DNA from: Ilyomonas sp.
Lineage (GTDB): Bacteria; Bacteroidota; Bacteroidia; Chitinophagales; Chitinophagaceae
DNA: 64,000 nucleotides
Assembly: GCA_965214235.1 (NCBI GenBank)
Contig: CBDCBH010000002.1
Location: 838,320 to 902,319, forward strand
Direction of reading: 5' to 3'
This document shows, in pieces, positions 1 through 64,000 of the stretch. The notes beneath the pieces are model-generated. The model ran no database searches. It saw only the letters and a list, made by a program, of their open reading frames with translations, and was not told the DNA's origin. Numbering within the stretch: position 1 is the stretch's first letter; each line of letters starts with the position of its first letter. The position numbers were made by a program, and so were the translations under genes.

Positions 1-188
1 AACATATCGCCACGCAGGGGACCGACACCTTTCATGTATTCAATAGGCGAGTTAAGTATAGATGGAGTTAATGAAATTGCTAAAATATTTGGTTACAAAT
101 ATCGGAAAAGAGTATTGCTAAAATGCAATATTAACAACGGGTTTGGTTGAAAAGCAATAGATGTGGTTGTAAGAAATGGAAGTTTCTT

Positions 189-470
189 TCACTGTATCAC
201 TACATTCGTTATAACCTTTTCGCCGAGCGCTTCATTTACGCGCTCCATAATTTTTTCTTTTTGATACATCAATTCGTTTTTTAAAGGACCCACCGATGTA
301 TTGATGAACAAAGTGCCATTGATGATTTGAACACTATCGGTATATTTGGATATGGTGCTGCCCATAATTTGCTGCCACACTTCTTCAATTTGAACAGAAC
401 GAATGCCATTTTTCAAATTGCTTTTGTTGATTAAATTTTTAAGTGCTGCGCCGATATGATATTCGCTCAT
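189..470 (-). CDS. DUF721 domain protein (DciA-like small protein)
   Basis: The translation MSEYHIGAALKNL...WQQIMGSTISKYTDSVQIINGTLFINTSVGPLKNEL resembles DUF721 proteins. I prefer the ATG at 470 over the upstream start at 512. Confidence 0.75.
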   Translation of the reverse strand: MSEYHIGAALKNLINKSNLKNGIRSVQIEEVWQQIMGSTISKYTDSVQIINGTLFINTSVGPLKNELMYQKEKIMERVNEALGEKVITNVVIQ

Positions 471-537
471 AAATAGTTGGTGGTTGGTAGATGAAAGTTG
501 ATAGGTGAACAATAAGAAAATGGTATAAAAACAAACC

Positions 538-1197
538 TTATATTTTCAGGTAATTCATCAGCAAATCGTAGTTCTCGCGCAGTTCGTTTTCGTAGGCTTC
601 TTCTCCAAAAAAATAACGAATTATATAATCGTACCGTTGCAGGGTAGCCAATACATCCGAGACTTCCGTTTTATTTAATTTAATGGTAACAATAAATAAA
701 CCGGTGCCGCTTTCGGTAAACGTATTCAGTTGCACAATGCTGGAATTGTTTGTTTCCACCAGCCGCGATAATTCGCCCACCGCATAATTAATCCGCTCCA
801 TTTCAAGAACAACAATAGCACCCGGCTCTTCTACATTTTGAAACGCGGCAGTAGCACGCAACAGTTCTGCAGCCGTAATTACGCCCTGCAATTGAAGTTC
901 GGCATTTACTACAGGCAAAAGCGTTAAATCGTTGCCCACTGCGGCTTTCAATGCAGATAAGAAATGCTCCCGCGGCTGCACAGATGCTTTTATTAAGGTC
1001 AGCGATAATGAAGCTAAGGTTGCCGAATCGTCTTCATCAAACAAGTCGGTTTTTGAAATTATGCCTGTAAACAAGTCTTCCTCTTCTACGGGTAAATGTT
1101 GCACATCATAATCTTCCATCAACTGCAGAGCTAAAGAAACTGTATCGCTAAAATGAAGCACCGGATAATTTACAATCGGAAGCTGGCTTACAAGCAT
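538..1197 (-). CDS. CBS domain-containing protein
   Basis: An N-terminal CBS pair pattern (VSLALQLMEDYDVQHLPVEEE..., LLPVVNAELQLQGVITAAELL) is followed by a C-terminal ACT-like region. Confidence 0.75.
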   Translation of the reverse strand: MLVSQLPIVNYPVLHFSDTVSLALQLMEDYDVQHLPVEEEDLFTGIISKTDLFDEDDSATLASLSLTLIKASVQPREHFLSALKAAVGNDLTLLPVVNAELQLQGVITAAELLRATAAFQNVEEPGAIVVLEMERINYAVGELSRLVETNNSSIVQLNTFTESGTGLFIVTIKLNKTEVSDVLATLQRYDYIIRYFFGEEAYENELRENYDLLMNYLKI

Positions 1198-1225
1198 TGC
1201 ATATTTTTTAGTAAGACAAAAAAAA

Positions 1226-2005
1226 TCACACCATAGTTGCAGCAGGCTGTTTTAATTTTTTTAAAAATGCATCGAGAATACGGTTGAACTCAGCGGGCAC
1301 TTCCATCATAGGTGCGTGCCCGCATTTATCAATAAAATGCAATTCGCTATTGGGGATAAGCTTATTAAATTCTTCTGCAACAAACGGCGGCGTGATGGTA
1401 TCGTTCTTTCCCCAAATTAATAGCGTAGGCTGATGAATTTGGTTTAGTTCTTCACCCAAATTATTCCGTATTGCACTTTTGGCAAGCGAAATAATTTTTA
1501 TCACTTTTAAACGGTTGTTGGTAATTTCAAACACTTCATTTACCAACTCATCGGTTGCTATCTCCGGATCATAAAACGTAAGCTGTGTTTTGTTTCGTAT
1601 GTAATGAATATCGCCACGCTTCGGGTAGCTATCGCCCATGCCGTTTTCAAACAAACCTGAACTGCCCGTGAGGATTAACGACTTAATGCGTTCGGGATGT
1701 TTTAAAACATGCACCAGCGCAACATGGCCACCTAAAGAATTGCCCAATAAGTGAATAGCTGTGTAGTTACGGGCTTCAATAAATTTATATACAAATTTTT
1801 CGATGCCGCCAACGGTCGTGTGAAAAATATCCAACTCAAAAAGAGGCAACATTGGAACAATAACCTGGTAGTGGGTTTTGAAATGATCTATTAAATCTTT
1901 AAAATTACTTAAGGCGCCAAACAAGCCGTGCAACAGCAGCAACGGCTCGCCGCTTCCTTCCTCAAAAAATTTGAACTTTTCGTGCTGTTTTATTTGATAT
2001 GACAT
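1226..2005 (-). CDS. alpha/beta fold hydrolase
   Basis: It has the HG oxyanion motif (LLLLHGLFG), the nucleophile elbow GNSLGG and a C-terminal CGH. ATG at 2005 (MSYQIKQ). Confidence 0.85.
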   Translation of the reverse strand: MSYQIKQHEKFKFFEEGSGEPLLLLHGLFGALSNFKDLIDHFKTHYQVIVPMLPLFELDIFHTTVGGIEKFVYKFIEARNYTAIHLLGNSLGGHVALVHVLKHPERIKSLILTGSSGLFENGMGDSYPKRGDIHYIRNKTQLTFYDPEIATDELVNEVFEITNNRLKVIKIISLAKSAIRNNLGEELNQIHQPTLLIWGKNDTITPPFVAEEFNKLIPNSELHFIDKCGHAPMMEVPAEFNRILDAFLKKLKQPAATMV

Positions 2006-2051
2006 GAAAACCCCTTTGTAAAAACCCTTTGTCAAAATTAACTAAGTGCCG

Positions 2052-2618
2052 CTAAAATAGCGGTTTTGATTTGAAGAATGTGATTTGTGTGTGATTAACT
2101 GCATTATCGAAAAAGTGTTCTAACTGCTGAAACATGTTTTGAAACCAGGGTATCAGGCTGCTGAAAGCATTGATAGCTTTAGGACCCAAAGGTTCAATAA
2201 AATTATACACGTAAGAAGCTTCAATGGTTTGTTTTTTTAATACTGTTGTTTTTGTTGCAAAAAATAAAACAACACTAAAGATGATGGTATAAAGAAGCGA
2301 ATAAAGCACTACGCCCGCTACTTTATTAATAAAGCCCAGCATGGCAAGCTGTAATGTTTTTTCTATAACCCTTGCCACCATGCGGGTAAGAAAAGCAACC
2401 CCGATTAAAACAATAGCGAATGCAATAATTGGCAGCAAACGTTCGCCAAGGTTGGTACTTTTTTGCAGCCAGGCAGCTACCGTTGCGGATAATTTTAAAG
2501 CCGCTGCCAAACCAATAAAAATGGTAAAAAATGAAATCATAGCAATAACAAACCCTTTGCTATAACCTTTGAAAATTGCAAGAATAAGAATACCGAAATA
2601 TATAAGATCAATCAACAT
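2052..2618 (-). CDS. CvpA family membrane protein
   Basis: Four predicted TM helices and an N-terminus (MLIDLIYFGILILAIFKGYSKGF) typical of the CvpA family. Confidence 0.8.
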   Translation of the reverse strand: MLIDLIYFGILILAIFKGYSKGFVIAMISFFTIFIGLAAALKLSATVAAWLQKSTNLGERLLPIIAFAIVLIGVAFLTRMVARVIEKTLQLAMLGFINKVAGVVLYSLLYTIIFSVVLFFATKTTVLKKQTIEASYVYNFIEPLGPKAINAFSSLIPWFQNMFQQLEHFFDNAVNHTQITFFKSKPLF

Positions 2619-2713
2619 GATTGAATGTGTAACAGGTAATTTTAATATTGATGGAAATATAATATTGAAAGGTATTGTAAACAGAAGCCAACATTACCTA
2701 TACATCTTCAATC

Positions 2714-3166
2714 TTACTTCGCCAACAGTTGCTTTACAACCGCTGAAATCGCTTTTCCATCTGCTTTTCCGGCAAGTTGCTTTGTAGCAACGCCCATCAC
2801 TTTTCCAATGTCGGCTGGCGATGAAGCGCCGGTATCGGCAATTATTTTTTGCACTGTTTGTTTCAATTCATCATCGCTCATTTGTGCCGGTAAAAACTTT
2901 TCAATTATAATAAGTTCTTCCTCTTCTTTTTTGGCAAGGTCTGCGCGGTTTTGCTCTGTAAAAATTTGAAGAGAATCTTTACGTTGCTTGATGAGGCGCT
3001 GAAGTAGTTTTACTTCACCATCTTCCGAAATTTGCCCGTTTGCGCCCGGCTCTGTTTTGACTTTTATAATCTCTGCTTTAATGGCGCGAAGACCGCGTAA
3101 AGCCGCTTCATCCTTAGCTTTCATAGCGTCTTTCATATCAGTCATTACTAATGTTTCTAAACTCAT
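2714..3166 (-). CDS. GatB/YqeY domain protein
   Basis: The full-length sequence resembles YqeY (MKDAMKAKDEAALRGLRAIKAE...GKVMGVATKQLAGKADGKAIS). Confidence 0.85.
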   Translation of the reverse strand: MSLETLVMTDMKDAMKAKDEAALRGLRAIKAEIIKVKTEPGANGQISEDGEVKLLQRLIKQRKDSLQIFTEQNRADLAKKEEEELIIIEKFLPAQMSDDELKQTVQKIIADTGASSPADIGKVMGVATKQLAGKADGKAISAVVKQLLAK

Positions 3167-3240
3167 AGTTTCTTTTTATTGAGGTAAAAAAGTTTGTATT
3201 ACTTATTCGGTTATTATAAAATAGCGGGCGGATAATGGTT

Positions 3241-3585
3241 TTATTTTACTTCATTTATTTGCAGGGCGCGAAACTTTTTCATCCAGTCTTTAGCAAAAGT
3301 TTTCATATCGTTTGATAGCTCCTGATAACGTGTGGCTCTACTGTAAGTATCCCCCATGGTTATCATGGTTTGATAAAAAAAATCCGTCATTTCATCCACC
3401 ATCATATCTTTCGTCCAAAGGTCAATGCGCAAGGCGGTTTTATCGGCATTATCCCAAAAGGAAAGCATCATCGCTTTTGCTTTTTGCACTTCTTCCAACT
3501 GGCTGTCGGTTGCATTCCAGTTAATTTTCTCAACCATTTTATTGTCGTCCCTCGTTATATCAATTGTTATTTTTGATTGAATCAT
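3241..3585 (-). CDS. gldC: gliding motility protein GldC
   Basis: A 114-aa protein with the GldC-like motif INWNATDS...AMMLSFWD....ALRIDLWTKDMMVDEM. Confidence 0.8.
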   Translation of the reverse strand: MIQSKITIDITRDDNKMVEKINWNATDSQLEEVQKAKAMMLSFWDNADKTALRIDLWTKDMMVDEMTDFFYQTMITMGDTYSRATRYQELSNDMKTFAKDWMKKFRALQINEVK

Positions 3586-3624
3586 GCACTTGTTTTATTA
3601 AGTGGCAAAAATAGGAAGTCTTTT

Positions 3625-4719
3625 CTACTCAAACAGATTGGCAGGTATGGCGCTTTGTAAGGTTTTCATTGTATTTTCTTTTGAATACAATTTTGTTTGC
3701 TCCTTGCCTTTATCTATTATTCTGTTTCGCAGGTTTTCATCTTTATATAACAAAATCATTTTCTCGCCAAGCTGTTCATAATTGTTACGTTCTAACAATA
3801 TTGCAGCATCTTCTGCATATTCTTTTACACTCTCTGTAACGAAAGAAATACAGGGCGTTTCACATTGCATCGCTTGCAGCAAAGGCATTACATCGTCATC
3901 TTTCAAAGGTGTATGAATAAACAGGTAAGCAGAAGCCAGCAAAGAAGCCTGTTCAGCTTCGGTTACTTCCTGCAGCAGCCTTACATCATCGCGGTATTTG
4001 TACGAGCTGAATTTTTCCTGCCATTCTTTATTCTCACTAAAAAGAAGCCTTCCAAAAACCAACAACTTCATACCGCTGTGCTGCCATTTTTTAAAGATTG
4101 AAAACGCTTTCAACAAGCTCATAAACGAATCAAATGTTTTCTCCGCGGCACTTACAAAAAAATATTCTTTGCCTTGTGTGTATTCCATTTTCAGCGATTG
4201 TTTTTTTGACCAGTTAACCGGTTGAAAAACATCATCTGCAGCAGCACGGATAACCTGGATATTATGTTCTGGCAGTTGATGAAGTGCAATTAATTTTTGC
4301 TTTACAGCAGCTGAACAAACAGCAATTTTTATTGATGAGGCGATTGGTTTTGTTTTACTCCATTTTTCAGCATCATTCACAACAATCAATTGCGGTAAAC
4401 GGGATGAAATTTTATAACTATTGATCTGCACCAGCCATTGAATGCTATTTTTTTTTATTACAGAAAGAAGCTGTAAGCGGTTTATAAATGACAACGAAAA
4501 CTTGTTTTGATGAATAACAATTGCAGTTTTTTGATTTGTTTTTATAGCACTTTTTGCTTCTGAAATAGTATTGGGTTGATAAATGAAAACGTTTTGTTTT
4601 ACTAACAATTCAATAAGGCATTGATATAAAAAATTTGCGTAGCTATTTTGTTTTGTTCGATAATAAAGAAGTAAAACCTGCATAAATAAAAGTTCAACCA
4701 AAAAGAAGCGAAGACACAA
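3625..4719 (-). CDS. glycosyltransferase (GT-B, family 1/4-like)
   Basis: The C-terminal half has a GT1-type motif (FIHTPLKDDDVMPLLQAMQCETPCISF). The true start may be an internal Met (MQVLLL). Confidence 0.65.
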   Translation of the reverse strand: MCLRFFLVELLFMQVLLLYYRTKQNSYANFLYQCLIELLVKQNVFIYQPNTISEAKSAIKTNQKTAIVIHQNKFSLSFINRLQLLSVIKKNSIQWLVQINSYKISSRLPQLIVVNDAEKWSKTKPIASSIKIAVCSAAVKQKLIALHQLPEHNIQVIRAAADDVFQPVNWSKKQSLKMEYTQGKEYFFVSAAEKTFDSFMSLLKAFSIFKKWQHSGMKLLVFGRLLFSENKEWQEKFSSYKYRDDVRLLQEVTEAEQASLLASAYLFIHTPLKDDDVMPLLQAMQCETPCISFVTESVKEYAEDAAILLERNNYEQLGEKMILLYKDENLRNRIIDKGKEQTKLYSKENTMKTLQSAIPANLFE

Positions 4720-4794
4720 AGAAAAAGCTTTCTTCCGCTTTATTATATAAACAAACCAACAAGGTTTTTACAACGGATTAATTTGCTGTAAAAA

Positions 4795-5544
4795 TTATTG
4801 AAACAAAGTTTCTGCCACAGCAATACTTTCCGGTTTTCCAACATCAACAAACAAACAGTTATCATCTGCAAAGCCATGCACAGTAAGCGTTTTAGCCAAT
4901 TCAAGATATACATCAATCATCGAAAACTTACCACTGAACAACGGTTGCATCAACATAAACAACTTACGATTGATAACATGAATTCCATTGAACGCCTTCT
5001 CATAAAAATGACCGGGTTGCTTCGCCATCTTCACTTCGCCGGTGTTTACATTTCGCCAGCCGCACAACACGTTTTCATCTGTAAATAAAAGATACCGAGA
5101 TGTGCTTCTATCGCTCACAGCAAGCGTTGCTAATGGTTTTTTTTGCAAGTGCTGTTCTATCATTTTATGCAATGGTAAATTGGTAAGCACATCTGCATTC
5201 ATCAGCACAAAATTATCTTCATTTACAAAGTGAGGCGAAGCAAAAAGCAAACCGCCGCCGGTTTCCAAAACATCTTTTTCAAAAGATACAGTTACCTTAC
5301 TTCTCCATCCATTATTTTTAATTACCGCTTCTTCAATTTGTTCTGCAAAGTGATGCGTATTTACCACCACATCATATATTCCAAAGGTTTGTAAATATTC
5401 AATGTTTCGTTGCAATAAACTTTTACCGTTTACTAATACCAGCGTTTTAGGATGCTTGCTGGTAAAGGGTTTCAGGCGTGTACCCAAACCGGCAGCCAAT
5501 ATCATGGCTTTGCGAACAGATGATTGGGAAAGATCAGGATTCAA
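4795..5544 (-). CDS. sugar-1-phosphate nucleotidyltransferase (MurU-like)
   Basis: It carries the N-terminal motif MILAAGLGTRLKPFTSKHPKTLV. It overlaps the upstream kinase gene by 11 nt, suggesting an operon. Confidence 0.75.
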   Translation of the reverse strand: MNPDLSQSSVRKAMILAAGLGTRLKPFTSKHPKTLVLVNGKSLLQRNIEYLQTFGIYDVVVNTHHFAEQIEEAVIKNNGWRSKVTVSFEKDVLETGGGLLFASPHFVNEDNFVLMNADVLTNLPLHKMIEQHLQKKPLATLAVSDRSTSRYLLFTDENVLCGWRNVNTGEVKMAKQPGHFYEKAFNGIHVINRKLFMLMQPLFSGKFSMIDVYLELAKTLTVHGFADDNCLFVDVGKPESIAVAETLFQ

Positions 5545-7051
5545 GCGTAGTAATTCTTGTTGTATGATGTTGCCTTATGTTGTTACGTCGTTTTGTTTTT
5601 GGTATTTGCGTTTCTTCTTTCACCCAATTATTTTGGTTATGATGATGAATCTCAACCTTTACTTTGTATTTATTTTTCAGATGCCTTGCCGTTTGCTCGG
5701 CAGCGTACACACTCCGATGCTGGCCGCCCGTACATCCAAATGAAATAGATAAATGATCGAAACCACGTTTGATATAATCTTCAACAGAAATATCAACCAG
5801 GTTATAAACACTGTTTAAAAACTCGTTCATTTTTGTTTTTTCTTCCAAAAACGTTTGCACATTTTTATCAAGTCCGCTGCTATATTCAAACTCTTCATAC
5901 CGACCTGGATTCAGCAATCCGCGACAATCAAAAACAAAACCGCCTCCATGTCCTGATGTGTCTTTAGGCAATTTCTTTTTAAATGAAAAACTGTTGATGG
6001 TAACTACAAGCGGTGTGTTTTCATTCGCCTGACTGTTTTCAAAACGACCGATGATATCATCGCTTACAATGGCTTTCAGAATGCGTGCAAATTCGGGTGT
6101 CGCTTCATTAATGTAGTGTATATCCATAAAGCATTTCAGGTTTTTTAACGCCAGAGGAATGCTTATTAAAAAATGCGCTTTTCGTTCAAACAAACCTCTA
6201 AAACCATACGCACCCAACACCTGCAGCAAACGCAGTAAAACATAACCATTGTATTGCTCAACAAACAAATTTCTGTTTAGTTTGTAAGGCAGCAATTTAT
6301 CGGCTTCATCCATGTAATAATGCAATAATTTATTCTTCCATTCATTGCTTAATTCTGCTTTTGCCTGCCATAGCAAACTCGCCACATCATACTGCAATGC
6401 GCCACGCATCCCGCCCTGGTAATCTATAAAACAAAGCCCGTTTTCTTTTACTATAATATTGCGGCTTTGAAAGTCGCGGAACATAAAATATTTGTTGTCA
6501 TCATTCACTAAAAATTCACTTATGTTTTCAAATTCTGCATACAAAGCCTGCTTATCGTAAGGCAGTTTCAATGTATCTAAAAAGTAATATTTAAAATAAA
6601 GCAAATCGCTCATAATTGCCTGCTTGCCAAATTCTTTTGCTGTAAGGCATAAATTATAATTTAAGCCTTCATCGCCTTGTATTTGCAAGTGCGCCAACTG
6701 CCGCAGGCTCATTTGAAATAACTGATACACAACATCATTATATCCATGCATAGAAAGCATATCTAACAACGATTCTGTTCCGGCATCTTCCTGAATGTAC
6801 AAGTTGCCTTCATTATTCACCGCAAACACCTCGGGCACGGGCAATTTTTTTTGTTTGAAGTGATGCGTAAACTTAATGAATGTGTTGTTCTCCTGAACAT
6901 TGTTATTATAAGTAGCGATGAATGTGCCTGCAGAAGTAAAAACGCGAAAATAAATACGGTCGCTTCCGCTTTGCGGGAGCTTTTCAATGCGTTCAATCGC
7001 ATCTTGATGGATGGAGGAAAGCAAACTTGTTATGGCAGCTTCTATCGTCAT
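5534..7051 (-). CDS. aminoglycoside-phosphotransferase-fold sugar kinase (AmgK-like) fused to a RapZ C-terminal-like domain
   Basis: The N-terminal APH fold has RDFQSRNIIV and FIDYQGG catalytic motifs. The C-terminal roughly 140 aa match the RapZ C-terminal domain signature (FDCRGLLNPGR...SFGCTGGQHRSVYAAEQ). Confidence 0.75.
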   Translation of the reverse strand: MTIEAAITSLLSSIHQDAIERIEKLPQSGSDRIYFRVFTSAGTFIATYNNNVQENNTFIKFTHHFKQKKLPVPEVFAVNNEGNLYIQEDAGTESLLDMLSMHGYNDVVYQLFQMSLRQLAHLQIQGDEGLNYNLCLTAKEFGKQAIMSDLLYFKYYFLDTLKLPYDKQALYAEFENISEFLVNDDNKYFMFRDFQSRNIIVKENGLCFIDYQGGMRGALQYDVASLLWQAKAELSNEWKNKLLHYYMDEADKLLPYKLNRNLFVEQYNGYVLLRLLQVLGAYGFRGLFERKAHFLISIPLALKNLKCFMDIHYINEATPEFARILKAIVSDDIIGRFENSQANENTPLVVTINSFSFKKKLPKDTSGHGGGFVFDCRGLLNPGRYEEFEYSSGLDKNVQTFLEEKTKMNEFLNSVYNLVDISVEDYIKRGFDHLSISFGCTGGQHRSVYAAEQTARHLKNKYKVKVEIHHHNQNNWVKEETQIPKTKRRNNIRQHHTTRITTLES

Positions 7052-7260
7052 AGAAAAAATTTACGGATGGTAAAAATAGAATAGTTTTCGGGTAATTATA
7101 ATTCAAAATTATTCTCCGGTAAACATCTTCAAAATCTCATTTTATCTGTTCAAATCTCCATTTATCTTTGCCGTCAACATTTTGTTCCGCCTGCAACGGA
7201 ATCTATAACATACCATAGAACATGAAGCGATAAAGAGCTTAATGTCTGAAATGAATTATT

Positions 7261-8301
7261 ATGGCAGTATTACATAACCGCATCAGCGGAGAAGAATTAA
7301 AGCAGCGGTTGCTTCAGGAAGCGGAAAAGCGCACCACCATTAGTTTTTACCAGTATTTCGAAATTCAAAATCCTTTAGAATTTCGAAATTTTCTTTACAA
7401 ACAATTGGATGAGTTGAATGTGTTTGGTCGCATTTATATTGCTAAAGAAGGCATTAATGCGCAGATAAGTGTGCCAGATAAAAACTACGATTTGTTTGTA
7501 CGTTTTTTATATTCTGTTGATGGTTTGAATGAGGTAAGATTGAACACTGCTGTAGATGACGATGGCAAATCGTTTTGGGTGTTAAAAATAAAAGTGCGTG
7601 ATAAAATTGTAGCCGATGGAATTGATGATGAAACTTTTAGCATGAACAACAAAGGAAGGTATGTAAATGCCGCTCAAATGAATGAATTTTTACAACAGCC
7701 CGATACGGTTGTAATTGACATGCGCAATCATTACGAATATGAAGTGGGGCATTTTAAAAATGCGCTGGAAGTGCCTTCCGATACATTTCGGGATCAGTTG
7801 CCAATGGCGGTTGATATGTTGAAAGGAAAAGAAAATAAAAACATTATTATGTATTGCACCGGAGGCATCCGTTGCGAAAAAGCAAGCGCTTTTCTTTTAC
7901 ACAAAGGTTTCCATAATGTGTTTCACCTGGAAGGTGGCATTATTAATTATGCGAAGGAAATAAAAAAACACGAGTTAGAAAGCCAGTTCATCGGTAAAAA
8001 CTTTGTGTTTGACAATCGTTTGGGAGAGCGGATAACGAATGAAGTGATTGCCAAATGTCATCAATGCGGAAAACCCTGCGATGCTCATACGAATTGCAAA
8101 AACAATGGCTGCCACCTGCTGTATATTCAATGTGAAGAATGCGCCGAAAAATTTGATAGCTGTTGCTGTGTTGAATGCAAAAACACAATTCATTTGCCCA
8201 TTGAAAGGCAGGCTGAATTAAGAAAGGGAATTGATAAAGGCAGAAATGTGTTTAATAAATCGAAAACGAGATTGCGACCGAGGTTGGGTGATTTTAGTTG
8301 A
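7261..8301 (+). CDS. trhO: rhodanese-domain tRNA U34 hydroxylase TrhO (UPF0176/YceA family)
   Basis: It has the UPF0176 N-terminus (ISFYQYF...[15 protein letters not shown]), a rhodanese loop [11 protein letters not shown] and a Cys-rich C-terminal tail. Confidence 0.85.
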
Positions 8302-8372
8302 CAGTTGGTGGTTGGTAGTTGATAGATTTTATTGTTCTTTAGTTATGAATTATAAATAATTTTTTGGCTCTA

Positions 8373-9317
8373 TCATCTGTTAGAAAGCCATTCTTCCACT
8401 TTTTCATACATTTCTTCATTACTCATGTCAACAGGCTGAAAAGCTTGCCCCGTAATGCTTTCATACAGTTCAATATACCGACGGCTTATGGTAGTTACCC
8501 ATTCATCCGACATATTGGGAACGGTTTGATTTTCTTTACCCATGAAGTTATTTTCAATAAGCCACTCGCGTACAAATTCTTTGCTCAACTGCTTTTGACG
8601 CTCGCCCCGCTGTTGCCGCTCTTCAAAGCCATCGGCATAAAAATATCGTGAAGAATCGGGCGTATGAATTTCATCCATTAAATAAACAACATCGTCAATT
8701 TTGCCGAACTCATATTTCGTATCAACCAAAATTAATCCCCGGTTGGCTGCAATTTGTTTACCTCTTTCAAAAAGCTGCAAAGTATATCTTTCTAAAGCAT
8801 TCCATTCCTCTTCTGTTGCCAGGCGCTGGCTTATGATTTCATCTTTCGATATATCTTCATCATGCCCTTCCGATGCTTTCGTGGAAGGTGTAATTATCGG
8901 TGTTGAAAAGGCATCATTTTCTTTCATACCATCCGGCATAACAATGCCGCACAAAATTCGCTTGCCACTGTTATAAGTGCGCCACGCATGACCTGTAAGA
9001 TTACCACGCACTACTATTTCAATTTTAAACGGAATACATTTTTTACCCGTTGCAGCCACCGGGGCTGGCGTTGCAAGAAGCCAGTTAGGACAAATGTCAT
9101 TTGTTTGTTGGAGCATGAAGGCGGCTACCTGGTTAAGAACCTGACCTTTGTAGGGGATGGGCTTTGGCAAAATAACATCGAAAGCCGAAATGCGGTTGCT
9201 GGCGATCATTACCAGCGTATCGTTACCAATTGTGTAAACATCTCTTACTTTACCTTTATAAAAAGCAGTTTGGTTGGGGAACTGATGAGGTATCATAAAA
9301 CAAAAATAGAGGAACAA
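8373..9317 (-). CDS. purC: phosphoribosylaminoimidazole-succinocarboxamide synthase
   Basis: Long-form SAICAR synthetase motifs are present: [19 protein letters not shown] and [11 protein letters not shown]. Confidence 0.9.
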
Positions 9318-9605
9318 TTGTTTTATTTACATCAATTAAACTATTTATATTTACTTGTCCGAAATTCAGAGAATAGGTTTTCTTTTATTGCATTTTGCCT
9401 GACATCGTACCCAAAACAAAAAACAAATGCTTCAGTTATCCAACTTTATAGTTGCTAACCATCTATTTTTTATAGTTTTTTGTTAGTGTTTTTGAAAATA
9501 TTTATGTATAGATTAAAATATTTTAATAATTAAAAAAAGTATCACTTTTTTTCTTTTAATTAACAATAACTGCTTTCCTTTACTATAATAAACTATAGCT
9601 ACTTT

Positions 9606-12467
9606 ATGAGATATTTTATTGCTTGTTTTATTTTCCTTTTCTGTGCTTTTACAGTAAAAGCACAAACCGCTATTTCTATTTCAGGAACCGTAAAAAACAA
9701 TACAACAGGCGAAGCGGTAACGGCGGCTTCTGTTTTAATAAAAGGCAGCAATGCAACAGGCACTTTTACCAATGAAAACGGCAATTTTAGATTGTTACTG
9801 AAGCATTCTCTTCCGGTTACATTAATTATTTCATCGGTTGGGTTTGCAACAAAAGAAATTGCGGTTAATACTGTTGAACAACCCATCAACGTAAGCTTAC
9901 AAATAGCATACGTGTTAGGACAGGATGTTGTGGTATCTGCCAGCCGAACGCCGGAGCGCATTTTAGAATCGCCGGTTACTATTCAGCGTGTGAGTGCCGC
10001 AACGATTGCTGCTTCGCCGGCTTCATCTTATTATGATGTGATTGGGAACCTGAATGGCGTTGACTTAACAACTTCAAGCCTTACTTTTAAAACACCCAGC
10101 ACACGCGGTTTTAACGGAAGCGGCAACGTACGTTTTAATCAGCTTGTTGATGGTATGGATAACCAGGCGCCTGGCTTAAATTTTCCTGTTGGTGCTATTG
10201 TTGGGCCTACAGAGTTGGATGTTGATAATATGGAATTATTAAACGGTGCATCATCGGCTTTGTATGGACCTGGCGGCATGAACGGAACATTGTTGATTAC
10301 AAGTAAAGACCCTTTTAAATACCAGGGTTTAAGTGTACAGATAAAAGGAGGTGTGAATCACATAAACGATTACAGCCGCAAAGCCTCGCCTTATTACGAT
10401 TTTGCTTTGCGCTTTGGAAAGAAAATAGGAGATAAGTTTGCTTTTAAATTATCGGGCGAATACATAGAAGCGAAAGATTGGGTGGCAAGAGATACCAGCA
10501 ATTATTTACGAAGCGCCACCACTCCAGGCAAACCTGTTGCAGGTACACGCTTAACTGATGCTAATTATGATGGCGTAAATGTATATGGCGATGAAACATC
10601 AGTAAATATTAAACCTTTTTTATATGGTATTGCAAAACTTGACCCAAGCGGCGTAGTTGGAGCAATACTAACTCCTTATTTAGATTCTTTACCTAACGTT
10701 TCCCGAACAGGTTATAAAGAAAGCAATGTAATAGACCCAACTACTCGCAACATTAAAGCCAGCGGCGGTTTGTATTACATGATTTCGCCTAACACCGAAT
10801 TATCATTTGTTGCAAATCTTGGCTATGGCACTTCTGTTTACACAGGTAGCGACCGGTATTCACTTAAAAATTTTATGATCTCGCAGTATAAGCTCGAAGC
10901 CCGTAGTAAAAACTGGTTTTTGCGGGCTTACACTACCCAGGAAAATGCAGGCCAATCGTTTAACGCAACGGTTACTATGCAACTGTTTAACGAAGCCTGG
11001 AAGCCAAGCTACAACCCGGCAAACCCAACTGCAAGCTGGTTCCCGCAGTTTGCCGGTGCATTTGTACAAGGTGCGGTAACAACTTTTACAACGGCTTATC
11101 GACAAGCCAAAATGCTAAATGCAAGTGATGCGGCGGCGGGCGCAGCTGCAAATGCAGCCATGCTGGCAAACACGCAAAACTTTTTAAATGGTGCACGCTC
11201 TTACGCTGATGCAGGACGGCCGGCAGCAGGCACTTCTGCTTTCAAAACTATATTCGATCAGGTTCGCTCAAAGCCAATACCGGCAGGTGGTTTATTTGTT
11301 GACCATACAGCTTTGTATATGGCAGAAGGGCAATATAATCTGACAAATTTATTGAAAATAGATTCGGCAAAGAGGCGTACTGATATTTTAATTGGCGGTA
11401 ATTACAAACGATATGAATTAAATTCTCAAGGAACATTATTTAACGATATAGCAGGTAAAATTCCCATCAATGAATATGGAGCTTATCTTCAAATTTCGCA
11501 ACGTTTATTCAATGATGCTTTAAAACTAACCGCATCGGGCAGATACGATAAAAACGACAACTTTAAAGGTAACTTTACGCCACGCCTTTCTGCAGTAATA
11601 TCAGTTGCAAAAAATCATAATTTCCGTTTGTCTTATCAAACAGCGTATCGCTTTCCTACTACACAACAACAATACATTGATTTAAACATTGGTGGCGGTA
11701 CAAGATTAATTGGTGGATTGCCTATGTTCAGAAGTACCTATCATTTTGATACCAACCCCGTTTACACGTTAGCCAGCTACGGTCAGTTTGGGCTTAGCGG
11801 TAACCCCCAAGCGTTGGTGCCACAACAGTTTGGTGAATTTAAACCTGAAACATGTTCCTCTTATGAAATTGGTTATAAAGGTTTAATAGCCAATAAATTG
11901 TTGATAGATGTGTACGGTTACTATTCTGAATATAAAAACTTTTTAGGAAGGATAACTGTGCTACAATCTTCGACTGTTGCCTACGACTCGACGGGGCTTG
12001 TTAATCCTAACAAATATTCGGTTGCAGTAAACAGCACAGGTAAAGTAAAAACAAATGGATGGGGAATATCCCTGCAGTACCTGCTGCCACACAATTTTAA
12101 TATCAATGGCAACTTGTTTTCTGACGAATTGAAAAGCGCCTCCATCAACTTCATGACAGAATTCAACACGCCTAAATACCGTGCTAACATTGGGTTTGGC
12201 AATACTGGCTTCTTAGGAAAAAATGCGTTTGGTTTTAATGTAGTTTATCGCTGGCAGGATAAATTTTATTATGAGGGAGATTTTACTTCAGGTAATGTAG
12301 CAGCCTTCAGTACGGTAGATGCACAATTAAGTTATAAGCTTTCAAAAAGTAAAATATTATTGAAGTTAGGCGCTACCAATATAACCAATCATTATTACAT
12401 CAATGCTTATGGCAACCCGTCGGTTGGCGGCTTGTATTATTTGAGCGCTACGCTGAATATTTTATAA
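9606..12467 (+). CDS. TonB-dependent receptor with N-terminal carboxypeptidase-regulatory-like domain
   Basis: A signal peptide is followed by a CarboxypepD_reg-like segment (ISGTVKNNTTGEAVTAASVLIKGS), a plug (NGASSALYGPGGMNG) and a long beta-barrel with an aromatic C-terminus. Confidence 0.9.
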   Translation: MRYFIACFIFLFCAFTVKAQTAISISGTVKNNTTGEAVTAASVLIKGSNATGTFTNENGNFRLLLKHSLPVTLIISSVGFATKEIAVNTVEQPINVSLQIAYVLGQDVVVSASRTPERILESPVTIQRVSAATIAASPASSYYDVIGNLNGVDLTTSSLTFKTPSTRGFNGSGNVRFNQLVDGMDNQAPGLNFPVGAIVGPTELDVDNMELLNGASSALYGPGGMNGTLLITSKDPFKYQGLSVQIKGGVNHINDYSRKASPYYDFALRFGKKIGDKFAFKLSGEYIEAKDWVARDTSNYLRSATTPGKPVAGTRLTDANYDGVNVYGDETSVNIKPFLYGIAKLDPSGVVGAILTPYLDSLPNVSRTGYKESNVIDPTTRNIKASGGLYYMISPNTELSFVANLGYGTSVYTGSDRYSLKNFMISQYKLEARSKNWFLRAYTTQENAGQSFNATVTMQLFNEAWKPSYNPANPTASWFPQFAGAFVQGAVTTFTTAYRQAKMLNASDAAAGAAANAAMLANTQNFLNGARSYADAGRPAAGTSAFKTIFDQVRSKPIPAGGLFVDHTALYMAEGQYNLTNLLKIDSAKRRTDILIGGNYKRYELNSQGTLFNDIAGKIPINEYGAYLQISQRLFNDALKLTASGRYDKNDNFKGNFTPRLSAVISVAKNHNFRLSYQTAYRFPTTQQQYIDLNIGGGTRLIGGLPMFRSTYHFDTNPVYTLASYGQFGLSGNPQALVPQQFGEFKPETCSSYEIGYKGLIANKLLIDVYGYYSEYKNFLGRITVLQSSTVAYDSTGLVNPNKYSVAVNSTGKVKTNGWGISLQYLLPHNFNINGNLFSDELKSASINFMTEFNTPKYRANIGFGNTGFLGKNAFGFNVVYRWQDKFYYEGDFTSGNVAAFSTVDAQLSYKLSKSKILLKLGATNITNHYYINAYGNPSVGGLYYLSATLNIL

Positions 12468-12486
12468 GATTGATTTCATAAAGAAT

Positions 12487-12525
12487 AAAAAAGCTCTTTC
12501 TCCTGTAAGAAAGAGCTTTTTTATT
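12487..12525 (+). terminator. rho-independent terminator after the TonB receptor gene
   Basis: A perfect 12-14 bp stem (aaaagctctttct / agaaagagctttt) is followed by a T run. Confidence 0.75.
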
Positions 12526-12656
12526 CTGGCAGAGCGTTTTGGGCTGATGAATTCGTGGCTCGTAGCTTAAGTAATGTACATTCTTTCAACAATACATTTC
12601 CTCATCTTTTTAATTCCTAACTGTTACCGATATTCGCACCACGAACCCGTGTAGTT

Positions 12657-13844
12657 ATGGAGTTATCTTTCGACAATACAAAGGTTGCATTTGCCTATAA
12701 AAATGATAAAGCGCTGAAAAGTGGTCGCTTTTTATTCAGCACCATGAACTATCCTGTGTTTTCAGCCGTTGGGATAAGGATTACGCCATTTTTAATGAAA
12801 ACAGGGCTGCCCGTTCATGGCATTATCCGCAATACTATTTTTAAGCAGTTTGTAGGCGGCGAAACGCTGGAGCAAACGGCAGAAGTGGCGCAGAAATTAG
12901 ATGAATATCATGTAAAAATAATACTTGATTATGGCGTTGAAGGCAAAGAAGGAGAAGCGAACTTTGAAGCTGCAACAGAACAGTTTATTCGTGTAATTAA
13001 CTATGCGGCTTCGCAAAAAAACATTCCTTTCATCAGCATAAAAATTACAGGCTTTGCCCGTTTTGGCTTGCTGGAAACGTTGAACGAAGCGCCACGGTTA
13101 CGGAGTGGCATTCACGACCACGAAATAGAAAACGAAGAATGGGAACGTGTGCGCGAGCGTATGTACCGCATTTGCGAAGAAGCGGCTAACAAAGGCGTCG
13201 GCGTGTTGGTAGATGCCGAAGAAAGCTGGATTCAAGATCCGATTGACAGGTTAACAATCGAGATGATGGAAGCATTTAATAAAGAGAAAGCGGTGGTTTA
13301 TAATACCATTCAATTATACCGGCACGACCGGTTTTCTTTTATGAAGTTATCGCATTGTATTGCAAAAGAAAAAGGATTTATTTTAGGAGTGAAATTAGTG
13401 CGTGGCGCGTATATGGAAAGAGAGCGTGCAAGAGCCGCCCAGAAGCGATATCCATCGCCAATACAACAAGATAAATCTTTTACAGATGGTGATTATAACG
13501 CGGCTGTGGACTGTTGCATCAACAACATTGATACAATTGCTGCGGTGATAGCCACGCACAACGAATACAGTAACCTTCATGCGGCAGAATTAATGGATAG
13601 CAAAGGCATTCCTCACGAGCATCCTCATGTGCATTTTTCGCAATTGTATGGCATGAGCGATAACATTACGTTTAACCTTGCAAAAGCGGGTTATTCGGTA
13701 AGTAAATATGTACCGTTCGGTCCTATCCGCGATGTGATTCCTTACCTCATGCGGCGCGCACAGGAAAACAGCAGCATTAATGGTCAAACAAGCAGAGAAT
13801 TGATTTTAATTGATAAAGAATTAAAACGAAGAAAAGACAAGTAA
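12657..13844 (+). CDS. proline dehydrogenase
   Basis: A monofunctional PutA-like PRODH, with FVGGETLEQ, ILDYGVEG and the C-terminal YVPFGP...YLMRRAQEN. Confidence 0.85.
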   Translation: MELSFDNTKVAFAYKNDKALKSGRFLFSTMNYPVFSAVGIRITPFLMKTGLPVHGIIRNTIFKQFVGGETLEQTAEVAQKLDEYHVKIILDYGVEGKEGEANFEAATEQFIRVINYAASQKNIPFISIKITGFARFGLLETLNEAPRLRSGIHDHEIENEEWERVRERMYRICEEAANKGVGVLVDAEESWIQDPIDRLTIEMMEAFNKEKAVVYNTIQLYRHDRFSFMKLSHCIAKEKGFILGVKLVRGAYMERERARAAQKRYPSPIQQDKSFTDGDYNAAVDCCINNIDTIAAVIATHNEYSNLHAAELMDSKGIPHEHPHVHFSQLYGMSDNITFNLAKAGYSVSKYVPFGPIRDVIPYLMRRAQENSSINGQTSRELILIDKELKRRKDK

Positions 13845-13937
13845 AGCAAAAGATAAAAGAAACAACATTCAAGAGGGTAACAAAAATATTTAGTTAACAA
13901 ATAGTAAGCAAAATTCAATGCTGATAGCTCATACCTC

Positions 13938-14732
13938 ATGCAACAATACCAACAATTATTACAATATATTTTAGACAACGGCGCTACAAAAACCGACCGC
14001 ACCGGAACCGGCACCCTTAGTTGTTTCGGTTATCAAATGCGCTTTAATTTAGAGCAGGGCTTTCCGTTGGTAACAACAAAAAGACTGCATTTAAAAAGCA
14101 TTGTTTATGAGCTTCTTTGGTTTTTGCAAGGCGATACCAACATCAAATATTTAACTGATCACAACGTAAGCATCTGGAACGAGTGGGCAAATGAAAACGG
14201 CGATTTAGGACCCGTGTATGGCAAACAATGGCGAAGCTGGGAAGGCAACGATGGAACAACGATTGACCAAATAAGCGAAGCGATAAAACTGATTAAGCAT
14301 TCGCCGGACAGCCGGCGTATCTTAGTGAGCGCCTGGAACATTGCCGACTTACCAAAAATGGCATTGATGCCTTGTCATGCTTTATTTCAGTTTTATGTTG
14401 CCAATGGTAAGTTAAGCTGCCAGTTATATCAAAGAAGTGCCGATGTGTTTTTAGGCGTGCCTTTCAATATTGCATCGTATGCATTATTAACGATGATGAT
14501 GGCGCAAGTTTGTAATTTACAATGCGGCGATTTTGTACACAGTTTTGGCGATGTGCATTTGTACAGCAATCATATCGACCAGGCAAAACTGCAACTCACT
14601 CGCGAGCCATATCCATTGCCAACACTAAAAATCAATCCGGATGTGAAAGATATTTTTAGCTTTCAGTTTGAAGATTTCAGGTTGGAAAACTACCAGTTTC
14701 ATCCACACATTAAAGCTTCGGTGGCGGTGTGA
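13938..14732 (+). CDS. thyA: thymidylate synthase
   Basis: Canonical ThyA sequence: TGTGTLS.FG, LWFL.GDTN, PCH..FQFYV and DVHLY.NH. Confidence 0.97.
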
Positions 14733-14859
14733 ACAATACAATGTAATAAGTAGTATTGATTAAGATTATTTAGAAAATTTTATTAATTGCTATTTATCAA
14801 ATCATATAATTTATAAACATCGCTACGTCAATCATACTACCTATCTAATACTTATTACA

Positions 14860-15360
14860 ATGCTCATTTCTCTCGTTGTAGCTGCTGCTGAAAACAACGC
14901 CATTGGTAAGGATAATACTATGCTCTGGCATCTGCCAAACGATTTAAAATATTTTAAAAATATCACCTGGGGCTTGCCTGTGCTGATGGGCAGAAAAACA
15001 TTTGATTCGTTTGGCGGTGGCAAGCCGTTACCGGGCAGAGCAAATTTAATTCTAACCCGAAAAAAGAATTATTATCCTGAAGGAACCGTTGTTGTAAAAA
15101 GTTTGGATGATGTTTTTTTCTTTGTAAAAGAAAACGATTTTAATGAATTGATGGTAATTGGCGGTGGCGAAATTTATAACCTCACAATGCCAAAAGCAAA
15201 TCGAATTTATCTTACCCGCGTGCATCATAGCTTTACCGATGCGGATGCTTTTTTTCCTTCCATTGATGAAACAAAATGGGAGCGAACGGGGCAGCAACAT
15301 TTTATGGCTGACGACAAGCACAAATATGCGTACAGCTTTGAATTGTGGGAAAGAAAATAA
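14860..15360 (+). CDS. folA: dihydrofolate reductase
   Basis: DHFR motifs are present (MLISLVVAAAENNAIGKDN.MLWHLPNDLKYFK..T, MGRKTF.S). It sits directly downstream of thyA. Confidence 0.93.
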   Translation: MLISLVVAAAENNAIGKDNTMLWHLPNDLKYFKNITWGLPVLMGRKTFDSFGGGKPLPGRANLILTRKKNYYPEGTVVVKSLDDVFFFVKENDFNELMVIGGGEIYNLTMPKANRIYLTRVHHSFTDADAFFPSIDETKWERTGQQHFMADDKHKYAYSFELWERK

Positions 15361-15430
15361 CAGGTTTGTTTTTACTTCATTTTTAGCACTCTTCATTCAA
15401 CATTCACATTCAATCCCTAACATTGCGCTG

Positions 15431-16228
15431 ATGTACAGCAAGCTGCAATTTGCTTTTAAATTTCTTCGCTATTGGCTCACCGCATCCAACGGCAAAGGGC
15501 ACCGCATTCATTCGCCGTTTGTTTTTGATTTTGTAACCAATGTGTTGAATGATAACCGCAGCTTTTATTGCTATGAAACAATAGAATTACTTCGCCAAAA
15601 ACTGAAGCAAAACAAAACCATTCTTACCATAGAAGATTTTGGCGCCGGTTCGCACCTCCACAATTATAAACAACGCAGTGTATCGTCTATTGCCCGTTCT
15701 GCTGTAAAGCCAAAAAAATGGAGCCGTTTATTATTTAGAATGGTGAATTATTATCAACCCGAAACTATTCTTGAATTGGGCACTTCGCTAGGCGTTACCA
15801 CTTGTTATTTAGCCAGTGCAAAAAATAACGCAAACCTGATTACAATGGAAGGAGCGACAGCCGTAGCTGTTATTGCAAAGCAAAATTTTGAATGGCTGCG
15901 TTTGCAAAATATAAAACTCATCACCGGCAATTTTGATGAAACTTTACCTTCTGTTTTGAAGGGTTTGTTTTTTGCAGATTTTGCATTTGTTGATGGTAAT
16001 CATCGTAAAATACCAACACTCAATTATTTTAATCTGCTACTGCAAAAAGTAAACGAACAATCCATTTTTGTTTTTGATGATATTCATTGGAGCGATGATA
16101 TGGAAGAAGCATGGAATGAAATTAAACAACACGATGCTGTAACCGTAAGCATTGATTTATTTTTTATCGGTATTGTTTTTTTTAGGAAAGAAAACAAAGC
16201 AAAGCAGCATTTTATAATCCGGTTTTAA
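15431..16228 (+). CDS. class I SAM-dependent (O-)methyltransferase
   Basis: SAM-binding motif ILELGTSLGVTT and an FVFDDIHW segment. I chose the ATG at 15431 because the ORF-track start at 15158 overlaps folA. Confidence 0.75.
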   Translation: MYSKLQFAFKFLRYWLTASNGKGHRIHSPFVFDFVTNVLNDNRSFYCYETIELLRQKLKQNKTILTIEDFGAGSHLHNYKQRSVSSIARSAVKPKKWSRLLFRMVNYYQPETILELGTSLGVTTCYLASAKNNANLITMEGATAVAVIAKQNFEWLRLQNIKLITGNFDETLPSVLKGLFFADFAFVDGNHRKIPTLNYFNLLLQKVNEQSIFVFDDIHWSDDMEEAWNEIKQHDAVTVSIDLFFIGIVFFRKENKAKQHFIIRF

Positions 16229-16493
16229 AATAGATTGTGATAGTGTTGATTATATAATTTGCGTTATTGTTGGTTGAATTATTCCGGTTTTTATGAAACG
16301 AAGGCAGGTTTTCTCAGGATGAAATCCGGAGTTATTTATATTATATCCCTTCGGGATTTTCGGGTTAATTTGAAAGCGATTTCGCGTATTGTTGTAGCTA
16401 TTTATTTCACATTTCACAGGGATGAGCGAAACACTGATGATAACCTTGTTTTAGTTTTTACGTTTTTTTACTGCCACAATACGAAAATTTGAA

Positions 16494-17795
16494 TCACTTG
16501 TCTTTAAAATAATCTTCCTGTTCTTTATAAAGCTGATATGCAAATCTTCCTTCCGGCATGATCACATCATCAAAGGTAAGCGTAGCATCGCGGGCAATAT
16601 CTTTCTTCAATACACAACCTTCTGCAAAGCCAAGCGGCAAAAGACTTTCAGCTATTCTTACATCAGCGTTTTCGCATTGTCCGTAGGTCATAAAACCGCC
16701 AATGCCATCAATGGTTTCGCCTTGTTTTAAATCCTTTTTGGCTGTGGCAACTACTTCAACATAAGGCTTGCCCAATGGCGTTAAAGCTGCATCATGTAAT
16801 AACACAGCACGGGCAATGGTATTTGGCGCTAACAGATGGCACAAGTGATAGGGTTCGTAAAATAAATACAGAGGTCCATCACCCAATTTATAAAGTTTTA
16901 AAAACCATTGCTGCACAGGGTCATCAGTTGTTGCCAGCACAAACACACCGGGTGCAGGTTCGCTAATGCCTACAGCATAATCAACAATGCCATTGCCTAG
17001 TAAAACATCTTCCAGCGGAAATAAATTTACCACTTCTTTTATGGTTGTGTTGGGCGCAACTGTAGGCCCGTGCATACCCCGTTTGGCAACCCGCATGGCA
17101 GTGCCATTAGCAACAATCGCCTGCTCATAACTCATCTTGCTGCCATCGGCAAACGATGCCACCATATCGGGTTTCTGGTTCCATTGCTTTGCAAACGATT
17201 CCTGCGTGGTTGGGTTGCGGTAAGGGTCTTGCAAACCCTTAATATTTCCGCATAAAACAGGCTTCAATCCCATGCCTTTCACCATGCGATACACATTCAT
17301 AATTACCGCCGGCTGGTCTCCATCAACATTGGTGTAAATCACACCCATTTTATCGGCGTGCACTTTTAAAATAGGACCCACAGTGCAATCCAGTTCAGCA
17401 TTCATTAAAATAATGTGCTTCTTGTTATGAATAGCCCGCCAAATAATTTGTGCACCAAATTCTATGGCGCCGGTTACTTCAACAACAGCTTCGATATTTG
17501 AAGCATCGCAGAGCATTGTTGCATCATCACTAATGCTGTATTTTTCTTGCTGAATATTATCTTCTAACTGTGCAACTGTTGTTGGGTTTTCTACTTCATT
17601 AACACCAGCTTTTACATAAGCATCTCTTGCTTTTTCTATGTGGCGATTGTAAACGGCAACCACCCTGATACCAGGCTTGTATTTGCATATTTGCATAACG
17701 ATAGCCGCGCCCATAAAGCCTGCGCCAATAACGCCAACTTTAATAGGATTGTTTTCTTTTGCTCGTTTTTGCAACAGCGTATCTATGATAATCAT
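16494..17795 (-). CDS. NAD(P)-binding oxidoreductase with C-terminal SAF-like domain (COG4091-type)
   Basis: An N-terminal Rossmann motif VGVIGAGFMGAAI and a homoserine-dehydrogenase-like architecture. It lies at the end of the nucleotide-sugar cluster. Confidence 0.65.
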   Translation of the reverse strand: MIIIDTLLQKRAKENNPIKVGVIGAGFMGAAIVMQICKYKPGIRVVAVYNRHIEKARDAYVKAGVNEVENPTTVAQLEDNIQQEKYSISDDATMLCDASNIEAVVEVTGAIEFGAQIIWRAIHNKKHIILMNAELDCTVGPILKVHADKMGVIYTNVDGDQPAVIMNVYRMVKGMGLKPVLCGNIKGLQDPYRNPTTQESFAKQWNQKPDMVASFADGSKMSYEQAIVANGTAMRVAKRGMHGPTVAPNTTIKEVVNLFPLEDVLLGNGIVDYAVGISEPAPGVFVLATTDDPVQQWFLKLYKLGDGPLYLFYEPYHLCHLLAPNTIARAVLLHDAALTPLGKPYVEVVATAKKDLKQGETIDGIGGFMTYGQCENADVRIAESLLPLGFAEGCVLKKDIARDATLTFDDVIMPEGRFAYQLYKEQEDYFKDK

Positions 17796-17803
17796 GTTGT
17801 ATT

Positions 17804-18358
17804 TTATAATGAATTGAGAGGATGTGAAGATGGCTGAAACAAAGGATTTGTTTTATCTTTTTCCGACATTACCAGCGGCGCCATTACCCAATGAATATTA
17901 AAAAACGGATCGTTCCAAAGAAGCGGTTGTTCGGCGCCGGGCTTATACAATTCCGACATCAGATACAAAACTTTGGTATCATCTTCCAATGTTAAAAAAC
18001 CATGCGCAAAGCCTTCGGGAATGTACAACATTGTGTTGTTTTGGGCGGAGAATTCCGAAGCTATCCATTGATAAAGAGTGGGAGAGTGGGGTCGCATATC
18101 AATAATCACATCATACAAACTTCCGCTGATGCATTGCACCAATTTTGCCTCTTTATGCGGCGCAAGCTGCCTGTGCATTCCACGCAGCGTTGCTTTGTTT
18201 TTATTATAGCTGATATTGGTTTGCGCAATGCTAAAATCGATGCCGTGCATTGCAAATTCATCTTTGCAATAGGTTCTTCCAAAATAGCCGCGCTCATCTT
18301 CTTTTGTTTCGATGTTGATGATAAACGCGCCTTTTAATTGGGTTTCGGTAAAGATCAT
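17804..18358 (-). CDS. NDP-4-keto-6-deoxyhexose 3,5-epimerase (RfbC/cupin family)
   Basis: RmlC-like motifs are present: ERGYFGRTY, LRGMHRQ, KLVQCISGSLYDVIIDMR and GFAHGF. Confidence 0.85.
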   Translation of the reverse strand: MIFTETQLKGAFIINIETKEDERGYFGRTYCKDEFAMHGIDFSIAQTNISYNKNKATLRGMHRQLAPHKEAKLVQCISGSLYDVIIDMRPHSPTLYQWIASEFSAQNNTMLYIPEGFAHGFLTLEDDTKVLYLMSELYKPGAEQPLLWNDPFFNIHWVMAPLVMSEKDKTNPLFQPSSHPLNSL

Positions 18359-18462
18359 AGGTTTTGTTTTGCTATATTTTTAGAATAAAAACAAACCGTT
18401 GTAGAAATAAAAAAAACAGGGAAGCGGCACTTTCCTTTAGCTTTTCACACGTTAGGTGTTAC

Positions 18463-19557
18463 TTATAAAGTTGCCATCATTATCGTTTTCTTTTGTTCCA
18501 TTTTTTGTTTTCCATTCGTCCATTCCAATTTATCATTTAGTACTCCAGATCTTTGAAAAGCGGTTAATTCTTTTAAACGGATCAGGTGCGAGCCTCGGAA
18601 ATCGGCATCATTAAAATTCATTGCGACTAAGTTTTCTTCCAACTCTTTTACAGCTTTCTCTAATGTAATTTTTGGCTGATGATCGGGCGCAAGCGAAGCG
18701 AACAAACTGAAGTTGATAAGATAAGAACGCTTATCCGGCGCGGCTTCCGGGTTAGTTGTAATTTCGGTGCCGGGTATTACTTCTGCTACTGTTTCTGCCA
18801 GGTCTTTTATCTGGTAATTCCAGGTGTGCGTGCCCGTGTTCACAGCTATAAAATTACCACCGTTATCCGCCTTTCTTACTATTGCCCATTCCATAGCACG
18901 CGCCATATCTTTTACATGAATTAAAGGTCGCCACGGGCTGCCATCGCTTAAAATATTTATCTTTTTCGATACCACTGCGCTTGCCACAAAATCGTTCAAC
19001 ACTAGATCAAGGCGCAGCCGCGGACTCATGCCGCAAGCCGTTGCAAAACGCAGGCAGGTAACAGTAAAGTTTTCGTCTGCCAACGGCTCCAATTCTCTTT
19101 CGGTAAACACTTTGGAACGTGCGTAAGCGGTAAGCGGGTTTACTTCCGATTGCTCGGTTTTAGGCGCATCGCCGGCAGCTCCGTAAATGCTGCAACTTGA
19201 TGCAAAAACAAACGCTTTGGCACCTGCTTTTTTCGCCATTTTTGCAACCTGTATGCTCGACTCAAAATTAATATTGATAGTAACCTCTTCAAACTGTTTT
19301 CCCATGGGGTCGTTAGAGATAGCCGCCAAATGAATGACTGCATCAACGCCTTGCAAAACATCTTCTGATATATGCCTGATATCGCCAAAATATTGCTGGT
19401 TCAACAGGCTTTCGGGCAAGATGGAAGCATTGGTAAGATTGGCTGCAAAATAACCGGTATCGTAGCCAATTAAAGTAGCTTCCGGATATATATTTCGCAA
19501 ATGGGCTGTTACAATTGGACCGATGTAGCCCATGTTGCCGGTAATTAAAATCTTCAT
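18463..19557 (-). CDS. NAD-dependent epimerase/dehydratase (extended SDR)
   Basis: GxxGxxG-like motif ILITGNMGYIGP and the catalytic YARSK. Confidence 0.85.
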   Translation of the reverse strand: MKILITGNMGYIGPIVTAHLRNIYPEATLIGYDTGYFAANLTNASILPESLLNQQYFGDIRHISEDVLQGVDAVIHLAAISNDPMGKQFEEVTININFESSIQVAKMAKKAGAKAFVFASSCSIYGAAGDAPKTEQSEVNPLTAYARSKVFTERELEPLADENFTVTCLRFATACGMSPRLRLDLVLNDFVASAVVSKKINILSDGSPWRPLIHVKDMARAMEWAIVRKADNGGNFIAVNTGTHTWNYQIKDLAETVAEVIPGTEITTNPEAAPDKRSYLINFSLFASLAPDHQPKITLEKAVKELEENLVAMNFNDADFRGSHLIRLKELTAFQRSGVLNDKLEWTNGKQKMEQKKTIMMATL

Positions 19558-19686
19558 AAAATGAATTTATAAATGAGGTTATAAAGAACAATTGTATATA
19601 TGTGTGAATGCAAGATGGGTTGTAAATTTTTATGAATTGTAAAATGAATACCAATAAAAAAACATCAATAAAAACAAACGAAGCGG

Positions 19687-20481
19687 TTACACAAATTGCC
19701 TGTTCCAGATTTGCCAGGGCGCGGTTCCTTTTTGCCACAGTTCTTCCAGCACATTTTTATCGCGCAGCGTATCCATAGGTTGCCAAAAACCCGTATGCCG
19801 GAATGCCGACAACTCGCCATCTTTCGACAAATTTTCAAGTGGCTCACGCTCCCACGTAGTGCCTTCGTCTTCAATATAATTCATTACTTCCGGCTCTAAA
19901 ATAAAGTAGCCGCCGTTTATCCATGGCATTTCGTTTTCGTTATTTGGCTTCTCCTGAAAGCTTTTGATAACTGTATCTTCAGGCGCCAAATTAAACACGC
20001 CAAATCTGCCAGGTTGTTGCACCGCCGTAAGTGTTGCCAATGTTTTGTTTTGACGATGAAATTCGATAGAAGCCGTAATGTTAATATCGCTTACGCCATC
20101 TCCATACGTCATGCAAAATGTTTCGTTGCCAATGTATTCTCTTACACGAAGCATTCGCCCGCCGGTCATGGAATGGTAGCCTGTGTTTACCAGCGTTACT
20201 TTCCAGTCTTCCGTTTGGTTGCGATGAATTTCCATGCTGCCTTTTTGCATATCGAATGTAACATCGGAACTGTTTAAACAGTAATTGGCAAAATATTCTT
20301 TAATCATATCGCCTTTGTAGCCGCAGCAAATGATAAAATCGTTGATGCCGTGCGCCGAATAAATTTTCATAATGTGCCACAAGATAGGCCTGCCGCCAAT
20401 TTCAACCATAGGTTTAGGTCGCACACCGCTTTCTTCTGATATGCGTGTACCAAAGCCGCCGGCAAGGATTACTGCTTTCAT
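19687..20481 (-). CDS. rfbF: glucose-1-phosphate cytidylyltransferase
   Basis: Strong RfbF-like sequence: [50 protein letters not shown] and W.PMDTLRDK. Confidence 0.9.
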
Positions 20482-20593
20482 AATGGTTTATATTTTGGTT
20501 AAAAAAATATATGACAAGTGTGCTAAATAAATAACGCGGGTTTTGTTTTGATATTGGTAAAATTAAAAAAATTGATGGGGCTGAAGCCATAAT

Positions 20594-21820
20594 TTATACA
20601 ACATGTACATGCGGAATAGGAATTACAAATTTGCCATTCCAATCCCTTATATAATGCAGTTGCTTCATTACTTCTTCCTGTAAATTCCAGGGAAAAATTA
20701 CAACATAATCAGGCTTGTTTTCTTTTAATGTACTTTCATTTACTACTTTTATATGACTGCCCGGCAACCATTTGTTTTGCTTATGCGGGTTGGCATCAAC
20801 CACATAATCAACCAAATCGTTTTTAATGCCGCAATAATTCAGTAAGGTGTTGCCTTTTGCAGCAGCACCATAACCCGCCACTTTTTTATTTTCTTTTTTT
20901 TGAGTGATTAGAAATTCAGTAAAATCAAACTTGATTTTTATTGATGCTTTTTGAAACTCATTGTAATAGGCAAGCGTGTTCATGCCTTTGTTTATTTCTT
21001 TATCCAACAGCTTTTGCACACTATTTAAAATAGGTTTTGAAGTATCGTTTTCATGCTTTGCATAAATACGAAGTGAACCGCCATGCACAGGCACTTCTTC
21101 CACGTCAAACATATCCAATCCCTGCGCTTTAAAAATTTGTTTCACTGTATAAAACGACAAATAAGAAAAATGCTCATGATAAATGGTATCAAACTGATTG
21201 TTATCAACCAATTGCATCAGGTGCGGAAACTCCATCGTAATCACGCCGTCATCTTTCAATATCATTTTCATTCCTCTGATAAAATCAACAATGTCGGGAA
21301 CGTGCGCCAGCACATTGTTTCCCAGCAATAAATCGGCTTTGCGGTTGTTTGCAACCAATTGTTTTGCGAGAGAAGTTCCAAAAAATTCGCAGATATTTTC
21401 AATGCCTTTGCTGCGCGAAACTTCAGCCGTGTTGCCTGTTGGCTCGATGCCAAGAACCGGAACGCCTCTTTCTTTAAAATACTGCAATAAATAACCGTCG
21501 TTGGATGCAATTTCAATCACTTGACTGTTCTCATCAAAATGAAAACGAGCCAACATTTTTTCAACATATTGTTTTGCATGTTGCAAAGCCGTTGTTGAAT
21601 ATGAAGAAAAATAAACGTAATCATTATTAAAAATACTGTCGCTCTTTTTGTATTCATCAATTTGCACCAGGAAGCAATTGGGGCAAGTGAACACTTTTAA
21701 TGGATAAAAGCTTTCAGGTTCATTCAATTCTTCTTCGGTTAGAAAAGAGTTGGAAGCGGGCGAGTTGATAAGGTCGATAAAAACATCAGTGAGTTTTGTT
21801 TTACAAAATCGGCAGTTCAT
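20594..21820 (-). CDS. NDP-hexose C-methyltransferase (TylCIII-like; Zn-ribbon + class I MTase + C-methyltransferase C-terminal domain)
   Basis: An N-terminal CxxC...CPNC zinc ribbon, a SAM motif VIEIASNDGYL, and a C-terminal domain typical of sugar C-methyltransferases. Confidence 0.8.
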   Translation of the reverse strand: MNCRFCKTKLTDVFIDLINSPASNSFLTEEELNEPESFYPLKVFTCPNCFLVQIDEYKKSDSIFNNDYVYFSSYSTTALQHAKQYVEKMLARFHFDENSQVIEIASNDGYLLQYFKERGVPVLGIEPTGNTAEVSRSKGIENICEFFGTSLAKQLVANNRKADLLLGNNVLAHVPDIVDFIRGMKMILKDDGVITMEFPHLMQLVDNNQFDTIYHEHFSYLSFYTVKQIFKAQGLDMFDVEEVPVHGGSLRIYAKHENDTSKPILNSVQKLLDKEINKGMNTLAYYNEFQKASIKIKFDFTEFLITQKKENKKVAGYGAAAKGNTLLNYCGIKNDLVDYVVDANPHKQNKWLPGSHIKVVNESTLKENKPDYVVIFPWNLQEEVMKQLHYIRDWNGKFVIPIPHVHVV

Positions 21821-21928
21821 AACGATAAATGGTATTGGTTGTGTTTAGAATGAAAAATGATATTTGGCGAATTAAAAAATATAATTCAATGTCAATATTA
21901 CATCTTTATTTTTATTGAATGTAAGCAA

Positions 21929-23215
21929 CTATAATCTTCCATCTGCAATACCTTTTTCCAGCACCGATTTTACATCAAATAAAACACAGTTTTCAGCACG
22001 AAATTTTTTTATCAAATCGTAAGTAAATTGCTTGTGGGCAACCGCTATTATTATAGCATCATACTGTTCGTGTCCGGCAAGTTGGTTATGGATAGTAATG
22101 CCGTATTCTTCTTTTGCCGTTTCGGGGTTTACCAAAGGATCAAATACATCAACCTGCAAATGCTGTTGCTCTAATTCTTTAATAATATCAATCACTTTTG
22201 TGTTGCGAATGTCGGAGCAGTTTTCTTTAAAAGCAAAGCCTGCTATCAGCACTTTATTGTTTACCGATAGTATTTGTTTTTTCGCCATTAGCTTCATCAC
22301 TTCATTTGCAATGTAAGCGCCCATTCCATCATTTAATTTTCTGCCCGCCAAAATAATTTCGGGCTGAAAGCCAACATCCATAGCCTTTTGCGCAAGGTAG
22401 TACGGATCAACGCCAATGCAATGGCCGCCAACCAAACCCGGCGCAAACGGTAAAAAATTCCATTTTGTAGCAGCGGCTTCCAGCACTTCTGTTGTGTCTA
22501 TATGAAGGTGACGAAATATTTTAGATAGCTCATTCATAAACGCAATGTTGATGTCGCGCTGTGCATTTTCAATCACTTTTGCAGCTTCTGCAACTTTTAT
22601 AGAAGGTGCGATGTAAGTACCTGCTATAATAATGGTTTTGTATAATTGATTAATAGTTTCAGTTGCTTCAGGACTTGAGCCGGAAACCACTTTTATAATG
22701 TTGGTAAGTGTGTGTTTTTTGTCGCCTGGATTGATGCGTTCAGGCGAATAGCCAACATAAAAATCAACATTAAAAATGAGTCCGGAACCTTGCTCTAATA
22801 TTGGTACGCAAACATCTTCCGTAACACCAGGATATACCGTTGATTCATAAATAATGATGTCGTCTTTTTTTATGTACTTGCTTACGGTTTCACTTCCTTT
22901 TTTTAATAAAGAAAGATCGGGATGATGATAGCTATCAACCGGTGTAGGAACGGTAACAATAAAGATGTTTGCCTGTTGCAACGCCTGTTCATCATCGGTT
23001 AAAAACAAACCCGTTGCTTCGTCGTTGTTTGTTTTTATTGATGTTTGCAAGCTCGTTGTTTCCACTTCCGAATTGGCGTCGTAACCGTTTTTTAATTCGT
23101 TAACGCGTTCCTTTTTTATATCAAATCCAACAACCGGATATTGCTTTGCAAACTCAACGGCTAACGGTAAACCAACATAACCAAGGCCAATGATTGCAAG
23201 CTTTTTTGAACTCAT
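21929..23215 (-). CDS. nucleotide-sugar 6-dehydrogenase (TviB/WbpO/UDP-HexNAc dehydrogenase family)
   Basis: Motifs LAIIGLGYVGLPLA and the catalytic GGHCIGVDPYY. ATG at 23215 (MSSKKLA). Confidence 0.88.
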   Translation of the reverse strand: MSSKKLAIIGLGYVGLPLAVEFAKQYPVVGFDIKKERVNELKNGYDANSEVETTSLQTSIKTNNDEATGLFLTDDEQALQQANIFIVTVPTPVDSYHHPDLSLLKKGSETVSKYIKKDDIIIYESTVYPGVTEDVCVPILEQGSGLIFNVDFYVGYSPERINPGDKKHTLTNIIKVVSGSSPEATETINQLYKTIIIAGTYIAPSIKVAEAAKVIENAQRDINIAFMNELSKIFRHLHIDTTEVLEAAATKWNFLPFAPGLVGGHCIGVDPYYLAQKAMDVGFQPEIILAGRKLNDGMGAYIANEVMKLMAKKQILSVNNKVLIAGFAFKENCSDIRNTKVIDIIKELEQQHLQVDVFDPLVNPETAKEEYGITIHNQLAGHEQYDAIIIAVAHKQFTYDLIKKFRAENCVLFDVKSVLEKGIADGRL

Positions 23216-23356
23216 AAAAAATGGTTGTGTAAACATTTGGGAAGTATCAAAAATATTGAGAGCGGATGGTTAAGAAAGAGGAAATTTTATAGTTGCTCGA
23301 TACAATGGTTTTCTTACGTTTGTTTTCTTTGAAAGAAAAAAATCGCAACAAAACAA

Positions 23357-24277
23357 TTACAGCTTAAAATCAAAAAGAGTTGCCGTAAATTCTCCACGCT
23401 CCCGATCATGAAAAATTGCATGAAAATTACCTTTGTAACGAAGCGTTTGAGGAAGAAGAACACCGTTAACTTTTGTTAACTCAACCTGCATGTTTACATC
23501 AAAATCATATACGCCGGCTTTGTAGCTCAACCCATAATTTCTTGCCAGAACTTCCATCGTTTTCGGGTCAAACCACGTAGTCATCTCATCAAGTACAACA
23601 TCGCCGGAAGGTGCATCAGGCTTGGGTTTGATTGAGAATACATAAGCATAGATACCATGATAAAGAATATAGTCTAAACGATAGTCGTATAGCTTATGAG
23701 CACGATCATCATACAAGTCTAACTTGTTGCCTATAAACGGTATTCCGGGAATTTTTTTGCCAGGATTAAAAAACAACATTTTCAATTGCGCTTTGTGTTT
23801 TTCCATGCCGCTTTTATTATCTGTATCAAAGTTCATATCGCCCACAACATTGGTTTCGCCGCACACTTTTCCCTGCGTAAAAAAAAGCGAAGCATACATC
23901 TGCGCCGTCATGTAATTGTAATCGCCTTTGCGGTCATAAAAATCGCCCGTGGTTGTTTTGTTTTCTTCCGACATGATGCGGCAACCATCGTTAACTTGTT
24001 GCCATGTTTTGCTATTGTAAGATGCCTGTGGCTTATTATCCTTATCAAGCATGGTAATATTGTTATAAGCCGAAAAGCCAATTGTGTGCAATGTTTTAAA
24101 AGCCTTATAAAATGTAGTGTCTTTTTGAATACGGCGAAGAATATCGGCATAGTTGCTATCCGAGCGCACAAACACTTCGGGTAAGATATAATATTGATTT
24201 TCTACAACAACAGTTGTGTCCTGGGAGAAAGAAAAAATTGCAGTAAAAACAAACGTAACAACAAAAAAATACCTCAT
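23357..24277 (-). CDS. hypothetical secreted protein
   Basis: It has a signal peptide (MRYFFVVTFVFTAIFSFSQ) and no recognisable motif. Its start overlaps the def stop by 4 nt. Confidence 0.6.
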   Translation of the reverse strand: MRYFFVVTFVFTAIFSFSQDTTVVVENQYYILPEVFVRSDSNYADILRRIQKDTTFYKAFKTLHTIGFSAYNNITMLDKDNKPQASYNSKTWQQVNDGCRIMSEENKTTTGDFYDRKGDYNYMTAQMYASLFFTQGKVCGETNVVGDMNFDTDNKSGMEKHKAQLKMLFFNPGKKIPGIPFIGNKLDLYDDRAHKLYDYRLDYILYHGIYAYVFSIKPKPDAPSGDVVLDEMTTWFDPKTMEVLARNYGLSYKAGVYDFDVNMQVELTKVNGVLLPQTLRYKGNFHAIFHDRERGEFTATLFDFKL

Positions 24278-24852
24278 TTGGCAAACATCATTTTATAATC
24301 TGTTTTTATTTTGCCTTTGCTGATATCGTTTAATTTTCCAAGCAACAGTTTTCTGCGCAAGGGTTTCATATAATCAATAAAAAGTTTGCCTTCTGTATGG
24401 TCGTATTCATGCTGAATTACCCTACCTGTTATACCATTAAAAGTTTCGATGTGCAGCTTAAATTGTTCATCCAAATATTCGAGCGTAACCGTTTCTTTAC
24501 GCGCAACATCTTCACGTATTTTAGGAATGCTTAAACAGCCTTCGTTGTATGTCCAGTCGTTGCCTGTAAACTCTTTTATTTTTGCGTTGATAAATACTTT
24601 TTTTATGCCTGGCTCATCCGGGTATTTACCTTTGTCTTCTTCATCTAAGTTTTCAAAAATGGTAGTGCTGTCAACCACAAACAAACGAAGGTCTTTGTTA
24701 ATTTGCGGAGCCGCCAAACCCACGCCATTACTGGCATACATGGTTTCCCACATGTTGGCGATCAGCTTACCTAAATGCAGATCATCAGGCTTTATGTCAA
24801 CCGTTTTTTTCCTTAAAATAGATGCGCCGTAAGCAACAATAGGTAAAATCAT
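24274..24852 (-). CDS. def: peptide deformylase
   Basis: The three Def motifs are present: GVGLAAPQ, EGCLS and QHEYDH. I prefer the ATG at 24852 (MILPIV) over the TTG at 24867. Confidence 0.93.
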   Translation of the reverse strand: MILPIVAYGASILRKKTVDIKPDDLHLGKLIANMWETMYASNGVGLAAPQINKDLRLFVVDSTTIFENLDEEDKGKYPDEPGIKKVFINAKIKEFTGNDWTYNEGCLSIPKIREDVARKETVTLEYLDEQFKLHIETFNGITGRVIQHEYDHTEGKLFIDYMKPLRRKLLLGKLNDISKGKIKTDYKMMFAK

Positions 24853-25011
24853 TTTTTGTTTTTGCAAACCGCAAATGTAATTTATCGCTTATTATAAAGA
24901 TGTGTTGTAAATATTAAAACTTGAAAGCTTTTATATAAACAGAAAGAAGGGCAAAAAGAAAGGTTTTACAATGTTTTGCTATTCCATCTTTCTGCTTTTT
25001 ATGCAATTCAT

Positions 25012-25431
25012 TTACGAAATATTGTTCAGATAATCCTGTAGCATAATGGTGGCAGCAATGCTGTCGATATTTTCTTTTTTACGCCGATCTTTCTTTTTCA
25101 TACCCATATCAACCATAGCGCGCACAGCCATTTTTGATGTATATCGTTCATCAACAGTTTTGATGGGAATGTTTGTAAATATTTTTTGTAAACGATTGAT
25201 AAATTGCTGAACCATAGGCGTAGCGTGTGTTTGCGAGTCGTCAAGATTGAGTGGTAATCCAATCAAAAACAATTCAACTGCTTCCTGCTTACAATAATCT
25301 TTCAAAAAAGAAATTATGTCTTTCGTGTTAACAGTGGTTAATGCAGATGCGATAATCTTTAGCGGATCAGTAACTGCAACGCCGGTTCGTTTTGCACCAT
25401 AATCAATACACAAAATTCTCATACGCTTCAA
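25012..25431 (-). CDS. ruvX: Holliday junction resolvase-like nuclease RuvX (YqgF)
   Basis: YqgF family sequence: ILCIDYGAKRTGVAV, DERYTS and IDSIAATIMLQ. Confidence 0.9.
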   Translation of the reverse strand: MKRMRILCIDYGAKRTGVAVTDPLKIIASALTTVNTKDIISFLKDYCKQEAVELFLIGLPLNLDDSQTHATPMVQQFINRLQKIFTNIPIKTVDERYTSKMAVRAMVDMGMKKKDRRKKENIDSIAATIMLQDYLNNIS

Positions 25432-25501
25432 ACGTACATTGTTTTATTTCTTATAAAAAATTAACGTTCATCTTTTACACTCCTGTTTGTACGTTTGCAG
25501 C

Positions 25502-26695
25502 ATGAACACAATTGCCGTTAGCCGGCGCGCTCAACTAATGCCGCCATCTCCCATTCGCAAGCTTGTGCCTTATGCAGAGGCTGCAAAAAAACGTGGCATT
25601 CATGTGTATCATTTAAACATTGGTCAGCCGGATATTGAAACGCCAAAACTTATACTGGATGCGGTACGGCATTCCGATTTTAAAATTCTCGAGTACAGCC
25701 ACAGTGCGGGCAACGAAAGTTATCGGCGCAAATTGGTTGAGTATTATAGCCGCAATAACATCATGGTAAATGTGGGTGATATTTTAGTAACTACCGGCGG
25801 CTCGGAAGCGATTTTGTTTGCGTTTATGTGCTGTTTGGACGTGGGCGACGAAATTATAATTCCCGAACCGTTTTATGCAAATTATAATGGCTTTGCGGTG
25901 GAAGCCGGCGTTACCATAGTGCCCGTAACTTCTTATATCGAATCGGGATTTTCGTTGCCGCCAATTGAGGATTTTGAAAGAAAAATTGGTGTAAAAACAA
26001 AAGCTATTTTGATTTGCAATCCAAACAATCCTACAGGTTATTTGTACAGCAGGCAAGAATTACAAACATTAAAAGACATTGCAAAACGACACAACTTATA
26101 CCTTATTTCTGATGAAGCGTACCGGGAGTTTTGTTATGAAGGCGAACATTTTAGCGCCTTGCAGCTGGACGATGCAAATGAAAATGTAAGTGTTGTGGAC
26201 ACAATCAGCAAGCGATATAGTGCTTGTGGCGGCAGAATTGGTGCTTTTATTACCCGAAATACAAAGCTTACCGAAGTAGCTTTAAAATTTGCGCAGGCAA
26301 GGTTAAGTCCACCTTCTATGGCACAAATAATGGGCGAAGCGGCTGTTGATTTACCGGCGAATTATTTTGAAGAAACAAAAGAAGAATACAGACGCAGGAG
26401 GGATATTTTGATAAAAATGTTGAATGAAATACCTGGAGTTTTTTGTCCGAATCCCGGCGGCGCCTTTTATGCAATGGCAAAATTACCCGTTAAAAATGCA
26501 GATATTTTTTGTCAATGGTTATTAGAAAAATTTTCATATCATAATCAAACTGTAATGTTGGCTCCTGCAAGTGGCTTTTATAGCAATTCAGAATTAGGAA
26601 AAAATGAAGTTAGAATTGCTTATGTTATTAATAGTCAGGAAATTGATAAAGCGGTGATGTGTTTACAAGAAGCTTTAAGAGTTTATAAAGAATAA
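25502..26695 (+). CDS. pyridoxal-phosphate-dependent aminotransferase (class I, aspartate/aromatic type)
   Basis: Motifs PSPIRKL, NPNNPTG and SKRYSACGGRIG (the PLP lysine region). Confidence 0.9.
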   Translation: MNTIAVSRRAQLMPPSPIRKLVPYAEAAKKRGIHVYHLNIGQPDIETPKLILDAVRHSDFKILEYSHSAGNESYRRKLVEYYSRNNIMVNVGDILVTTGGSEAILFAFMCCLDVGDEIIIPEPFYANYNGFAVEAGVTIVPVTSYIESGFSLPPIEDFERKIGVKTKAILICNPNNPTGYLYSRQELQTLKDIAKRHNLYLISDEAYREFCYEGEHFSALQLDDANENVSVVDTISKRYSACGGRIGAFITRNTKLTEVALKFAQARLSPPSMAQIMGEAAVDLPANYFEETKEEYRRRRDILIKMLNEIPGVFCPNPGGAFYAMAKLPVKNADIFCQWLLEKFSYHNQTVMLAPASGFYSNSELGKNEVRIAYVINSQEIDKAVMCLQEALRVYKE

Positions 26696-26827
26696 ATTAA
26701 TATTTTGTTTATTTGTTGATTTTATTTTTTGGTTTTATATTTGTCTCAGATAAAATTAAAAATACATAAACTAATATATTTGCAATAAGAATATTTCACC
26801 TCTTTCATATGGCAAGCAATCGAAGAC

Positions 26828-26856
26828 ACCCGTTGTTTCTACAATGGGTTTTTCTT
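26828..26856 (+). terminator. possible terminator hairpin downstream of the aminotransferase gene
   Basis: A 7-bp stem (acccgtt/aatgggt) with an 8-nt loop, followed by a T-rich run. Confidence 0.45.
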
Positions 26857-26904
26857 TTCTATCTTTTTACTTCCCTTTTTCTTTTCTCTATTGTTGTGCA
26901 GCGT

Positions 26905-26912
26905 TATATTTG
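26905..26912 (+). promoter_or_regulatory. Bacteroidota-type -7 promoter box for the tRNA gene
   Basis: tatatttg matches TAnnTTTG and ends 12 nt before the tRNA 5' end. The upstream -33 element is weak. Confidence 0.4.
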
Positions 26913-26923
26913 CACCCCCGTTT

Positions 26924-26997
26924 GGCGAGGTAGCTCAGGTGGTTAGAGCGTTGGATTCATAACCCAAAGGTCTCGGGTTCAACTCCCGATCTCGCTA
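26924..26997 (+). tRNA. tRNA with CAT anticodon (tRNA-Met; a lysidine-modified tRNA-Ile2 cannot be excluded)
   Basis: Manual cloverleaf: acceptor GGCGAGG/TCTCGCT, D arm GCTC-AGGTGGTTA-GAGC, anticodon loop TTCATAA, T arm TCGGG-TTCAACT-CCCGA and discriminator A. No CCA is encoded. Confidence 0.85.
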
Positions 26998-26998
26998 C

Positions 26999-27040
26999 GA
27001 ATAACAAAGCCTCCTGCAAGTGCGGGAGGCTTTGTTATTC
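26999..27040. terminator. bidirectional terminator hairpin between the tRNA and the converging FAH gene
   Basis: A perfect 16-bp stem (gaataacaaagcctcc / ggaggctttgttattc) with a 10-nt loop, starting 2 nt after the tRNA. Confidence 0.8.
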
Positions 27041-27056
27041 GTAAATAATTTACTCT

Positions 27057-27668
27057 TTACTTTATGTGAGTTTCAAACACCATTTCTTCCTTATAGAAGC
27101 CGGTTAAAGTTTCGCCGGCCGTGCATTCGCCAACACCGGCAGGCGTTCCGGTAAACACAACATCGCCAATGTTTAAAGAAAAATACTGCGATATATAATT
27201 GATAATTTTTGCTACCGGAAAAATCATCTCCAAAGAATTACTTTGCTGTACAATCTCACCATCTTTTTTCATCGAAAACGAGATGCCTTCGTTTAATTCA
27301 TCGGTATGTAAAGGTTGCCAGTTTCCAATTACTGCCGAACCATCCCAGGCTTTTGCTATCTCCCAGGGCAACCCTTTTTGTTTTAATTCAGTTTGAATAT
27401 CCCGCGCAGTAAAATCAATACCTACCGTTACTGCATCTACATACTGAAGCGCATTACTTTTTGAAATGTGTCTTCCGTTTTTGCAAATCCTAAACACCAG
27501 TTCGGCTTCGTAATGCAACTCATTGGTAAACTCGGGATATAAAAATAGAGACGAGTTAGAAAGCAGTGCAGACTTGGGTTTCATAAAGATAACCGGATGT
27601 TCGGGAACCTCGTTGTTCAGTTCTTTTGCATGATCAACATAGTTTCTTCCGACACAAAAAATTTTCAT
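27057..27668 (-). CDS. fumarylacetoacetate hydrolase family protein
   Basis: FAH-fold motifs are present: KIFCVGRNY..H, FMKP, YEAELV and GDVVFTGTPAGVG. Confidence 0.85.
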   Translation of the reverse strand: MKIFCVGRNYVDHAKELNNEVPEHPVIFMKPKSALLSNSSLFLYPEFTNELHYEAELVFRICKNGRHISKSNALQYVDAVTVGIDFTARDIQTELKQKGLPWEIAKAWDGSAVIGNWQPLHTDELNEGISFSMKKDGEIVQQSNSLEMIFPVAKIINYISQYFSLNIGDVVFTGTPAGVGECTAGETLTGFYKEEMVFETHIK

Positions 27669-27679
27669 AGCGTTTTCTT

Positions 27680-28267
27680 TTATGCTGTTATTGTAAACTC
27701 GGTTTTATTGTATGTATTCATTGTATTTTCTATGCCTGCAAAAGCAAAACTTTCAATGATATCAGATGAAGCCTCTATCTTCTTCATAACCAAAGGCAGA
27801 TCTTCTTTAAACCATCTCCCCAATACAAATTCTACCTGCATTCCCTTTGGATATTGATTGCCAATGCCGAAACGCAAACGCGGATAACTATCAGTTCCTA
27901 TTGCTTGTTCAATATCCCGCAAGCCGTTATGACCGGCTGCACTGCCGCTTTTTCGAAGTCGTAATTTAGACAAAGGCAAGGCCAGATCATCAGCAATGGT
28001 TAGTGTGTTTTCCAATGCAATTTTTTCTTTGTCTATCCAATATTTAAAAGCCTTTCCGCTTAGGTTCATATAAGTTGTTGGCTTAATACAAAAAAATGTT
28101 TTTCCTTTCAACTTAACTTCCGCCATTTCTGCCAAACGATCTGTTTTAAAAAATCCGCCCTGCTTCAACACAAAATTGTTTATAACATCAAACCCGATGT
28201 TGTGGCGGGTTCCAATGTATTCTGCGCCCACATTACCCAAACCAATAATTAAAAACCTGTTCATCAT
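27680..28267 (-). CDS. pth: peptidyl-tRNA hydrolase
   Basis: Pth motifs: LIIGLGNVGAEY..TRHN.GF, MNLSG and GHNGL. Confidence 0.93.
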   Translation of the reverse strand: MMNRFLIIGLGNVGAEYIGTRHNIGFDVINNFVLKQGGFFKTDRLAEMAEVKLKGKTFFCIKPTTYMNLSGKAFKYWIDKEKIALENTLTIADDLALPLSKLRLRKSGSAAGHNGLRDIEQAIGTDSYPRLRFGIGNQYPKGMQVEFVLGRWFKEDLPLVMKKIEASSDIIESFAFAGIENTMNTYNKTEFTITA

Positions 28268-28288
28268 TATTTACAAACATAATGAAAA

Positions 28289-28314
28289 CAAAGCCCCGCA
28301 ATGGCAGGGCTTTG
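28289..28314 (-). terminator. hairpin between ctc and pth (possible attenuator/terminator)
   Basis: An 8-bp stem (caaagccc/gggctttg) with a 10-nt loop in the 67-bp intergenic gap. Confidence 0.4.
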
Positions 28315-28334
28315 TGATTGATAAAAAGTGATGT

Positions 28335-28925
28335 TTATTTTTTCTTTTCTTCTTTTGTAGCGGCTGTTTCTTCCTGCTTTAATTGTCTTGTAAGAACAAC
28401 AGATGCGATAGGAATGCGGGGTGAGTTTAAAATTTCCAAAGCCGGTTCTTTCACATCTTCCACGCGGATGTTGCCATTCAAATCAAGATTGGTAATATCT
28501 ACTTCGATATTTTCTTTCAAATCTTTTGGAAAGGCTTTTACTTTTAGCGCATTCATCTTGGTAACTAACTTACCACCGGCTTTTACACCTACTGAAACGC
28601 CTGTAAATTTAATAGGAAGGGTAGCAACAATTTTTTTGTCTTCCACCAACTCCAATAAATCAACATGGTTTAACAAATCTGATACTTTGTCAAACTGCAA
28701 ATCTTTTAAAATGCAGGTATAGCTTCCGCCATCCACATCTACCTGTGCTAACTGAAATTCGCCGGTGTAAACCAGTGGCTTAAAAGCCTTTGCCGAAGCA
28801 TAAAAATTTACTTCTTTGGCACCACCGTAAATTACACCTGGCACATTGTCTTGAGAGCGGAGCTGGCGGGTGGCTTTTTTGCCGCTTTCGGTCCTCAAGT
28901 GACCTTCGATTGTAATTGTTTTCAT
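28335..28925 (-). CDS. rplY: 50S ribosomal protein L25 / general stress protein Ctc
   Basis: L25/Ctc family sequence (R...GK...R.LR....VPGVIYGG) with a long form and an acidic/lysine-rich tail. Confidence 0.9.
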   Translation of the reverse strand: MKTITIEGHLRTESGKKATRQLRSQDNVPGVIYGGAKEVNFYASAKAFKPLVYTGEFQLAQVDVDGGSYTCILKDLQFDKVSDLLNHVDLLELVEDKKIVATLPIKFTGVSVGVKAGGKLVTKMNALKVKAFPKDLKENIEVDITNLDLNGNIRVEDVKEPALEILNSPRIPIASVVLTRQLKQEETAATKEEKKK

Positions 28926-28955
28926 AATTATGATTGATTAAAAAATGACTTTTTT

Positions 28956-29029
28956 GTATTAAGTATTAGGTAGTATGTAGTTTGATTAATACAATTTTCG
29001 TATTTAATATTCTACCTAATACTTAATAC
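28956..29029. repeat. palindromic AT-rich intergenic element (REP/MITE-like)
   Basis: A perfect 18-bp inverted repeat, gtattaagtattaggtag (28956-28973) and ctacctaatacttaatac (29012-29029), separated by 38 bp. Related copies are at 14743-14858. Confidence 0.7.
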
Positions 29030-29046
29030 ATACTACTTTATACATT

Positions 29047-30000
29047 TTACCTGATTCCTCTTAACTGCGAATGAATAAACAAGCTGGTAATGCTCTTGTT
29101 TTCATAAGCGTTTCTTATGGCGATTGCAAATAAATCGGCAACAGAAATCACTTTTATTTTACTGCTTTGTTGCTTTAACGGAATGGTATCGCAAACCACC
29201 AATTCTACCAGCAAACTATTGTCTATTGTTTCATAAGCCTTACCACTTAAAATAGGATGCGTACATAACGCTCTTACACTCGTAGCACCTTTCTGAATCA
29301 ATAAATTTGCGGCTTTTGACAGCGTTCCGCCTGTATCGCAAATGTCATCTATTAAAATAATGTCTCTTCCTGCCACATCACCAATTACTACCATGCTGGC
29401 AATTTCATTGGCGCGCTTGCGATGCTTATCACAAATCACCATATCTGCATTAAAGTAAGAGGCAATTTCTCTTACCCGGTTCGTGCTTCCCACGTCGGGG
29501 GCGGCAAAAGTAAGGTTTTCTAACTTTAGTTGTTCAATGTATGGAATGAAGATGGCAGAACTATCCAAATGATCAACCGGAATTTCAAAAAAAGCTTGTA
29601 TTTGCGGCGCATGTAAATCCATCGTAATCACCCTGTCTGCACCAGACGCTTCTACCAAAGTAGCCACCAGTTTAGAACCGATGGCAACGCGGGGCTTATC
29701 CTTCCTGTCTTGACGGGAGAAGCCATAATATGGCATCACTACAATAATTTTATAAGCGCTTGCACGTTTGGCGGCGTCAATCATTAACAGCAACTCCATC
29801 AGGTTATCGGTTGGCGCAAACGTGCTTTGAATAAGAAAAACGTAATCGCCGCGAATACTTTCTAAAAAGATAGGCTGAAACTCTCCGTCGCTAAACTTTT
29901 GAATATTAATTTTACCAAGCGGCGCACCAAAACGTTGCGCAATTTTTTTGGCAAGTTCCTGTGAGCCGGTGCCGGAAAATATTTTTACTGATGGGTTCAT
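29047..30000 (-). CDS. prs: ribose-phosphate pyrophosphokinase
   Basis: The canonical PRPP synthetase sequence and PRPP-binding loop (DDICDTGGTL). Confidence 0.95.
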   Translation of the reverse strand: MNPSVKIFSGTGSQELAKKIAQRFGAPLGKINIQKFSDGEFQPIFLESIRGDYVFLIQSTFAPTDNLMELLLMIDAAKRASAYKIIVVMPYYGFSRQDRKDKPRVAIGSKLVATLVEASGADRVITMDLHAPQIQAFFEIPVDHLDSSAIFIPYIEQLKLENLTFAAPDVGSTNRVREIASYFNADMVICDKHRKRANEIASMVVIGDVAGRDIILIDDICDTGGTLSKAANLLIQKGATSVRALCTHPILSGKAYETIDNSLLVELVVCDTIPLKQQSSKIKVISVADLFAIAIRNAYENKSITSLFIHSQLRGIR

Positions 30001-30150
30001 AAGAAGCAGAAATGAAGCGGCGAAGATAATGTTTGCATAAGAAAACGAATCTGTATTTTAAAGCTGTATATGAGTAATCAACAAAAATTAAACAGCCGAA
30101 ACTCTTTCTATAGAAATCATCTTTTGAATTTTGAATTTTAAGTTTTTAAT

Positions 30151-30849
30151 TTGAAACCCATGACTAACTTATCCATTAAAAACTGGGCGGAAGATGATCG
30201 CCCGCGAGAGAAGATGATGCTGAAAGGCACAGAAGCGTTAAGCAATGCAGAACTGCTTGCCATTTTAATTAACAACGGCACGCGGGATAGAAGTGCGGTT
30301 GATGTTTGTAAAGATTTATTAAGCAAGGTGAACAACGATTTACAAAGGCTTGGCAGCTTATCTATCAAAGAAATTTTACAACTAAAAACAAAAGGCATTG
30401 GTGAAGCCAAAGCGGTAACTATTGCGGCTGCGCTGGAACTTGGCATCCGCAGAAATGCAGCCGATAACAAACGTGAAGTAATTACACAAAGCAGCGAAGT
30501 AGCGCAGTTTTTAAAAGCCAAACTGCAATATAAAAAGCACGAAGTATTTGCTGTTTTGTTTTTAAATGGGGCAAATAAAATAATGCACTATGAAGTGTTG
30601 AGCGAAGGCGGCATCGCGGGAACTGTTGCCGACCCACGAATTATTTTGCGGAAAGCATTATCGCACGATGCTGTGAATTTGATTTTATGTCATAATCATC
30701 CAAGCGGAAGCATCAAGCCAAGCAGGGCAGACAAAGAATTAACCACAAAAATTAAAGAAGCTGCGTTGTTGTTCGATATGACAGTGTTGGATCACATCAT
30801 TGTGAGTGCCGACGGGCATTATAGCTTTGCTGATGAAGGCATTTTGTAA
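30151..30849 (+). CDS. radC: RadC-family JAB-domain protein (UPF0758)
   Basis: An HhH N-terminus (ELLAILI..G) and the JAMM motif (ILCHNHPSG...PS..D). Confidence 0.88.
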   Translation: MKPMTNLSIKNWAEDDRPREKMMLKGTEALSNAELLAILINNGTRDRSAVDVCKDLLSKVNNDLQRLGSLSIKEILQLKTKGIGEAKAVTIAAALELGIRRNAADNKREVITQSSEVAQFLKAKLQYKKHEVFAVLFLNGANKIMHYEVLSEGGIAGTVADPRIILRKALSHDAVNLILCHNHPSGSIKPSRADKELTTKIKEAALLFDMTVLDHIIVSADGHYSFADEGIL

Positions 30850-30882
30850 CCCTTTTTATTTTACCATCTAAAAATAAAAGGG
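30850..30882. terminator. bidirectional terminator between radC and the di-haem gene
   Basis: A 12-bp stem with one bulge (ccctttttatttt / aaaataaaaggg), followed by a T run. Confidence 0.6.
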
Positions 30883-30898
30883 TTTGTTTTTATTGATG

Positions 30899-32278
30899 TT
30901 ATAAACTTTTTAGAAACTGAATTATATTATCTCTGTCCAACTTATTTAGATTCATAAATTGTTGTTTGCTTTTTTGCGCTTCGCCGCCATGCCATAAAAT
31001 GGCTTCTTCAAGTGTGTTGGCTCTGCCATCATGCAGATAATAAGGCGTTCCATTGGTAATAGTAAACAAGCCAACACCCCAAAGTGGTGCGGTTCTCCAT
31101 TCATGTCCGGTTGCTAAAAAATCTTGCCGGCCATCTGCTAACCCATCGCCCATATCATGTACCAATAAATCGGTATAAGGATGAATGCGCTGGTTACTTA
31201 GATAGCTTGCGGTAACATCAATTCCGGTTTGTACAGTTGGCTTATGGCAACCCGAACAATTGATTTGATTAAACAAAAACTGTCCTTTTTTTACATCGGC
31301 ATCAGTAACATTTCTGCGTGCCGGAACCGCCAGTGTTTTAACGTAAAACAAAACGTAATTCAGTAAACTGTCAACCAATTCAGGATAGGTATCGCCATGC
31401 ACAACATTCATCTGTGGCTGCCCGTATGCACTTTCTTTTTTTAGTGCATAGCTTGTGATGCCCATGTCCTGCTGATAAGCCGATGCTATCTGCATAAGCA
31501 ATGTGGCTGAATTGGCTTTCCATCCAAACCTGCCGATTTCTATTTTGCTATCAACCGAATCAAACACATAATTCGCTTTTCCCGTGATGCCATCGCCGTT
31601 GGCATCATGCGGATCTTCAAAAGAAAGAATGGTGCTTTCGGGAATACTTTGGAGCAAACCCAAACCTACCATTGTTGGGGCAAGGCGTGGTGAAAGAAAA
31701 TAGTTGGCGGGCAATGGAGCATAAGGATTTTGAACCGTGTAATTGGGCTTGTGTAATGTAACCGTTGAACCATCAGCATAGGTTATGGGTACATCTATAT
31801 AAGTAATGTTGATGTTCGCTTCGGGTTGCGCGCCAATAACCGCTTTATCCTGAAGCTGAACACCAAAACCGGGTACGGGGTTGGGTCCGCCATGATTATC
31901 GGTGCCGGGAATACTGATGCGAAACAAAAGCCCTGAATTGCTGAAACCCGCTGTGGGTATGCCTTCGCCATCGTTGCGATGGCAGTTGATGCAAGAAACA
32001 TTGTTGTAAATAGGTCCTAATCCCCCGAATTTTACAGCAGGCGGAGCAACGAAAGTTTGACCGAAAACTTCATCACCAATTTCATGAACTTTCTCATCTC
32101 TTGCGTTTAAGCCATTCACAACATTTCCGAAAGCTTTTGATGTAGCATCAAAAGCTGTAGCCGCTCCGCCACTCAATCGCTCATCATAGCCAGCATCCGG
32201 AAAAATGTCCGCCTTATGGCACATGCTAAAAGCGAGTACAAAAACTGCAACAACCGAAATAACATACAACTTTTTCAT
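30899..32278 (-). CDS. di-haem cytochrome c oxidoreductase (DUF1111 / putative thiol oxidoreductase-peroxidase), lipoprotein
   Basis: Two CxxCH motifs (CINCH, CSGCH) and a lipoprotein signal ending AFSMC. Confidence 0.85.
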   Translation of the reverse strand: MKKLYVISVVAVFVLAFSMCHKADIFPDAGYDERLSGGAATAFDATSKAFGNVVNGLNARDEKVHEIGDEVFGQTFVAPPAVKFGGLGPIYNNVSCINCHRNDGEGIPTAGFSNSGLLFRISIPGTDNHGGPNPVPGFGVQLQDKAVIGAQPEANINITYIDVPITYADGSTVTLHKPNYTVQNPYAPLPANYFLSPRLAPTMVGLGLLQSIPESTILSFEDPHDANGDGITGKANYVFDSVDSKIEIGRFGWKANSATLLMQIASAYQQDMGITSYALKKESAYGQPQMNVVHGDTYPELVDSLLNYVLFYVKTLAVPARRNVTDADVKKGQFLFNQINCSGCHKPTVQTGIDVTASYLSNQRIHPYTDLLVHDMGDGLADGRQDFLATGHEWRTAPLWGVGLFTITNGTPYYLHDGRANTLEEAILWHGGEAQKSKQQFMNLNKLDRDNIIQFLKSL

Positions 32279-32284
32279 GCGCCT

Positions 32285-33364
32285 TTAGTCCTTTACATTT
32301 TGTTTTATATAGTTCGTCATATCATCATCAATCAAACTTTTTAAAGCAGCCAACTGCTGCATGGTCTGTTCAATTTGAACACGCTGTGTAAAAATGGCTT
32401 CTTCATACCTTTCGGTAATGTTGTCGAAAGAATTGATCGCGCTTGTTAGCTGCGCCTGTATTTTGTTATCAAGACTTTTGTTTTTTGCAGAAATCAAATC
32501 TTTAATCCCTGTATTACCGTTCAATCCTAAATACACATTGCGCACACCAATGATGTTGCTTTTAAAATCTATCAAAGTATTTCCAGAGTAAGGCGATTCG
32601 GTAAGGAATGAATCTTTAGCAACATAAGGATTATACATTTTTTCAGAACCTACTTCGTCACATATATCGCTCATTGCACCAATGATAGAAAGGAATGCAG
32701 ACTGTCTGGTAGCATAAATTGTACTTCCATAGCCGGCAGTTATAAGTTGCTGCGCATAATTGGTTGATGAATTTGTCCAGCTCTGATACAATTCCTGCAC
32801 GTTATTATATAAAATATCTCCGGCAAGACTTGTGAGATATTCTTTTTCTCTTGCGGTAATACTGGCTGCTTTTCTGGTGCTGCCAATGCCGAAAATTAAA
32901 TATTCAACAGGATGATAACCGCGTAACGTTTGCGGCAAAGCCTCTACATTGTTCATCTGTAAAGCATTTGAGCTTGCAAGCAAAGAATCCATTTGGATAT
33001 AATCTGTTGGCCAGGTATCTGTGTTGGGATCATAATCGTTATCCTCAACCGGACCAATTAAAAAGCCTTCACATTGTTCCCAAATGCTTCGAATGTTTTT
33101 CCATGATGCTTGTGTGGCTGCAAGGTTGGCATCTGTTGTTGATGTATTTAATGCTTCAACACTGTTGTTCAACGAAACAGCAGCGCTTACAAGATTGCTG
33201 TACTGCGGCAATGCAGTGTTGTTTACAAAATCTGTAATCACTATTTGTTCAGTTGTTATAAAATCTGCAGATGGTGTTGACGTATTTGCTTTATGACAGG
33301 AAGTTGTGAGCAGAAATAATGATAATAACAGTAAAAAAAAGAAGCTTTTAAACATAAAAATCAT
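32285..33364 (-). CDS. imelysin family (peptidase_M75-like, EfeO/IrpA-like) lipoprotein
   Basis: A lipoprotein signal (LLTTSC), an imelysin-like helical repeat architecture and an HPVEYLIFG motif. This is the standard partner of DUF1111 genes. Confidence 0.8.
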   Translation of the reverse strand: MIFMFKSFFFLLLLSLFLLTTSCHKANTSTPSADFITTEQIVITDFVNNTALPQYSNLVSAAVSLNNSVEALNTSTTDANLAATQASWKNIRSIWEQCEGFLIGPVEDNDYDPNTDTWPTDYIQMDSLLASSNALQMNNVEALPQTLRGYHPVEYLIFGIGSTRKAASITAREKEYLTSLAGDILYNNVQELYQSWTNSSTNYAQQLITAGYGSTIYATRQSAFLSIIGAMSDICDEVGSEKMYNPYVAKDSFLTESPYSGNTLIDFKSNIIGVRNVYLGLNGNTGIKDLISAKNKSLDNKIQAQLTSAINSFDNITERYEEAIFTQRVQIEQTMQQLAALKSLIDDDMTNYIKQNVKD

Positions 33365-33792
33365 GAATTAAGATAGATGAACAATTGCCCGTTTTCAACA
33401 TTGGTTTTATAACGTTGCAGCGGTTCCGATGCCGGACCGTGCGTAACCTTTCCATCTGTAGTAAACCGGCTTCCATGAAGGGTGCAGATATATCCATTGG
33501 TAGTAGCCGTAAGTCCATTTTCCTGGTGTGTGCATTGCAGTAACAAAGCCCCGTAACTGTCGTTTGGTTGTTTAACAAGAGCAATGTTATAAAACGAACC
33601 TTTAGGATGAATAATCTGCAAACCCGAAGCCGGCAGTGAGGCTAACGGAATTGAAATTGTATTATTAACAACATCTGTCTGTATAGCTTTTAAAGCCGCC
33701 GGGCTGCACGATGAAAGTGAAGGCAACAAAATACCGGCAGCTGCAATCATGCATAAGTTACACGACGATTGTAAAAAATATCTTCGTTGCAT
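33361..33792 (-). CDS. Rieske [2Fe-2S] domain protein
   Basis: CTHQ...CTLHGS Rieske ligands and an N-terminus (MQRRYFLQSS) resembling a Tat-type signal. ATG at 33792. It overlaps the imelysin gene start by 4 nt. Confidence 0.75.
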   Translation of the reverse strand: MQRRYFLQSSCNLCMIAAAGILLPSLSSCSPAALKAIQTDVVNNTISIPLASLPASGLQIIHPKGSFYNIALVKQPNDSYGALLLQCTHQENGLTATTNGYICTLHGSRFTTDGKVTHGPASEPLQRYKTNVENGQLFIYLNS

Positions 33793-33859
33793 AGTTAATT
33801 GAATAAGCGAATGAAAATAGAAACATCGCAAGCAGGGAAGCCTGTTCTTCCCGATTTCA

Positions 33860-35107
33860 TTAAAATGAATAACCAATTCCAATGTTTACAAACTGATCTG
33901 TTTGTTTATACGGCAATGAGTTGGGCGGCGGGTTAATGACCAATTCTGAATTTTGTTCGCCGGTATGCATTAGCCGCACATCGGCTTTTATTACAACATT
34001 TGGCAACGGCAAATAAGAGATACCGGCAATGAGGTGCATTTGTTTTTCTGTTCCGTCGTAAATGGCTTTGCCATGCGGGATAGTTGCATTCATATCAAGC
34101 AGTTCGCCACGAGCAAATGTTACAAATTGTGCCGCGGTTTGTTTTGCATGCAGCCAATTATAACCAACTTCCGCATAAGCGCCATACATAGCCGAAGAAA
34201 TGTTGTTGTTATAAGCCGCGTTTACTTTTCCTGCATCGGGATAAGAAATGTATGTACCCAGCGCTTTTATATTTACTCCATTTTTATTGTACTGAACATC
34301 CGCTTCGCCTAAATAAACCGGCGTTCCAAAGCCGCCGCTGTTCAGTCCTAAACTGTCTGCACTCCTTGGGCTGATACCAACGGTTCCACCAGTGTAACCC
34401 GATACTTGAAATTCAAAATCTTTCCACAAATATTTAAGCGATGCTGTTAGGGCAATGTTGTTGGCAGTTGCATTGTTGCCTTCTGCCCGGCCATCGCGGA
34501 TGCCTGTTCCGTGCTCAAAGCCCGCGCTGTTCAATCCGTTTAGTATTGCAATGCTGTAGTTGAGGGGCGCATTTTTCAGCGAGCCATACAACCCGATTCC
34601 CAATTCGCGCCACGTAGCCGGAATGATAAAAGTTTCAACTAACGGACGCTCAACACCGTTGAAATTTACCGGCAAATGGTTTTCATTTATTATACCGATG
34701 CGCGGCACAAATAAACCCGCCACCAAATATTGCCTTGCATTCAAATTGAACTTTATATAAGCTTGCTCCATAGCTATTTCGCCACTGCCAATTTCACCTT
34801 CGGCAACCTTTGCATTTTCCACTTCAAGCTCTGAAAAAAAAGAAATTTTTTGATTGAACTGATGACCCACAAACAGCACAGCGCGTTCCAGCGTTGCTAT
34901 CGATACTTTCTGGTTGAAATTGCGCTGATAAAATGCGCTTCCGTAACCAGATACAACTGTTTTGTTTTTATTGGTGCCTGCCTGTAACGAATCTTCATTT
35001 GAAAGAATAAGTTTTTGTGCATTGGTTTGAAATTGCGCCTTCACTTTAAAAGTGAATAAAAGAAAAAGCAAAACGATTGCCTTGGTAAAAATTTTCATCG
35101 TCTGCAA
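33860..35107 (-). CDS. putative outer-membrane beta-barrel porin
   Basis: A signal peptide, alternating beta-strand pattern and a C-terminal ...IGIGYSF aromatic terminus. No specific family was recognised. Confidence 0.6.
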   Translation of the reverse strand: MQTMKIFTKAIVLLFLLFTFKVKAQFQTNAQKLILSNEDSLQAGTNKNKTVVSGYGSAFYQRNFNQKVSIATLERAVLFVGHQFNQKISFFSELEVENAKVAEGEIGSGEIAMEQAYIKFNLNARQYLVAGLFVPRIGIINENHLPVNFNGVERPLVETFIIPATWRELGIGLYGSLKNAPLNYSIAILNGLNSAGFEHGTGIRDGRAEGNNATANNIALTASLKYLWKDFEFQVSGYTGGTVGISPRSADSLGLNSGGFGTPVYLGEADVQYNKNGVNIKALGTYISYPDAGKVNAAYNNNISSAMYGAYAEVGYNWLHAKQTAAQFVTFARGELLDMNATIPHGKAIYDGTEKQMHLIAGISYLPLPNVVIKADVRLMHTGEQNSELVINPPPNSLPYKQTDQFVNIGIGYSF

Positions 35108-35259
35108 AACTATAAGCCCTGTATTACGCAGGTTTACGATTTAGGGAATGCAGTTTACGATTTGAGAAGTAATTTTAATTGCGAAGCAGGGGAGGGGAGT
35201 TATAAAAAGAGAAGAGCTTCCAGGCATGGATTGGAGAATACGTTATACAGTTTAATTAC

Positions 35260-36432
35260 TTAAGCTTGCTGTAAACTTCGCACAATCCCCATCTCTAAAC
35301 CTCTGATTTCTGCTAAACCCTTCAGCCTTCCGATAGCAGAATAACCGGGGTTTGTTTTTTTGTTCAGGTCATCTAACATCTGGTGTCCATGATCGGGTCG
35401 CATGGGAATAGAAACATGACGCTGTTTCATCAATATAACAAGTTCTTTTATGATTGCAAACATATCGGCATCGCCATCCAAATGGTTGGCTTCATAAAAA
35501 TTTCCTTCTTCATCACGGGTGGTATTGCGCAAATGAATAAAGTGAATGTGATTGCCCAAACGCTGAATCATTCCAACCAAATCATTATCTTCTCTAACAC
35601 CAAACGAACCCGTGCAAAAACAAAGGCCATTAGCAGGCGAAGAAACCGCATCAATCATTTCTTTTGCATCTTTTTCAGTGCTCATGATGCGTGGCAATCC
35701 TAAGATATTATACGGCGGATCATCGGGATGAATTGCCATTTGCAAACCGGCTTCTTCAGCAACCGGAATAATTTGTTGTAAGAAATAAAACAGGTGTTGC
35801 TTTAGTTTCGCTGCAGTAATGTTTTCATAAGATTTGATAGCAGATAAAATCTGTTCCCTGGTAAATATTTCTTCGCTGCCGGGCAAGCCAAGCAAAGCGT
35901 TGTTATAAAGCGTTTGTTTTTCTTCATCCGTCATTTTTTGCAGCCGCTGATTTGCTTTTGCTATTTCTTCTTTTGTGTAATCTTTTTCTGCATCAGAACG
36001 GTTCAATAAAAACAAATCAAAAGCAACAAAAGCGTTTTTTTCAAAGTATAAAGCTTTGCTGCAATCCGGCAAACTGTACGAAATATCGGTACGCATCCAA
36101 TCGAGCACCGGCATAAAGTTGTACGTTACTACTTTTAATCCGCAGGCAGCCATATTGCGCAGGCTTTGCTTATAATTTTCTATGAATTGGTGATAATTGC
36201 CGGTTTGTTTTTTAATGTCTTCATGCACGGGCAGGCTTTCAATTACCGTCCATGTCATGCCCCATTTCTCTATTTCTTCTTTTCTTTTTTTTATTTCATT
36301 TATGTCCCATATATCACCAACCGCTACATGGTGCAATGCTGTTACAACGCCGGTGCAACCAGCTTGCTTTATGTAAGATAAACTCACCGGATCATCCGGT
36401 CCGAACCATCGCATGGTTTGTTGCATTTGCAT
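35260..36432 (-). CDS. uxuA: mannonate dehydratase
   Basis: UxuA sequence ([22 protein letters not shown]) across the full length. The exact start Met is ambiguous (MQMQQTM). Confidence 0.9.
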
Positions 36433-36448
36433 AATGACCTCCTCCTAA

Positions 36449-36472
36449 CTCTTCTCCACGGGTGGAGAAGGG
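36449..36472 (-). terminator. hairpin downstream of xylB
   Basis: An 8-10 bp stem (cttctcca/tggagaag) with loop cggg. Confidence 0.45.
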
Positions 36473-36575
36473 CTTTAGACGATAATTAATTTTATAACTT
36501 TATAAATAGTAAAATTGTATGCAATCAATATATAAAGTTGCACTTTTTATTTATCGCTTTTTTATTCGAATTGAT

Positions 36576-38057
36576 TTACTCTTTTAATTGATTTGCCAAA
36601 ACTTCTTTCCATTTTTCATACAATTCATTATACAAAGAAGTGTGTACAGGTTCAACGGTGTTTAAAACTTTGCGATAGATAAAAGCATCGGAAGCGTTAG
36701 CAAAATAACCGGCTCCAATACCGGCACCCAATGCTGCGCCTACACTGCCATCGCAATCGTGAAACTCAACAGGAACGCCGGTTGCATTCACAAAAGCTTC
36801 TGTAAACACATCGCTTAAAAACAAGTTGGCTTTGCCTGCCCGTATAACGGTTGGTTTCATTCCATTCTCTCTCATAATATCCAAACCATAGCGAAAAGCA
36901 AAAGCAATTCCTTCCTGCGCTGCGCGATAAATATGTGCAGAAATATGTTTGTTGAAATCAATGTTGTGAAGATGCGCTCTCACAATTTTATTGTTCAGCA
37001 TTCTTTCTGCACCATTACCAAAAGGGAGTAAAAACAAACCTTCACTTCCAGGCGTAACCGAAGCAGCAGCTTCATTCATTTGAGGATATGACAAGGCGTT
37101 GCCCGTAATCCATTTTACCCATTTATTTAAGATGCCGGTACCGTTAATACAAAGCAATACACCAACTCTTGTTTGCTCTTCGTTATGCGTTACATGCGCA
37201 AACGAATTAATGCGCGATTGAGGATCGAAAGTTAAGGCATCACTCACGCCGTAAATAACGCCGGAAGTGCCGGCTGTAGCTGCTACTTCGCCTGGTTGCA
37301 ATACGTTTAATGATAGCGCATTGTTAGGCTGGTCGCCGGCTTTATAAGTAACCGGAATATCAGGCGATAAAGAAAGTTCTGCTGCTGCTTTACCGCTCAA
37401 TTTTCCATGTTCTGCAAATACATTTTTTATTGATGGAATGATGTGTTGATCAAAACCAAAATAAGTCATCACTTCATTGGATAAAGCATTCTCTGTAAAA
37501 TTCCAGAAGATGCCTTCAGACAGGGCGGAAGGCGTTGTAGTAATGGTTCCTGTTAATCGCTGTGCGATGAAATCGCCGGGTAACATTATATTATCAATCT
37601 TCTCAAAAATATGAGGTTCGTTTTCTTTTACCCAGGCTAATTTTGCAGCCGTAAAATTACCGGGTGAATTAAGTAAATGGCGCAAACAATTTTCTTCTCC
37701 AATGCTTGTAAAAGCTGCATTTCCGTAAGGAATAGCGCGACTATCGCACCAGATGATACTATTGCGCAAAACATTGTTTTCTTTATCTAACAAAACCAAT
37801 CCGTGCATTTGATAAGAAATGCCAATGGCGCCAATATTTTTTGGTTGAAAAGCGCCGGAAGCGTTCACTTTTTTAATGGTTGTTTTTACATCATTCCACC
37901 ATTGCTCCGGCGATTGTTCTGCCCAGCCCGGTTGCAACGAAATAATTTCTCTTTCCGTTTCGGGATAGTGTGCAGAGGCAAGGGTTTGCCCTGTTGCGCC
38001 ATCTACAACAGAAACTTTTATGGATGAAGTGCCTATATCAATGCCAAGTAGCAGCAA
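36576..38057 (-). CDS. xylB: xylulokinase (FGGY family)
   Basis: FGGY motifs (LGIDIGTSSIK, GISYQMHG, TAGTSGV). It lies immediately downstream of xylA. Confidence 0.88.
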   Translation of the reverse strand: MLLLGIDIGTSSIKVSVVDGATGQTLASAHYPETEREIISLQPGWAEQSPEQWWNDVKTTIKKVNASGAFQPKNIGAIGISYQMHGLVLLDKENNVLRNSIIWCDSRAIPYGNAAFTSIGEENCLRHLLNSPGNFTAAKLAWVKENEPHIFEKIDNIMLPGDFIAQRLTGTITTTPSALSEGIFWNFTENALSNEVMTYFGFDQHIIPSIKNVFAEHGKLSGKAAAELSLSPDIPVTYKAGDQPNNALSLNVLQPGEVAATAGTSGVIYGVSDALTFDPQSRINSFAHVTHNEEQTRVGVLLCINGTGILNKWVKWITGNALSYPQMNEAAASVTPGSEGLFLLPFGNGAERMLNNKIVRAHLHNIDFNKHISAHIYRAAQEGIAFAFRYGLDIMRENGMKPTVIRAGKANLFLSDVFTEAFVNATGVPVEFHDCDGSVGAALGAGIGAGYFANASDAFIYRKVLNTVEPVHTSLYNELYEKWKEVLANQLKE

Positions 38058-38153
38058 GGTTATTTAGATTTAATGAGTAATAAGTAAGATGTAATAATAA
38101 CTGATGGGAAAAGCGCATTTATAAATGTAAATAGCCTAATCTTAAATATTCAA

Positions 38154-39482
38154 TCAGATAAAACGGTTAATGATATTTTCTAAATATTCCTGCTTGCCGC
38201 TTGTGGTTTCAGGCTCACCGTTTTCAATGGCGTACGCATGCAAATCTTCAAGCGATAATTTGCCCTGTTCAAAGTTGTTTCCTGCGCCGTTATCGTAAGA
38301 AGCATACCGTTGTTTACGGAAGGTTTTGTAATCAGATTTTTGTAAGATGGCATCTGCCGTAATCAAAGCTCTTGCGAATGTATCCATACCGCCGATGTGC
38401 GCATAAAAAAGATCGGCAGCATCGGTAGAGCTTCTTCTTATTTTTGCATCGAAATTAACGCCACTGCCCTTTAACCCGCCGGCTTCTAAAAAAATGAGCA
38501 TGGCTTCGGTTAGTTCATTAATATTATTGGGAAACTGATCGGTATCCCAACCGTTTTGATAGTCGCCCCGGTTAGCATCCAACGAGCCTAACATATTGGC
38601 ATCGGCCGCTACCTGCAATTCATGCTGAAACGTATGCCCGGCAAGGGTTGCGTGGTTTACTTCAATATTTATTTTAAAGTCATTCAATAAATCGTACTGA
38701 CGTAAAAAACCAATCACTGTTTCGCAGTCATAATCGTATTGATGTTTAGTTGGCTCCATGGGTTTCGGCTCAATTAAAAACGTTCCTTTAAAACCATTAT
38801 TCCGAGCATAATCTTTTGCTGTATGAAGGAAGCGTGCAAAGTGTTCTTTTTCGCGTTTCATGTTTGTATTTAGCAAGGTCATATAACCTTCTCTTCCGCC
38901 CCAAAAAACATAACCTTCTCCGCCCAATGCAATGGTGGCATCAATAGCGCCTTTAACCTGCGCCGCCGCGTGAGACAGCACATGAAAATCGGGATTGGTA
39001 GAAGCACCGTTCATGTAGCGCGTGTGCGAAAAAACATTGGCAGTTCCCCATAACAGTTTTACGCCGCTTTCCTTTTGTTTCTGTTTGGCATATTCAACCA
39101 TAGTTTGCAGGCGACGATCGTTTTCTTTTACATCATTTTTATAATCTACCACATCTATATCATGGAAGCAATAAAACGGTATGTTCATTTTGGTGATGAA
39201 CTCAAAAGCCGCGTCCATCTTATCTTTGGCGCGTTCTACCGCATCTTCTTTTTTATTCCATTCAAAGATGTGCGTGCCGCCGCCAAACGGATCGCTGCCT
39301 TCATTTACAAACGAATGCCAGTAAGCGCAGGCAAAACGAAAGTGATCTTTGAGCGATTTACCCGCAACTATTTTGTTTTCATCGTACCAGCGAAATGCTA
39401 ACGGATTATCGCTTTCCAAACCTTCGTATTTAATTTGAGAAATGCCTTTAAAATATTCTTTGTCTCCTAACAAAACGTTCAT
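38154..39482 (-). CDS. xylA: xylose isomerase
   Basis: Canonical XylA: [21 protein letters not shown] and [11 protein letters not shown]. Confidence 0.96.
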
Positions 39483-39668
39483 AATATTTATATTTTAGTA
39501 AGTAAATGACAAGTGTGTTTGATGTTTTGCGGCAAGCGAACATTGCCTTGTTGCCGGCAATTGTTACAAAGCGATACAACAAAAATGAAGATTAAAAAGT
39601 TACGGGGCAATAAGTTTTTTAATGAAAAGAAAAGAGTTGTATAAAATACAGCTTCAACAATAACTTTG

Positions 39669-40268
39669 TTACGCCACCACCGCCTGCTTCGGAATAATGA
39701 AAGCAATCAATTCATCTAAAGCAATACCAGCGCGGTTGCAGGCATCAGCAATATCATCGCGCGAAACATTGGCGGCAAACGTTTTTTCTTTTACTTTTTT
39801 TTTTACGCCTTTCACATCCATGCCTTCATAACCATTGGGGCGCATCAGCGAGTAAGCATGTATCAAGCCGCTAAGTTCATCAAAGGCATATAGCATTTTG
39901 TCCATCTTTGTTTCCGGTTCCACACCAAAATGCGCCGGACCATGGGAAGCTATCGCATGTAAAATTTGAGGATCGACATGGCGTTGTTCCAATTCTTCAA
40001 TTATTTTTTGGCAATGTTGCTGAGGATACTGATCCCAATCGGCATCGTGCAGCAAGCCCGCCATTTCCCAACGCCATTGGTTAGCTTCATCCAAACCTTC
40101 TTTTTCTTTTGCCCAACTTTTCATTAGCGCGGCTACCTGCTTCATGTGCAGTTGCAAACGCGGGTTAATTACCCATTCGGTTAATAACTTTTCTGCTTCT
40201 TCTCTCGATAAAGTGTTTCCTGCATCGGCAGCGTTTCCAAAAGTATTTCTTCCTAACAATAACGACAT
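39669..40268 (-). CDS. HD domain-containing metal-dependent phosphohydrolase
   Basis: HD motif (GLLHDADWD). I prefer the ATG at 40268 because the upstream extension overlaps the divergent gene. Confidence 0.75.
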   Translation of the reverse strand: MSLLLGRNTFGNAADAGNTLSREEAEKLLTEWVINPRLQLHMKQVAALMKSWAKEKEGLDEANQWRWEMAGLLHDADWDQYPQQHCQKIIEELEQRHVDPQILHAIASHGPAHFGVEPETKMDKMLYAFDELSGLIHAYSLMRPNGYEGMDVKGVKKKVKEKTFAANVSRDDIADACNRAGIALDELIAFIIPKQAVVA

Positions 40269-40340
40269 AACTGCAATTTTAAATGATATTAAAAATACGG
40301 CAGTATTCAATACAGCAACAGCATTTACTTTTGCTCCTAT

Positions 40341-40985
40341 ATGCTTACACATGAAGCCGTTGCTTTAGCCTGGATTGTTTGGGATTATCATCACGTAAAC
40401 CAAACCGTTGTTCCGTCCGATTGCATTTTTGCATTGGGCAGCCACGATACAAGAGTGGCAGACAGAGCCGCCGATTTGTACCTTGCCGGTTATGCGCCGC
40501 TACTCATTTTTGCCGGTGGTTTGGGAAGATTAACCGAAGGTATGTGGGAAGAAAAAGAAGCCGATTTATTTGCCCGTATTGCAAAAGAAAAAGGTGTTCC
40601 GGAAGAAGCGATATTAATTGAAAACAGATCAACCAACACCGGCGAAAATATTCAGTTTGTAAAACAATTGCTGGAAGAAAAAAACCTTCATCCCGATAGT
40701 TTTATTTTAGTGCAAAAACCTTACATGGAAAGAAGAACGTTTGCCACTTTTGCCAAAAACTGGTCTGATAAGCCATTTGTGGTAACATCTCCGCAGATAT
40801 CATTTGTAGATTATCCAACGGACGATATACCGCTTGATAAAGTCATTAATATTATGGTGGGAGATTTACAAAGAATAAAGCTTTATCCGGCGAAAGAGTT
40901 TCAAATTTACCAGCCTATTCCCGATGAGGTTTGGCAAGCTTATGAACAGTTGGTGAACATGGGGTTTGATACACAGTTGATATAA
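40341..40985 (+). CDS. YdcF/DUF218 family protein
   Basis: A DUF218 pattern: IFALGSHD...LIFAGG...E....A...GVP...I..E..S.NT.EN. Confidence 0.8.
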   Translation: MLTHEAVALAWIVWDYHHVNQTVVPSDCIFALGSHDTRVADRAADLYLAGYAPLLIFAGGLGRLTEGMWEEKEADLFARIAKEKGVPEEAILIENRSTNTGENIQFVKQLLEEKNLHPDSFILVQKPYMERRTFATFAKNWSDKPFVVTSPQISFVDYPTDDIPLDKVINIMVGDLQRIKLYPAKEFQIYQPIPDEVWQAYEQLVNMGFDTQLI

Positions 40986-41331
40986 TGTTGTGTAGCAGTC
41001 TTTTTAAAACTATCTATTGAAAAAAAAGTTGAAGAAAAAGTTAGTTGTTTTCAACCTTCGAAACATAAACTCAAACACAAGCGAATAGCCGAAACTTCTT
41101 CCGGCTGTTATCGCAAACTCAAATCCATTATAGTCAATCTTCTTTATCAAAAGGAAACGTTAGTGCAAGAAGTCATTCCTCTAACTTCAAACGTATTTGT
41201 AATTTATTTAGAGCAATTGTTTGCCATATAAAATAAATTCCGATTCATTATAAATACAATTTGTAATTTTATAGTCTCATAAACAAATCTTGTTCGTTAC
41301 AGCTATCTGGTAACTATTAACTCCTTAATTT

Positions 41332-43266
41332 ATGCGTAAATTTTTACTTGCCATTTCTCTTTTATGTAGTGTCAATTTAGTACAAGCACAATGGAATACC
41401 GATACCTTAGTGCGCAATATTGTGTGCGATGCCGCCGGCTATCAATACGAGCCGCAAATGTGCAGCGATGGACACAAAGGTGCTTTTGTAGTTTGGGCAG
41501 ATGGTCGAACTTCTTCTCAAATGCTGTATGCACAGCATATTGATAGCACCGGTAAAGCCACCTGGTTAACAAATGGTGTTCAATTAAGCATACCGCCAAA
41601 TGATTTTACGCCCGATTATCCGTTAATTGTTTCCGATACCAGTGGTGGCGTTATCATTTTTTACAATGTAGTTGAAGGTGGTGGTCCCGACTTGATTTAT
41701 GCTCAACATTTGAATGCCAACGGAATTGAGCAATGGCAGGTGGGTGCAGGTGGCATTCCCATTTCAACAGCGCAGGATTCCCGTATTGCCAACCATGATG
41801 CCTCTGATAACCAAACAATAGCAGCCGATGGCAGCGGTGGCGCTTTTATTACCTGGCAAGGATACAATCCTTTTGATATTTATACCCAGCATATTGATAA
41901 AGCAGGAAATATTAAGTGGCCGAAGAACGGATTACAAATAACCAATACAGATAGTGCTCAAACCGGATATATTTCTTTCATAGTAAATTCAGGCAGAAAT
42001 ACCGCTACCGTAGCATACAGTTACGGAACACGGCTTTATATGCAGCGCATTAACGAAGATGGTACGTTTGCATGGATCAATGCTAAATTGCTTACATCAA
42101 TGTTTGCAGGGTTTGGACAGGCATATCTTGCTTACGACAGTATTTCTCCAAAAGATAATACCATTGCTGTATGGCAGGATACGCGCGGTACAGATTCAAC
42201 AGGAATTGACTTATACATGCAGCGCATTGATACTTTAGGAAACAAGCTTTTTAGCGATAGCGGCGTAGTGCTTTCCAATGCAGTTGGAGACGAATCGTTT
42301 CCTTATCTTTTGTTAGATGCAAACGGTGGTTTTTACAGTACTTACATCACTTCTTTTAAAGCAATGGTTCAGCACACGAACGCCGATAGTACTTTGCTTT
42401 GGCAAAAGAATGGCATTGGAGTTTATAACGCCACAACGCAAGCCAATCCTGTTCTCACAAATGATGGTGCGGGCGGTATTATCTCTTTGTGGAACGATAC
42501 AAGAAATTTTTCCGGACAATCCTTATATGCTCAACACTACAATTATAATGGCAATGCCTTATGGCGAGCTAACGGCGTTCCGGTGATAGTAGGAAGCGTT
42601 GATATGAATCATTCTGCTAATCCAATTATTTCTTTTGATAAAGATACTGCCCTTACCTGCTTTGCTAAAACTTCCAACAGATCAGATGATATTTATATTG
42701 CAAGGTTTGGCGGAATCAGCGGCGTGTTGCCTTTACAAATTGTATCGTTTACCGCTGTACTTAATTATAATGAAACCAATGTGAAATGGGTTGTAGCCAA
42801 TGAAGTAAATACCTCTGCGTTTGAAGTGCAACGTGCTACCGATGCAATTCATTTTACAAGCTTAACAACAGTAAAAGCAAAAGGCAATACAGCTTTTAGC
42901 AATAGCTATTTCTTTACAGATGTTTCACCCGTATCAGGCATTAATTATTATCGTCTGAAAGAAGTAGATGTAAACGGCGTTGTTACTTATTCGAAGATTG
43001 TTTCTGTAACAAAGTCTGGCAATACGGTTGTGATGTTATATCCCAATCCGGCTGTAGATAAAGTAAGCTTACGTATTATTTCAAGCACATTGCACACAGC
43101 TACTTTCGGCATTTTTGATTATGCAGGAAGAACGCTGATGCAGAAAGAAGCGCAAGTAGGCATTGGCACTACTTCTATCAGCTTTACTATCAGTTCTCTT
43201 TCAAAGGGAGTTTATTTTATTAAAAGTGATGACTCTACTGTAAGAATAAAATTTGAAAAAAAGTAA
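41332..43266 (+). CDS. secreted repeat protein with T9SS C-terminal sorting domain
   Basis: A signal peptide, repeated YAQH/YMQR..D..G beta-propeller-like units and a C-terminal Por secretion tail (LYPNPAVDKVSL...GVYFIK). Confidence 0.8.
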   Translation: MRKFLLAISLLCSVNLVQAQWNTDTLVRNIVCDAAGYQYEPQMCSDGHKGAFVVWADGRTSSQMLYAQHIDSTGKATWLTNGVQLSIPPNDFTPDYPLIVSDTSGGVIIFYNVVEGGGPDLIYAQHLNANGIEQWQVGAGGIPISTAQDSRIANHDASDNQTIAADGSGGAFITWQGYNPFDIYTQHIDKAGNIKWPKNGLQITNTDSAQTGYISFIVNSGRNTATVAYSYGTRLYMQRINEDGTFAWINAKLLTSMFAGFGQAYLAYDSISPKDNTIAVWQDTRGTDSTGIDLYMQRIDTLGNKLFSDSGVVLSNAVGDESFPYLLLDANGGFYSTYITSFKAMVQHTNADSTLLWQKNGIGVYNATTQANPVLTNDGAGGIISLWNDTRNFSGQSLYAQHYNYNGNALWRANGVPVIVGSVDMNHSANPIISFDKDTALTCFAKTSNRSDDIYIARFGGISGVLPLQIVSFTAVLNYNETNVKWVVANEVNTSAFEVQRATDAIHFTSLTTVKAKGNTAFSNSYFFTDVSPVSGINYYRLKEVDVNGVVTYSKIVSVTKSGNTVVMLYPNPAVDKVSLRIISSTLHTATFGIFDYAGRTLMQKEAQVGIGTTSISFTISSLSKGVYFIKSDDSTVRIKFEKK

Positions 43267-43282
43267 TCAACTTTTTTGTACA

Positions 43283-43313
43283 AAACCAGCCAGGTTGAAC
43301 GCCTGGCTGGTTT
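43283..43313. terminator. bidirectional terminator between convergent genes
   Basis: A 12-bp perfect stem (aaaccagccagg / cctggctggttt). Confidence 0.75.
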
Positions 43314-43316
43314 ATT

Positions 43317-44675
43317 TTAAACGGAATGTGCTTCCTCCATTTCCATCATCGCTTTCATCTCAAGCCATTGCACTTTATGCGGATGTTTGTTTACAAAGCT
43401 GCTGATCATACTGCGGATCACTTCATTTTCGGGGTAAGCAGTCAGTTTATTTTTTAATTCTTCTACAGAAAAAACAGGTTCATTGTCCAACATTCCCATG
43501 CCATAAAATTTTCCCTCTTCCACCAGCACGCAGCTCCATCCATTGTGCAGTTCTTCTTTTATTAAATAAGTTTGTTTTTGCTCCGAAATCCATTGTATGG
43601 CGCTGTTTACTTTTCCATTGTACTCTTCAACGTCTTCTTCAACCTCAATCATCGTGGTATCTAAAAAGCACAAACCTGCATGTAAGCCAAATTCTTTTAC
43701 CAGCTTCCAAAGTATGGTATATCCTTCGGTTTTGGTTGAGAAGGTGAGGAGCGGATGAAGGTTTTTTCGCTTTTTGTCCATTGCCAGGCGCAGGTAACCG
43801 CGGTTGTCTTCGTACATATAAATTCCGTACTGCCATTCTAATTTTTTCTGGCTATAGTTGAATTGTGGCCAAAGTCTTTTTATTTCGATGCTTTCCAGCA
43901 AATAGGCTGTAAATTCAGTTGGCGTTTCTTTGTATGATATGGCATGAATGTGCTTTAAAAAATTCTGGCGTTTGCTGCCTGCGTCAAAACCGGTGAAATG
44001 GCTTACCACGCGTTGCTTTATGCTTTTGGCTTTGCCCACATAAATCACTTTTCCTTTGGCATCATGAAAGTAATACACGCCAGGAATGTAGGGCAGGTTC
44101 GCGATGTGTTCTTTTGGTAAATTGGGTGGAAGAATCTGCTCGCGGTTATCTTTTTTTAAATATTCTTTGATGAGTTTTGTGCCGCTGCTGCGAATGATCA
44201 TATCAAATAAAATAGCCGTTGCTTCCGCATCGCCGGTGGCACGATGCCGTTCGCCATTTAAGATGTTCAGCTCCTGGCAAAGCCAATCCAAACCATACTT
44301 TTTGAAACCCGGAAATGCTGTGCGGCTAAGCCGTACCGTGCACAACTTGCGGGCGTTAAACTCAAAGCCTGCTTCCTTTAAATGATATTTTATAAAAGAA
44401 TAATCGAAGTTTACATTGTGAGCAATAAAAATTCTGCCTTCCAAATGATTGTAAACGGTTTCAGCGATGTGCGAAAAATCAGGCGCCATAGCCACCATGT
44501 CATTAGTAATGCCGGTTAGCGCCGCTACAAAACGAGGGATTGGATAACCAGGGTTCACCAGCGAAGAATATCTGGCTTCCACTTCTTTGCCATTGTGCAG
44601 CACAATAGCTATTTCCGTAATTCCGTTGCTGTGAGCGTGGCTTCCTGTTGTTTCAATATCTACTATCGCGTACAT
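43317..44675 (-). CDS. DnaQ-like 3'-5' exonuclease fused to a GIY-YIG (UvrC/Cho-like) nuclease domain
   Basis: Exo motifs (VDIETTG, IAHNVNFDYSF, HRATGDAEA) followed by GIY-YIG (PGVYYFHDAKGKVIYVGKAKSIKQRV). ATG at 44675. Confidence 0.85.
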   Translation of the reverse strand: MYAIVDIETTGSHAHSNGITEIAIVLHNGKEVEARYSSLVNPGYPIPRFVAALTGITNDMVAMAPDFSHIAETVYNHLEGRIFIAHNVNFDYSFIKYHLKEAGFEFNARKLCTVRLSRTAFPGFKKYGLDWLCQELNILNGERHRATGDAEATAILFDMIIRSSGTKLIKEYLKKDNREQILPPNLPKEHIANLPYIPGVYYFHDAKGKVIYVGKAKSIKQRVVSHFTGFDAGSKRQNFLKHIHAISYKETPTEFTAYLLESIEIKRLWPQFNYSQKKLEWQYGIYMYEDNRGYLRLAMDKKRKNLHPLLTFSTKTEGYTILWKLVKEFGLHAGLCFLDTTMIEVEEDVEEYNGKVNSAIQWISEQKQTYLIKEELHNGWSCVLVEEGKFYGMGMLDNEPVFSVEELKNKLTAYPENEVIRSMISSFVNKHPHKVQWLEMKAMMEMEEAHSV

Positions 44676-44970
44676 AAACTGTTGTTCCTTCTTCTTCTTT
44701 TTGCGGCTAAACAAAGTAATAGAAAAGTTAGTTATGGTTTGATGAAAACCTTCAGTATAAAATAAAACAGGAAAATACGAAATGTATTTTGCTGTCAATT
44801 ACAGTTATATAACACTCGCTGTAAACCTTACCAAGAGCGTAAAAAAAGTAATAACGAAGGTTACAAAAGTTGTATTGTCGCAATAAATAAAGCATTGCAT
44901 AAAAGGGGTTAAGTAATTGATTTTGAGACAACAATTCTTTTTTTGATTTTTATTATTATTGCGACTATTT

Positions 44971-45288
44971 TTCCGTTGCCAGCTATCTTTTGACAAGTCA
45001 AAAGAAGTGCTTTGCGGTTGGAGTTGATAAGGCTGACTGACAGCGTTTGTTTTTGTGCCTTTTTTGTTTTTGTAGCACTCGCAGTCTTGCTCAAGGTGAC
45101 ACAATAAAGCAGCAGGCAACAAAGGGCTTTGTGCCAGCACGGCTGACTCTTTGTAGTAGCTACTTCAGTTCTTTATTCAACTTCGGTTCGTGGTTCGACA
45201 GAACAATCTTGGGCATTTGTTTTTGTTTGTATCTTTCGTTCTTTAACCAGCTTTTAGTTCAGGCAGACGGATTTCATCCGCCGTGCCG
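44971..45288 (+). repeat. island repeat family 1, copy A (diverged)
   Basis: By-eye identity of roughly 70% to 47545-47880. It contains the 8+2+8 inverted repeat cttttgac-aa-gtcaaaag at 44987-45004 and abuts the IS1182 left end. Confidence 0.6.
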
Positions 45289-46967
45289 GACACAAATGCT
45301 TGAACGTCAGACTGTGAATAAACTTCAAAAACGCTCAAAAGTGTCTCATATACTATTCTGCAAAGCTGGCAGGCGTTAACCAAAGCAGTCTTTAAAAAAG
45401 GTGATGCGTAATGTCTGAAAAAACAGAGGGGCTTATTTGGGCTGTAAATCACTTGTATAAAGATGTTTTTTAGGGCGCCGACTACTTTTGTATAGTCTGG
45501 TTGCCAGTTTTGGATGGCCAGTAACATTTTATCGTAGCCGATGATGTTTTTGGTTCGCATAAAGTTGTAGCAGAACATAATCAGGTTCATTTCTCCATTT
45601 ACTTTTTGTAATCCTTTCAGTAAGGTGTGAGTGTAACCCCAGTGGCGCTTGATGGTGCCGAAGGGATGCTCGCAAATGGCCTGTCGCCGCTTGTAATACT
45701 GCGGGTTTTGTTTGATGTTGTTGTCATTGGTATCTACGGCATCCCCGTACTCACTTCGCTGAATGATACGTTTGGGAAGCTTCGTGCATCGATCTTTTAG
45801 CAGGCACTTCTTACAGGCATCAGTACGGTAGGTTTTAAAGCGGTAGCTCGTTTCATGGGCTTCTCCTTTTTTATTGTGCCATGTGCCCAGTGATGTTAAT
45901 ATGGCACCAGCAGGACACCTATACGTATCGGTTGCCTTATCATAGTCGAAGCTTTCTGCTAAAAACTCATTGGCGATATGCTTTACAGAGGGTTGTTCTT
46001 TATAAGCTACATAGGTGATCATATGATCACCCTGGCACTGCTGCAGTTCAGCGCCGGTGTGATAGCCTTTATCTGCCAGTATCATTATGGTTTGTTCTTT
46101 TTCTAATTGCAAATTTTCTTTTGCCTGCAGGGCTGCTTTATGCAAAGCTTTACCATCATTGGAGTTGGTGGCCTCAGTATGTACGATCAGGTTATGCTTA
46201 TCATCCACGGCATTCTGTATGTTGTAAGCAACTTCCACAATACTTTTTACTATGATGATGCTGCGGCTGTCGGTATCGGTGGTGCTGATCTGTTTATCTG
46301 CTGTGGCATTAAGTTGCTGCTGAAGGGTATCATATTTTATGGTACGTTCTTTTAATTTTTTAAGGCCTTCTGCTATCTTTTCTTTCTTTACTACAAGATC
46401 ATCTTTACTTACTGCTTCCTGCTTATCCATCTCATCAAGCTCTGCTAAATACCTGGCTGTTTTATCTTCGATAAACTGCCGGTGCTTGTCTATCTTTTTT
46501 TGGTTATAATTATTCTTCTTGCTGTTCACTGCTTTAAACTTGCTGCCATCTATACCGATGGTTGTCTTGCCCAGCAAGTCTGCATCTGCAAGAAACTGTA
46601 CATAGATTTTAAACATCGATTGCAAAGGCTTTGCCTGCAGTTTGCGAAAATCGGATATGGTATGATAGTTAGGTTGCAGGCTTTGCAGCAACCACTCAAT
46701 CTCCCGGTTGCGGCTGCATTCTCTTTCCAGTTTGCGGCTGCTGCGTATCTTGTTTAGATAACCATACAGGTAAAGCTTTAAAAGCACGGCAGGTGCGTAC
46801 GGCGGACGGCCTTCGCTCTTATGCACTGTGTTAGTGAAACCTAACTTCTGCAGATCAAGTTTATCAATAAATGCATCTATTAATCTTACCGGGTTGTCTG
46901 CACTCACCTGATCATCTAAAGTTGCAAAGTAGGTTTGATTACGGTTGTGGCCTTCTATAAATTGCAT
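45243..46967 (-). CDS. IS1182-family DDE transposase
   Basis: The N-terminus MQFIEGHNRNQTYFATLDDQVSADNPVRLIDAFIDKLDL and DDE-type C-terminal half are typical of IS1182. The last roughly 20 codons read through the left terminal repeat into flanking DNA. Confidence 0.85.
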   Translation of the reverse strand: MQFIEGHNRNQTYFATLDDQVSADNPVRLIDAFIDKLDLQKLGFTNTVHKSEGRPPYAPAVLLKLYLYGYLNKIRSSRKLERECSRNREIEWLLQSLQPNYHTISDFRKLQAKPLQSMFKIYVQFLADADLLGKTTIGIDGSKFKAVNSKKNNYNQKKIDKHRQFIEDKTARYLAELDEMDKQEAVSKDDLVVKKEKIAEGLKKLKERTIKYDTLQQQLNATADKQISTTDTDSRSIIIVKSIVEVAYNIQNAVDDKHNLIVHTEATNSNDGKALHKAALQAKENLQLEKEQTIMILADKGYHTGAELQQCQGDHMITYVAYKEQPSVKHIANEFLAESFDYDKATDTYRCPAGAILTSLGTWHNKKGEAHETSYRFKTYRTDACKKCLLKDRCTKLPKRIIQRSEYGDAVDTNDNNIKQNPQYYKRRQAICEHPFGTIKRHWGYTHTLLKGLQKVNGEMNLIMFCYNFMRTKNIIGYDKMLLAIQNWQPDYTKVVGALKNIFIQVIYSPNKPLCFFRHYASPFLKTALVNACQLCRIVYETLLSVFEVYSQSDVQAFVSGTADEIRLPELKAG

Positions 46968-47076
46968 GCAGTAATTTACACAACGTATATAGTGAAAGGG
47001 TGCATTAAATATTCACAGAGTGTGTATATTTATAAAAGCTGAAGTTTTTTCACAAACTCACGTTGCAGGCAATTTT
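45289..47076 (-). mobile_element. IS1182-family insertion sequence
   Basis: A single 574-aa transposase flanked by imperfect terminal inverted repeats. The core TGTGAAWAAACTTCA lies at 45313-45327 and, reverse-complemented, at 47041-47054. Similarity extends to about 37 bp, so the outer boundaries are uncertain by about 20 bp. Confidence 0.7.
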
Positions 47077-47089
47077 ATTTTAGCAGTGT

Positions 47090-47350
47090 TTTGTTTGACA
47101 ATATGTTTTGTTTGACTTATGTTTTTTTTGCTTGTTGACAACTTATTTCTTTGACACAACTTAGTTGGTTTGACTTTATTTTTTGCTTCACTTTATTTTT
47201 TTGCTGCTTGACAACATATTTGCCCGACTTTTTTTGACAATGTTTTGCAAATTGACTTTGTGCTTTGCTCCTTGACTTTATGCTTTATCAGACTTATGTT
47301 TTGCGACCTGACAATGTGTTTTGTCTGACTTATATTTTGTACTTAGACAA
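47090..47350 (+). repeat. array of about 15 degenerate direct repeats centred on TTGAC(A/T), spaced about 18 bp apart
   Basis: (T/C/A)GAC cores occur at 47096, 47113, 47136, 47152, 47171, 47209, 47225, 47235, 47253, 47273, 47290, 47309, 47326 and 47345. The unit resembles TTGACAATGTGTTTTG. Confidence 0.7.
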
Positions 47351-47912
47351 AACTGCCTGCAACATAAGGTTTGGCAAAAAACTGGCTGACACTTTTTACA
47401 TCAACATCAGTAATGCTGTTTATCTTTTGCTCCGGCTTGACATTATAAAATGGGCTAAAAAATAAACAATGAACTGCTTATCTTTACTTGAGCAATAGTT
47501 CCGGCTGACGTTTTTCAAGTACCAGTTCTTCGCCAAGCCGGTGGACGTTACCTGCAAGCTTTTTGACAAGTCAAAGTTTGTCGTTTTTTTTGCTTCATTT
47601 TCAGGTTGACAAGTGCTGAGTAACAACGTTTGTTTTTACGCCTCTTTTGTTTTTGCATCACTCGCTGGCACGCTCATGTTGACAAACTAAAGCAGCAGGT
47701 AACAAGTGGTTTTGTGTCAGCACGGCTGACACAGCTCAACAGCTACTTCAGTTCTCTACTCATCTTCGGTTATCGGCCCGACTGAACGCTGTTGGTCAGC
47801 AGGAATTGTTTGTTTCTTTTGTTCTAGTTTCGGCTTTTGGTTACAGGCTGACCGAACTTTCATCGCGCCGCCACAAAGCCTCGCAGCGTTAGCAGCTATG
47901 TTAAGTAACACT
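47348..47912 (+). repeat. island repeat family 1, copy B (longest copy; MITE-like?)
   Basis: Its core 47531-47704 is about 90% identical by eye to 55073-55247. It contains the inverted repeat tttgac-aa-gtcaaa at 47562-47575, and its left end shares AAAACTGCCTGCAACAT with 53609-53625. Confidence 0.7.
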
Positions 47913-47944
47913 TATTGTCAGACACAACAATTCAATAAGCGACT

Positions 47945-48352
47945 ATGCTTAGCAAAATCATCTTAAAGCGACTCTTAATAAATTTAGTACTGGCATTTCT
48001 CCTTGGAAGTCTTCTAATGGTAGTTTCTACCTCACTATTTCATAAAGACAAAACTGGAAGTACAGAAGGAAATTCTGGTCTAATTGACATTATTCTTACT
48101 GGTGTAGTTTGGAATTTTGTTTTGACTATTTCCTCGTTGACAGTTCTTCTTAATCTTGACAAAAGAATAAGACAGAATAAATTTTTAAGCAGTTTGACTT
48201 TTCTCTTTTTGCCGGTTTTAGTTTCAATATTTGTTTTTAATTTAGATGACCATGACTTTAAGGATCTCTGGCAACCATTTTTAACTATGACACTTCCCTT
48301 TTTGTTGACACAGACTTATTTCTGTTTTAAGTTTTTAGACTATAAACTTTGA
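47945..48352 (+). CDS. small integral membrane protein (4 predicted TM helices), unknown function
   Basis: ATG start, 135 aa, four hydrophobic segments. It is AT-rich and bracketed by island repeats. Confidence 0.6.
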   Translation: MLSKIILKRLLINLVLAFLLGSLLMVVSTSLFHKDKTGSTEGNSGLIDIILTGVVWNFVLTISSLTVLLNLDKRIRQNKFLSSLTFLFLPVLVSIFVFNLDDHDFKDLWQPFLTMTLPFLLTQTYFCFKFLDYKL

Positions 48353-48607
48353 CAGCTTATAAGCAACCGACCAATGATGTCAACAGGAAAAACACAGCCG
48401 CTAACAAATGCTTGCTGCTATAGCGGCTGACGAATCTCAGTCGTCATTTGTAATTCCATTAAACAGTATATCTTTATCCAAGCTGACGAAACACAGAAGT
48501 CCGCTACGGACAGCAAGCAGTGGAACGTTGTACGTCACCCTATTTGGACACATCGTTCACTATGCAGCAGGACTTTACAGACCTCAACAACCCACCGCAC
48601 ATTTTGG

Positions 48608-48660
48608 CACATTTGCAAGGCTCACAAAGCCGACACACAGAAGCCAACCTTGCAAAAGAG
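48608..48660 (+). repeat. island repeat family 2 (CA-rich leader), copy D
   Basis: cacatttgcaag...gaagccaac.tgcaaaagag aligns at about 80% with 51812-51860. Confidence 0.6.
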
Positions 48661-48745
48661 CCAAAACTTTCCCACAGCACAACTAAAGCCCAACACAAAA
48701 TGCTAAATTTGTTTGCAAAAGAGACTAACTAGGTTGTGTTGACAT

Positions 48746-49171
48746 CTATAGATTTAGGTTGATAAAAGTGGCAGCCAGCAAAGAAAGTGAGAGGAAGGAA
48801 AGAGTCGTTTTTTCATAGCGTGTAGCGATTTTACGATACTGTTTGAGTTTGTTAATTGTCCGTTCAATGACGTTTCTTTGTTTATAAGCGATGTAGTCCA
48901 TATCTCTTTGCTGTAACCGGCTTCTCTTTGGTGGTATGACAGCCTCAATGCCTTCACTGTCCAGATAATGCAGAAGCCAGTCTGCATCGTATGCTTTGTC
49001 GGCTATTACTCTTTCCGGCTTCATTGCCCCCATCAGATCCAAAGACGCTTTTACATCTGCCCTTTGTCCGCCTGTTAGTACCATCGCTTTAATTCTTCCC
49101 TTCTCATCTGTGCTTAAGTGAATCTTTGTTGTCAGTCCACCTCTCGACCTGCCAATTGCCTGATCATCCAC
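48746..49171 (-). CDS. IS5-family transposase, C-terminal DDE ORF (orfB)
   Basis: Motifs GRSRGGLTTKIHL...ADKAYDADW...IPPK......YK.RN.IER.INKLKQYR.IATRYEK. It lies in the +1 frame relative to orfA. Confidence 0.85.
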   Translation of the reverse strand: MDDQAIGRSRGGLTTKIHLSTDEKGRIKAMVLTGGQRADVKASLDLMGAMKPERVIADKAYDADWLLHYLDSEGIEAVIPPKRSRLQQRDMDYIAYKQRNVIERTINKLKQYRKIATRYEKTTLSFLSLSLLAATFINLNL

Positions 49172-49184
49172 TTTGCCTGTTTCC

Positions 49185-49511
49185 TTATTTTTTTAAAGCA
49201 CCGGCTGCATGCTGGTGTACTCTAACAGCGGTTGAGTCAATGAGCAGCGTTTTGACATCTTTGTCTGCCAAGTCTTTGAATATCTTTTGCCATATACCTG
49301 CCTTAGCCCATCTTCTGAAACGCACATAAACCGTGTTCCAGTTGCCGAACCGCTCCGGCAGGTCCCGCCAGGGAATGCCGCATTTGGCTACATACATGAC
49401 TGCATTAATAAACAAACGGTTATCAGTCATTCTGCCCTGATAACCGGGCTGGCAAGGCAGCTTCTCTTTAATCGCTTCCCATTGCTCTTCACTTATCTCA
49501 TAACGTCTCAT
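49185..49511 (-). CDS. IS5-family transposase, N-terminal ORF (orfA)
   Basis: Motifs ISEEQWEAIKEKLP...GRMTDNRLFINAVMYVAKCGIPWRDLPERFGNWNTVYVRFRRW are typical of the IS5/IS427 N-terminal part. The ORF ends in an A7 run. Confidence 0.85.
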   Translation of the reverse strand: MRRYEISEEQWEAIKEKLPCQPGYQGRMTDNRLFINAVMYVAKCGIPWRDLPERFGNWNTVYVRFRRWAKAGIWQKIFKDLADKDVKTLLIDSTAVRVHQHAAGALKK

Positions 49512-49582
49512 CCGCTCGTTTCTTTCTCCTCCTAAACAACTGTACCAATTCTATCATTACCTTCAGATGTCAACACGCTCTA

Positions 49583-50692
49583 ATGCTATTTAAAGAATTT
49601 ACGAATTTCAACCATAAATTTCCTGACCCTCAATATTTGGGAGCGAAACATACCCATTTAGCATGGATAAAAAAACATATACCGGACAACATCCAAATTG
49701 CTTTAGATGCATTTGCTGGCTCACAATCTGTAAGCTTTCTGCTTAAGCAAATGGGACTGAAAGTTATAGCTAACGACTTTTTAAATTTCAATCATCAAAT
49801 CGGTCTCGGGCTTATTGAAAATAATAACACCAAGCTGGATAAGAAGGACATTGAAATTCTTTTACAGAATAATCAATCACGACCAGATTTTAAATTATTC
49901 GAAGAAACTTATACCGATGTTTTCTTTGAGAAGTCCGAAGCTGCTTTCCTTGACAATTTTCGAGCAAATATTTCTCTACTTGAAAATCCATACAAACAAG
50001 CTTTGGCTTTTACAATCATTAATCGAAGCATGACCCGTAAAGTGACTATGGGTCATTTTGATCATACACAGGCATTACGCTATGCCAATGACCCAGAGCG
50101 AATTAAGCGAAATCGAAGTTTAGTCAGACCCTTGCAGGAGATATTTCTTGAGCTTGTGCCGAAATATAATATTGCTGTGTTTGATAATGAACAATCAAAT
50201 GAAAGTCATAATCAAAATATTCTTGAATTATTACCAAATCTCAAAAATATAGACTTAGCCTATTTTGACCCGCCATATTGCGACAGCCACGCAGATTATC
50301 AGAGTTTTTACCACCTCTTAGAAACTTTTACAGAGTATTGGAAAGACAAAGAATTTATTAATGGAATTAAGAGATATGAACCGCAACGATTTAGTGGTTT
50401 CGACAAGAAAAGGGATGCGATGAGATCTTTTGAAAGCCTTTTTGAAATGGCTGAAGAAATCCCTCACTGGTTAATAAGCTATAATGACAGAAGTTATCCA
50501 TCAACGGACGATTTATTCGAAATTATTTCTAAATACAAAGATGTTTCCGTTGAGCATAAGACATATAGCAACGGACGTGGTGGAAAAGGTAGTGTTGCAG
50601 GCAGCAAAGAAGTTTTATTTGTTTGCAAACCAAAGAAGAAGCATTTTACAAATTCAACTAAACAAGCCGCCGCAATAAATGAAAGACTTTAA
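49583..50692 (+). CDS. Dam-like (D12 class, alpha-type) N6-adenine DNA methyltransferase
   Basis: An N-terminal YLGAK motif (the counterpart of the Dam-family GGK motif), the SAM motif DAFAGSQS and the catalytic YFDPPY, in the order FxGxG then DPPY. Confidence 0.85.
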   Translation: MLFKEFTNFNHKFPDPQYLGAKHTHLAWIKKHIPDNIQIALDAFAGSQSVSFLLKQMGLKVIANDFLNFNHQIGLGLIENNNTKLDKKDIEILLQNNQSRPDFKLFEETYTDVFFEKSEAAFLDNFRANISLLENPYKQALAFTIINRSMTRKVTMGHFDHTQALRYANDPERIKRNRSLVRPLQEIFLELVPKYNIAVFDNEQSNESHNQNILELLPNLKNIDLAYFDPPYCDSHADYQSFYHLLETFTEYWKDKEFINGIKRYEPQRFSGFDKKRDAMRSFESLFEMAEEIPHWLISYNDRSYPSTDDLFEIISKYKDVSVEHKTYSNGRGGKGSVAGSKEVLFVCKPKKKHFTNSTKQAAAINERL

Positions 50693-50793
50693 CTACTGGA
50701 AAACACAACATGAAAAAGAAAACCTTGTAGAATTCAACTCCGACCTTTCGGGGTTGCTTTGGTTAAAAAACTAAATCCATCTTTCGCAAAGAA

Positions 50794-51792
50794 TTGCTAT
50801 TTGAATTTTTAGAAAAAAACAATATCCAGCTAAAAGAAACAACATTAACCAAGCAGTTTGTTGAGTTATTTAATGCTTTATCCAATGATTTAGCAGGTTC
50901 ACATGAAATCTTAGATGCTTACATCAGGGAGAAAAATAAATTGCAAGTTGTTGCACTCGACAAGGAACAATTAGTTTCAGAACTTTATAAGCTTAAGTAT
51001 TTTGACTGGGGTGATTATCAAAACGATTTGAATAAGCTTTTGGTTGGCAGATATGTAAAGGTTTACAAGTCTTATGATGAATTGCTTTCTAAGTTTGAAA
51101 CTGAAATTCATCCATTAGTTCAAGCTTACGTTTTAAATAGCTGGTACAACCATTGGTCAAGCATTTTAATTGAGCACATATTTAAGGCACATAATAAAGT
51201 TTTACCTACAGTAGGACAGGTTAAAAGTGTCGACTTTTTTTTAAATGATATTCCATTTGATTTAAAAGTTACTTACTTGCCTTTAGAGTACATTAAAGAA
51301 AAAAGAACCGAAAAGGGTTATCCTGTGGAATTGACATTTTTGAAAGCAAAAGCAAAAGAAGCAAATATTTACTTTGATAAAAATGCTAAACCTAATGATA
51401 TAGCTTACGAGATTGTTGAAAAAATGAAGGACAAAGGAGATGAATTATGTTTAGGTGTTCTTCAAAAAATCAAAGATGAAAAACTTGGGATATTAAAAGA
51501 AGCACAAGCTGACCCCAAAATTTTAGCAAAGTGGCTTTATGAAAATCAAAGTGCTCCACGGTTTGGTTCAGAGAACAGGTTGTATTTGGTCTTGGTTGAT
51601 ACATCTGATTTTAGTAATTCATGGAAATTGAAAAGAGATTTGGTTTTATTGGAGCCAACAATAAATGTTTACCTTGACGACTTCGAATATGATTTGCAAA
51701 ATGCACAGAACTTGGCGGTAACTTATAACTTCCCAAAGAATTCTGCAAATAGTTATACTTCGCTTACTGACATTCTTTTTGTTGTTAAGTAA
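50794..51792 (+). CDS. candidate type II restriction endonuclease (PD-(D/E)XK-like), possibly frameshifted
   Basis: It sits immediately downstream of the methyltransferase. A putative nuclease motif SVDFFLNDIPFDLK (D-x8-D-x-K) is present. The only start in this frame is a TTG, and a 32-codon ATG-initiated ORF (50679-50774) joins it through an A6 run. Confidence 0.5.
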   Translation: MLFEFLEKNNIQLKETTLTKQFVELFNALSNDLAGSHEILDAYIREKNKLQVVALDKEQLVSELYKLKYFDWGDYQNDLNKLLVGRYVKVYKSYDELLSKFETEIHPLVQAYVLNSWYNHWSSILIEHIFKAHNKVLPTVGQVKSVDFFLNDIPFDLKVTYLPLEYIKEKRTEKGYPVELTFLKAKAKEANIYFDKNAKPNDIAYEIVEKMKDKGDELCLGVLQKIKDEKLGILKEAQADPKILAKWLYENQSAPRFGSENRLYLVLVDTSDFSNSWKLKRDLVLLEPTINVYLDDFEYDLQNAQNLAVTYNFPKNSANSYTSLTDILFVVK

Positions 51793-51811
51793 GCCAACAC
51801 ACAAAAGCACA

Positions 51812-51860
51812 CACATTTGCAAGCACACAAGGCACGACACGAAGCCAACATGCAAAAGAG
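51812..51860 (+). repeat. island repeat family 2 (CA-rich leader), copy E
   Basis: It aligns with 48608-48660 and lies 111 nt upstream of the exonuclease ATG. Confidence 0.6.
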
Positions 51861-51971
51861 TGTGCTTTTTTCCTACGCTTCTGGACACACCCAACTTCGG
51901 TCGACACATACTTTAGGTTGACACACCCGAATGAAGGCCGTACGTACAACAAAAGTATTGCTGCAATTTTT

Positions 51972-52946
51972 ATGCGAACTTTACCTGACAATATAGTAGT
52001 AGAAACAAGAAAGACAGTTTTTTTGAAAGACTGCGATAACTTCGATGACATTTGTTTTACATTCTCACTTTGTCCGAGTTGTAGAAATCAAAAAATAGGA
52101 CTGACTTTACTTCCGATTGCAAATAAAGAATTACTTCCCTTAAGTGTTTTACAAGAAACACAACAACTCATCTTAGAGAGGATTCTTGATGCTGATATTG
52201 ATTTTCTGCACGAAAAAAGTTACTGTGATTGCAGCAACCATGACATTTTAGAATTGAAAACAGTAGTTTATTGTTATAATGACGACAAAACAGATTTTCA
52301 GAATTATATAGATTATCCTTTCGATGAAGTAAAAACTTACGAGATTAGTTTAATTGGGTCTGACAAAAAGCAAAATTTTCTCTTCATAGATACAGAAACA
52401 ACAGGATTACCTAAAGTAAGGAAAGCTTCATACAAAGACACAACAAATTGGCCACGACTCGTACAAGTGGCTTGGATACTTTCAGATGAGAATTTTAATA
52501 TAATAAGTAAAAATTCTTTCATTATCAAGCCTACCTTCATTATTCCTTTTGAAGCATCTCTTGTTCATAAGATTACAACTGACAAAGCCTTGAATTTAGG
52601 TAGTCCAATAGAAAGTGTATTGCAGTTATTGCAAAATGAAATAAATGATTGTAGCAACATTGTCGCACATAATCTGCAATTTGATTTAAATGTTATTGCT
52701 TGCGAATTATATAGAGCAGGAATAAATTCTGACATACTCGATAAGAAACACATTTGCACGATGGAGGAGACAACTAACTATTGTGCCATTACAGGCAAAT
52801 ATGGGTTTAACTGGCCTAAGCTTTCCGAACTGCATCGGAAACTTTTTAATTATGATTTTGAAGAAGCTCATAATGCTTCAGTTGATATTGACGCTACCTT
52901 CAAATGTTTCAAAGAACTTGCTACAAAAAATATAATAAAAATTTAG
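51972..52946 (+). CDS. DEDDh 3'-5' exonuclease with an uncharacterised Cys-rich N-terminal domain
   Basis: The C-terminal half has ExoI FIDTETTG, ExoII VAHNLQFDLNV and ExoIII HNASVDIDAT. The N-terminal roughly 150 aa have C-x6-C-x6-C-x2-C and CDCSNH patterns and no family I recognise. I prefer the ATG at 51972 over the TTG at 51918. Confidence 0.8.
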   Translation: MRTLPDNIVVETRKTVFLKDCDNFDDICFTFSLCPSCRNQKIGLTLLPIANKELLPLSVLQETQQLILERILDADIDFLHEKSYCDCSNHDILELKTVVYCYNDDKTDFQNYIDYPFDEVKTYEISLIGSDKKQNFLFIDTETTGLPKVRKASYKDTTNWPRLVQVAWILSDENFNIISKNSFIIKPTFIIPFEASLVHKITTDKALNLGSPIESVLQLLQNEINDCSNIVAHNLQFDLNVIACELYRAGINSDILDKKHICTMEETTNYCAITGKYGFNWPKLSELHRKLFNYDFEEAHNASVDIDATFKCFKELATKNIIKI

Positions 52947-52965
52947 ACTTCTTACACCTTAAAAT

Positions 52966-53595
52966 ATGGAAGAAAAACAAAGGTTCATTTTTGACGCATT
53001 GATGTCACTACCATCATATAAAAACTTTGAGTTTTTAAGTGAAGGTGAAAAGATTACCCTTCGCAGCTTCAAACAAGGGTTTTTAAAGACTGAAGAAACA
53101 GTAATTAATATTTCCAAGCCGCAATCTAAGCCATCGGATTTAGCATTGGTGAGAGCAAAATTTAAGGATGAGGTTGTTGTAGAAAAGATTGATAAGAACT
53201 TTTTATACGTTATGCTTCGAGAAGTATCAGTAATCAATCAGGAGCATTTCGTTCAAATTATGATTGAGCTGAATGCTGAAAATAATCGAGTAATAAATTT
53301 TTCTGACTTTGCAATACATGCTTTCTTCACTCACATCTACAAATCCTTTCCAAATCTTAAAAACTCACTCAAAATTCAATCTTTAGGAGATAAAAACGAG
53401 GAGTTGGCTTTCATAATTGAGAATGGTTTCCAAGATGAAAATTTTCAAAGATTTTTTGAGTATGGCATTAAGTTGAAAGCTGCTTTGAGAACTTGCAGGA
53501 ATAATAAAATTGAAAAACTTGTATTTTTTGACACCCCAAATAACACTTATCAGGACTTCACGATAGAAGAACTTGAAGAAATGACTACACGATAA
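52966..53595 (+). CDS. hypothetical protein, no recognisable domain
   Basis: A 209-aa ORF with an ATG start, 19 nt after the exonuclease stop on the same strand. It has the AT-rich island composition. Confidence 0.6.
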   Translation: MEEKQRFIFDALMSLPSYKNFEFLSEGEKITLRSFKQGFLKTEETVINISKPQSKPSDLALVRAKFKDEVVVEKIDKNFLYVMLREVSVINQEHFVQIMIELNAENNRVINFSDFAIHAFFTHIYKSFPNLKNSLKIQSLGDKNEELAFIIENGFQDENFQRFFEYGIKLKAALRTCRNNKIEKLVFFDTPNNTYQDFTIEELEEMTTR

Positions 53596-53662
53596 ACCAT
53601 GAACAGTTAAAACTGCCTGCAACATGAACTGTGTAAAAAGCCAAGAAAAATGAATACAATTT

Positions 53663-54643
53663 TTAAGGTTTAGCTGAACAATAGTTAGGTTGGTACAGAG
53701 TATTGTTTTTAACGACGGCAAATACCTGTTTCAACACTTTGTTGCAAACTGCAATCAGAGCCAGCTTTCCACTCTTTCCTTTTTCGCGTAAGCGTTTATA
53801 CAAAGCTTTGCAGGCTATGTTATTGCGGATGGCATTCATGGCACACAGGTACAGCACATCCCGGATTTGTTTACCGCCCTGCCGGCATATTGTTGGTCGG
53901 CTGTTAATAGATGTTCCGCTGCTTTTTTCTACCGGGCTCAAGCCTGAAAAACTAATTAACTGCCGGTAGTTGCCGGTGTATTTAAAGCCTTGTGTATAGA
54001 CGATCAGCAGGGCGGTAGCCCGCTTGCCTATGCTCATAATGCTGCTGATGTTTTTTACCTGCTGTGGCTGCCATTGCACCAGTATTTCCTGTAGCTTTTT
54101 CTCTAACTTTTCTGTCTCGCCTTCAAACTGCGCTATCATTTTCTCAAGCGATTTTACTACGTCTTTGTTTTGTACGGGCAGCTTTTCGAGGCTGTGTACC
54201 TGGTTGGTAAATAGCTTGATCTGTTCGCTGTAGGTGCGTATGGCATTGTATAATTGCTTGCACTGAAAGTAAAGCGGGTGGGGCATTTCCCACAGTTCCG
54301 GCTGCTGATCAGCAGCATATTTACAGATCCATTTCGCATCCTTTTTATTATTTTTGTTTCGTTCCAGGTGCATCTGTATATAGCGCTTAATGGTAAGGGC
54401 GTTGACCACACTAATGGCACATTGTAAGTGGTGCAGAAAAAAAGCCAGATTCATATAATAGACACCTGTTGCCTCCATTACGAAGTGATATTGCAAACCC
54501 GTGTGCCGGATGATTTCGTCAAATCCTTTGCGGCTGTTCGGCACTTTGATGTAAAACAATTCGCCCAGGTTGTTCTGGTAACTGACGTCTAATGTGTTTT
54601 GTGATACATCGATGCCACAGCATAACTTTTTAGTGTTTGTCAT
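53663..54643 (-). CDS. IS110-family DEDD transposase/recombinase
   Basis: An N-terminal DEDD domain (CCGIDVSQ, FVMEATGVYY, NKKDAKW) and a C-terminal Transposase_20-like domain (SFSGLSPVEKSSGTS). Confidence 0.9.
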   Translation of the reverse strand: MTNTKKLCCGIDVSQNTLDVSYQNNLGELFYIKVPNSRKGFDEIIRHTGLQYHFVMEATGVYYMNLAFFLHHLQCAISVVNALTIKRYIQMHLERNKNNKKDAKWICKYAADQQPELWEMPHPLYFQCKQLYNAIRTYSEQIKLFTNQVHSLEKLPVQNKDVVKSLEKMIAQFEGETEKLEKKLQEILVQWQPQQVKNISSIMSIGKRATALLIVYTQGFKYTGNYRQLISFSGLSPVEKSSGTSINSRPTICRQGGKQIRDVLYLCAMNAIRNNIACKALYKRLREKGKSGKLALIAVCNKVLKQVFAVVKNNTLYQPNYCSAKP

Positions 54644-54907
54644 TTGCTTGTTTGTTTGGAGGTGAATGAATATTTTTAGGCTGTTATCACAAGAACAATC
54701 TTACGCGGTGCTTTCTATCCTAATGCAGGCTTACCGTTGGTGGGTAGCCTCGTGAACTGTTCAGCATCTGGTAAGAAAAAAGGTGGGGATGATCATGTTG
54801 TAAAGGCTTACAATGCCTATGCGGTTTTGCCATCTTACTCCACCTTTTGTTCCTTTGTGTTATTCTGTTGACCAAGCTAACTTATTGAAAAAATGTAAAC
54901 ATAGGAT
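54644..54907 (-). ncRNA. candidate IS110 bridge (guide) RNA region in the 5' non-coding end
   Basis: About 264 nt of non-coding sequence lie upstream of the recombinase inside the element. It contains near-copies of both element/flank junctions: tgaactgt at 54753-60 versus the junction at 53625-32, and atgcggttt at 54819-27 versus the junction at 54906-14. Confidence 0.35.
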
Positions 54908-55247
54908 GCGGTTTGGCATTATGGCGGGGCGACGAATCAACTTTCAGCATCAGTACATTTATTATCTTTTGTTCAAGCCGATATTTTGCTGTTAATCATT
55001 AGTTCTTATCTTCAACTTCAGTTTTTCAATCGGCTGCAGTTCCGGGCTGGACGTTATAAAATTTCCTGCCATCGCCAAGCCTCGCACCGTTACCTGCAAG
55101 CTTTTGACAAGTCAAAGTTTGTCGCTTTGTTTTTGCTTCATTTTCAGGTTGACAAGTGCTGAGTGGCAACGTTTGTTTTTGCGCCACTTTTGTTTTTGCA
55201 TCACTCGCTGGCTTGCTCATGCTGACCAACTAAAGCAGCAGGTAACA
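54908..55247 (+). repeat. island repeat family 1, copy C (interrupted by IS110, truncated at 55247)
   Basis: It is colinear with 47366-47704 through shared blocks: ggtttggca, catcagta, ttatcttttg, agttccgg, cgccaagcc, cgttacctgcaagc and tttgac-aa-gtcaaa (55103-55116). Confidence 0.7.
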
Positions 55248-55527
55248 TGATCTGTATAAAAAATACAACTCCAGGCATCAAAAGTGTTATAAAAACAAAC
55301 GGTGTTTCCACGTCAGCGTGTCAGTTAAATTCTTATCTTTCCTCCCTGTTCGCAAATAAACTGCTAAAAAAAAGTGTATTTATTTCATTACGTTTATCTG
55401 CACGGCCTGGCTGCTTTTGTTTCAAACCTATAACGGGTATGAGATAGTTATAAATGGTTTGATTACCTGAAACAAAGATTTTGCTGCGCCTACCAAAAAG
55501 GCAGAATTACCAATTAAAACATCTACT

Positions 55528-55947
55528 ATGAAACGACTTATTACATGCCTCCTCTTAACCTGCATTGCTGCCAGCATTGATGCACAAAGCACAGAAAAAG
55601 AAAAAGTAGTGAAGGCTTATTATTCAGGTTTTGAAAGTAAGGACTGGAACGCGGTAGCAGCCCAGTTTGCTGACGGCTTCACTTTTACCAGTCCCAACAA
55701 CGATGACCATATTTCGGTAGAAAAATTCAAAGAGAAATGCTGGCCGACGGCTAAATATTTTAAAAAGGTTGATTATATTAAAATGGCTGAAAACGGAGAT
55801 GACCTGATGCTGCTGGTTCAGATTACTACAGTTGATGATAAAGTGGTCCGCAACGTTGATGTGTATAGCTTTAACGGAACAGGGAAAATCAAATCCATTG
55901 AAGTGTTTTTTGGGGCTGGTACAAAATATCCGGGCAATAAAGAATAA
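55528..55947 (+). CDS. secreted NTF2-fold (SnoaL-like) protein
   Basis: A signal peptide followed by a SnoaL-like start (VVKAYYSGFESKDWNAVAAQFADGFTFTSP). Confidence 0.75.
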   Translation: MKRLITCLLLTCIAASIDAQSTEKEKVVKAYYSGFESKDWNAVAAQFADGFTFTSPNNDDHISVEKFKEKCWPTAKYFKKVDYIKMAENGDDLMLLVQITTVDDKVVRNVDVYSFNGTGKIKSIEVFFGAGTKYPGNKE

Positions 55948-56297
55948 AAAATCTCCTTCGCCATTATTGGTCAAAAACAACAGCAAAAGTGGAAGGCATT
56001 TTAGTAGTGACTCAGTTTTAAAATTCAGCCTTTCGTCATTCCGCAAGACTTGTCTCGACTTGTTGGGATGTCATCAACACAAGTATGAAGTTATAATCAA
56101 CCCAGCGATGGCTTTGTGCGGAATCTGCTCTGCCATTGTAAAGATATTGGCAAATGTTTGCCTGTCCCTTTACTCAACTACGTTCATCCTGTTCTCATCA
56201 GATTCCTCGCAAAGCCGCCAGCAAGAACGATTATAGTGCAAAAACAAACGGCGAATGTTTTCATTTACATTTGCACTCATTTTTTGCAATTGTATTT

Positions 56298-58985
56298 ATG
56301 GAATTAAGCAAACATTACACACCTTCTGCAACCGAAGACAAATGGTATCAGCATTGGTTGAGCAAAGGCTATTTTAACAGCCAGCCCGATGACCGCAAAC
56401 CGTTTACCGTTGTTATTCCGCCACCCAATGTTACGGGCGTGTTGCACATGGGGCACACTTTAAATGAAACCGTGCAGGATATTTTGGTTAGAACCGCACG
56501 CCCCAAAGGCTATAACGCTTGCTGGGTGCCGGGCAGCGACCATGCTTCCATTGCTACCGAAGCCAAAGTAGTAGGCATGTTGAAGGAGCGTGGCATTGAT
56601 AAAAATAATCTCACTCGCGAAGAGTTTTTGAAATATGCTTTTGAGTGGAAAGAAAAATATGGCAGCATTATTTACAGCCAGATTGCAAAGCTGGGTTGCA
56701 GTGTAGATTGGAACCGCGTAACTTTTACAATGGATGATCATTATTACAAAGCGGTAATTAAAGTGTTTGTCGATTTGTACAACAAAGGATTGATTTATCG
56801 CGGGGCGCGGATGATTCATTGGGATGTAGCTGCGCAAACGGCTTTGAGCGATGAAGAAGTGGAATACAGAGATGTAGAAGGCAAGCTGTATTATGTGAAA
56901 TATTTGATTGAAGATGACAGCAAGCAACCTTCTGTCAACGGTCATCTCTCATCTGACAACTACATCGTCATTGCCACCCAACGCCCCGAAACGATTATGG
57001 GTGATGTTGCGGTGTGCGTCAATCCTAACGATGAACGCTATAAAAAATATAAGGGCAAAAAAGTAATGGTGCCTTTAATCAATAAAGCCGTTCCGGTGAT
57101 ATTTGATGAGTATGTTGACCCATCATTCGGTACAGGTGTTTTGAAAATAACGCCGGCACATGACATTAACGATTATAACATCGGCATCAAACACAATTTA
57201 CCTGTAATTGATACTTTAACGGACGATGGAAAAATAAGCGAAGCTGCACAGGTGTTTGTTGGCAAAGACCGTTTTGAAGCGCGCAAGCTGGCAGTTGAGC
57301 AATTGCGCAACGAGGGTTTGTTATTGAAAGAAGAAACCTACACAACAAGGCTTGGCTATTCGCAACGAACCAACTCGGTAGTTGAACCCAAAATATCTAC
57401 ACAGTGGTTTGTAAAAATGAGAGAGTTTGCCAAACCTGCACTGGACGCGGTTTTGAGCGGAGACATTACAATTCATCCCGGTGATAAATTTATCGCTACT
57501 TATAAATATTGGCTGGAGAATGTAAAAGATTGGTGCATCAGCCGCCAGCTTTGGTGGGGACAGCAAATACCTGCGTGGTACGATGAGCAAGGCAATATGG
57601 TAGTTGCAGAAACGGAAGAGGAAGCAAGGGAAATAGCAAAGAGCTACGAGCCACGAGCTATGAGCGACTACTCGAAGCTCGAAGCTCAAAGCTCAAAGCT
57701 CACCAGAGATAGCGATGTTCTCGACACCTGGTTTTCTTCCTGGCTTTGGCCTATCGAAGTATTTAAAGGAATCACCGAACCCGATAACAAAGACATCAAC
57801 TATTATTATCCAACTTCGGTGTTGGTAACCGGGCAGGACATTATCTTTTTCTGGGTTGCCCGCATGATTATGGCCGGCACCGAATTCAAACACAGCAAGC
57901 CTTTCAGCGATGTTTACTTTACCGGCATGGTGCGCGACAAGCAAGGTAGAAAGATGAGTAAGCAATTGGGCAATTCACCCGATTTATTAGAGCTGATAGA
58001 TAAATACGGTGCCGATGCCGTGCGCTTTGGCATCATGATTTCTTCACCCGCCGGGAACGATTTATTGTTTGATGAAGGTTCGCTTGAACAAGGCAGAAAC
58101 TTCAATAACAAATTGTGGAATGCGTTGAAGTTGGTGAAGATGTGGGAAGAAAAACTGTCAACCGTCAACCGTCAACTGTCAACTGAAGAAAATTTTGCTG
58201 TAAACTGGTTTGAAAACAGGATGAACAAAGTGAGGGGAGAAGTGGAGTATTTACTATCTCAATTCAAGTTGAGCGAAGCTTTAAAAACCATTTACTCTTT
58301 ACTATGGGACGATTTCTGTAGCTGGTATCTCGAATGGATTAAACCTTCGGCTGAAGAAGCCATGAATGAAAACATCTACAAAAAAACATTGCAGTTTTTC
58401 GATACCATGTTACAGCTTCTGCATCCGTTTATGCCGTTTATCACCGAAGAAATTTATCATTTGCTGCAAGATAGAAGCGATGACTTGTGCATCAAACAAT
58501 GGAAAGGTTTTACAGAAGCCGATGATGCTATTTTACAACAAGGTTATTTATTGCAACAACTCATTACCGGCATTCGGGATGCAAAAAACAAAAACGGTTT
58601 GAAGCCGCGCGAAACGGTTAATTTGAATATTCAAACCAGCGATCAATTTTTGTATGACAGCTTTGCCTCCATCCTGCAAAAACAAACATCAGCCGGTGAG
58701 ATTGTTTATGTTTATGAAGCTGTTGCCGATTCAATCGTTATAACGATTGATAAAGATAAAATCTATCTGCAATCCAATGTCTCGGTTGATAAAGAAAGCA
58801 TCAAAGCTGAAATAGAAAAAGACCTCGGTTACCAGCGTAATTTTTTGAATAGCGTTATCAAAAAATTATCGAACGAACAATTTGTTCAGAATGCGAAACC
58901 TGAAGTGGTTGCTTTGGAAAAAAAGAAAAGAGCCGATGCCGAAGCGCGCATTCAATCATTGGAAGAAAGCCTTGCAAATTTATAA
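56298..58985 (+). CDS. valS: valine--tRNA ligase
   Basis: HIGH motif (PPPNVTGVLHMGH), KMSKS motif (KMSKQLGNS), an editing domain and a C-terminal coiled coil. I prefer the ATG at 56298 (MELSKHYTPS) over the ORF-track start at 56154. Confidence 0.96.
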   Translation: MELSKHYTPSATEDKWYQHWLSKGYFNSQPDDRKPFTVVIPPPNVTGVLHMGHTLNETVQDILVRTARPKGYNACWVPGSDHASIATEAKVVGMLKERGIDKNNLTREEFLKYAFEWKEKYGSIIYSQIAKLGCSVDWNRVTFTMDDHYYKAVIKVFVDLYNKGLIYRGARMIHWDVAAQTALSDEEVEYRDVEGKLYYVKYLIEDDSKQPSVNGHLSSDNYIVIATQRPETIMGDVAVCVNPNDERYKKYKGKKVMVPLINKAVPVIFDEYVDPSFGTGVLKITPAHDINDYNIGIKHNLPVIDTLTDDGKISEAAQVFVGKDRFEARKLAVEQLRNEGLLLKEETYTTRLGYSQRTNSVVEPKISTQWFVKMREFAKPALDAVLSGDITIHPGDKFIATYKYWLENVKDWCISRQLWWGQQIPAWYDEQGNMVVAETEEEAREIAKSYEPRAMSDYSKLEAQSSKLTRDSDVLDTWFSSWLWPIEVFKGITEPDNKDINYYYPTSVLVTGQDIIFFWVARMIMAGTEFKHSKPFSDVYFTGMVRDKQGRKMSKQLGNSPDLLELIDKYGADAVRFGIMISSPAGNDLLFDEGSLEQGRNFNNKLWNALKLVKMWEEKLSTVNRQLSTEENFAVNWFENRMNKVRGEVEYLLSQFKLSEALKTIYSLLWDDFCSWYLEWIKPSAEEAMNENIYKKTLQFFDTMLQLLHPFMPFITEEIYHLLQDRSDDLCIKQWKGFTEADDAILQQGYLLQQLITGIRDAKNKNGLKPRETVNLNIQTSDQFLYDSFASILQKQTSAGEIVYVYEAVADSIVITIDKDKIYLQSNVSVDKESIKAEIEKDLGYQRNFLNSVIKKLSNEQFVQNAKPEVVALEKKKRADAEARIQSLEESLANL

Positions 58986-58987
58986 GC

Positions 58988-59581
58988 ATGAAACAAAATG
59001 TCAGGTTTGTTTTTACTCTTCTTTTAGTAGCCAATTGCTTTTTTTTCATAGCAAAAACAAATGCACAAAACTGGGATGTTGATTTTGTAAAATCGGTCAA
59101 TCCTGTTCACCCGAATTCCTTTGTTGATAAGGGTTTGAGCGCATCGGTGTATCCGGTAAGCGTTGCTGTTCCTGTTGCAACTTTCATCATTGGTTCAATA
59201 AAAAAAGATAAGAAAATAAAAGTGAAGGCTTATGAGCAGATCGGCTCGCTGGCTATCAGCATTATCATCGCCGAAGGATTAAAAAAAACGATCAACCGCG
59301 AGCGACCTTATCAAAAATATGCCGGCATTTATCCTTACCAATACGAAGTAGGCGAATCGTTTCCATCGGGTCATGCAACCCTTGCTTTTGCAACCGCAAC
59401 CACGCTTTCTTTACAATATAAAAAATGGTATGTGGTTGTGCCGGCGTATGCCTGGGCAGCGGGTTGTAGCTACTCGCGGTTGTATCTCGGCGAACATTAC
59501 ACAACCGATGTGCTGGCAGGTGCCGCCATTGGTACAGGCAGTGCGTTAGTAAGCCATTGGCTCACCAGAAAAATCTTTTAA
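58988..59581 (+). CDS. PAP2-family phosphatase (membrane)
   Basis: Motifs KxxxxxxRP (KKTINRERP), PSGH and SRLYLGEHYTTD. Confidence 0.85.
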   Translation: MKQNVRFVFTLLLVANCFFFIAKTNAQNWDVDFVKSVNPVHPNSFVDKGLSASVYPVSVAVPVATFIIGSIKKDKKIKVKAYEQIGSLAISIIIAEGLKKTINRERPYQKYAGIYPYQYEVGESFPSGHATLAFATATTLSLQYKKWYVVVPAYAWAAGCSYSRLYLGEHYTTDVLAGAAIGTGSALVSHWLTRKIF

Positions 59582-59583
59582 TA

Positions 59584-60087
59584 ATGTTTGGCTTTAAAAG
59601 GGCAGAAGAAAGTGAAATTGGAGACATTCAACTGATTGCGGATGTTACGTGGAAGCAAACCTATCAATCAATAATAAATCCGGACCAAATTGATTACATG
59701 TTTACTGTAATGTACTCGAAAGAGGCACTTGAACAGCAATTTAAAGAAGGTCATTTGTTTTATTTTATTTATAATGATTTCGATCTTATTGGGTTTGCAT
59801 CAATAAAGCACTTAGAAGATAATGTTTGGAAGTTGCATAAAATTTATGTAACGCCACAGCAGCAAGGAAATGGTGCAGGCAAAGCATTGCTTCAGTTTAT
59901 AATTAACAAAGTGCGATCATTGGGAGGTGCTCAATTAGAGTTGAATGTAAACCGGGACAACAAAGCCCGTTTCTTTTATGAGAAAAATGGTTTTGCAATA
60001 AAAGAAAAAGCCGACATTGATATTGGCAATGGCTTTTTTATGAACGATTACATTATGGTGCTGAATATTGACAATTGCGAGGACTGA
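59584..60087 (+). CDS. GNAT family N-acetyltransferase
   Basis: Acetyl-CoA motif VTPQQQGNGAGKALL. ATG at 59584. Confidence 0.85.
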   Translation: MFGFKRAEESEIGDIQLIADVTWKQTYQSIINPDQIDYMFTVMYSKEALEQQFKEGHLFYFIYNDFDLIGFASIKHLEDNVWKLHKIYVTPQQQGNGAGKALLQFIINKVRSLGGAQLELNVNRDNKARFFYEKNGFAIKEKADIDIGNGFFMNDYIMVLNIDNCED

Positions 60088-60136
60088 TTTTTTATTAGCA
60101 TCTTTTTTGTTTACTTCTTGTACAAAAACAAACAAC

Positions 60137-61498
60137 ATGAAAGTTGTGATTGTAGGCGGCGGTTTCGCAGGTTTTAAACTCGCCAATAAATTAAACAATA
60201 AAAAAGGCATCGAAATAACTTTGATTGATAAATACAATTATCATCAGTTCCAGCCTTTGTTTTACCAGGTAGCAACTGCATCGTTAGATGCCAGCAATAT
60301 TTCATTTCCGTTGCGAAAAGCTTTTCAGGAATCAAAAAATTTTACATTTCACTTAGCTACGGTTACCGAAATAAAAACTGCTGAAAATATTGTAGTAACC
60401 GATACCGGCGATGTAAGTTATGATGTGTTGGTGTTAGCCACGGGTTGCGATACCAATTTCTTTGGCAACAAGCAAATGCAAAGCCTGGCATATCCCATGA
60501 AGTCAACCGTAGAAGCATTGCGTTTGCGGCATCATTTGGTGCAGATGTTTGAAGATGCTGAATTAGTTAAAAACGATAACGAAAAACTAATGCAGCAAAT
60601 GTGCATTGTAGTGGTGGGTGGCGGACCAACCGGCGTTGAATTGAGCGGAGCAATATCAGAGATGCGCAATAAAATTTTGCCGAAAGATTATCCGGATATT
60701 GACTTTTCGAAAATGAAAATTTATTTGCTGGAAGGCAGCCCGAAAACGCTGGGCGTAATGAGTGAAAAAAGCAGCGAGCAAAGCCAGCAATATTTGAAAG
60801 AGTTGGGAGTGGAAGTAAAAACAGGAACGGTGGTAAAGGAGTTTGATGGCGAAAAAGTAACGCTATCGAATGGTGATGTAATACTTACTAAAACAGTTGT
60901 TTGGGCGGCTGGTGTAAAAGGTAATTTACCTGCCGGTTTTGATGGTTCTCTAATTGTAAAAGGCAATCGGCTAAAGGTTGATCGGTTTAATAAAGTGCTT
61001 GGTTTTACCAACGTATATGCCGCCGGAGACATAGCTAGTATGGAAACACCAAAATATCCAAACGGTCATCCGCAATTAGCTAATGTTGCCATTGGGCAAG
61101 GTAAATTATTAGCAGAAAATTTAATAAAATTAGCCAATAACAGTCGTGAACCTTTAAAGCAATATGAATATCACGACAAAGGCAATATGGCAACGGTTGG
61201 AAGAAACCGTGCAGTAGTTGATATTCCCAAACCAAAGCTACATTTTGGTGGTTTTATTGCATGGTTTATGTGGATGAGCGTCCACTTGTTCTTAATCTTA
61301 GGAGCAAAAAACAAAGTTCAAATTTTCATTAACTGGGTTTATAAATATTTCACTTTCGATCAAAACCTACGATTAATTTTTAACGGACTTGGAGTTAGTG
61401 ATAAACGATTAGCGAATCAAGTTGTGCAAAACACTAATCAGCAACAACAAAGCGGACCTCAAAGTCAACAAGTAAAACCAGCGACCGCTCCAGTTTAA
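60137..61498 (+). CDS. ndh: type II NADH dehydrogenase (NDH-2) / FAD-dependent oxidoreductase
   Basis: Two Rossmann motifs (VVIVGGGFAG and VVGGGPTGVE). ATG at 60137. It has a Q-rich C-terminal tail. Confidence 0.85.
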   Translation: MKVVIVGGGFAGFKLANKLNNKKGIEITLIDKYNYHQFQPLFYQVATASLDASNISFPLRKAFQESKNFTFHLATVTEIKTAENIVVTDTGDVSYDVLVLATGCDTNFFGNKQMQSLAYPMKSTVEALRLRHHLVQMFEDAELVKNDNEKLMQQMCIVVVGGGPTGVELSGAISEMRNKILPKDYPDIDFSKMKIYLLEGSPKTLGVMSEKSSEQSQQYLKELGVEVKTGTVVKEFDGEKVTLSNGDVILTKTVVWAAGVKGNLPAGFDGSLIVKGNRLKVDRFNKVLGFTNVYAAGDIASMETPKYPNGHPQLANVAIGQGKLLAENLIKLANNSREPLKQYEYHDKGNMATVGRNRAVVDIPKPKLHFGGFIAWFMWMSVHLFLILGAKNKVQIFINWVYKYFTFDQNLRLIFNGLGVSDKRLANQVVQNTNQQQQSGPQSQQVKPATAPV

Positions 61499-61570
61499 GA
61501 ATAAATTTTTTCCTATAATTTATATTATGTTAAGTTGAAAATTTCCTTCGTCTCTTCTATCATATAAAAA

Positions 61571-61600
61571 CAAAAGCAGCCAATTCATGGGCTGCTTTTG
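61571..61600. terminator. bidirectional terminator between ndh and the TPR gene
   Basis: An 11-bp perfect stem (caaaagcagcc / ggctgcttttg) flanked by T runs. Confidence 0.75.
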
Positions 61601-61621
61601 TTTTTATTGATCTTTTATAAA

Positions 61622-62920
61622 TTACATGACTTTGTATTTATCGTGTTCGTTTGAATATTGATTGAACTTAGCATCGTACTTGTCATAATCTTTCGGTGCA
61701 ATGCCTTTTGAGCGTTCTCTTTTCCATTGATACAAATTGGCAAGAAAATCAACAGAACGATTTAAAGAATTTGATTCGTTTTTATCGCGGTCGGTTTTCG
61801 CTTTTAAAACGGTATAGCCTTTTTCAAGCCAGTTAATGGCAGAATCGGCATAAGGCAATTGCTGTTTTTGTATGTCAGCACGTTTTGCTTTTAAAGCTGC
61901 TCCTTCGCCACGCAGTGTGTAAAATCTATCATCTAAAATATTAAAAATATTATAGTTTAAAACGCCAGCGTTAAAAGCGTATAAACCTTTGTTCGGATTT
62001 AGAGCAAATAACTTTTCATAAATACCTGCAGACATCATTTTTAAATCAACCTGCTGCGAGCTATCTAACGCTTTTGTTTTATCAGGATCATTAAAAGCTT
62101 CTGCATAACCAACCAATTGGTCTTCGGTTAATGAGCCACCGGCTTGTGCTTTGTATTTATCAATAATTTGCTGCAAAGAAGATCCGCTTGTCATGTTGCT
62201 CATTTCCATTTGCGACCATAAAGCGGATTGATCGGGATATAATTCCTTTGCAACAGCAAGATATTTTGTGAACTTATCGGGTTGTTTTAGTCGTGAATAA
62301 TCATCAATCATGTACTGATACATAGGTTGTAAATCTTTACCACCAGCTTTTACATCAGCAAGCTTTTCATAGTACATGGTTGCATCATCTAACTTACCTG
62401 TATTTTGCGCTGCATAGCCTGTGTACAAAACAGTAAATGTATCAATGTTTGATTTGTTTGAATTAAATCCATTTTGATTGATAAATTCACTCATGGCTTC
62501 AGCACGCTTAAAATTACTAAGTGCTAATGGCCAGTTGCTTTGAGAAAAATATTTTTTACCATCGTTGAAAGATGATGTGTATATCCAGGCAATGCTATTT
62601 AACGTGCCATTTTCTTTTAATGCTTTTAAAGTGGGGTCTTTTTGTTTGTAAGTCATTAACGCATTGTAAGCATCATCGGCAGCAGTTGGATATTTGGAGG
62701 CATTGCTGCTGTCTTTATAAAACTCACTGTTTAAAGCGGCTTCCCATAAATAAGTATCAGCTTTGTCTTTGCCCTTATCTGTTGTGGCAATTTTATCAAG
62801 TTCTTTTTTAGCATCATCATACTTTTTCAGCGTGTAAAGAGTTGCCACTTTCGTATAATCCTGCGCCATTGCAAGATATCCTAAAGCAGCAAATAAAAAA
62901 GACAACGTCAGGTGTTTCAT
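61622..62920 (-). CDS. secreted tetratricopeptide-repeat-like protein
   Basis: A signal peptide and helical repeat composition with a Y/A/K-rich TPR-like periodicity. It lies downstream of gyrA. This is a weak family call. Confidence 0.55.
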   Translation of the reverse strand: MKHLTLSFLFAALGYLAMAQDYTKVATLYTLKKYDDAKKELDKIATTDKGKDKADTYLWEAALNSEFYKDSSNASKYPTAADDAYNALMTYKQKDPTLKALKENGTLNSIAWIYTSSFNDGKKYFSQSNWPLALSNFKRAEAMSEFINQNGFNSNKSNIDTFTVLYTGYAAQNTGKLDDATMYYEKLADVKAGGKDLQPMYQYMIDDYSRLKQPDKFTKYLAVAKELYPDQSALWSQMEMSNMTSGSSLQQIIDKYKAQAGGSLTEDQLVGYAEAFNDPDKTKALDSSQQVDLKMMSAGIYEKLFALNPNKGLYAFNAGVLNYNIFNILDDRFYTLRGEGAALKAKRADIQKQQLPYADSAINWLEKGYTVLKAKTDRDKNESNSLNRSVDFLANLYQWKRERSKGIAPKDYDKYDAKFNQYSNEHDKYKVM

Positions 62921-62930
62921 ATCGCTTGTT

Positions 62931-64000
62931 TTATTGGTGATTATCGTTATTATTTTCTAATGACTGATCTGAATCGGTTTCGTTTATTATGGGTGTATTT
63001 GTTTCAGCCGTTTCGTTTTCTGCTTCTGCTATTTCTTCAATAATAGCTTCTTCTTCTTCAATTTGAGAAACCGCTGCTATTTCATCTCCGTTATCTAACC
63101 GGATTAAAATAACGCCTTGTGTATTTCGTCCGGCCTCTTTAATATTTTTTACAGGCGTACGCAAAGTAATGCCGGATTTGCAGGTAATAATTAAATCTTC
63201 TTTCTCACTTACGTTCAATATGGCAACGAGTTTGCCGGTTTTTTCAGTTACATTTATTGTTTTCACACCTTTACCGCCACGGTTGGTAATGCGATACACA
63301 TCTTCACCTTCTGAAAGCAATGGTGTTCGTTTACCAAAGCCTTTTTTGCTTACAACCAAAATCGTTTTTTCAGAATCTTCCCTATTAACACATATCATGC
63401 CTATCACTTCATCTTTTCCATTTTCTGTATCTATACCCTGAACGCCAATAGCTCCGCGACCCGTTGGGCGAACTTTAGCCTCGGGAAAACGGATAGCTCT
63501 GCCGCTGCGCACCGCCATCATAACTTCGTTACTACCGGTGGTGAGTTTGGCTTCCAGCAATTCATCGCCTTCAATAATAGTTATTGCAATAACACCATTT
63601 AAACGCGGACGACTAAAATCTTCCAGAGGCGTTTTTTTAATTATGCCTTTTTTTGTGCAAAGAATGATATTATGGTTCTGAACAAAATCTTTGTTATCTA
63701 ATTTTTTTACGTCAAGTATGGCTCTCACTTTATCATCAGGCGGTATTTGTATCAGGTTTTGAATCGCTCTGCCTTTGCTTTGCTTTTCGCCTTCTGGTAT
63801 CTCATATACTTTTAACCAGAAAGCCCTGCCTTTTTCAGTAAAGAACATCATGGTATGATGCGTTGAAGCAACGAATAGATGCTCAACATAATCTTCTTCT
63901 CTTGTTTTACTTCCTACGGCTCCTCTTCCACCGCGGCGTTGCTGGCGGTATTCCGTAGCTGATGTGCGCTTGATATAACCTAAATGCGATATAGTGATTA
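62931..64000 (-). CDS. gyrA: DNA gyrase subunit A, C-terminal part (gene continues beyond the window)
   Basis: The reading frame stays open to the window edge (ITISHLGYIKRTSATEYRQQRRGGRGAVG...). It shows the GyrA beta-pinwheel repeats and an acidic tail. Confidence 0.92.
   Translation of the reverse strand, partial: ITISHLGYIKRTSATEYRQQRRGGRGAVGSKTREEDYVEHLFVASTHHTMMFFTEKGRAFWLKVYEIPEGEKQSKGRAIQNLIQIPPDDKVRAILDVKKLDNKDFVQNHNIILCTKKGIIKKTPLEDFSRPRLNGVIAITIIEGDELLEAKLTTGSNEVMMAVRSGRAIRFPEAKVRPTGRGAIGVQGIDTENGKDEVIGMICVNREDSEKTILVVSKKGFGKRTPLLSEGEDVYRITNRGGKGVKTINVTEKTGKLVAILNVSEKEDLIITCKSGITLRTPVKNIKEAGRNTQGVILIRLDNGDEIAAVSQIEEEEAIIEEIAEAENETAETNTPIINETDSDQSLENNNDNHQ

Follow-up and report, generated by a model that had tools for sequence, protein, structure and literature searches.

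An IS110-group element with a probable bridge RNA inserted in attC-like cassette sites of Ilyomonas sp.

The window, a stretch of 64,000 nucleotides from Ilyomonas sp., carries on its minus strand at 53626-54907 an IS110-group insertion sequence, which measures 1,282 bp when counted with one copy of its AT core. Comparison of the flanks places the body of the element at 53626-54905 and the cores at 53624-53625 and 54906-54907, with the same dinucleotide at both junctions and in empty sites (CAAC-AT-GCGG). The limits proposed in an earlier sequence-only reading, 53626-54907, are correct to within a repeated ATG (53624-53626 and 54906-54908) in which the AT core falls, and all of the sequence strings it quoted lie where it had placed them. 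Long terminal inverted repeats are not present, the only inverted repeats being short and subterminal (ACA...TGT / TGTnTAnA). At its left end, ahead of the recombinase gene, the element has 264 nt of non-coding sequence (54644-54907), as had been proposed, while the right end is only 37 nt (53626-53662).

The recombinase gene (53663..54643, minus strand) encodes a protein of 326 residues that combines a RuvC-like DEDD domain with a Tnp domain, both of which match their Pfam families above the cut-offs (PF01548, 8e-20; PF02371, 1e-14). The protein aligns over its full length with the transposases of ISCro4 (9t56, E 4e-31) and IS621 (8wt6, E 4e-29). The catalytic Ser-Gly pair is present as S242-G243, aligning with S241-G242 of IS621, as are D12, E57 and D102 of the DEDD motif. 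The third residue of the motif deviates, being an asparagine, N99 (codon 54349-54347), and the activity of the present recombinase is therefore uncertain.

The element has interrupted the left end of a hairpin-forming, attC-like repeat of ~215 nt, which is longer than classical attC sites, between its R''-like and L''-like boxes. The left arm of the interrupted site, AAAACTGCCTGCAAC-AT with the R''-like box, lies at 53609..53625 on the plus strand; the remainder, at 54908..55097 on the same strand, runs from GCGGTTTGGCA (L''-like box) to CGCCAAGCC (L'), TCGCACC and GTTACCTGC (R'), with an nhmmer match at 54906-55084. The ends of the repeat follow the pattern GCAGGTAAC-n4-GGTTTTGTG ... CACAAAGCC-n6-GTTACCTGC, forming inverted R and L boxes, and the long-range stem covaries, 91% of cells being paired against 74% with permuted partners. 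There are 90 copies in the genome, arranged in one-way arrays with co-oriented cassettes, in agreement with the earlier suggestion that the target is itself a repeated element.

These are not classical attC sites of an IntI integron. Across the genome, every protein falls below the TIGR02249 cut-off of 265 bits; the recombinase adjacent to an array (L012:1204-2307, 367 residues) scores 165 bits in a split match that omits profile positions 180-240, and lacks the IntI insertion, its best family being of the Xer type. The arrays are integron-like and lie beside Xer-like recombinases of a non-IntI type.

Three copies of the element are found in the genome, 100% identical over 1,282 bp. They lie in three different arrays with three different right-target flanks, all at position 46/47 of the repeat model, within the same family and in the same orientation, so that the two copies beyond the one in the window have flanks related to its own. 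Rebuilding the target by joining the flanks gives CAACATGCGGTTTGGCA, which is present at two unoccupied sites elsewhere in the genome, C1:76410 and C1:77300. The site that had been taken as the empty site, at 47348-47376, does lie in an uninterrupted paralogous repeat (47334..47543, plus strand), but it begins one base later, at 47349, and it is not an exact empty site, since it reads ..CAACAT-AA-GGTTTGG where the rebuilt site reads ..CAACAT-GC-GGTTTGG; its 13-mer, AAACCTTATGTTG, has two mismatches to the programmed AAACCGCATGTTG. The programmed 13-mer itself occurs intact twice in 3.97 Mb against 0.11 expected, both times within the repeat family, and three further occurrences are occupied by the element. 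Among the ~90 repeat copies the element is therefore found in three of the five sites with the exact 13-mer and in none of those that differ.

Scanning genome contigs with one protein sequence gave just one close relative, and the remaining relatives used for comparison were gathered by a search of genomes. Within the leader, a core of ~165 nt (54690..54856, minus strand) is predicted to fold with a basal stem, GGAACA/UGUUCU, enclosing first a target-binding and then a donor-binding stem-loop. For the 167-nt core the minimum free energy structure coincides with the centroid (-44.2 kcal/mol, z -2.75; 1 of 200 shuffles is as stable) and consists of two stem-loops, each with an internal loop. The unusual stability is limited to this core, the whole 264-nt leader being ordinary (z -0.69). 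Over 10 to 16 relatives, 89-90% of the cells of the 32 stem pairs are paired, against 31-54% when the partners are slid, and 12-16 pairs have changed on both sides, a value reached by none of 500 shuffles. An Rfam 15 scan of 53300-55300 at E values up to 10 returned no bridge-RNA family, only weak and spurious matches to the L20 leader and CRISPR-DR30, so that membership of the bridge RNAs rests on a covariance model, R1, built in this analysis. R1 scores the core at 161 bits and finds just five matches in the genome, every one directly upstream of an IS110 recombinase gene. A pairing suggested by RNAalifold between GUUC of the left donor guide and GGAU of the right donor guide was not taken into the model, since the two segments are invariant and offer no evidence from covariation.

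Four segments that match the junctions are located on the arms of the two internal loops, in the order left target guide (LTG), right target guide (RTG), left donor guide (LDG) and right donor guide (RDG), which is the placement and order described for IS621 (PMC11208160). The LTG (54819..54829, minus strand, as are all four), CAAAACCGCAU, lies on the first loop's 5' arm and corresponds in sense to the left target CCAAACCGC-AT, with a match of 9 nt, AAACCGCAU. The RTG (54793..54803), on the 3' arm, reads UUACAACAU and is complementary to AT-GTTG(T/C)A, matching over 6-8 nt (CAACAU / ACAACAU); the flank of copy C, TACAACAT, matches over the full 8 nt. The RTG is followed by GA, whose complement is formed by the two final bases of the left donor, and this may represent a handshake-like extension. 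The LDG (54751..54762) occupies the second loop's 5' arm and contains ACAGUUCA (54760-54753), with the same sense as the right end of the element, ACAGTTC-A(T), over 8 nt. The RDG (54713..54726), on the 3' arm, presents UAGGAU, 6 nt that complement AT-CCTA where the left end begins. Published matches are 8-9 nt for 5' arms and 4-7 nt for 3' arms, and the 9, 6-8, 8 and 6 nt found here fit these lengths. Both right guides, UUACAACAU(GA) at 54803-54793 and UAGGAU at 54722-54717, had been overlooked by the sequence-only reading.

That reading had instead proposed three short matches to the junctions or flanks, and in 20,000 dinucleotide-preserving shuffles of the leader two of these, which correspond to the LTG and LDG, proved better than chance: the 9-mer AAACCGCAT was reached in 251 shuffles and the 8-mer ACAGTTCA in 1,070. 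The third, tgcaggc (54724-54730), put forward as complementary to the flank, is at chance level, the 7-mer GCCTGCA being reached in 2,832 shuffles (14%). It sits in the inner stem of the donor loop, where GCCUGCA is kept in relatives with differing flanks, and because of this location and of its failure to follow the flanks it is not a guide. Taken singly, the 6-7-nt matches on the 3' arms do not exceed chance, although all four junction probes were reached together in only 2 of the 20,000 shuffles.

The guides and the sequences that they match also change together in relatives. The LTG varies with the flank as CCGC, CCCC, CCT, CCCA and CCTC, the RTG and its flank alternate between ACAAC/GTTGT and CUAAC/GTTAG, and a distant subfamily shows A to G next to the core in both the LDG and the end that it matches, while the RDG is invariant in all relatives, as is the left end CCTATGTTTAC. 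Over ten elements the cognate sum of guide-flank matches came to 144, while permutations averaged 126.9 (sd 4.3) and reached 144 in 8 of 100,000 cases, though as the targets of the relatives all belong to one repeat class this covariation rests on few variable positions and related sequences. It is the structure and the covariation, rather than the string matches, that give decisive support for the guides. The specificity can be read from them directly, as had been anticipated: the target guides match the rebuilt 13-mer, which is found intact at the two free sites.

Taken together, the fold with its target and donor loops, the related flanks of the other two copies and the compensatory changes within stems as well as between guides and flanks bear out the earlier bridge-RNA interpretation. 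Positions 53626-54907 very probably represent an IS110-group element that encodes in its left end a bridge RNA of ~165 nt, the first loop binding the target and the second the donor, and that inserts into the attC-like repeat of cassette arrays. By analogy with IS621, the DEDD/Ser recombinase, with the bridge RNA bound to it, would pair the circularised element with the 13-bp site AAACCGC-AT-GTTG, and strands would be exchanged at the AT core. The junction of the circle would read ..ACAGTTC-AT-CCTATG.., that is ACACAGTTC-AT-CCTATGTTTAC, and the excised empty site CAAC-AT-GCGGTTTGG. Transcription of the bridge RNA and formation of a circle are presumed in this scheme. A candidate Bacteroidota -7 box, TATGTTTA, lies at the very start of the left end (54896..54903, minus strand) and is kept in all ten relatives. 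A candidate -33 element, CTTGG, lies in the right end (53641..53645, minus strand), as read from the right ends of ten elements, with TTG here and TTTG in the relatives. Only on circularisation would it face the -7 box, at a spacing of ~20 nt, so that joining the two ends may create a junction promoter.

An alternative for the present copies is that the element is a bridge-RNA insertion sequence by descent that is no longer autonomous, with N99 crippling the recombinase and the copies having been spread in trans by a wild-type copy that is no longer present or was missed by the assembly, or else through gene conversion or recombination at the level of cassettes. The position of N99 is occupied by aspartate in all 24 homologues examined (26-89% identity), and mutation of the equivalent residue in IS621, D102, abolishes recombination (PMC11208158). 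On the left-end side, the flanks of copies A and C are identical for 143 nt and then diverge abruptly within the repeat, showing that the C1 site is a chimera whose two arms no longer match; this resembles conversion or recombination rather than clean transposition. The assembly is also just 91% complete. Against this, three identical copies of 1,282 bp, in three arrays and with three right-target flanks, are what recent transposition usually leaves behind, and the mutation would have to be older than any of them. D102 of IS621 forms a hydrogen bond to G242 and does not bind metal, so an asparagine might keep its role, and the only mutant tested was to alanine (PMC11208158). We therefore regard loss of autonomy as rather unlikely, while recognising that the asparagine gives it some weight.

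It is similarly doubtful that the target is set mainly by recognition of the folded attC-like hairpin by the recombinase, with the RNA only fine-tuning within the class as part of a double check of sequence and structure. All members of the clade, which reaches down to 44% protein identity and extends over several genera, occupy one structural position in attC-like sites; a covarying long-range stem is found in the site, and for ISPpu10 the stem-loop of the target has been reported as a second determinant of specificity (bioRxiv 10.64898/2026.03.19.712850). However, occupancy is confined to the exact 13-mer among the ~90 copies, and the variable bases of the spacer covary with the guide, which indicates that the RNA discriminates among sites. 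Recognition of the hairpin would in any case supplement the RNA-guided model without replacing guidance by the RNA.

It is hardly credible that the leader is a plain 5' UTR or promoter region with coincidental matches, even though shuffles often contain 6-7-nt matches, one of the three matches first proposed was due to chance and the whole leader has an ordinary fold energy, since the four probes so rarely occur together, lie on the correct arms of covarying internal loops and change jointly with the flanks.

Returning to the RNA-guided reading, it may tentatively be extended to a whole IS110-group clade (44% to 89% recombinase identity, several Chitinophagaceae genera) specialised on the attC-like sites of non-IntI, integron-like Bacteroidota arrays. 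Recognition by the target loops would fall on the variable spacer that separates the R-like box from the L-like box, each lineage would pick a subset of the cassettes with its guide drifting along with the sites, and the present element would be a naturally spreading Asn variant, in which case the third DEDD residue need not be acidic. The natural change from aspartate to asparagine at a residue of the catalytic motif, despite three identical copies, poses a testable question about the IS110 active site. The bridge-RNA mechanism was already described in 2024, and the present element is a good new example of it, not a new kind; it adds little to the mechanism, but it is a clean natural case in which four guides and both occupied and free sites can be read in one genome. 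It also presents cassette recombination sites as a landing pad for an IS110-group element, with its RNA upstream, a habit so far described for the IS1111-attC group. Integron-like arrays of Bacteroidota are poorly described, and the insertion sequence marks a precise and conserved position in their sites.

The closest comparison is with IS621 and ISCro4 (PDB 9t56), which share the same pair of domains in full-length alignment, though the similarity is distant (local alignments score 105 bits with IS621 and 112 bits with ISCro4). IS621 likewise carries its bridge RNA, of 177 nt, in the left end upstream of the gene, with the target loop before the donor loop (Durrant et al. 2024, PMC11208160; Hiraizumi et al. 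2024, PMC11208158). The guide logic is the same: here the 5' arms repeat the left halves in the same sense over 9 and 8 nt, and the 3' arms form the complement of the right halves over 6-8 and 6 nt. Both elements have a 3-bp subterminal inverted repeat, ACA...TGT, flanking the donor and a repeated palindromic target. They differ in the core (AT here, CT in IS621), the host (Chitinophagaceae of the Bacteroidota rather than E. coli), the target (an attC-like cassette site rather than a REP), the third DEDD residue, which is asparagine only in the present element, and the putative junction promoter, which here is of the Bacteroidota type (TTTG / TAnnTTTG).

ISPpu10 and ISPpu9 of Pseudomonas putida (bioRxiv 10.64898/2026.03.19.712850; PMC12288879) are also IS110 elements that insert in one conserved, stem-loop-forming intergenic repeat; their host is proteobacterial and the repeats are of the REP type, whereas the present element uses the sites of cassette arrays. 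Membership of the IS1111 group, which is marked by a guide RNA in a long right end and by subterminal inverted repeats of 7-17 bp, was considered and rejected, as the right end here is 37 nt and the RNA lies upstream. In habit, the IS1111-attC elements (ISPa21, ISPst6, ISKpn4; Post and Hall 2009; Siddiquee et al. 2024, PMC11187229) nevertheless resemble the present one, being RNA-guided DEDD elements that enter the folded recombination sites of cassettes at one end and in a single orientation. Their seekRNA lies downstream of the gene and their subterminal inverted repeats are 11-13 bp, in contrast to the IS110-group layout found here, and while they target the attC sites of classical IntI integrons, the present element targets arrays beside non-IntI recombinases.

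The recombinase gene of the element lies on the minus strand (53663-54643) and codes for a protein of 326 residues that carries both of the domains paired in IS110-family recombinases, PF01548 (E 8e-20) and PF02371 (E 1e-14). Residues 9-316 align with the solved transposases of ISCro4 (E 4e-31) and IS621 (E 4e-29). A search of the source genome (4 contigs, 3.97 Mb, 91% complete) found three copies of the element, mutually 100% identical over its length: copy A in the window (minus strand), copy B at C3:100646-101968 and copy C at C1:72560-73870. Comparison of the flanks places the body of copy A at 53626-54905, with an AT on either side (53624-53625 and 54906-54907); the boundary is uncertain by up to three bases, because the G after the AT is also repeated. 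The limits of 53626-54907 (1,282 bp) and the 264-nt length of the non-coding leader upstream of the gene (54644-54907), as proposed in the sequence-only reading, were correct. When joined, the flanks read ..CAAC-AT-GCGGTTTGGCA, a sequence present, exact and unoccupied, at C1:76410 and C1:77300. These are the exact free sites; that at 47349-47376, which had been taken for the empty site, is a related site, a paralogue in which AA replaces GC.

Folding of the leader as a minus-strand RNA bears out the suggestion of a bridge RNA, in that two stem-loops are formed, each with an internal loop, and a basal stem encloses both. The 167-nt core (54856-54690) folds at -44.2 kcal/mol with the minimum free energy structure identical to the centroid (z -2.75), and an equally good fold was found in 1 of 200 shuffles; the stability of the full 264-nt leader is not unusual (z -0.69). 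In the orientation of the element, which is the minus strand of the window, the insertion reads ..GCCAAACCGC-AT-CCTATGTTTAC.. at the left end, beginning with the left target (LT), and ..TTTACACAGTTC-AT-GTTGCAGGCAG at the right end, closing with the right target (RT). All four guides are on the minus strand. The first loop carries the target guides, LTG on the 5' arm (CAAAACCGCAU, 54829-54819), matching 9 nt of LT plus core in the same sense, and RTG on the 3' arm (UUACAACAU, 54803-54795), complementary to AT-GTTG. The RTG match is 8 nt in copy C, where the flank is TACAACAT, and 6 nt in the other two copies. The second loop carries the donor guides, LDG on the 5' arm (ACAGUUCA, 54760-54753), in the same sense as the right end, and RDG on the 3' arm (UAGGAU, 54722-54717), complementary to the left-end AT-CCTA. 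The arrangement, order and strand rule of these guides are those published for IS621, where pairing covers 8-9 nt of the bottom strand for the 5' arms and 4-7 nt of the top strand for the 3' arms, core included (PMC11208160). Directly 3' of RTG is a GA complementary to the TC that closes the left donor, which may be likened to the 'handshake guide' of IS621 (PMC11208158).

The string matches were compared with 20,000 dinucleotide-preserving shuffles of the leader. The 9-mer between LTG and LT plus core was attained in 251 of these, the 8-mer between LDG and the right end in 1,070, a 7-mer against the right target in 2,832 and a 6-mer against the right donor in 11,539; the four were attained jointly in 2. 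The 7-mer is tgcaggc (54724-54730), previously put forward as complementary to the flank. It was rejected as a guide, since it forms part of the donor loop's inner stem and persists in relatives whose flanks differ.

A search for relatives covered 300 genomes from the same family as well as one public set of contigs; the recombinases found are 89, 70, 68, 67, 65, 52 and 50% identical to that in the window. A second lineage in the same genome has one intact copy (C2:696760-697710, recombinase 48% identical) and one pseudogene (C3:1540349, 44%). All relatives, the second lineage included, have the same leader. Ten aligned leaders, and sixteen aligned with the model, support 32 base pairs, with 89-90% of cells paired against 31-54% when partners were slid by 1-3 columns and with double-sided changes at 12-16 pairs; none of 500 column shuffles attained the observed values. 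The guide arms vary jointly with the flanks. LT and LTG read CCGC/CCGC in the window element, CCCC/CCCC, CCT/CCT and CCCAAT/CCCAAT in the relatives at loci L017, L022 and L021, and CCTC/CCTC in the second lineage; RT and RTG alternate among elements between GTTGY/ACAAC and GTTAG/CUAAC, and a core-adjacent base changes from A to G in the right end and in its guide alike. Cognate guides and flanks total 144 in-register identities; permuted pairings averaged 126.9 (sd 4.3), and 144 was attained in 8 of 100,000 permutations, though this test somewhat overstates independence because the elements are related. Only five matches to the RNA model occur in this genome, and every one is followed directly by an IS110 recombinase gene; of 150 other genomes of the family, 6 contain matches. 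The second lineage (recombinase 44-52% identical; L046, G000:C2:694761-699709; L047, G000:C3:1538350-1543295; L020; L021) occupies the same kind of site. The junctions of this distant subfamily differ at the first core base, the core being T, A or C followed by T at the target and GT at the donor, and two of the four guides match each.

The flanks of the element belong to a ~215-nt repeat, of which nhmmer found 90 copies in the genome, arranged as one-way cassette arrays. These are at 64-82 kb on C1, at 516-522, 700-728 and 883-893 kb on C2 (the last one in the window) and at 94-114, 1461-1479, 1539-1543, 1707-1710 and 2020-2027 kb on C3. Copies in the window lie at 45098-45276, 47334-47543, 47676-47858 and 54906-55084, the last extending to 55097 as the remainder of the interrupted site. 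The repeat has inverted ends, for example GCAGGTAAC-n4-GGTTTTGTG ... CACAAAGCC-n6-GTTACCTGC, which pair in the consensus fold, with 91% of cells paired against 74% when partners were permuted among copies and with many compensatory changes. Two arrays adjoin, at its 3' end, a Xer-like tyrosine recombinase of the same orientation and without the IntI insertion; for the C1 array the neighbour is a co-oriented tyrosine recombinase of 367 residues. This protein scored 165 bits against the integron integrase family, under the cut-off of 265; the match is split and without profile positions 180-240, and the best family is of Xer type. Given the inverted, covarying ends, the one-way arrays and an adjoining recombinase that is not IntI, the target is, judged by its sequence, an attC-like site of an integron-like cassette array with a non-IntI recombinase as its putative driver. 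Such a system would escape IntI-based surveys. Of 150 genomes of the family, 58 have homologues of the array recombinase, and at 16 of 30 loci examined in other genera the same repeat follows downstream, on the same strand and no more than 1.5 kb away; most of the remaining loci stop at a contig edge. Many homologues (L069-L092, from other genomes) have a contig end at most a few hundred bases away, consistent with arrays breaking short-read assemblies, and such arrays are likely to be under-counted in draft genomes. A 341-nt unit without an ORF (G000:C1:79600-81960; L012:376-1087; window 47531-47704 and 55098-55247) recurs often, in tandem beside the recombinase, and consists of the attC-like site and a leader of ~130 nt with the palindrome TTTGACAAGTCAAA and a terminator-like hairpin. 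A weak Rfam 'L20 leader' match at 55103-55201 is part of this ~130-nt leader and was dismissed as spurious.

All three copies are inserted at position 46/47 of the repeat model, between an R''-like box (..CAAC) and an L''-like box (GGTTTGGCA). The model also adjoins the left end in six of ten relatives, starting at positions 47-95 and at exactly 47 in three. The exact 13-mer AAACCGCATGTTG, expected 0.11 times by chance in the genome, is found in only five of the ~90 sites, and only exact 13-mer sites are occupied (three, with two free), which indicates that the RNA discriminates within the repeat family via variable spacer bases. On the left-end side, copies A and C have the same 143 nt of flanking sequence (window 54908-55049 and just below C1:72560), and the identity stops sharply between ..GGGCTG and GAC inside the attC-like site. 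The C1 site is therefore a chimera, with left and right arms that have ceased to match, which suggests some conversion or recombination between copies or arrays.

By analogy with IS621, the element would excise as a circle; the second loop would hold the joined ends of this circle, ..ACAGTTC-AT-CCTATG.., and the first loop AAACCGC-AT-GTTG, and a recombinase tetramer would exchange strands at the AT. The right end has TTTG in all relatives and CTTGG in the window element, and joining the ends puts the right-end TTTG ~20 nt from TATGTTTA, which opens the left end and is invariant. The Bacteroidota promoter consensus is TTTG / TAnnTTTG; the two motifs fit this and the IS621 junction promoter, and may form a candidate promoter.

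The third DEDD residue is an asparagine (N99; minus-strand codon AAT, 54349-54347), at the position of Asp102 in IS621, and all 24 homologues examined (26-89% identity) have aspartate there. In IS621 this aspartate hydrogen-bonds to the Ser loop and its mutation abolishes recombination (PMC11208158). Since N99 is common to all three identical copies, either the recombinase tolerates asparagine or the copies owe their spread to some other process.

An IS1111-type identity was rejected, as the right end is only 37 nt and the RNA is upstream of the gene, and the likeness to the IS1111-attC group is that both land in cassette recombination sites (PMC11187229). At the level of sequence, every testable feature of an IS110-group bridge-RNA element is found, save for the asparagine at the third DEDD position, and the element is a further example of the known IS110 bridge-RNA insertion sequences.
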